This document shows positions 1-33,113 of a DNA stretch of 33,113 nt, piece after piece. The stretch is from IMG/VR virus record IMGVR_UViG_2529292715_000006; one strand, written 5' to 3'. The stretch comes from a virus. Lineage: Duplodnaviria; Heunggongvirae; Uroviricota; Caudoviricetes. Position numbers and translations under genes: made by a program. The notes beneath the pieces are model-generated. The model made no database searches and was not told the origin of the DNA. It saw only the letters and a list, made by a program, of their open reading frames with translations. The stretch's first letter is position 1. Every line of letters starts with the position of its first letter.

Positions 1-7228: not shown

Positions 7229-8170
7229 ATGAGCACTAAATTAACCGGCTATGTATGGGATGGTTGCGCTGCATCAGGCATGAAATTATCCAGCGTGGCA
7301 ATTATGGCCCGCCTGGCTGATTTCAGTAATGACGAAGGTGTGTGCTGGCCATCAATTGAAACCATTGCCCGCCAGATTGGCGCGGGAATGAGTACCGTCA
7401 GAACGGCTATCGCACGGCTGGAAGCAGAAGGCTGGTTAACGCGTAAGGCGCGTCGCCAGGGTAACCGCAATGCGTCGAATGTTTATCAGCTTAACGTTGC
7501 GAAGCTTCAGGCAGCGGCATTTTCTCAACTGTCAGATTCTGACCCGTCAAAATCTGACGCATCAAAATCTGACCCGTCAAAATTTGATGCGTCGAAATCT
7601 GGCAAAAAAGCGGGTTTTCACCCGTCAGAATCTGGCGGGGATCCGTCAGTAAAATCAAAACATGATCCGTCAGATAAAAAAACTTCTCGTCCGGACGCTT
7701 CGCAACCGGACACGCAGACGGCTGAACAGGAGTTTTTAACTCGCCATCCTGATGCGGTTGTATTCAGCCCTAAAAAGCGCCAGTGGGGAACGCAGGATGA
7801 TTTGACCTGCGCACAGTGGCTCTGGAAAAAAATCATCGCCCTGTACGAGCAGGCCGCCGAATGTGACGGCGAGGTGGTTCGTCCCAAAGAACCGAACTGG
7901 ACAGCCTGGGCAAACGAAATTCGCCTGATGTGTGTGCAGGATGGTCGTACTCATAAACAAATCTGCGAGATGTACAGCCGCGTCAGTCGCGATCCGTTCT
8001 GGTGCCGTAACGTGCTCAGCCCGTCGAAGCTGCGGGAAAAATGGGATGAGCTTTCCCTGCGCTTATCGCCGTCCGTCAGCACGTACACCGAAAAACGCGA
8101 AGACCCGTACTTCAAAGCTAGTTACGACAACGTGGACTACAGCCAAATCCCGGCAGGATTCAGGGGGTGA
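7229..8170 (+). CDS. Replication initiator (lambda O-like, iteron-binding)
   Basis: 313 aa; N-terminal winged-helix-like region, central low-complexity linker encoded by the iterons, conserved C-terminal domain; position after cro/cII-like genes. Confidence 0.75.
   Translation: MSTKLTGYVWDGCAASGMKLSSVAIMARLADFSNDEGVCWPSIETIARQIGAGMSTVRTAIARLEAEGWLTRKARRQGNRNASNVYQLNVAKLQAAAFSQLSDSDPSKSDASKSDPSKFDASKSGKKAGFHPSESGGDPSVKSKHDPSDKKTSRPDASQPDTQTAEQEFLTRHPDAVVFSPKKRQWGTQDDLTCAQWLWKKIIALYEQAAECDGEVVRPKEPNWTAWANEIRLMCVQDGRTHKQICEMYSRVSRDPFWCRNVLSPSKLREKWDELSLRLSPSVSTYTEKREDPYFKASYDNVDYSQIPAGFRG
7544..7603. repeat. Origin iterons: four tandem 15-bp direct repeats, followed by degenerate copies and an A-rich tract to ~7690
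   Basis: CCGTCAAAATCTGAC / GCATCAAAATCTGAC / CCGTCAAAATTTGAT / GCGTCGAAATCTGGC, then CCGTCAGAATCTGGC and further variants. Confidence 0.65.
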
Positions 8171-8172
8171 GC

Positions 8173-8661
8173 ATGAGTCTTTTGAATGACGTTCAGAAAT
8201 TCATTGAAGCCCATCGGGGCTGTACTTCCGGAGATATTGCGGATGCTTTTGCCGGTTACTCACGGCAGCGCGTTCTGCAGTCAGCAAGCAAGTTACGTCA
8301 GAGTGGGCGTGTGGCTCACCGTTGTGAAGGAGATACACGCAGACATTTCCCGCGCCTGACTGAGAGAGCGCAGGAACCGGAACCACAACCAGTTCGTGAA
8401 ACCAGACCTGTGCGCAATTTCTATGTCGGCACTAACGATCCCCGTGTGATTTTGTGCCTGACCCGCCAGGCGGAAGAACTGGAGTCCAGGGGCTTATACC
8501 GTCGTGCTGCAACCGTGTGGATGGCGGCATTCCGTGAAAGCCACTCCCAGCCAGAACGAAACAATTTTCTGGCGCGTCGTGAGCGGTGCTTACGGAAAAG
8601 CAGCAAGCGCGCTGCATCGGGTGAAGAGTGGTATCTGTCAGGGAATTACGTGGGGGCTTAA
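8173..8661 (+). CDS. Hypothetical protein (162 aa) downstream of the initiator
   Basis: ATG 8173 (track start 8167 is GTG); stop overlaps the next gene (TAATG). Confidence 0.55.
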   Translation: MSLLNDVQKFIEAHRGCTSGDIADAFAGYSRQRVLQSASKLRQSGRVAHRCEGDTRRHFPRLTERAQEPEPQPVRETRPVRNFYVGTNDPRVILCLTRQAEELESRGLYRRAATVWMAAFRESHSQPERNNFLARRERCLRKSSKRAASGEEWYLSGNYVGA

Positions 8662-9314
8662 TGAGTAATAAATATTGCCAGGCGCTGGTGGAACTGCGGA
8701 ACAAACCAGCCCATGAACTGAAGGAAGTGGGCGATCAGTGGCGCACGCCGGACAACATTTTCTGGGGAATTAACACCCTGTTTGGCCCGTTTGTTCTGGA
8801 TCTGTTCACTGACGGTGATAACGCCAAATGTGCCGCGTATTACACGGCGGAAGACAACGCGCTGGCGCATGACTGGTCAGAACGTCTTGCGGAGCTTAAA
8901 GGTGCTGCCTTTGGTAATCCCCCATACAGCCGCGCCAGTCAGCATGAGGGGCAATACATCACCGGCATGCGTTACATCATGAAACATGCCAGTGCCATGC
9001 GTGATAAGGGCGGGCGCTATGTTTTCCTGATCAAAGCTGCCACCAGCGAAGTGTGGTGGCCGGAAGATGCAGATCATATTGCTTTTATTCGCGGGCGTAT
9101 TGGTTTTGAACTGCCTGTCTGGTTTATCCCGAAAGACGAGAAGCAGGTACTGACAGGAGCTTTTTTCGCTGGTGCTATTGCTGTTTTTGACAAGACCTGG
9201 AAGGGACCGGCAATCAGCTACATCGGGCGCGATGAACTTGAGGCATGTGGTGAGGCGTTTCTGGCGCAGGTTCGCCAGCAGGCGGAAAAACTGGTCAGGG
9301 AGATGGCGGCATGA
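8661..9314 (+). CDS. Phage DNA N6-adenine methyltransferase (orphan, Dam-like)
   Basis: ...DLFTDGDNAKCAAYYTAEDNALAHDW...AFGNPPYS...: NPPY catalytic motif; ATG 8661 with G-rich SD. Confidence 0.85.
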   Translation: MSNKYCQALVELRNKPAHELKEVGDQWRTPDNIFWGINTLFGPFVLDLFTDGDNAKCAAYYTAEDNALAHDWSERLAELKGAAFGNPPYSRASQHEGQYITGMRYIMKHASAMRDKGGRYVFLIKAATSEVWWPEDADHIAFIRGRIGFELPVWFIPKDEKQVLTGAFFAGAIAVFDKTWKGPAISYIGRDELEACGEAFLAQVRQQAEKLVREMAA

Positions 9315-9637
9315 CGACGTTAACTCAATGCCAGCAGCAGGTGCTGGATATGCTGATTTCTTATCAGAAAGAACGTGGCTTCCCGCCAACCAATCAGGAG
9401 GTGGCAACCATGCTGGGATACCGTTCGGTGAATGCAGCGGTGGAGCATCTTCGCGCACTGGAGAAAAAAGGCGTCATCACGATAAAGCGTGGCGTGGCCC
9501 GGGGGATAACGCTTCATACCGCGGTGAAGGACGACGACAGCGAGGCGGTCGGGATTATCCGCGCACTGCTTGCCGGTGAGGAAAACGCAAGGCTGCGTGC
9601 AACCCACTGGTTACATGAGAGGGACCTGAAAGTATGA
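9311..9637 (+). CDS. LexA-like DNA-binding-domain protein lacking the peptidase domain (108 aa)
   Basis: ...PPTNQEVATMLGYRSVNAAVEHLRALEKKGVITIKRGVARGITL... resembles the LexA N-terminal winged HTH; no S24 domain follows. Confidence 0.7.
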   Translation: MTTLTQCQQQVLDMLISYQKERGFPPTNQEVATMLGYRSVNAAVEHLRALEKKGVITIKRGVARGITLHTAVKDDDSEAVGIIRALLAGEENARLRATHWLHERDLKV

Positions 9638-10023
9638 AGCTGATCCTGCCTTTTCCGCCCAGCGTGAACACGTACTGGCGACACCCCAACAAAGGGGCGT
9701 TTGCTGGTAAGAGCCTGATAAGCGCGGCGGGGCGAAAATTCCAGAGCGCGGCGTGCGCAGCAATAGTTGAGCAGTTACGTCGTCTGCCGAAACCAACGTC
9801 GGCACCTGCTTCAGTGGAGATCGTGTTGTTTCCTCCGGATAACCGGATCCGCGATCTGGACAACTATAACAAGGCGCTGTTTGACGCCCTGACCCACGCG
9901 GGTGTGTGGGAAGACGACAGTCAGGTGAAAAGAATGCTGGTGGAGTGGGGGCCGGTTATCCCGGAAGGGAAGGTCGAGATCACTATCAATAAGTACGAGA
10001 AAACGGCGGGTGCAGCCGCCTGA
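9634..10023 (+). CDS. rusA: RusA-family Holliday junction resolvase
   Basis: ...PPSVNTYWRH...RDLDNYNKALFDALTHAGVWEDDSQV... matches RusA catalytic-core motifs. Confidence 0.85.
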   Translation: MKLILPFPPSVNTYWRHPNKGAFAGKSLISAAGRKFQSAACAAIVEQLRRLPKPTSAPASVEIVLFPPDNRIRDLDNYNKALFDALTHAGVWEDDSQVKRMLVEWGPVIPEGKVEITINKYEKTAGAAA

Positions 10024-10042
10024 TTAAGAGGAGAAACGAAGT

Positions 10043-10840
10043 ATGAATAATCTGATGGTCATTGATGGTATTGAAGTTCGTCGTGATGCTTATGGGCGTT
10101 ACAGCCTGAACGATCTGCACAGGGCTGCCGGTTCTCAGGATAAGCATAAGCCTGCATTCTGGCTCCGCAATGAGCAAACCGAACGTTTAATAAGCGAGTT
10201 GCAGATTTGCAACTCGGTCAATATAGAGCCAGTTAACGTTAGTCGTGGCGGAAATAACCAGGGGACGTATGTCTGCAAAGAACTGGTGTATGCCTATGCA
10301 ATGTGGATCAGCCCGTCATTCCATCTGAAGGTGATCCGTACTTTCGATATGGTAACCAGCGCACCGGAAAAATTATCCGGGCAGGCTGCTGACAAGATGC
10401 AGGCTGGCGTGATTCTGCTGGACTTTATGCGGCGGGAGTTAAACCTGTCTAACTCATCTGTGCTTGGGGCCTGTCAGAAACTCCAGGAGGCTGTTGGCTT
10501 ACCGAATCTGGCACCACGCTATGCCATTGATGCTCCTGCTGACGCGCCTGATGGCTCAAGTCGCCCTACGCTGTCGCTGAGTGCACTGCTGAAACAGTAT
10601 GGTATCCGCCTGACAGCTAATCAGGCATATCACCAGATGGCGAAGCTGGGGATCGTTGAACAACGCGAACGATACAGCCGTACCGCGATTAACAACATCA
10701 AAAAATTCTGGTCGCTGACGGCGAAAGGCTGCATGTTCGGCAAGAACATTACCAGTCCTGCAAATCCGCGCGAGACGCAGCCGCATTTCTTCGAATCCCG
10801 ATTCCCTGAGCTGTTAAAGCTGCTCGATACCGTTCATTGA
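10043..10840 (+). CDS. KilA-N domain protein (anti-repressor-like)
   Basis: N-terminal ...YSLNDLHRAAGSQDKHKPAFWLRNEQTERLISEL... is KilA-N-like; strong SD AGAGGAG upstream. Confidence 0.8.
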   Translation: MNNLMVIDGIEVRRDAYGRYSLNDLHRAAGSQDKHKPAFWLRNEQTERLISELQICNSVNIEPVNVSRGGNNQGTYVCKELVYAYAMWISPSFHLKVIRTFDMVTSAPEKLSGQAADKMQAGVILLDFMRRELNLSNSSVLGACQKLQEAVGLPNLAPRYAIDAPADAPDGSSRPTLSLSALLKQYGIRLTANQAYHQMAKLGIVEQRERYSRTAINNIKKFWSLTAKGCMFGKNITSPANPRETQPHFFESRFPELLKLLDTVH

Positions 10841-10841
10841 G

Positions 10842-11837
10842 GTGACCGTGAGAGCACTACTGACCCCTGAAATTGCCCCGCGTATGGGGATCGTATTGTT
10901 CAGACCAGGTTCAGAGCTGATGCCCCTGTTTATGCAGGGGCGTGTACTGCTGGAGCCTGAGCCGGAACGTTATTCATCTTTCGCCAGTGGTGCCGTTCCC
11001 GCGGCATCACAACCGCTGGCGGATGATCCTGCTGTTCGGGCCGTGTTCCGCAATGAGGCAGTGATCCGTCGTGCTGGTGGCGTGGAATGTCTTGAAAGCT
11101 GGCTACTTCGTGAAAAAGGCTGCCAGTGGCCTCATTCCGACTGGCACAGCGAGAACATGACCACAATGCGACACGCTCCGGGCGCAATCCGTCTGTGCTG
11201 GCACTGTGATAACCAGCTGCGCGATCAGTTCACGGAACGGCTGGAATCAATGGCAACGGATAACTGTGCCCGCTGGGTGTTGTCTGTTGTGCGTCGGGAT
11301 CTCGGTTTTGATGATAGTCACGTTGTGACAATGCCGGAACTGTGCTGGTGGCTGATTCGTAATGACCTGGCGGATGCCTTACCGGAAAGTGCAGCCCGTA
11401 AGGCACTGAGATTACCAAAGCCTGTTGTGCCGTCTGTCACCCGGGAAAGTGACCTTGTGCCTTCGGTTCCTGCCACCAGCATCATCCAAGATAAGGCAAA
11501 AAAGGTGCTGGCGCTGAAAGTGGATCCGGAGTCGCCGGAGTCTTTTATGTTACGCCCAAAACGTCGCCGCTGGGTTAATGAGAAGTACACGCGCTGGGTT
11601 AAGACACAGCCGTGTGCATGTTGTGGAAAGCCCGCTGATGATCCCCACCACCTGATAGGCCACGGTCAGGGGGGAATGGGTACAAAAGCGCATGACCTCT
11701 TTGTGTTGCCTTTGTGCAGAAAGCATCACGACGAGCTGCATGCGGATACCGTGGCATTTGAAGAGAAGTATGGCTCCCAGCTGGAGCTGATATTTCGTTT
11801 TATCGATCGTGCGCTGGCAATTGGCGTGCTGGCCTGA
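10842..11837 (+). CDS. DUF968-like protein with C-terminal Cys/His (HNH-like) motif
   Basis: C-terminal ...CACCGKPADDPHHLIGHGQGGMGTKAHDLFVLPLCRKHHDELHAD...; start codon uncertain (GTG at 10842). Confidence 0.6.
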   Translation: MTVRALLTPEIAPRMGIVLFRPGSELMPLFMQGRVLLEPEPERYSSFASGAVPAASQPLADDPAVRAVFRNEAVIRRAGGVECLESWLLREKGCQWPHSDWHSENMTTMRHAPGAIRLCWHCDNQLRDQFTERLESMATDNCARWVLSVVRRDLGFDDSHVVTMPELCWWLIRNDLADALPESAARKALRLPKPVVPSVTRESDLVPSVPATSIIQDKAKKVLALKVDPESPESFMLRPKRRRWVNEKYTRWVKTQPCACCGKPADDPHHLIGHGQGGMGTKAHDLFVLPLCRKHHDELHADTVAFEEKYGSQLELIFRFIDRALAIGVLA

Positions 11838-11854
11838 TTTGGTGGAGAAAGTTG

Positions 11855-12220
11855 ATGCGTGATATTCAGATGGTTCTTGAGCGTTGGGGAGCATGGGCGG
11901 CGAGTGATAGTTCAGGCGTTGACTATTCACCTATAGCTGCTGGGTTTAAGGGACTTCTTCCCTATACCAGCAAGAAACGCTTGGCTTGTTCGGATAGTGA
12001 TGCATTAATTATTGAAGGTTGTCTTGCTCGTCTAAAGCAAAAAAGACCTTATGAGCATTCGCTTCTTGTGGCACATTATTTATACAGAATATCCAAGCGT
12101 AAGATTGCAAAGGCGCGTGGAAAGGATGAGAAATTGATACGTATAGAAATACAGCTAGCCGAAGGATTTATTGATGGCTGCCTTTCCATGCTAGATCTAA
12201 CATTAGATTTGGACGTTTAA
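11855..12220 (+). CDS. Putative late-gene antiterminator (Q-like, phage 82 type)
   Basis: 121 aa from ATG 11855 (GGAG 7 nt upstream); position upstream of the lysis cassette; family assignment is from memory. Confidence 0.5.
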   Translation: MRDIQMVLERWGAWAASDSSGVDYSPIAAGFKGLLPYTSKKRLACSDSDALIIEGCLARLKQKRPYEHSLLVAHYLYRISKRKIAKARGKDEKLIRIEIQLAEGFIDGCLSMLDLTLDLDV

Positions 12221-12221
12221 T

Positions 12222-12246
12222 AATACGCCCCATGCAGGGGCGTATT
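12222..12246. terminator. Bidirectional hairpin between the convergent Q-like and KAP NTPase genes
   Basis: AATACGCCCC-atgca-GGGGCGTATT perfect 10-bp inverted repeat with short T/A runs on both sides. Confidence 0.6.
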
Positions 12247-12248
12247 AT

Positions 12249-13580
12249 TTACTGGATGAATGACATTTGATTAATATATTTTATCAATAACTCTCTGGGT
12301 GTAGTACTCCAAAAATTTAGGTGTTCATAATCAGTATAAACAGTGGTGAATTTTTTAAGTTCTTCATCACTTTTAGGGGCAAATCGCTCATTAAGAGTAA
12401 TACTGTCTTTAATTATTCCGAAGAATACAATAGATATTTCAGGAATTTGCGATCTTCTCTCATAAGAATAAGGTATTTCTTTTATGTTAAGCAGATCTGC
12501 TAAATGAGATATAGATTCTGCGGTAATTTCTTGTTTTAGTTTTTCCTTGTCACCAAAGCAATGTATGAAGACAGCTACGACAAAGATCTTATTTATTAAA
12601 GGATCACTGCTTTTGTACTCATCGTCGTTTAATAGTTGAAAAATGTTAAGATTGCGTGAAAAAGTTTGTGTTTCACGTAAGGATAAGTTGGTTCGTTGAA
12701 TTAAATCACGGATAAATCTACCAGATAACCTATTAATTTCATTTAATGATTTTGTCTTGTCTACAAGGTAATTCCAATATATAACAGATGTTTTACATAC
12801 GACGTGACCATTTATTAAACATGTGTCTGGAAGCGTGATGGTATATTTTATAAACTTGTCAAGATACTTTTGTGAGTTAATACTATAACCATAAATATGA
12901 TTTATCGATGCTTTTAATTGTTCTGTGTTTGTAACTAAAATAAAAAAGACATTATTGATGTCAAAAATGTGTTTTATTGTTTCAATGACATTTGTTGAAA
13001 AACTCGGCTTACATCGGTCTAATTCATCAATTATAATTACTATCTTTTGACTTTCTGAAATGCTTTCGATGCAAGATTTAAGTGAATTTATGTTTTTCTC
13101 TGATTCCATATGGTCTTCAAGCAAATTTTCAATAGTCCCATCTATTGCTGCATTGCTTGCTTTCTTCATCGCATCTTGGAATTCTTCGGAAACTTCACTA
13201 GCCTCCTGTCGTAAAAACCAACCTGCACCAGCTTTTAGTACCGTTTTTAAACCAAAGCGAATTGCAGGAAGAGATCTCTTAATGAAGTGTTGTTTTTCTT
13301 CCTCAGGTAAAATGCTGGCAATTGCAGAGGTTATGAGAAGTAATGGAGATTCTGCATGATCCCCTTTAAAGGCATCAATATAAACAACTTTAGATTCAGT
13401 TTCTTGCTCAATAATGAGATTTTTCAGTTTGATACTAAATTCTGTTTTCCCTGTTCCCCATGCGCCGTCTATTACCAGTGGTGAAATGTCTGCCTCTGGT
13501 TTTAGCAACTTGATGATATTTTCAGCGATGTTTCTGCGTTGGAACTCGTCACGTTCAGTGAAAGATAGTGTATCTAACAT
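12249..13580 (-). CDS. KAP-family P-loop NTPase (PifA-like), candidate abortive-infection/defence protein
   Basis: 443 aa; Walker A ...DGAWGTGKTEF...; Walker B ...KIVIIIDELDRC...; markedly AT-rich; opposite orientation to flanking phage genes. Confidence 0.85.
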   Translation of the reverse strand: MLDTLSFTERDEFQRRNIAENIIKLLKPEADISPLVIDGAWGTGKTEFSIKLKNLIIEQETESKVVYIDAFKGDHAESPLLLITSAIASILPEEEKQHFIKRSLPAIRFGLKTVLKAGAGWFLRQEASEVSEEFQDAMKKASNAAIDGTIENLLEDHMESEKNINSLKSCIESISESQKIVIIIDELDRCKPSFSTNVIETIKHIFDINNVFFILVTNTEQLKASINHIYGYSINSQKYLDKFIKYTITLPDTCLINGHVVCKTSVIYWNYLVDKTKSLNEINRLSGRFIRDLIQRTNLSLRETQTFSRNLNIFQLLNDDEYKSSDPLINKIFVVAVFIHCFGDKEKLKQEITAESISHLADLLNIKEIPYSYERRSQIPEISIVFFGIIKDSITLNERFAPKSDEELKKFTTVYTDYEHLNFWSTTPRELLIKYINQMSFIQ

Positions 13581-13703
13581 AATATAAACCTATTAACTCC
13601 TACAGTAAAAAACGAATAATACGACTTTGGGATTAAAAATCATTAACGCGGTCCGCAAAAATTCTTGTAATCTGTTAAGAGTGGTTACTTCGCCACACAG
13701 CTT

Positions 13704-13738
13704 AAACCCGCCGTCGAGCGGGTTTTGTCGTTTTTGTT
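13704..13738 (+). terminator. Intrinsic terminator upstream of the lysis genes (tR'-like)
   Basis: AAACCCGC-cgtcga-GCGGGTTT followed by TGTCGTTTTTGTT on the plus strand. Confidence 0.6.
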
Positions 13739-13876
13739 GCTGGGGATTCGTTGGGCCTGGCCTATCCCGCAGTTATCCATTGGTTCGGCTCTTTGACGTT
13801 TCCGCTTCTGATTTGCGGTACATGATGTTCCCTCAATTTGCACCTGCTGTATCAGCGAGGTGAGAGATAACTACAA

Positions 13877-14203
13877 ATGCCTCATAACCCAAATACCTGG
13901 TTGGAGTTGGTCCAGAGCTGGTGGCGTGGAGACACACCGCTGGGCGCAGTGATTATGTCGATTGTTATGGCTGGCTTGCGCATTGCATATTTTGGCGGTG
14001 GTGGGGGCTGGAAACGAAAAACGCTCGAGATTTTGCTCTGTGGTGCTCTGACGCTGACTTTTGCATCCGCTCTTGAGTATGTCGGATGGCCTAAATCTCT
14101 TTCTGTTGCCATTGGTGGCGGCGTTGGGCTAATCGGGGTCGATGCTATTCGTGGGGCTGCAATGAGAGTAATCGGTAATAAGTTTGGTGGCTCTAAGGAG
14201 TAA
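13877..14203 (+). CDS. Holin (three predicted transmembrane segments)
   Basis: 108 aa with hydrophobic stretches LGAVIMSIVMAGLRIAYF, TLEILLCGALTLTFASALEYVGW, LSVAIGGGVGLIGVDAI; immediately upstream of the endolysin. Confidence 0.7.
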   Translation: MPHNPNTWLELVQSWWRGDTPLGAVIMSIVMAGLRIAYFGGGGGWKRKTLEILLCGALTLTFASALEYVGWPKSLSVAIGGGVGLIGVDAIRGAAMRVIGNKFGGSKE

Positions 14204-14206
14204 TTT

Positions 14207-14683
14207 ATGCAGGTACTAAATTCCCAGCGTAAAGCTTTCCTCGATATGGTGGCATGGTCAGAAGGAACGGATAACGGGCGACAACCGACACGTAATCACG
14301 GTTATGATGTTATTGTTGGCGGCGAACTGTTTACTGATTACTCTGATCACCCTCGCAAACTTGTCACGCTAAACCCCAAACTCAAATCAACAGCCGCCGG
14401 ACGTTATCAGCTTCTTTCACGCTGGTGGGATGCCTACCGTAAGCAGCTTGCTCTGAAAGACTTCTCCCCCAAAAGCCAGGATGCTGTGGCACTGCAACAG
14501 ATTAAAGAGCGTGGCGCTTTACCGATGATTGATCGCGGTGATATTCGTCAGGCTATCGACCGTTGCAGCAATATCTGGGCGTCGTTACCCGGTGCAGGTT
14601 ATGGTCAGTATGAACATAAAATCGGTGATTTGATTGCCCGGTTTAAAGAGGCTGGTGGGGTGGTAAATGAAGCTGAGCTATAA
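14207..14683 (+). CDS. R: Endolysin, lambda R-like lytic transglycosylase
   Basis: ...NSQRKAFLDMVAWSEGTDNGRQPTRNHGYDVIVGGELFTDYSDHPRKLVTLNPKLKSTAAGRYQLLSRWWDAYRKQL... is near-identical in motif content to lambda R; AAGGAG SD. Confidence 0.9.
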   Translation: MQVLNSQRKAFLDMVAWSEGTDNGRQPTRNHGYDVIVGGELFTDYSDHPRKLVTLNPKLKSTAAGRYQLLSRWWDAYRKQLALKDFSPKSQDAVALQQIKERGALPMIDRGDIRQAIDRCSNIWASLPGAGYGQYEHKIGDLIARFKEAGGVVNEAEL

Positions 14684-15059
14684 GCTGCTTATCGTTGGTT
14701 TCTTCGTTACTGTCATTGGTTCTTTCATCTGGTCGGCCAACCACTACTACAGCAAATATCAGTACGAAAAGAAACGTGCTGATGAGGCTGTACGAAATGC
14801 TGAATCAGCAACTGCCATTACCAATAACGTCCTGCAATCACTACAAATCGTCAATACAGTTCTGGAGGCTAACCAGCATGCAAAACAGCAGATCGCACTG
14901 GAGTCACAGAGAGCCCGGGAAGATATCAAAGTGGCTGTTGCGGATGATGATTGTGCTTCACGCCCTGTGCCTGATGTCGCTGCTGACCGGTTGCGGAAGT
15001 ACGCGGACAGTATACGTGCAGGTTCCAACGATGCCGTTACCGACGAACCTGCTCGCTGA
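14667..15059 (+). CDS. Rz-type inner-membrane spanin
   Basis: N-terminal transmembrane helix LLIVGFFVTVIGSFIWSA followed by a charged helical region; overlaps the endolysin stop. Confidence 0.75.
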   Translation: MKLSYKLLIVGFFVTVIGSFIWSANHYYSKYQYEKKRADEAVRNAESATAITNNVLQSLQIVNTVLEANQHAKQQIALESQRAREDIKVAVADDDCASRPVPDVAADRLRKYADSIRAGSNDAVTDEPAR

Positions 15060-15222
15060 AACTCCACAGCCAGTTATACCCAATCCTCTGACTTATGGGG
15101 ATAGTCTTAGTTTGAATGTAAGTCTGCTATCAGCACTGGGGCTATGTAACCGTGATAAGTCTGATCTTCGTAGGTTAGGAGAGCAAAAGTACAATCTGCA
15201 TTTGAATAATAATATTCATTAG
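14944..15222 (+). CDS. Rz1-type outer-membrane lipoprotein spanin (overlapped architecture)
   Basis: In the +1 frame of Rz: MMIVLHALCLMSLLTGCGS... (lipobox LLTGC) then Pro-rich PTMPLPTNLLAETPQPVIPNP; extends past the Rz stop. Confidence 0.6.
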   Translation: MMIVLHALCLMSLLTGCGSTRTVYVQVPTMPLPTNLLAETPQPVIPNPLTYGDSLSLNVSLLSALGLCNRDKSDLRRLGEQKYNLHLNNNIH

Positions 15223-15237
15223 GTGAAATATTATTAT

Positions 15238-15272
15238 TTGACTGTTCTAGTTATTATGCATTTAGTTACAAT
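15238..15272 (+). promoter_or_regulatory. Possible sigma70-type promoter for the membrane-protein moron
   Basis: TTGACT at 15238-15243, then weak -10 candidates (TTTAGT / TACAAT) in AT-rich DNA; low confidence. Confidence 0.3.
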
Positions 15273-15299
15273 ACTCTCACTATTAACAGTGAGGTAAAA

Positions 15300-24085: not shown

Positions 24086-25565
24086 CACCATTCCGTCAAA
24101 TACGCTGGTTCCGATTTTTTATGCGGAAATGGATAACTCGGCGGCGAATACTGCACAGGACAGCGGAGCATCGCTGCTGATTGGTCATGCCAATAACGGT
24201 GCAGAGATTGTTGCCAACAGTCTGGTGCTGATGCCATCGGCAGACTATGCACGCCAGATTTGTGGTGCGGGAAGTCAGCTGGCGCGTATGGTCGAGGCTT
24301 ATCGCCAGACCGACCCGTTTGGTGAGCTGTATGTGATTGCCGTTCCAGAAGCCACAGGCGCGGCGGCAACGGTTACGCTGACGGTGACCGGGGAAGCAAC
24401 CGAAAGCGGCACGGTGAATGTCTATGTGGGACGTACCCGCGTGCAGGCTCCGGTGACCAACGGCGATAACGTCACGACGATTGCCAGCAGTATCCAGGAT
24501 GCCATCAATGCCGTTCCGGCCCTGCCGTTTACGGCTTCATCTTCGGCAGGCGTGGTCACACTGACCGCGCGTCATAAGGGGCTTTGCGGGAATGAAATTC
24601 CTGTCAGCCTCAATTACTACGGCTTTGGTGGGGGCGAAGTGCTGCCAGCGGGCGTACAGATTGCCGTGGCGACGGGTACCGCCGGAACGGGTGCTCCGGT
24701 TCTCACCGGCGCGGTGGCTGCAATGGCGGATGAGCCGTTTGATTATATCGGCCTGCCGTTCAACGACACGGCCTCCGTTAACACGCTGGTGACCGAGATG
24801 AACGATACCAGCGGTCGCTGGAGCTATGCGCGTCAGCTGTATGGTCATGTGTATACGGCAAAGATCGGCACGCTGTCAGAACTGGTGACCGCAGGTGACC
24901 AGTTTAACCAGCAGCACATTACCCTGGCGGGATACGAAAAAGAGACCCAGACGCCTGCCGACGAGCTGGCGGCAAGCCGTACCGCCCGCGCAGCGGTGTT
25001 TATTCGCAACGATCCGGCACGTCCCACGCAGACCGGTGAGCTGGTGGGTATGCTGCCTGCGCCGAAGGGGAAACGGTTCACGATGACCGAACAACAGACC
25101 CTGCTGTCTCATGGCGTGGCAACGGCGTATGTCGAAAGCGGGGTGCTGCGCATTCAGCGTGATGTCACCACGTACAGGAAAAACGCTTACGGTGTTGCGG
25201 ATAACAGCTACCTCGACAGCGAGACGCTGCATACCAGCGCGTATGTGCTGCGCAAACTGAAATCCGTCATTACCAGTAAGTACGGGCGTCACAAGCTTGC
25301 CAGCGACGGTACCCGCTTTGGTCCCGGTCAGGCGATTGTCACACCGGCGGTGATCAAAGGGGAACTGCTGGCAACCTACCGTCAGCTTGAGCGTGCGGGG
25401 ATCGTGGAAAACTACGAACTGTTTAAGCAGTACCTGGTTGTGGAGCGTGATGCCAGCGATCCGAACCGCCTGAACACGCTGTTCCCGCCTGACTATGTTA
25501 ACCAGTTGCGTGTCTTTGCCGTGGTTAACCAGTTCCGTCTTCAGTATTCAGAGGAGTCTGCATAA
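24072..25565 (+). CDS. Contractile tail sheath protein (Mu gpL-like)
   Basis: 497 aa; followed directly by a 118-aa tube gene; family resemblance is from memory. Confidence 0.85.
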   Translation: MTSFNTIPSNTLVPIFYAEMDNSAANTAQDSGASLLIGHANNGAEIVANSLVLMPSADYARQICGAGSQLARMVEAYRQTDPFGELYVIAVPEATGAAATVTLTVTGEATESGTVNVYVGRTRVQAPVTNGDNVTTIASSIQDAINAVPALPFTASSSAGVVTLTARHKGLCGNEIPVSLNYYGFGGGEVLPAGVQIAVATGTAGTGAPVLTGAVAAMADEPFDYIGLPFNDTASVNTLVTEMNDTSGRWSYARQLYGHVYTAKIGTLSELVTAGDQFNQQHITLAGYEKETQTPADELAASRTARAAVFIRNDPARPTQTGELVGMLPAPKGKRFTMTEQQTLLSHGVATAYVESGVLRIQRDVTTYRKNAYGVADNSYLDSETLHTSAYVLRKLKSVITSKYGRHKLASDGTRFGPGQAIVTPAVIKGELLATYRQLERAGIVENYELFKQYLVVERDASDPNRLNTLFPPDYVNQLRVFAVVNQFRLQYSEESA

Positions 25566-25921
25566 TGGCCCGTATCGGGGGAACCTGTTATTTCAAAATT
25601 GACGGTCAACAGCTATCGCTGACCGGCGGCATTGAGGTGCCCATGAACAGGACGGTCAATGATGACATCATCGGCCTGGACGGTTCAGTGGACCGCAAGG
25701 AAACTCACCGTGCGCCTTATGTCAAAGGGACCTTCAAGGTGCCGAAGAATTTTCCGGCGAGCAAAATCACCTCGTCTGATGAGATGACCATCACTGCCGA
25801 GCTGGCGAACGGTCAGGTCTATGTACTGTCGTCTGCCTGGCTGCACGGCGAAGCGAACCATAATGCCGAAGAAGGCACGGTCGATCTTGAGTTCCACGGT
25901 GAAGAAGGGGATTACCAGTAA
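25565..25921 (+). CDS. Tail tube protein (Mu gpM-like)
   Basis: 118 aa, TAATG-coupled to the sheath gene; AGGAG SD. Confidence 0.8.
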   Translation: MARIGGTCYFKIDGQQLSLTGGIEVPMNRTVNDDIIGLDGSVDRKETHRAPYVKGTFKVPKNFPASKITSSDEMTITAELANGQVYVLSSAWLHGEANHNAEEGTVDLEFHGEEGDYQ

Positions 25922-26190
25922 TGAAAGAGCTTGAGTTAAAGAAACCGATTACCGCTCATGGCGAGACACTCTCCGTACTGGAGTTTGATGAGCCCACCGG
26001 GAAAGATGTCCGCGAGCTGGGGTATCCCTACCAGATGAATCAGGATGAGTCCGTCAGACTTCTGGCGCATGTGGTATCGAAATATATTGTGCGGCTGGCG
26101 AAAGTGCCGCAAAGCTCTGTCGACCAGATGTCTCCGGCAGACCTGAATGCAGCGGCGTGGCTTGTGGCTGGTTTTTTCCTCCAGGCCTGA
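25921..26190 (+). CDS. Tail assembly chaperone (G-like product)
   Basis: 89 aa immediately upstream of the tape measure gene; ends ...VAGFFLQA*. Confidence 0.75.
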   Translation: MKELELKKPITAHGETLSVLEFDEPTGKDVRELGYPYQMNQDESVRLLAHVVSKYIVRLAKVPQSSVDQMSPADLNAAAWLVAGFFLQA

Positions 26191-26339
26191 CGGCTGAATA
26201 CCTTACTGATCGCTTCTTTGATTGCGCCAGCTACTGGCGCATTAATCCCTTCGAATTGCTGAATATGCCGATCAGTGAAATTCCCTTGCTGGTCAGTCAG
26301 GCAAACAGGATAGAGCAGGAGAAACGCACACATGGCTGA
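25921..26339 (+). CDS. Tail assembly chaperone -1 frameshift fusion (GT-like product)
   Basis: Slippery heptamer T TTT TTC at 26172-26178; the -1 frame continues FFPPGLTAEYLTDRFFDCASYWRINPFELLNMPISEIPLLVSQANRIEQEKRTHG* to 26339. Confidence 0.6.
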
Positions 26340-28167
26340 ATTTGAGCTTAAGGCGTTGATCACCGGTGTCGACAGGCTTTCTCCCGCGCTGTCGAAAATG
26401 CAAAAGAAAATCCGGGGATTTAAACGCCAGGCGGAAGAAGCGTCACAGGGTGGGCTGGCGCTTGGTGGCGGACTGGCAGCGGGTCTGACGCTTTCCCTGA
26501 AATCTTATGCCGATCAGGAAAACGCCGCCACCGGGCTGAAAGTCGCCATGATGGATGCGAATGGCGAGGTTGGAAAGAGCTTTCAGGACATCAATAAACT
26601 GGCTATTGGCCTGGGTAACCAGCTACCCGGTACAACGGCTGATTTCCAGAACATGATGCAGATGCTGGTGCGTCAGGGGATCCCGGCAGAAAATATTCTT
26701 GGCGGTGTGGGTAAAGCGACAGCTTATCTTGCGGTACAACTGAAAAAAACACCGGAAGCGGCTGCTGAGTTTGCTGCAAAGATGCAGGATGCTACCGGAA
26801 CGGCGTCAGAAGACATGATGGGGCTGTTCGACACTATCCAGAAGGCGTTTTATCTGGGCGTTGACGATACCAACATGTTGTCCTTCTTCACTAAAACCAG
26901 TTCTGTTCTGAAGATGGTGAACAAGGACGGTCTTCAGGCTGCACAGAGCCTTGCCCCCATCAGCGTCATGATGGATCAGATGGGGATGAACGGGGAGTCG
27001 GCAGGTAATGCCCTGCGAAAAGTTATCCAGTCCGGATTAAGCGTTAAGAAAATCAGGGACGTCAATAAAATCATGGCCCGCCAGAAACTCGGGGTACAGC
27101 TCGATTTTACTGACGGCAAAGGAAGTTTTGGCGGTCTTGATAACATGTTCAGGCAACTGGCAAAGCTGCGAAAACTGACCGACGTTAAGCGAACAGGTGT
27201 ACTTAAGGCAATATTTGGTGATGATGCCGAAACCCTTCAGGTGGTCAATGCACTAATCGATAAAGGAAAGGATGGCTACGATCAGATCCAGCAGAAGATG
27301 AATAAACAGGCCAGCCTGAATAAACGTGTTCAGGCCCAGCTTGGTACGCTGTCCAACCTGTGGGAGGCAATGACGGGGACCGCAACTAACGGCCTTGCGG
27401 CTATTGGCGGCGCATTTTCTGGTGACGCCAAAAATATCACGCAATGGCTGGGGGAGTTGGGGGAGAAATTCACGAAGTTTGCGGATGAAAATCCCCGGGT
27501 TATTCGCGGCGTCGTCGGGCTTGCTGCCGGTCTTGCGATTCTGAAACTGGGATTGATGGGCGTGGGCAGTGCCATCAGTATCGTCAGCAGGATCATGTCG
27601 ATGACGCCGATTGGCATGATTGCGACGGCGATTGCCCTGGCTGCGGGATTAATTATCACTAACTGGGATGTTGTCGGACCTTATTTTAAGAAACTCTGGG
27701 AAACCATTAGTCCTTATTTTGAGGCTGGCTGGGAACTTCTGAAGAAGGTTTTTGCCTGGTCGCCGCTGGGGATGGTGATCAATAACTGGGGACCGGTTGT
27801 TAAGTGGTTTCAGGATATGTGGGATAAGCTGAAGCCAATTATTGAGTGGTTTACCGACAGTTCAGGTGACACGGTCGATGCCATTAACTCGGCGCAGTGG
27901 GGCGCGGGTGCTTATGATGCTTATGGGACGGGAATACCGGCGCGGGGATACATACCTTATCCGGCGGTGGATCTGGCTCAGTCAAACAACGCCTCCGATG
28001 CCACAGGCCCGAATCCCTTCATGATTAACAAAGCTTCTGCGCCAAAAGTTGATGGTGAGATCAAGGTCTCTTTTGTGAATTCGCCTCCGGGTATGCGGGT
28101 TATGGAAACGCGATCCAGCGGTTTTGATGTCAGCCATGATGTTGGCTATACGCGCTTTGGCAGGTAA
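26332..28167 (+). CDS. Tail tape measure protein
   Basis: 611 aa, helix-rich, central Gly/Ala-rich hydrophobic stretch; follows the chaperone pair. Confidence 0.9.
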   Translation: MAEFELKALITGVDRLSPALSKMQKKIRGFKRQAEEASQGGLALGGGLAAGLTLSLKSYADQENAATGLKVAMMDANGEVGKSFQDINKLAIGLGNQLPGTTADFQNMMQMLVRQGIPAENILGGVGKATAYLAVQLKKTPEAAAEFAAKMQDATGTASEDMMGLFDTIQKAFYLGVDDTNMLSFFTKTSSVLKMVNKDGLQAAQSLAPISVMMDQMGMNGESAGNALRKVIQSGLSVKKIRDVNKIMARQKLGVQLDFTDGKGSFGGLDNMFRQLAKLRKLTDVKRTGVLKAIFGDDAETLQVVNALIDKGKDGYDQIQQKMNKQASLNKRVQAQLGTLSNLWEAMTGTATNGLAAIGGAFSGDAKNITQWLGELGEKFTKFADENPRVIRGVVGLAAGLAILKLGLMGVGSAISIVSRIMSMTPIGMIATAIALAAGLIITNWDVVGPYFKKLWETISPYFEAGWELLKKVFAWSPLGMVINNWGPVVKWFQDMWDKLKPIIEWFTDSSGDTVDAINSAQWGAGAYDAYGTGIPARGYIPYPAVDLAQSNNASDATGPNPFMINKASAPKVDGEIKVSFVNSPPGMRVMETRSSGFDVSHDVGYTRFGR

Positions 28168-28227
28168 TGAAAAATTAATCTGTTAATGAGTCCCACTCCG
28201 GTGGGATTTTTTATGTACGGAGTTTAT

Positions 28228-29556
28228 ATGACGTGGAAAGACAGACTTCAGGACGCGTCATTTCGCGGTGTGCCGTTTAAGGTTGAAGAAGAAAATGCGG
28301 GAACCGGTCGTCGTGTGGAAACGCACGAATACCCGAACCGCGACAAACCCTATACCGAAGATCTGGGAAAAGTCACTTTCCGCCCGTCCATCACGGCTTA
28401 TGTGGTGGGAGATGACTGCTTTGACCAGCGCGATCGCCTGATTGACGCGCTGAATAAACCCGGTCCCGGCACGCTTGTCCATCCGACATACGGTGAGCTG
28501 AAAGTCTGTGTTGACGGGGAGGTTCGGGTCAGCACATCGAAGGGTGAAGGGCGTATTGTCCGCTTTGACCTGAAGTTTGTCGAAGCGGGAGAACTCTCTT
28601 ACCCCACATCAGGTGCGGCGACGGCGCAGACGCTGATGTCATCCTGTTCTGCACTGGATGACTGCATCAGTGACAGTTTCAGTGGTTTCAGTATCGATGG
28701 CGTGGCAGATTTTGTGCAGAACGACGTCGTCGGTAATGCCAGCACAATGCTTGGGTATGTTTCTGATGCGATGAAAGTGGTGGATTCTGCCGTATCGGAT
28801 GTCGCCAGGCTGTTGCAGGGGGATATCTCGGTACTTCTGCCGCCGCCATCGTCAGGCAAAAATTTCGTTGAGCAGGTGCAGAAAATGTGGCGTACCGGGA
28901 AACGCCTTTATGGTAACGCCAGCGACCTGGTCACCATGATCAAAACGCTTTCCGGTGTCAGCCTCGGCAGCGATCTGCAACCGCGCGGCGTCTGGAAAAC
29001 GGACAGTAAAACCACCGCCACGGCGACGCAGCAGCGTAACGTGGTTGCCAGCACCCTTCGTACGACCGCAATCAGCGAAGCGGCGTATGCCGTCACCCGA
29101 TTGCCTGCGCCAACAACTTCCGCGGTGATGCAGAATGCCGCAGTGGAGCAGGCAACAACACCTGCGCAGAGCACTGGCTGGCCTTCCGTCACGCATCCGG
29201 CACTGAACAATGCACCGGCGGTGAAAAACACGGTTGACCTGCCGACGTGGGAAGAACTGACTGACATTCGCGACACACTGAATACGGCAATTGATAAGGA
29301 GTTGTCCCGTACAACCAGTGATGCGCTGTTTCTGGCGCTGCGCCGGGTGAAAGCAGATCTGAATGCGGATATCAACACGCGCCTTGAACAGTCTGCACGG
29401 ATCATTCAGCGCACACCGGATGAGGTTTTACCCGCGCTGGTGCTGGCGGCGACCTGGTTTGATAACGCGGCGCGTGACGCGGACATTATCCGGCGTAATG
29501 CCATTACGCATCCCGGCTTTGTGCCGGTGATCCCTCTGAAGGTGCCAGTGCAATGA
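28228..29556 (+). CDS. Mu gpN-like DNA circularisation / tail protein
   Basis: ATG 28228 with GGAG upstream; MTWKDRLQDASFRGVPFKVEEENAGTGRRVETHEYPNRDKPYTEDLGK... Confidence 0.75.
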   Translation: MTWKDRLQDASFRGVPFKVEEENAGTGRRVETHEYPNRDKPYTEDLGKVTFRPSITAYVVGDDCFDQRDRLIDALNKPGPGTLVHPTYGELKVCVDGEVRVSTSKGEGRIVRFDLKFVEAGELSYPTSGAATAQTLMSSCSALDDCISDSFSGFSIDGVADFVQNDVVGNASTMLGYVSDAMKVVDSAVSDVARLLQGDISVLLPPPSSGKNFVEQVQKMWRTGKRLYGNASDLVTMIKTLSGVSLGSDLQPRGVWKTDSKTTATATQQRNVVASTLRTTAISEAAYAVTRLPAPTTSAVMQNAAVEQATTPAQSTGWPSVTHPALNNAPAVKNTVDLPTWEELTDIRDTLNTAIDKELSRTTSDALFLALRRVKADLNADINTRLEQSARIIQRTPDEVLPALVLAATWFDNAARDADIIRRNAITHPGFVPVIPLKVPVQ

Positions 29557-30632
29557 ACGATAACGTCACGCTACGGGTAAATGGCCGGGAGTGGAATGGC
29601 TGGACATCGGTGCGCATCGGTGCCGGTATTGAACGGCTGGCGCGGGATTTCAGTGTGGAGATCTCCCGCCAGTGGCCGGGAGATGGGGGTATCACCACGC
29701 TTCAGCCGCGCATTAAAAACGGTTCAAAAGTGGAAGTGCTGATTGGTGATGAGCTGGTGATCACCGGCTGGGTGGAGGCGACGCCCGTTCGTTACGATGC
29801 CCGTTCGGTCAGCACCGGTATTGCCGGACGCAGTCTGACGGCTGACCTGATTGACTGTGCAGCCGAACCGACACAGTTTAACGGACGAGAGCTGGTACAG
29901 ATTGCGCAGGCGCTTGCTGCGCCTTTCGGCATTGAGGTGGTGAACAACGGTGCGCCGTCGGGTGTTATTCCTGACGTCCAGCCCGATCACGGTGAAACGG
30001 TGATTGAGGTAATCAACAAAATACTCGGTCAGCAGCAGGCACTGGCTTACGACGACCCGCACGGCAGGCTGGTGATTGGTGGTATTGGCTCAACGCGGGC
30101 ACATACTGCGCTGGTACTCGGGGAAAACATCCTTTCCTGCGATACGGAGAAGAGTATCCGGGAGCGGTTTTCTGTTTACCAGGTGGCGGGGCAGCGTGCC
30201 GGAAACGACGATGATTTCGGTGAGGCCACCACCACCGCGCTGCGGGCCCGCACAGAGGACGCATTTATTGCCCGTTACCGTCCGATGTATATCAGGCAGA
30301 CAGGGCAGGCCACGGGGGCAGGCTGTACTGCGCGTGCTGACTTTGAAGCCCGGCAACGGGCGGCGCGGACGGATGAAACCACCTATGTGGTGCAGGGCTG
30401 GCGACAGGGTAACGGTACGCTGTGGCAGCCCAACCAGCGGGTGATTGTCTTCGATCCGGTCTGTGGTTTTGACAATACCGAACTGCTTGTCTCGGAAGTC
30501 ACGTTTACTCAGGACCAGAATGGCACTCTGACGGAAATCCGTGTCGGCCCGCCTGATGCTTATCTGCCTGAACCCGAAGACCCCGGCGCGCGGAAAAAGA
30601 AAAAAGCCAGAGTACAGGAGGACCCGTTCTGA
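29553..30632 (+). CDS. Baseplate protein (Mu gpP-like)
   Basis: 359 aa, ATGA-coupled to the upstream gene. Confidence 0.75.
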   Translation: MNDNVTLRVNGREWNGWTSVRIGAGIERLARDFSVEISRQWPGDGGITTLQPRIKNGSKVEVLIGDELVITGWVEATPVRYDARSVSTGIAGRSLTADLIDCAAEPTQFNGRELVQIAQALAAPFGIEVVNNGAPSGVIPDVQPDHGETVIEVINKILGQQQALAYDDPHGRLVIGGIGSTRAHTALVLGENILSCDTEKSIRERFSVYQVAGQRAGNDDDFGEATTTALRARTEDAFIARYRPMYIRQTGQATGAGCTARADFEARQRAARTDETTYVVQGWRQGNGTLWQPNQRVIVFDPVCGFDNTELLVSEVTFTQDQNGTLTEIRVGPPDAYLPEPEDPGARKKKKARVQEDPF

Positions 30633-31179
30633 TGAGGACGATTGAAGCCATGCAGCGACAACTCCTCGGCCTGATTGGGCGGGCCGTGGTGAAAAGCATC
30701 AGTGCCGCCACGAAATGTCTGACCGTGGATGTGTCCCTGATTGCCGGTGAACCCAAAGCCGGGTTGAACATCTTGAACCCTACGGTTTTACCGCAAGGGC
30801 AAACAGCGGTGCGGAAGCGGTGGTGTTGTTTCCGGATGGCGACCGTTCTCATGCGGTGGTTGTTACGGTGTCAGACCGGCGCTACCGCCTGAAAGGGCTG
30901 CAGACGGGTGAGGTGGCTGTCTATGACGATCAGGGGCAGTCCGTGACGCTGACCCGGGAGGGGATCGTGGTGGACGGTGCAGGTAAAACGATCACGTTTC
31001 GCAATGCACCTGAAGCACGTTTTGAAATGGACCTGGAAGTAACAGGACAGGTGAAAGACCTGTGCGACTCCGGCGGCACCACCATGTCAGCAATGCGGCT
31101 TGCCTATAACGGTCATCGTCACAGAGAGAACGGTCAGGGCAGTAACACCGATAAACCTGATAAAGCTATGGAGGCATGA
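30632..31179 (+). pseudogene. Baseplate spike/assembly protein (gpV / Mu gp45-like) with a frame break near 30750-30770
   Basis: N-terminus in one frame (30632-30892) and the remainder in the next frame (open 30751-31179: ...VEHLEPYGFTARANSGAEAVVLFPDGDRSHAVVVTVSDRRYRLKGLQTGEVAVYDDQGQSVTL...); neither ORF alone is full length. Confidence 0.6.
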
Positions 31180-31604
31180 TGGAACTGTGGCTGACGGTGA
31201 ACGGTAAACGCACCTGCGCCAGCGCACCGCTGGATCCGCTGACCCGCGCCGTGGTGATTTCCCTGTTTACCTGGCGGCGGGCGGAGCCTGATGACAACGC
31301 CGACGTCCCGATGGGATGGTGGGGGGATACCTGGCCTGCGGTACAGAATGACCGTTACGCCTCCAGACTGTGGCTGCTTCAGCGCAGCAAACTGACCAAT
31401 CAGCTGGTGCAGACGGTAAGGGGGTATATCCGCGAATGCCTGCAATGGATGACTGATGACGGCGTGGTGTCCCGTATTGATCTGGATATCCGCCGCACCG
31501 GGATTAATGAACTGGGTAACAGTATCACTCTCTGGCGTCGTGACGGACCGGTAATGATTTCTTTTGATGATCTGTGGAGTGCGATAACGCATGGCGGACA
31601 GTGA
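31176..31604 (+). CDS. Baseplate protein (Mu gp46-like)
   Basis: 142 aa, ATGA-coupled. Confidence 0.75.
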   Translation: MMELWLTVNGKRTCASAPLDPLTRAVVISLFTWRRAEPDDNADVPMGWWGDTWPAVQNDRYASRLWLLQRSKLTNQLVQTVRGYIRECLQWMTDDGVVSRIDLDIRRTGINELGNSITLWRRDGPVMISFDDLWSAITHGGQ

Positions 31605-32649
31605 ATTTCAGCGCCCGACGCTGGCAGAAAATATCAGTATGCTCCGTAACGATTTATTCGCCAGGCTGGACGTCAGCGACACGCTACGGCGCATGGATGA
31701 AGACGTGCGGGCAAAGGTGTATGCGGCGGCGCTGCATACGGTTTACGGGTACATCGATTATCTGGCAATGAACATGCTGCCTGACCTGTGCGATGAGTTC
31801 TGGCTGGCGCGACATGCTGCGATGAAACGGTGTCCGCGCAAGGGGGCCACGGCTGCCAGCGGGTATATGCGCTGGGAAGGTGTCAGCGATGGCCTGAAGG
31901 TGACCGCCGGAAGTGTTATTCAGCGCGATGACCTGGTTCAGTACACGGCAACTGCCGATGCAGCCAGCTCCGGTGGTGTCCTGCGCCTGCCGATCGCCTG
32001 TTCAACTGCAGGCGCGGTCGGTAACGCTGACGACGGTACGGCATTAATCCTGGTCACGCCGGTGAATGGTCTGCCGTCTTCCGGTGTTGCAGATACCCTG
32101 ACAGGTGGATTTGATACTGAAGAGCTGGAAACGTGGCGCGCCCGCGTCATTGAGCGGTATTACTGGACGCCGCAGGGCGGGGCTGACGGGGACTATGTCG
32201 TCTGGGCTAAAGAAGTGCCCGGCATTACCCGCGCATGGGCATACCGTCACTGGATGGGAACGGGGACTGTCGGTGTGATGATTGCCAGTAGTGACCTGAT
32301 TAATCCCATTCCGGAAGAATCAACGGAAACGGCGGCAAGACAACATATCGGGCCGCTGGCCCCGGTGGCAGGCTCTGATTTGTATGTGTTCAGGCCGGTG
32401 GCGCATACGGTGGATTTTCATATCCGTGTGACGCCGGATACACCGGAAATACGGGCTGCCATCACCGCGGAGTTGCGTTCGTTCCTGCTGCGTGATGGTT
32501 ATCCGCAGGGAGAACTGAAGGTATCGCGTATCAGTGAGGCGATTTCCGGTGCGAACGGGGAATACAGCCATCAGTTGCTTGCCCCGGCTGACAATATCTC
32601 CATTGCAAAAAATGAACTGGCGGTTCTGGGGACGATTTCATGGACGTGA
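31591..32649 (+). CDS. Baseplate J-like wedge protein (Mu gp47-like)
   Basis: 352 aa; position in the baseplate operon. Confidence 0.8.
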
Positions 32650-33113
32650 CAAACGATGATTACATCCGTCTGTTGTCGGCACTGTTGCCCCCCGGTCCGG
32701 CGTGGTCAGCCAGAGATCCGGCGATTGCCGGTGCGGCACCGTCATTAACCCGCGTTCATCAGCGTGCGGATGTCCTGATGCGGGAGCTGGATCCGCGCAC
32801 CACCACTGAACTGATAAACCGCTGGGAGCGTCTGTGCGGTCTGCCGGATGAATGTATTCCCGCAGGGACACAGACCCTTCGCCAGCGTCAGCAACGACTG
32901 GATGCGAAGGTTAACCTGGCGGGCGGCATCAATGAGGATTTTTACCTTGCACAGCTTGCTGCCCTGGGCAGACCAGACGCCACCATCACGCGATACGACA
33001 AAAGCACGTTCACCTGCTCATCTGCCTGTACTGACGCGGTGAATGCGCCGGAATGGCGGTATTACTGGCAGGTCAACATGCCAGTCGCCACCAACAGCAC
33101 CTGGATGACATGT
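32640..33113 (+). CDS. Tail protein (Mu gp48-like), N-terminal 158 codons (runs off right edge)
   Basis: ATG 32640 ([53 protein letters not shown]...) open to the window end; absent from the ORF track because there is no in-window stop. Confidence 0.7.

What the first reader, a model, noticed from the sequence alone, without database searches (positions are those of the whole stretch)
12221..13876. KAP-family NTPase moron between the Q-like gene and the late terminator: candidate single-gene defence system
A 443-aa minus-strand ORF has a Walker A (DGAWGTGKTEF) and Walker B (IVIIIDELDRC) arrangement typical of KAP P-loop NTPases, the family that includes the F-plasmid exclusion protein PifA. 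It is strongly AT-rich against GC-balanced phage DNA, is oriented against all neighbouring phage genes, and sits between the Q-like gene and the tR'-like terminator in front of the holin, a well-known accessory-gene insertion site in lambdoid phages. No partner gene is visible: the only nearby ORF (13627-13863) looks non-coding. A prophage-encoded abortive-infection or exclusion function is the most economical hypothesis.
Basis: partly seen in the sequence, partly recalled or inferred. Interest (0 to 1): 0.8.

Follow-up and report, generated by a model that had tools for sequence, protein, structure and literature searches.

The report
Prophage KAP NTPase, candidate phage defence
A prophage carries a foreign-looking, backwards-facing gene for a compact KAP-type ATPase in a slot where related phages keep other defence-like genes, so it is very probably an anti-phage immunity gene of an already catalogued but untested family (PADLOC PDC-S20).

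Summary
ORF 12249-13580 (minus strand, 443 aa, GC 0.33 against 0.52 for the window) is a KAP-family P-loop NTPase (Pfam 7e-70) with intact Walker A and B motifs and dN/dS of 0.13-0.24.

It matches the PADLOC candidate single-gene system PDC-S20 over its full length (1.5e-176). It matches PifA and QatA only through the NTPase domain.

It fills a 1.4-kb cassette between the Q stop codon and a conserved 92-bp late-promoter/terminator element. In 80 related phage contigs this slot holds at least 14 unrelated AT-rich cassettes, nearly all on the minus strand. They include TIR, HNH, NYN, SDH-protease, PDC-S42 and PDC-M53 genes.

Homologues sit in the same slot in Salmonella, Citrobacter and Cronobacter prophages, between cI and int of 186-like prophages, inside a type I R-M operon, and beside IetAS. 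No partner gene is conserved.

Best reading: a single-gene, lysogen-expressed sensor-NTPase that blocks superinfecting phages. Defence activity is untested for this family. It is a new member of a known kind, of moderate interest.

The parts
11852..12220 (+). Antiterminator Q gene; left boundary of the cargo slot
   Evidence: Pfam Phage_antitermQ 2.3e-51; phrog_79. Homology to cargo-free or differently loaded phages ends at 12180-12196.
12219..12249 (.). Bidirectional terminator-like hairpin (13-bp stem AATAATACGCCCC / GGGGCGTATTATT, loop ATGCA) lying between the convergent Q and KAP stop codons
   Evidence: Sequence. RNA fold gives -21.5 kcal/mol on the + strand (z -5.2) and -21.4 kcal/mol on the - strand (z -6.5), with 0 of 200 shuffles as stable. 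Conserved in the Salmonella locus L005. Terminator function is inferred.
12249..13580 (-). KAP-family P-loop NTPase gene (443 aa), PADLOC PDC-S20 family
   Evidence: phrog_8614, unknown function, 3e-188; dN/dS 0.13-0.24.
13443..13466 (-). Walker A motif GAWGTGKT (residues 39-46)
   Evidence: G39, W41, G42, T43, G44 and K45 are invariant in 30 homologues.
13023..13040 (-). Walker B motif VIIIDE (residues 181-186), followed by invariant LDRC
   Evidence: D185, E186, L187, D188, R189 and C190 are invariant.
13119..13247 (-). Conserved soluble insert between Walker A and B (residues 112-154). This is the position where many KAP/YobI NTPases carry transmembrane helices.
   Evidence: pLDDT 33-52 although mean pairwise identity is 59%. 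No transmembrane-grade hydrophobic window: maximum Kyte-Doolittle score 1.35.
12252..12629 (-). Fast-diverging six-helix C-terminal domain (residues 318-443); candidate sensor/specificity domain
13581..13634 (-). Cassette-specific 5' region of the KAP gene, with a weak Shine-Dalgarno sequence (AGG, about 9 nt from the ATG) and a -10-like TATTAT at 13620-13615
   Evidence: The promoter is not established: promoter-like sites are not enriched over shuffles (8 found against 7.7 expected).
13635..13726 (+). Conserved 92-bp late-promoter/leader/terminator (pR'-tR'-like) element; right boundary of the slot. It includes the invariant GCGGTCCGC and GTTAAGAGTGGTTAC and the terminator hairpin at 13704-13725.
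   Evidence: Shared at 88-94% identity with PhiR5_1, cdtI and SfII. It abuts Q directly in the cargo-free PhiR5_1 and L062. The TAnnnT -10-like hexamer and the hairpin with compensatory changes are conserved in 15 loci. Terminator scan. The promoter role is inferred from lambda biology.
13877..14203 (+). Lambda-family holin, first gene of the late operon (context)
   Evidence: Pfam Phage_holin_3_1 5.7e-25.

Best explanation
The gene is a self-contained, prophage-borne anti-phage immunity gene of the PADLOC PDC-S20 family.

Shown:
- It is an intact, purifying-selected, soluble KAP-family NTPase.
- It is carried as a 1.4-kb AT-rich cassette with its own terminator hairpin, in the transcriptionally quiet gap between the end of the early operon (Q) and the late promoter element.
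- That gap is a cargo hotspot where related phages carry other defence-type genes.

Inferred:
- It is expressed from its own weak, possibly H-NS-modulated promoter in the lysogen.
- The conserved N-terminal 320 residues form an oligomeric AAA+/STAND-like ring, as in RdrA.
- The rapidly diverging six-helix C-terminal domain recognises a protein or complex of a superinfecting phage.
- Recognition switches on NTP binding and hydrolysis. Because there is no nuclease, TIR, protease or membrane domain, the output would be the NTPase itself. Either it remodels or sequesters an essential phage assembly, or it burns ATP uncontrollably.
- The convergent orientation to Q may let read-through early transcription silence the gene during the prophage's own lytic cycle.
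For: - Family and domain: Pfam KAP_NTPase 7.2e-70; PADLOC PDC-S20 1.5e-176 over the full length.
- Motifs are invariant; dN/dS is 0.13-0.24.
- Cassette boundaries were defined against cargo-free and differently loaded phages.
- Hotspot: among the 75 IMG/VR loci where the slot could be delimited, all but one hold 0.8-2.7 kb of AT-rich cargo, nearly all minus-strand. There are at least 14 unrelated cassette types, including TIR-TM (1.9e-57), an HNH effector/PDC-M68A, PDC-S42, NYN, SDH protease and PDC-M53 in SfII.
- Homologues at 39-92% identity occur in the same Q slot in Salmonella, Citrobacter and Cronobacter. They also occur in the lysogenic cI-int interval of 186-like prophages, inside a type I R-M operon next to PDC-S14, and next to IetAS.
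- The gene is rare cargo: 50 of 5426 E. coli genomes.
- The C-terminal domain is variable and has no enzyme fold.
- Other single-gene KAP NTPases have been shown to defend: EF_KAP and three metagenomic KAPs, dependent on Walker B and the C-terminal region (PMC13552941); Reve in a P4 hotspot (PMC13586616); PifA against T7 (PMC13001434).
Against: - No experiment exists for PDC-S20 or for this protein: no paper mentions it.
- The argument rests on guilt by association plus family resemblance.
- No promoter could be identified with confidence.
- No effector domain was found, so the killing or blocking step is speculative.
- The persistent linkage to one Q family across genera (45-92% identity) could instead mean a phage-internal role.
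- Two of 14 IMG/VR alleles have single-base frameshifts in homopolymer runs.
- No isolated phage in the INPHARED collection carries a close homologue.
Confidence: 0.65

Rival explanations
1. The KAP NTPase is only the sensor/switch of a split system. It activates or regulates an effector encoded elsewhere (a host housekeeping factor or another prophage gene), as RdrA works with RdrB, QatA with QatBCD, or PifA with host membrane components.
For: No effector domain was found in the full-length or C-terminal models. The closest solved folds, RdrA and BrxC, are subunits of multi-protein systems. The KAP NTPases QatA and mad8 are parts of multi-gene systems.
Against: No gene is conserved next to it across lambdoid, 186-like, R-M-embedded and island contexts. 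PADLOC models it as a single-gene candidate. The gene moves between genera as a one-gene cassette, which a dedicated partner in trans would make difficult, unless the partner is a universally conserved host protein.
Confidence: 0.17
2. The gene serves the phage's own life cycle or competition in another way, and is not broad anti-phage immunity. Examples: modulating lysogeny or induction, late-gene timing with Q, excluding satellites or plasmids, or countering a host defence.
For: It is tightly linked to the PF06530 Q gene in four genera, down to 45% protein identity. Its other home is the lysogeny operon interval cI-int. Its phrog_8614 family is annotated 'unknown function'.
Against: Closely related Q genes occur with 13 or more other cassettes, or with none, so Q does not need it. 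Only 50 of 5426 genomes carry it. Homologues also sit in non-phage defence contexts: a type I R-M operon and beside IetAS. AT-rich, oppositely oriented, self-terminated cassettes are typical of lysogenic-conversion cargo.
Confidence: 0.1
3. It is inert or decaying hitch-hiking cargo with no current function.
For: Two of 14 IMG/VR alleles carry single-base frameshifts in homopolymers. No convincing promoter was found.
Against: dN/dS is 0.13-0.24 over dS up to 0.30. Catalytic motifs are invariant across 30 sequences at 38-92% identity to the window protein. Length is stable at about 440-470 aa among the best 150 of 269 clusters at 50% identity with E <= 1e-30. All 50 E. coli copies are full length at the DNA level, and the 40 rows listed are annotated as protein-coding genes.
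Confidence: 0.04

Closest known systems
PADLOC PDC-S20 (phage defence candidate, single gene 20; model PDLC04956)
   Same: Full-length HMM match: 1.5e-176, residues 3-442 on profile positions 4-449 of 450. All seven homologues tested from other contexts match equally well. Single-gene organisation.
   Different: None detectable; this is the family. PDC-S20 is only a computational candidate, and no paper in the searchable library mentions it.
PifA of the F plasmid (T7 exclusion; founding prokaryotic KAP NTPase)
   Same: KAP NTPase domain. Soluble, lacking transmembrane helices (stated for PifA in PMC13001434). Single gene on a mobile element that blocks a phage.
   Different: The match covers only profile positions 13-255 of 720, at 1.1e-17. 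The window protein is 443 aa and lacks PifA's long C-terminal region. PifA acts by abortive infection with membrane leakage; nothing here indicates that.
EF_KAP and three metagenomic KAP NTPases (RADS study, PLoS Biol 2026, PMC13552941)
   Same: Single-gene KAP NTPase plus a C-terminal region of unknown fold. Both parts are needed for defence, Walker B is required, and EF_KAP is not abortive. This is the nearest functional model.
   Different: EF_KAP has two transmembrane helices and a 322-aa C-terminal region, and comes from Firmicutes. The window protein is soluble with a 126-aa helical C-terminus.
Reve (single-gene KAP-domain system from a P4 satellite hotspot, NAR 2026, PMC13586616)
   Same: Single gene with ATPase/KAP domains, carried in a hotspot of a mobile element in E. 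coli, with strong protection against several phage families.
   Different: It was described as not recognised by DefenseFinder or PADLOC 2.0.0, whereas this protein is recognised as PDC-S20. It is therefore probably a different clade. The sequence was not held, so this was not tested.
RdrA of RADAR
   Different: RdrA is about 800 aa, shares 12-14% identity, and works with the RdrB deaminase. No RdrB-like neighbour is present here.
QatA (QatABCD) and Tmn (YobI-family transmembrane NTPase)
   Same: P-loop NTPases of the KAP or related clades used in defence. Tmn senses a phage protein (T2 RIIB) and raises ATP turnover.
   Different: QatA scores 35 bits against a cutoff of 600, and no qatBCD genes are present. 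No PADLOC Tmn hit and no transmembrane helices.

Membership tests
KAP family P-loop NTPase (Pfam PF07693) | Profile match above the curated gathering score across the whole domain | tested here: met
   236 bits against a cutoff of 20, E 7.2e-70, residues 15-317 on profile positions 1-292 of 293.
KAP family P-loop NTPase (Pfam PF07693) | Intact Walker A (GxxxxGK[ST]) and Walker B (hhhhDE) motifs | tested here: met
   GAWGTGKT at 39-46 and VIIIDE at 181-186, invariant in 30 homologues.
KAP family P-loop NTPase (Pfam PF07693) | Transmembrane helices associated with the NTPase domain (common in the family but not universal; PifA lacks them) | tested here: not met
   The highest 19-residue Kyte-Doolittle mean is 1.35. 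The model has no transmembrane-like helices. PMC13001434 states that PifA also lacks them, so this does not exclude membership.
PADLOC PDC-S20 candidate defence system | Full-length match to the PDC-S20 HMM | tested here: met
   PDLC04956, 1.5e-176, 586 bits, profile positions 4-449 of 450.
PADLOC PDC-S20 candidate defence system | Stand-alone gene with no conserved partner | tested here: met
   Five kinds of context share no neighbour: the lambdoid Q slot, the 186-like cI-int interval, a type I R-M operon, an IetAS island, and this window.
PADLOC PDC-S20 candidate defence system | Demonstrated protection against phage | not testable with these tools
   No paper mentions PDC-S20. Literature searches for KAP defence found only other clades.
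PifA (F-plasmid T7 exclusion) | Homology over the full PifA length, including its C-terminal region | tested here: not met
   The match is limited to profile positions 13-255 of 720. The protein is 443 aa.
QatABCD | QatA equivalog score and adjacent qatB, qatC and qatD genes | tested here: not met
   NCBIfam QatA scores 35.2 bits against a cutoff of 600. The neighbours are Q and the holin.
RADAR (RdrA/RdrB) | RdrA-type ATPase of about 800 aa paired with the adenosine deaminase RdrB | tested here: not met
Tmn / YobI transmembrane NTPase | Two transmembrane helices inserted within the P-loop domain; Tmn HMM match | tested here: not met
   No Tmn hit in PADLOC at E <= 0.01. The insert at 112-154 is hydrophilic.
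Phage moron / lysogenic-conversion cassette | Compositionally foreign, variable between otherwise homologous phages, with own transcription signals, dispensable for the phage | tested here: met
   GC 0.33 against 0.52. Present in 50 of 5426 genomes against 3967 with flank matches. Related phages have no insert or other inserts. Terminator hairpin. The cassette's own promoter is inconclusive.

The most novel reading that the evidence does not exclude
Two linked readings are not excluded.

1. PDC-S20 may be a minimal, effector-less immune module. The KAP NTPase ring itself would be the weapon (phage-triggered ATP drain, or forced remodelling or sequestration of a phage assembly), and a 126-residue hypervariable helical domain of a fold not seen in the PDB would set specificity. 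That would make it the smallest STAND-like sensor-effector known.

2. The Q-to-late-promoter gap of PF06530-Q lambdoid and SfII-like phages may be an unexploited defence hotspot. About half of the cassette families seen there have no match to any PADLOC or Pfam model: the 343-aa family, the 340+153-aa pair, the 267-aa family, the 358+170-aa pair and most of the three-gene cassette. The uniform orientation convergent with Q may provide built-in self-immunity through transcriptional interference during induction.
Probability: 0.25. Interest if true: 0.65.

Novelty: new member of a known kind. Interest (0 to 1): 0.4.

Why it matters
If the defence role is confirmed, this family (269 clusters at 50% identity with E <= 1e-30; the closest 120 homologues are mostly from Enterobacterales) would move from a PADLOC candidate to a validated single-gene system. 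It is carried by prophages of pathogens, including ETEC H10407 and Salmonella Typhimurium, which is relevant to phage-therapy host range.

Because it has no recognisable effector, it could show how a bare KAP/STAND-like NTPase stops a phage. That question is still open for PifA after decades.

The mapped Q-to-pR' slot gives a simple anchor for mining further unknown systems: a conserved Q gene on one side and a 92-bp element on the other. This is analogous to the P2/P4 hotspots.

Tried and rejected
- GiPD474, the Gifsy-1 defence protein of S. Typhimurium 4/74, looked promising because the closest homologue cluster (92% identity) is from S. Typhimurium. The paper shows it is a ParA/MinD-like ATPase (GGVGKT) in the immunity region, so it is unrelated.
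- Sequence search of the PDB with the family profile found nothing at E <= 0.01.
- Rfam on 12100-14000 gave only a chance-level hit (E 0.83). The 92-bp element is not a described RNA family.
- The Reve sequence could not be obtained: no supplements are held. Its relationship to PDC-S20 is therefore untested.
- Promoter prediction for the KAP gene was inconclusive. Consensus sites are not enriched over shuffles. The alignment of upstream regions shows only a partly conserved TATTAT and Shine-Dalgarno sequence.
- PifA, QatA, RdrA and Tmn membership were each considered and rejected (see the membership tests).
- tblastn against 50,697 phage records found no close homologue in an isolated phage. 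The only strong hit is a mislabelled Salmonella houtenae contig.
- The H-NS preprint concerns PDC-S11 and PDC-S12, not PDC-S20. H-NS silencing here is only an inference from AT-richness.
Full report
**Observation.** The window carries an ATG-initiated 443-aa ORF on the minus strand at 12249..13580.
- It lies in a trough of G+C: 0.27-0.40 across 12150-13650, against about 0.55 on the left flank and about 0.50 on the right.
- The gene has GC 0.328 and GC3 0.268. The window is 0.517, and the neighbouring DUF968, holin and endolysin genes are 0.49-0.56.
- All neighbours are on the + strand: KilA-N, DUF968/HNH, a PF06530 antiterminator Q (11852-12220), a lambda-family holin (13877-14203) and the endolysin.
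Walker A (GAWGTGKT, residues 39-46) and Walker B (VIIIDE-LDRC, 181-190) are invariant in a 30-sequence alignment whose members are 38-92% identical to the window protein.
- The small + strand ORF 13627-13863 has no family above threshold and overlaps a conserved non-coding element (see "Anatomy of the locus").

**What the protein is.**
- Pfam assigns residues 15-317 to KAP_NTPase (7.2e-70, 236 bits against a cutoff of 20).
- PADLOC-DB gives a full-length match to PDC-S20, a candidate single-gene defence family (1.5e-176, profile positions 4-449 of 450).
- The hits to PifA (1e-17, profile positions 13-255 of 720), QatA and mad8 cover only the NTPase core.
- NCBIfam QatA scores 35 bits against a cutoff of 600.
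- PHROGs places it in phrog_8614, 'unknown function'.
- Six pairwise comparisons with other alleles give dN/dS of 0.13-0.24, at dS up to 0.30. It is therefore a gene under purifying selection.
- Exhaustive HMMER over 1.84 billion representatives finds 269 clusters at E <= 1e-30. Almost all of the best 150 listed are 430-480 aa, and the match usually stops near residue 350.
- The family is therefore a compact KAP NTPase with a replaceable tail and no large fused effector domains.

**Structure.**
- The AlphaFold2 model, built with 30 sequences, has mean pLDDT 80.7 and pTM 0.76.
- Only residues 112-154 are of low confidence. This is a conserved hydrophilic insert between Walker A and B (59% mean pairwise identity), at the position where many KAP/YobI NTPases have membrane helices.
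- No transmembrane segment is predicted: the maximum Kyte-Doolittle window is 1.35.
- The profile finds no solved relative by sequence.
- This tail is the fast-evolving part. Mean pairwise identity is 21% for residues 321-443, against 54% for the KAP domain. dN/dS is 0.20-0.38 against 0.11-0.20.
- No nuclease, TIR, protease, pore or other effector fold is present.

**Anatomy of the locus.**
- The window is 99.8% identical over 11701-14300 to a prophage of ETEC H10407. That prophage is integrated beside tRNA-Thr, next to proA, and has an SfII/SfV-like architecture (lambdoid early region, contractile tail). There the gene is annotated 'KAP family NTPase'.
- Comparison with phages that have related Q genes fixes the cassette boundaries.
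  - Homology to PhiR5_1 and cdtI stops at 12180-12196, in the 3' end of Q.
  - It resumes at 13635 in a 92-bp element (13635-13726), which SfII also shares from 13636.
  - In PhiR5_1 and in IMG/VR locus L062 this element directly abuts Q, with a gap of 0-13 bp.
- Across 15 loci the element keeps several features: an invariant GCGGTCCGC palindrome, a TAnnnT -10-like hexamer, an invariant GTTAAGAGTGGTTAC, and a terminator hairpin (13704-13725) with compensatory changes.
- By analogy with lambda pR'-6S-tR', I read it as the Q-dependent late promoter, leader and terminator. This is an inference.
- The cargo is therefore inserted between Q and the late promoter, not inside the late transcript.
- Between the two convergent stop codons lies a 13-bp-stem hairpin (12219-12249). 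It folds at about -21.5 kcal/mol on either strand, with z of -5.2 and -6.5. It is a plausible bidirectional terminator that insulates Q and the KAP gene from each other.
- Upstream of the KAP ATG only 54 bp are cassette-specific. They hold a weak Shine-Dalgarno sequence and a -10-like TATTAT, but no convincing promoter.

**Is it variable cargo?** Yes.
- The KAP gene occurs in 50 of 5426 complete E. coli genomes at 95-99.8% identity. In 42 of them it is in the full Q-KAP-holin arrangement. Matches to the Q-KAP-holin query (mostly its Q and holin flanks) occur in 3967 genomes.
- I fetched 80 IMG/VR loci encoding relatives of this Q (74-100% identity) and measured the distance from Q to the 92-bp element.
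  - 14 loci carry the KAP gene.
  - One is empty.
  - Five could not be delimited.
  - The other 60 carry different inserts of 0.8-2.7 kb.
- In a representative set of 43 of these loci, every filled slot was AT-rich (GC 0.33-0.44). The main ORF was on the minus strand in all but the IS-disrupted L091 (the longer + strand ORF in L089 looks spurious).
- Clustering gives at least 14 unrelated cassette types.
- Several are recognisably defence-like:
  - a TIR protein (PADLOC TIR-TM 1.9e-57; Pfam TIR_2);
  - an HNH endonuclease related to CBASS/PDC-M68A effectors;
  - PDC-S42 plus a small membrane protein;
  - a NYN nuclease;
  - a ClpP-like SDH protease;
  - an Aga_REase-like protein;
  - in phage SfII itself, the PDC-M53 pair.
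- About half match nothing in PADLOC or Pfam.
- The slot is a cargo hotspot whose identifiable contents are immune-type genes.

**Where else the family lives.** Homologues keep the same length and the PDC-S20 match. They occur in four settings:
- The identical DUF968-Q / KAP / lysis arrangement in Salmonella (92%), Citrobacter (65%) and Cronobacter (45%) prophages with different lysis cassettes.
- Between the CI repressor and integrase of 186/P2-like prophages of E. coli, Yersinia and Serratia. There the gene is on the same strand as cI and int, so it may be co-transcribed with them in the lysogen (inference).
- Inside a type I R-M operon (hsdM-hsdS-PDC-S14-KAP-hsdR).
- In an integrase-bounded island beside IetAS.

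No neighbour is shared among these contexts, which supports a single-gene system.

**Literature.**
- No paper in the searchable library mentions PDC-S20.
- A promising lead, the Gifsy-1 protein GiPD474, turned out to be a ParA-like ATPase in the immunity region and is unrelated.
- Single-gene KAP NTPases have been shown to defend in other clades.
  - EF_KAP and three metagenomic KAPs need Walker B and the C-terminal region, and EF_KAP is non-abortive (PMC13552941).
  - Reve comes from a P4 hotspot (PMC13586616).
  - PifA and the related YobI-family Tmn provide mechanistic precedents: phage-protein sensing, raised ATP turnover and membrane effects.

**Mechanism proposed.**
- Shown: an intact soluble KAP NTPase with a variable helical tail, in a lysogen-compatible, insulated, self-contained cassette, located in defence-type neighbourhoods.
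- Inferred:
  - It is expressed in the lysogen, possibly damped by H-NS because of its AT-richness. A 2026 preprint shows that this is common for immunity genes, though not for this one.
  - It forms a ring like RdrA.
  - The C-terminal bundle binds a component of a superinfecting phage.
  - Binding licenses NTP hydrolysis. The hydrolysis either remodels or sequesters an essential phage complex, or depletes ATP.
- I slightly favour direct interference over abortive infection. There is no toxic effector domain, and the only KAP single-gene system tested for it (EF_KAP) was non-abortive. This is weakly supported.
- The uniform orientation of the cassettes, convergent with Q, suggests a secondary idea: read-through from the early operon could silence them during the prophage's own induction.

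**Rivals.**
- A trans-acting partner (0.17).
- A phage-internal role linked to Q or lysogeny (0.10).
- Inert cargo (0.04).
- Two of 14 IMG/VR alleles have single-base frameshifts, both in homopolymer runs. These could be sequencing errors or decay.

**Verdict.** The gene is an unvalidated member of an already catalogued candidate family (PADLOC PDC-S20), and RefSeq already annotates it as a KAP family NTPase. It belongs to a known kind, single-gene KAP NTPase defence, so novelty is modest. The more useful by-products are the precisely delimited Q-to-late-promoter cargo hotspot with many unknown cassettes, and the fact that this compact KAP has no recognisable effector.

Noticed in passing
window 15150-15900 (ORF 15300-15854, + strand): A second AT-rich island (GC 0.30-0.39) holds a 184-aa ORF between Rz/Rz1 and the HNH/terminase genes. 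It has no Pfam or PADLOC hit, matches phrog_6169 (unknown function, 8.7e-74), and has a sub-threshold SLATT_1 hit. A 98.9% identical ORF is in Salmonella phage 118970_sal3. It lies upstream of the packaging module, where Tai-type defence genes lie in phi80 (PMC11364771). It is possibly another moron or defence gene.
   Followed up: partly
window 12221-13634 slot; loci L019-L098, L002, L003: The gap between the PF06530 Q gene and the 92-bp late-promoter element is a cargo hotspot. At least 14 unrelated AT-rich cassettes occur there, nearly all on the minus strand. About half have no PADLOC or Pfam match, for example L080 (343 aa), L078 (340 aa) with L034 (153 aa, membrane), L095 (267 aa), L083 (358+170 aa) and most of the three-gene cassette of L045.
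   Followed up: partly
window 13635-13726: A conserved 92-bp element has an invariant GCGGTCCGC palindrome (a candidate Q-binding site) and an invariant GTTAAGAGTGGTTAC, and ends in a terminator with compensatory substitutions. It matches no Rfam family.
   Followed up: partly
window 10043-10840: The KilA-N domain protein has a weak, local PADLOC hit to PDC-S22 (8.8e-7, residues 66-104 only). It probably reflects the shared KilA-N domain and not a defence role.
   Followed up: no
L099 7108-9344; L100 259-3708: A PDC-S20 homologue is embedded in a type I R-M operon directly after a PDC-S14 (DUF4357) gene. Another lies in an island with IetA/IetS. Both are possible examples of co-localised or cooperating systems.
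   Followed up: partly
L019 (window-equivalent 12942) and L022 (window-equivalent 12754): Two IMG/VR copies of the KAP gene carry single-base indels, in an A6 run and a T4 run, that break the frame. These are either sequencing errors or natural inactivation of the gene.
   Followed up: partly
L005 9062-11428: In the Salmonella locus with the 92%-identical KAP gene, the prophage remnant also carries an LRR+NEL (SspH-type E3 ligase effector) gene two genes from Q. Virulence cargo and candidate defence cargo therefore sit side by side.
   Followed up: no

What the first reader, a model, noticed from the sequence alone, without database searches (positions are those of the whole stretch)
30632..31179. 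Frame break in the baseplate spike gene
The N-terminal ~44 codons are in one frame (ORF 30632-30892) and the remaining ~139 codons, including a conserved-looking YGF...GAEA...GDRSHAVVV segment, are in the adjacent frame, which is open from 30751. The track ORF 30820-31179 starts at an internal GTG. The switch maps near the GCCGGG run around 30758-30763. This is either a 1-bp indel (a third inactivating lesion in this prophage) or a sequencing error in a G/C run.
Basis: partly seen in the sequence, partly recalled or inferred. Interest (0 to 1): 0.5.

Follow-up and report, generated by a model that had tools for sequence, protein, structure and literature searches.

The report
One-base break in prophage spike gene
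The tail-spike gene of an already dead Shigella flexneri prophage is split because one G is missing from a GGGG run, an ordinary single-base lesion or draft-assembly error that occurs in this one assembly only.

Summary
Codons 1-44 (30632-30763) are in one frame. The other 138 codons run to 31179 in the -1 frame.

Close relatives read GCCGGGGTTGAAC where the window reads GCCGGG-TTGAAC. One G of a G4 run is missing at 30761-30763. Adding it back gives a 182-aa protein identical to a Shigella flexneri "baseplate assembly protein V" found on 187 other contigs. That protein is a Mu gp45-type central spike (PF06890, TIGR01644, PDB 9ki1_V).

Homologues are overwhelmingly single ORFs of about 180 aa. 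The overlap has no slippery heptamer. So this is neither two genes nor recoding.

The window is contig AFGW01000012.1 of S. flexneri VA-6. The prophage was already dead in the whole lineage, from a terminase W515* stop codon and an IS1 insertion, both shared with sister genomes.

The missing G occurs only in VA-6. It lies in a cluster of VA-6-only differences near a contig end that stops mid-gene. I therefore lean slightly towards a consensus error (about 0.57) over a true recent deletion (about 0.40). Only reads or PCR can decide.

Either way the finding is ordinary.

The parts
30632..30763 (+). Codons 1-44 of the spike gene (Mu gp45 / gpV type) in the original frame. The start ATG overlaps the hub gene's stop (TGATG).
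   Evidence: Identical to residues 1-44 of the intact S. flexneri protein P0121.
30761..30763 (+). GGG run where one G is missing. It is GGGG in the closest relatives and GGGA in some E. coli prophages. This is the site of the frame break.
   Evidence: 77 of 80 IMG/VR loci carry GGGG and 3 carry GGGA.
30764..30892 (+). Out-of-frame tail: 42 missense codons plus a TGA stop, read if translation continues in the original frame. The product would be 86 aa.
   Evidence: It matches no Pfam or NCBIfam family.
30764..31179 (+). Rest of the spike gene (residues 45-182 plus stop) in the -1 frame. Codon 45 (GTT) lacks its first base. Contains the conserved EPYGFT and DGDRSH segments and the invariant HxH motif (GHRHREN).
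   Evidence: All 11 differences from L011 within the called 118-aa fragment (30823-31179) are synonymous.
30820..31179 (+). Mechanical ORF from an internal GTG. The public record annotates 30823-31179 as the 118-aa 'bacteriophage Mu Gp45 family protein' EGK28979.1.
   Evidence: On its own it scores below the TIGR01644 cut-off (25.8 against 46.75 bits).
29553..30632 (+). Upstream neighbour: baseplate hub, Mu gp44 / GpP type.
   Evidence: Pfam PF21683, PF22255 and PF21929.
31176..31604 (+). Downstream neighbour: baseplate wedge, Mu gp46 type. Its start overlaps the spike gene's stop (ATGATG).
   Evidence: Pfam PF07409.

Best explanation
Shown: positions 30632-31179 are one gene, the central baseplate spike of an SfV/SfI/SfII-type prophage (Mu gp45 / gpV family). 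Its frame is broken after codon 44 because the contig has GGG where intact copies have GGGG. As written, the gene can yield only an 86-aa product (44 native residues plus 42 missense residues). That product lacks most of the N-terminal OB-fold domain and all of the beta-helix and HxH apex. The early stop would also uncouple translation of the overlapping downstream wedge genes. No spike could be made. Inferred: the missing G is somewhat more likely a base-calling or consensus error of the 2011 draft assembly of S. flexneri VA-6 than a mutation present in the strain's DNA. It is a homopolymer-length difference seen in no sister genome, and it lies among other assembly-only differences in the last 3 kb of a contig that ends in mid-gene. 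Biologically it makes no difference, because the prophage had already lost its large terminase to a stop codon shared by the whole lineage.
For: One gene, one missing G:
- Relatives at 96-99.9% identity differ here by exactly one base.
- Adding G gives a 182-aa protein identical to P0121, 'phage baseplate assembly protein V [Shigella flexneri]', found on 187 contigs including the complete genome CP032513.1.
- PF06890 spans residues 17-84 of the repaired protein, across the break (E 1.2e-22). TIGR01644 is passed only by the repaired protein.
- Mu gp45 (PDB 9ki1_V) aligns over residues 5-116, E 3e-13.
- Most of the best 120 homologues listed are single proteins of about 180-182 aa; the exceptions are shorter partials and a few longer or fused calls. 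The residues around the break are invariant or nearly so.
- 72 of 76 complete IMG/VR copies are 182 aa. The plaque-forming phages SfI, SfII, SfIV and SfV carry the extra base.

Seen in this assembly only:
- 0 of 1095 E. coli records have the deletion.
- 0 hits in GTDB representatives, IMG/VR and JGI metagenomes, against at least 120 IMG/VR hits for the intact pattern.
- Sister contig L006 differs from the window at only 7 positions in 11.9 kb and has GGGG.

Lean towards artefact:
- Against sister genomes, positions 2249-30040 (27.8 kb) hold one VA-6-only difference and no indel.
- Positions 30328-31963 hold three VA-6-only substitutions plus this indel. The three alleles occur in 0 of 111-121 other loci. 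Two of them were also tested against the E. coli records that match each site (481 and 1099) and were found in none.
- The binomial run (5 of 6 private differences in the last 3 kb) gave P about 5e-5. That count included 32088T, which the same call showed to be a known polymorphism. With the corrected count of 4 of 5, my own arithmetic gives P about 5e-4. Both figures are post hoc.
- The contig stops inside the gp48 gene, whereas sister contigs continue 2.4 kb further.
- An independent Logan assembly of run SRR059931 reproduces VA-6's private terminase allele at 100% identity over 5 kb. It does not contain the VA-6-specific gp44, the 118-aa fragment or gp47.
- Another sister assembly (L050) has three other homopolymer indels in this same gene, so such artefacts do occur in drafts of this lineage.
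Against: - No reads were available, so artefact against mutation is inference only.
- The rest of the contig is clean. The other roughly 350 homopolymer runs of 4 or more bases in the 24.3 kb from 8799 onward show no length difference from sister contigs, so the assembly is not generally error-prone.
- The neighbouring assembly-only differences are substitutions, which is not the usual error type of homopolymer-prone platforms.
- The gene has been free of selection since the terminase stop codon. It already carries Q30L at an otherwise invariant position.
- The same GGGG-to-GGG change occurs in an unrelated contig 3.3% diverged (L011), so the run does contract in nature, unless that contig is itself in error.
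- The sequencing platform of VA-6 could not be established.
Confidence: 0.57

Rival explanations
1. The G is truly missing from the VA-6 chromosome. This would be a recent strain-specific slipped-strand contraction of the G4 run, adding a third lesion to a prophage already inactivated by IS1 and a terminase stop codon. That is ordinary pseudogene decay of the kind typical of Shigella.
For: - The prophage was dead before the lineage diversified. TerL W515* (TGG to TAG) and the IS1 insertion are shared with CP032513.1 and other sister contigs.
- The lineage's spike protein already has Q30L at an invariant column.
- The same contraction is seen in L011, a 96.7%-identical prophage from another sample.
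- Other samples carry other lesions in the same 190 nt: E46* stop, an 11-bp duplication, a 48-bp deletion and larger truncations.
- The contig shows no other indel against sister contigs over about 31 kb.
- VA-6 has at least one confirmed private substitution, at 18190.
Against: - None of the 187 contigs carrying the identical repaired protein shares the deletion.
- It sits in a significant local cluster of VA-6-only differences near a contig end that stops mid-gene. A true mutation process does not explain that cluster.
- The independent assembly of SRR059931 does not yield the 118-aa fragment or the neighbouring VA-6-specific proteins.
Confidence: 0.4
2. The break is functional. Either a programmed -1 ribosomal frameshift or slippage at the G run restores a full-length spike, or the two ORFs are truly separate genes.
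For: The required shift is -1 and the two frames overlap by 142 nt. The same G3 state recurs in a second, diverged prophage.
Against: - No X_XXY_YYZ heptamer lies in the overlap in the upstream frame. The codons at the site are CCC AAA GCC GGG TTG.
- The same window does hold a canonical site, T_TTT_TTC, in the tail-chaperone gene.
- Nearly all listed homologues, and all four functional phages, encode one continuous ORF.
- Neither fragment reaches a family threshold on its own.
- The break cuts through the PF06890 domain.
Confidence: 0.02

Closest known systems
Phage Mu gp45, the trimeric central baseplate spike (PDB 9ki1 chain V; Pfam PF06890)
   Same: The repaired protein matches PF06890 over residues 17-84 (E 1.2e-22). 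It aligns with Mu gp45 residues 14-125 (E 3e-13). It lies between gp44-type hub and gp46-type wedge genes and keeps an invariant HxH motif near the C-terminus. Mu gp45 has an OB-fold, a beta-helix and an apex domain with presumed Fe and Ca ions (PMC11915804).
   Different: In the window the ORF is interrupted after codon 44. The C-terminal third does not align with Mu gp45 by sequence. The fold was not confirmed, because the AlphaFold model was unusable.
Spike genes of the Shigella serotype-converting phages SfV (orf17), SfI, SfII and SfIV ('baseplate assembly protein V')
   Same: 97.5-98.0% nucleotide identity over 30400-31400, with the same gene order of hub, spike and wedge.
   Different: Those phages carry the extra base: the match is 1002 nt against 1001 nt, and the spike is one ORF. 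The window's copy is frameshifted, and its prophage also lacks a functional large terminase.
P2 gpV family (NCBIfam TIGR01644, phage_P2_V)
   Same: The repaired protein scores 49.4 bits against a cut-off of 46.75.
   Different: This is only a marginal pass. The Pfam assignment is to the Mu gp45 N-terminal family, not the P2 gpV family.
Programmed -1 frameshift of tail assembly chaperone genes (lambda G/GT type)
   Same: Two overlapping frames that require a -1 shift.
   Different: That system has a conserved slippery heptamer and a conserved two-frame layout. It is present in this same window at 26172-26178. The spike break has neither feature.

Membership tests
Mu gp45 / gpV central spike | N-terminal gp45 (OB-fold) domain recognised by PF06890 | tested here: met
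   The repaired protein scores E 1.2e-22 over residues 17-84, covering the full model. Neither fragment as written matches.
Mu gp45 / gpV central spike | Score above the curated cut-off of TIGR01644 (phage_P2_V) | tested here: met
   The repaired protein scores 49.4 bits against 46.75. The C-terminal fragment alone scores 25.8 bits, and the N-terminal fragment has no hit.
Mu gp45 / gpV central spike | Position between the hub (gp44/GpP) and wedge (gp46, gp47/J) genes | tested here: met
   Pfam assignments of the neighbours 29553-30632, 31176-31604 and 31591-32649.
Mu gp45 / gpV central spike | C-terminal HxH metal-binding apex motif | tested here: met
   H162 and H164 are invariant in 27 homologues and present in the window as GHRHREN. 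That this motif binds metal is taken from PMC11915804 and prior knowledge, not tested here.
Mu gp45 / gpV central spike | Trimeric OB-fold plus beta-helix structure | tested here: inconclusive
   The AlphaFold2 monomer model had mean pLDDT 39.5 and pTM 0.27, too poor for a fold search.
Mu gp45 / gpV central spike | One continuous ORF of about 180-197 aa | tested here: not met
   The ORF is broken after codon 44 in the window. It is continuous in relatives. The window therefore holds a disrupted copy, not a functional member.
Programmed -1 ribosomal frameshift site | Slippery heptamer X_XXY_YYZ in the upstream frame within the overlap | tested here: not met
   None lies within 30751-30889. The only hit starts on the last base of the stop codon.
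Programmed -1 ribosomal frameshift site | Two-frame layout conserved in homologues | tested here: not met
   Homologues are single ORFs.
Programmed -1 ribosomal frameshift site | Downstream stimulatory RNA structure | not tested
   Not pursued after the two features above failed.
Genuine homopolymer-slippage pseudogene | Length change of a homopolymer relative to intact orthologues | tested here: met
   GGGG to GGG at 30761-30763.
Genuine homopolymer-slippage pseudogene | Independent signs of relaxed selection in the same element | tested here: met
   TerL W515* and IS1 are shared with sister genomes. Q30L sits at an invariant column.
Genuine homopolymer-slippage pseudogene | Support from sequencing reads or resequencing | not testable with these tools
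   No read access. Indirect look-ups in the Logan assembly of SRR059931 did not recover the frameshifted product.

The most novel reading that the evidence does not exclude
The G4 run in the spike gene could be a recurrent slippage hot spot that acts as an on/off switch for spike and tail production in SfV-like prophages, or that is tolerated through low-level slippage. The identical contraction appears in two prophages 3.3% apart (the window and L011).
Probability: 0.02. Interest if true: 0.3.

Novelty: already known. Interest (0 to 1): 0.07.

Why it matters
It matters very little biologically. The prophage cannot package DNA anyway, so a broken spike gene changes nothing. The practical value is for annotation. 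Positions 30632-31179 should be treated as one frameshifted gp45-type gene rather than a 118-aa "Mu Gp45 family protein". Single-base homopolymer differences found only in an old draft contig, especially near contig ends, should not be counted as Shigella pseudogenes without read support.

Tried and rejected
- **Structure prediction.** The AlphaFold2 model of the intact homologue P0002, built with a 27-sequence alignment, had pLDDT 39.5, so no fold search was run.
- **Searches for the deletion allele elsewhere.** Exact 40-mer scans of GTDB representative genomes, IMG/VR and JGI metagenomes all gave 0 hits. Exact look-ups of the 86-aa and 119-aa mechanical ORFs were not on record.
- **Independent read-level evidence.** The Logan assembly of SRR059931 holds VA-6's terminase region. 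I could not retrieve a contig of that run covering the spike gene. Look-ups of VA-6-specific gp44, gp47 and the 118-aa fragment did not return that run. This absence is only suggestive.
- **Sequencing platform of VA-6.** Literature searches found nothing usable.
- **ORF 12249-13580 (-).** I first suspected an IS transposase. It is a KAP P-loop NTPase.
- **Position 32088T.** I first counted it as VA-6-only. A wider comparison showed it is a known polymorphism, present in 25 of 110 loci, so it was dropped from the private cluster.
- **Recombination as the source of the private alleles.** Rejected, because 30328C, 31686A and 31963G occur in none of 111-121 other loci. The first two also occur in none of the 481 and 1099 matching E. 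coli records.
- **Look-up of the 313-aa early protein.** It returned only unrelated E. coli prophages and did not help.

Full report
**The observation.** From ATG 30632 the frame stays open to a TGA at 30890-30892, giving 86 codons. The adjacent frame (+2, equivalent to a -1 shift) is open from 30751 to the TGA at 31177-31179. It contains VEHLEPYGFTARANSGAEAVVLFPDGDRSHAVVV. The listed ORF 30820-31179 begins at an internal GTG.

**Source of the window.** Exact-protein look-ups identify the window as the whole contig AFGW01000012.1 (33,113 nt) of assembly GCA_000213695.2. The 118-aa product of 30823-31179 is EGK28979.1, [quoted passage not shown]. The element is an SfV/SfI/SfII-type prophage with lambdoid early genes, an HK97-type head and a Mu-type contractile tail. 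In the closest E. coli relative (MDK9L1) the integrase end adjoins tRNA-Thr next to proA.

**The lesion.**
- About 1,100 E. coli records match 30400-31400 at 95-99% identity, and the listed best matches span 1002 nt against the query's 1001.
- Strain 82.0311 reads GCC GGG ATT GAA.
- The closest relatives read GCC GGG GTT GAA. These are MDK9L1 at 99.5% over 7.1 kb, and the sister contigs L006 and L007.
- 77 of 80 IMG/VR loci also read GGGG.
- The window reads GCCGGG-TTGAA, so one G of a G4 run is missing at 30761-30763.
- Adding the G gives a 182-aa protein. That protein exists, residue for residue, as "phage baseplate assembly protein V [Shigella flexneri]" on 187 contigs, including the complete chromosome CP032513.1.

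**The gene.**
- The repaired protein matches Pfam PF06890 (Mu Gp45 N-terminal) over residues 17-84, straight across the break, with E 1.2e-22. Neither fragment matches anything in Pfam.
- It passes NCBIfam TIGR01644 (phage_P2_V) at 49.4 bits against a cut-off of 46.75. The C-terminal fragment alone scores 25.8 bits.
- It aligns with Mu gp45 in PDB 9ki1 chain V, E 3e-13.
- Mu gp45 is the trimeric spike. It has an OB-fold, a beta-helix and an apex carrying presumed Fe and Ca ions (PMC11915804).
- The neighbours are the gp44-type hub, the gp46 wedge and the gp47/J wedge.
- In 27 homologues down to 63% identity, the residues flanking the break (K42, E46, E49, Y51, G52, T54) and the HxH motif (H162, H164) are invariant.
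- An AlphaFold model was too poor to add anything.

**Not two genes, not recoding.**
- Most of the best 120 homologues listed are continuous proteins of about 180-182 aa. The exceptions are shorter partials and a few longer or fused calls.
- The plaque-forming phages SfI, SfII, SfIV and SfV carry the extra base.
- 72 of 76 complete IMG/VR copies are 182 aa.
- The overlap contains no X_XXY_YYZ heptamer in the upstream frame.
- The same window does carry a canonical T_TTT_TTC site in the tail-chaperone gene at 26172-26178.

**Consequence as written (inferred).** The product would be an 86-aa peptide with 44 native residues. It lacks most of the OB-fold and the whole needle, so no spike could form. 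The early stop also breaks the start/stop overlaps that link hub, spike and wedge genes.

**State of the prophage.**
- The large terminase has TGG to TAG at codon 515 (18414-18416), with no indel.
- The same stop codon is present in sister genomes L019, L020 (CP032513.1) and L021, which are 99.8-99.995% identical over 17-21 kb. It is also in an independent Logan assembly of run SRR059931, which is 100% identical to 14524-19602.
- IS1 (1777-2544, with the 9-bp duplication AACTGGGGG) interrupts a yfdR-like gene. It is also in CP032513.1.
- The lineage's spike protein carries Q30L at a column invariant in other homologues.
- The element was therefore already dead, and the spike gene unselected, before VA-6 diverged.

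**Real deletion or assembly error.**
- The G3 state occurs in VA-6 only:
  - 0 of 1095 E. coli records have it.
  - There are no hits in three public collections.
  - None of the sister contigs has it. L006 differs from the window at only 7 positions in 11.9 kb and has GGGG.
- Against sister genomes, 2249-30040 (27.8 kb) holds one VA-6-only substitution (18190, confirmed by the Logan assembly) and no indel.
- Positions 30328-31963 hold three VA-6-only substitutions plus the indel. Those alleles are absent from 111-121 other loci. Two of them were tested against the 481 and 1099 matching E. coli records and are absent there too.
- For the clustering, the binomial run used 5 of 6 private differences and gave P about 5e-5. 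That count included 32088T, which the same call showed to be a known polymorphism. With the corrected 4 of 5, my arithmetic gives P about 5e-4. Both are post hoc.
- The contig then ends inside the gp48 gene, although sister contigs continue 2.4 kb further.
- The SRR059931 assembly contains VA-6's private terminase allele. It does not contain the VA-6-specific gp44, 118-aa or gp47 products.
- Another sister draft (L050) has three different homopolymer indels in this gene.
- These points favour a low-quality contig end.
- Against that:
  - The other roughly 350 homopolymer runs of 4 or more bases in 8799-33113 show no length difference from sister contigs.
  - The neighbouring private differences are substitutions.
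  - The gene is unselected.
  - The same contraction occurs in an unrelated contig 96.7% identical (L011, 119 substitutions and no gaps in 3.56 kb).
  - Other samples show other lesions in the same 190 nt.
- I put artefact at about 0.57, true deletion at about 0.40, and anything functional at about 0.02.

**Verdict.** This is a correctly spotted, ordinary single-base frame break in a known gene of a defunct prophage. It should be annotated as one frameshifted gp45-type gene. It has no novelty and very low interest.

Noticed in passing
window 18414-18416: The large terminase gene (16872-18605) has a premature stop, W515* (TGG to TAG). Sister S. flexneri genomes, including CP032513.1, share it, and an independent Logan assembly of SRR059931 reproduces it. 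The prophage cannot package DNA.
   Followed up: yes
window 1777-2544: A complete IS1 (InsA/InsB ORFs, inverted ends GGTAATG...) with the 9-bp target duplication AACTGGGGG (1768-1776 and 2545-2553) is inserted in a yfdR-like early gene. The same insertion is in CP032513.1. Short-read sister contigs break at this point.
   Followed up: yes
window 26172-26178 (gene 25921-26190): The tail assembly chaperone gene (PF10109) carries a canonical -1 slippery heptamer, T_TTT_TTC. The -1 frame stays open to 26339, overlapping the tape-measure start at 26332. This is the conserved programmed frameshift of tail chaperone genes.
   Followed up: partly
window 30328, 31686, 31963: Three substitutions occur only in this assembly: gp44 I259T, gp47 L32 silent and gp47 T125A. 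They cluster with the missing G in 1.6 kb near the contig's right end. The preceding 27.8 kb holds a single private difference. No biological cause was found.
   Followed up: partly
L011 1019-1347 (Logan SRR10682419 contig); window 30761-30763: An unrelated contig 96.7% identical to the window (119 substitutions, no gaps in 3.56 kb) has the identical GGGG-to-GGG contraction. The run is hit recurrently, or is miscalled recurrently.
   Followed up: partly
L017, L030, L012, L013, L009, L010, L014, L016 (the region matching window 30741-30830): Other samples carry different lesions in the first 64 codons of the same gene. These are an E46* stop (GAA to TAA, 3 nt from the G run), an 11-bp duplication, a 48-bp deletion, and prophage remnants that begin inside the gene. 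All leave the same 118-aa C-terminal ORF.
   Followed up: partly
L050 (IMGVR_UViG_2537561620_000010), matching window 30600-31200: A sister-lineage assembly with no substitutions in these 600 nt keeps GGGG. It has three other homopolymer-length indels in the spike gene (+TT at 30832, -T at 30864, and -A at 30605 just upstream). These look like assembly errors.
   Followed up: partly
window 30720: The S. flexneri lineage's spike protein has Q30L (CAG to CTG) at a position invariant in 27 homologues. 3 of 130 other loci share it. This fits relaxed selection after the terminase was lost.
   Followed up: partly
window 12249-13580 (-): A 443-aa KAP-family P-loop NTPase (PF07693, E 7e-70) lies on the opposite strand between the Q antiterminator and the lysis genes. 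It is a cargo gene, replaced by other genes in E. coli relatives. It is listed in 394 blocks of the collection.
   Followed up: no
window 1-631 and 32640-33113: The contig begins inside the integrase gene and ends inside the gp48-type gene. The right end is not at a repeat boundary, because sister contigs run 2.4 kb further through the tail-fibre genes.
   Followed up: partly
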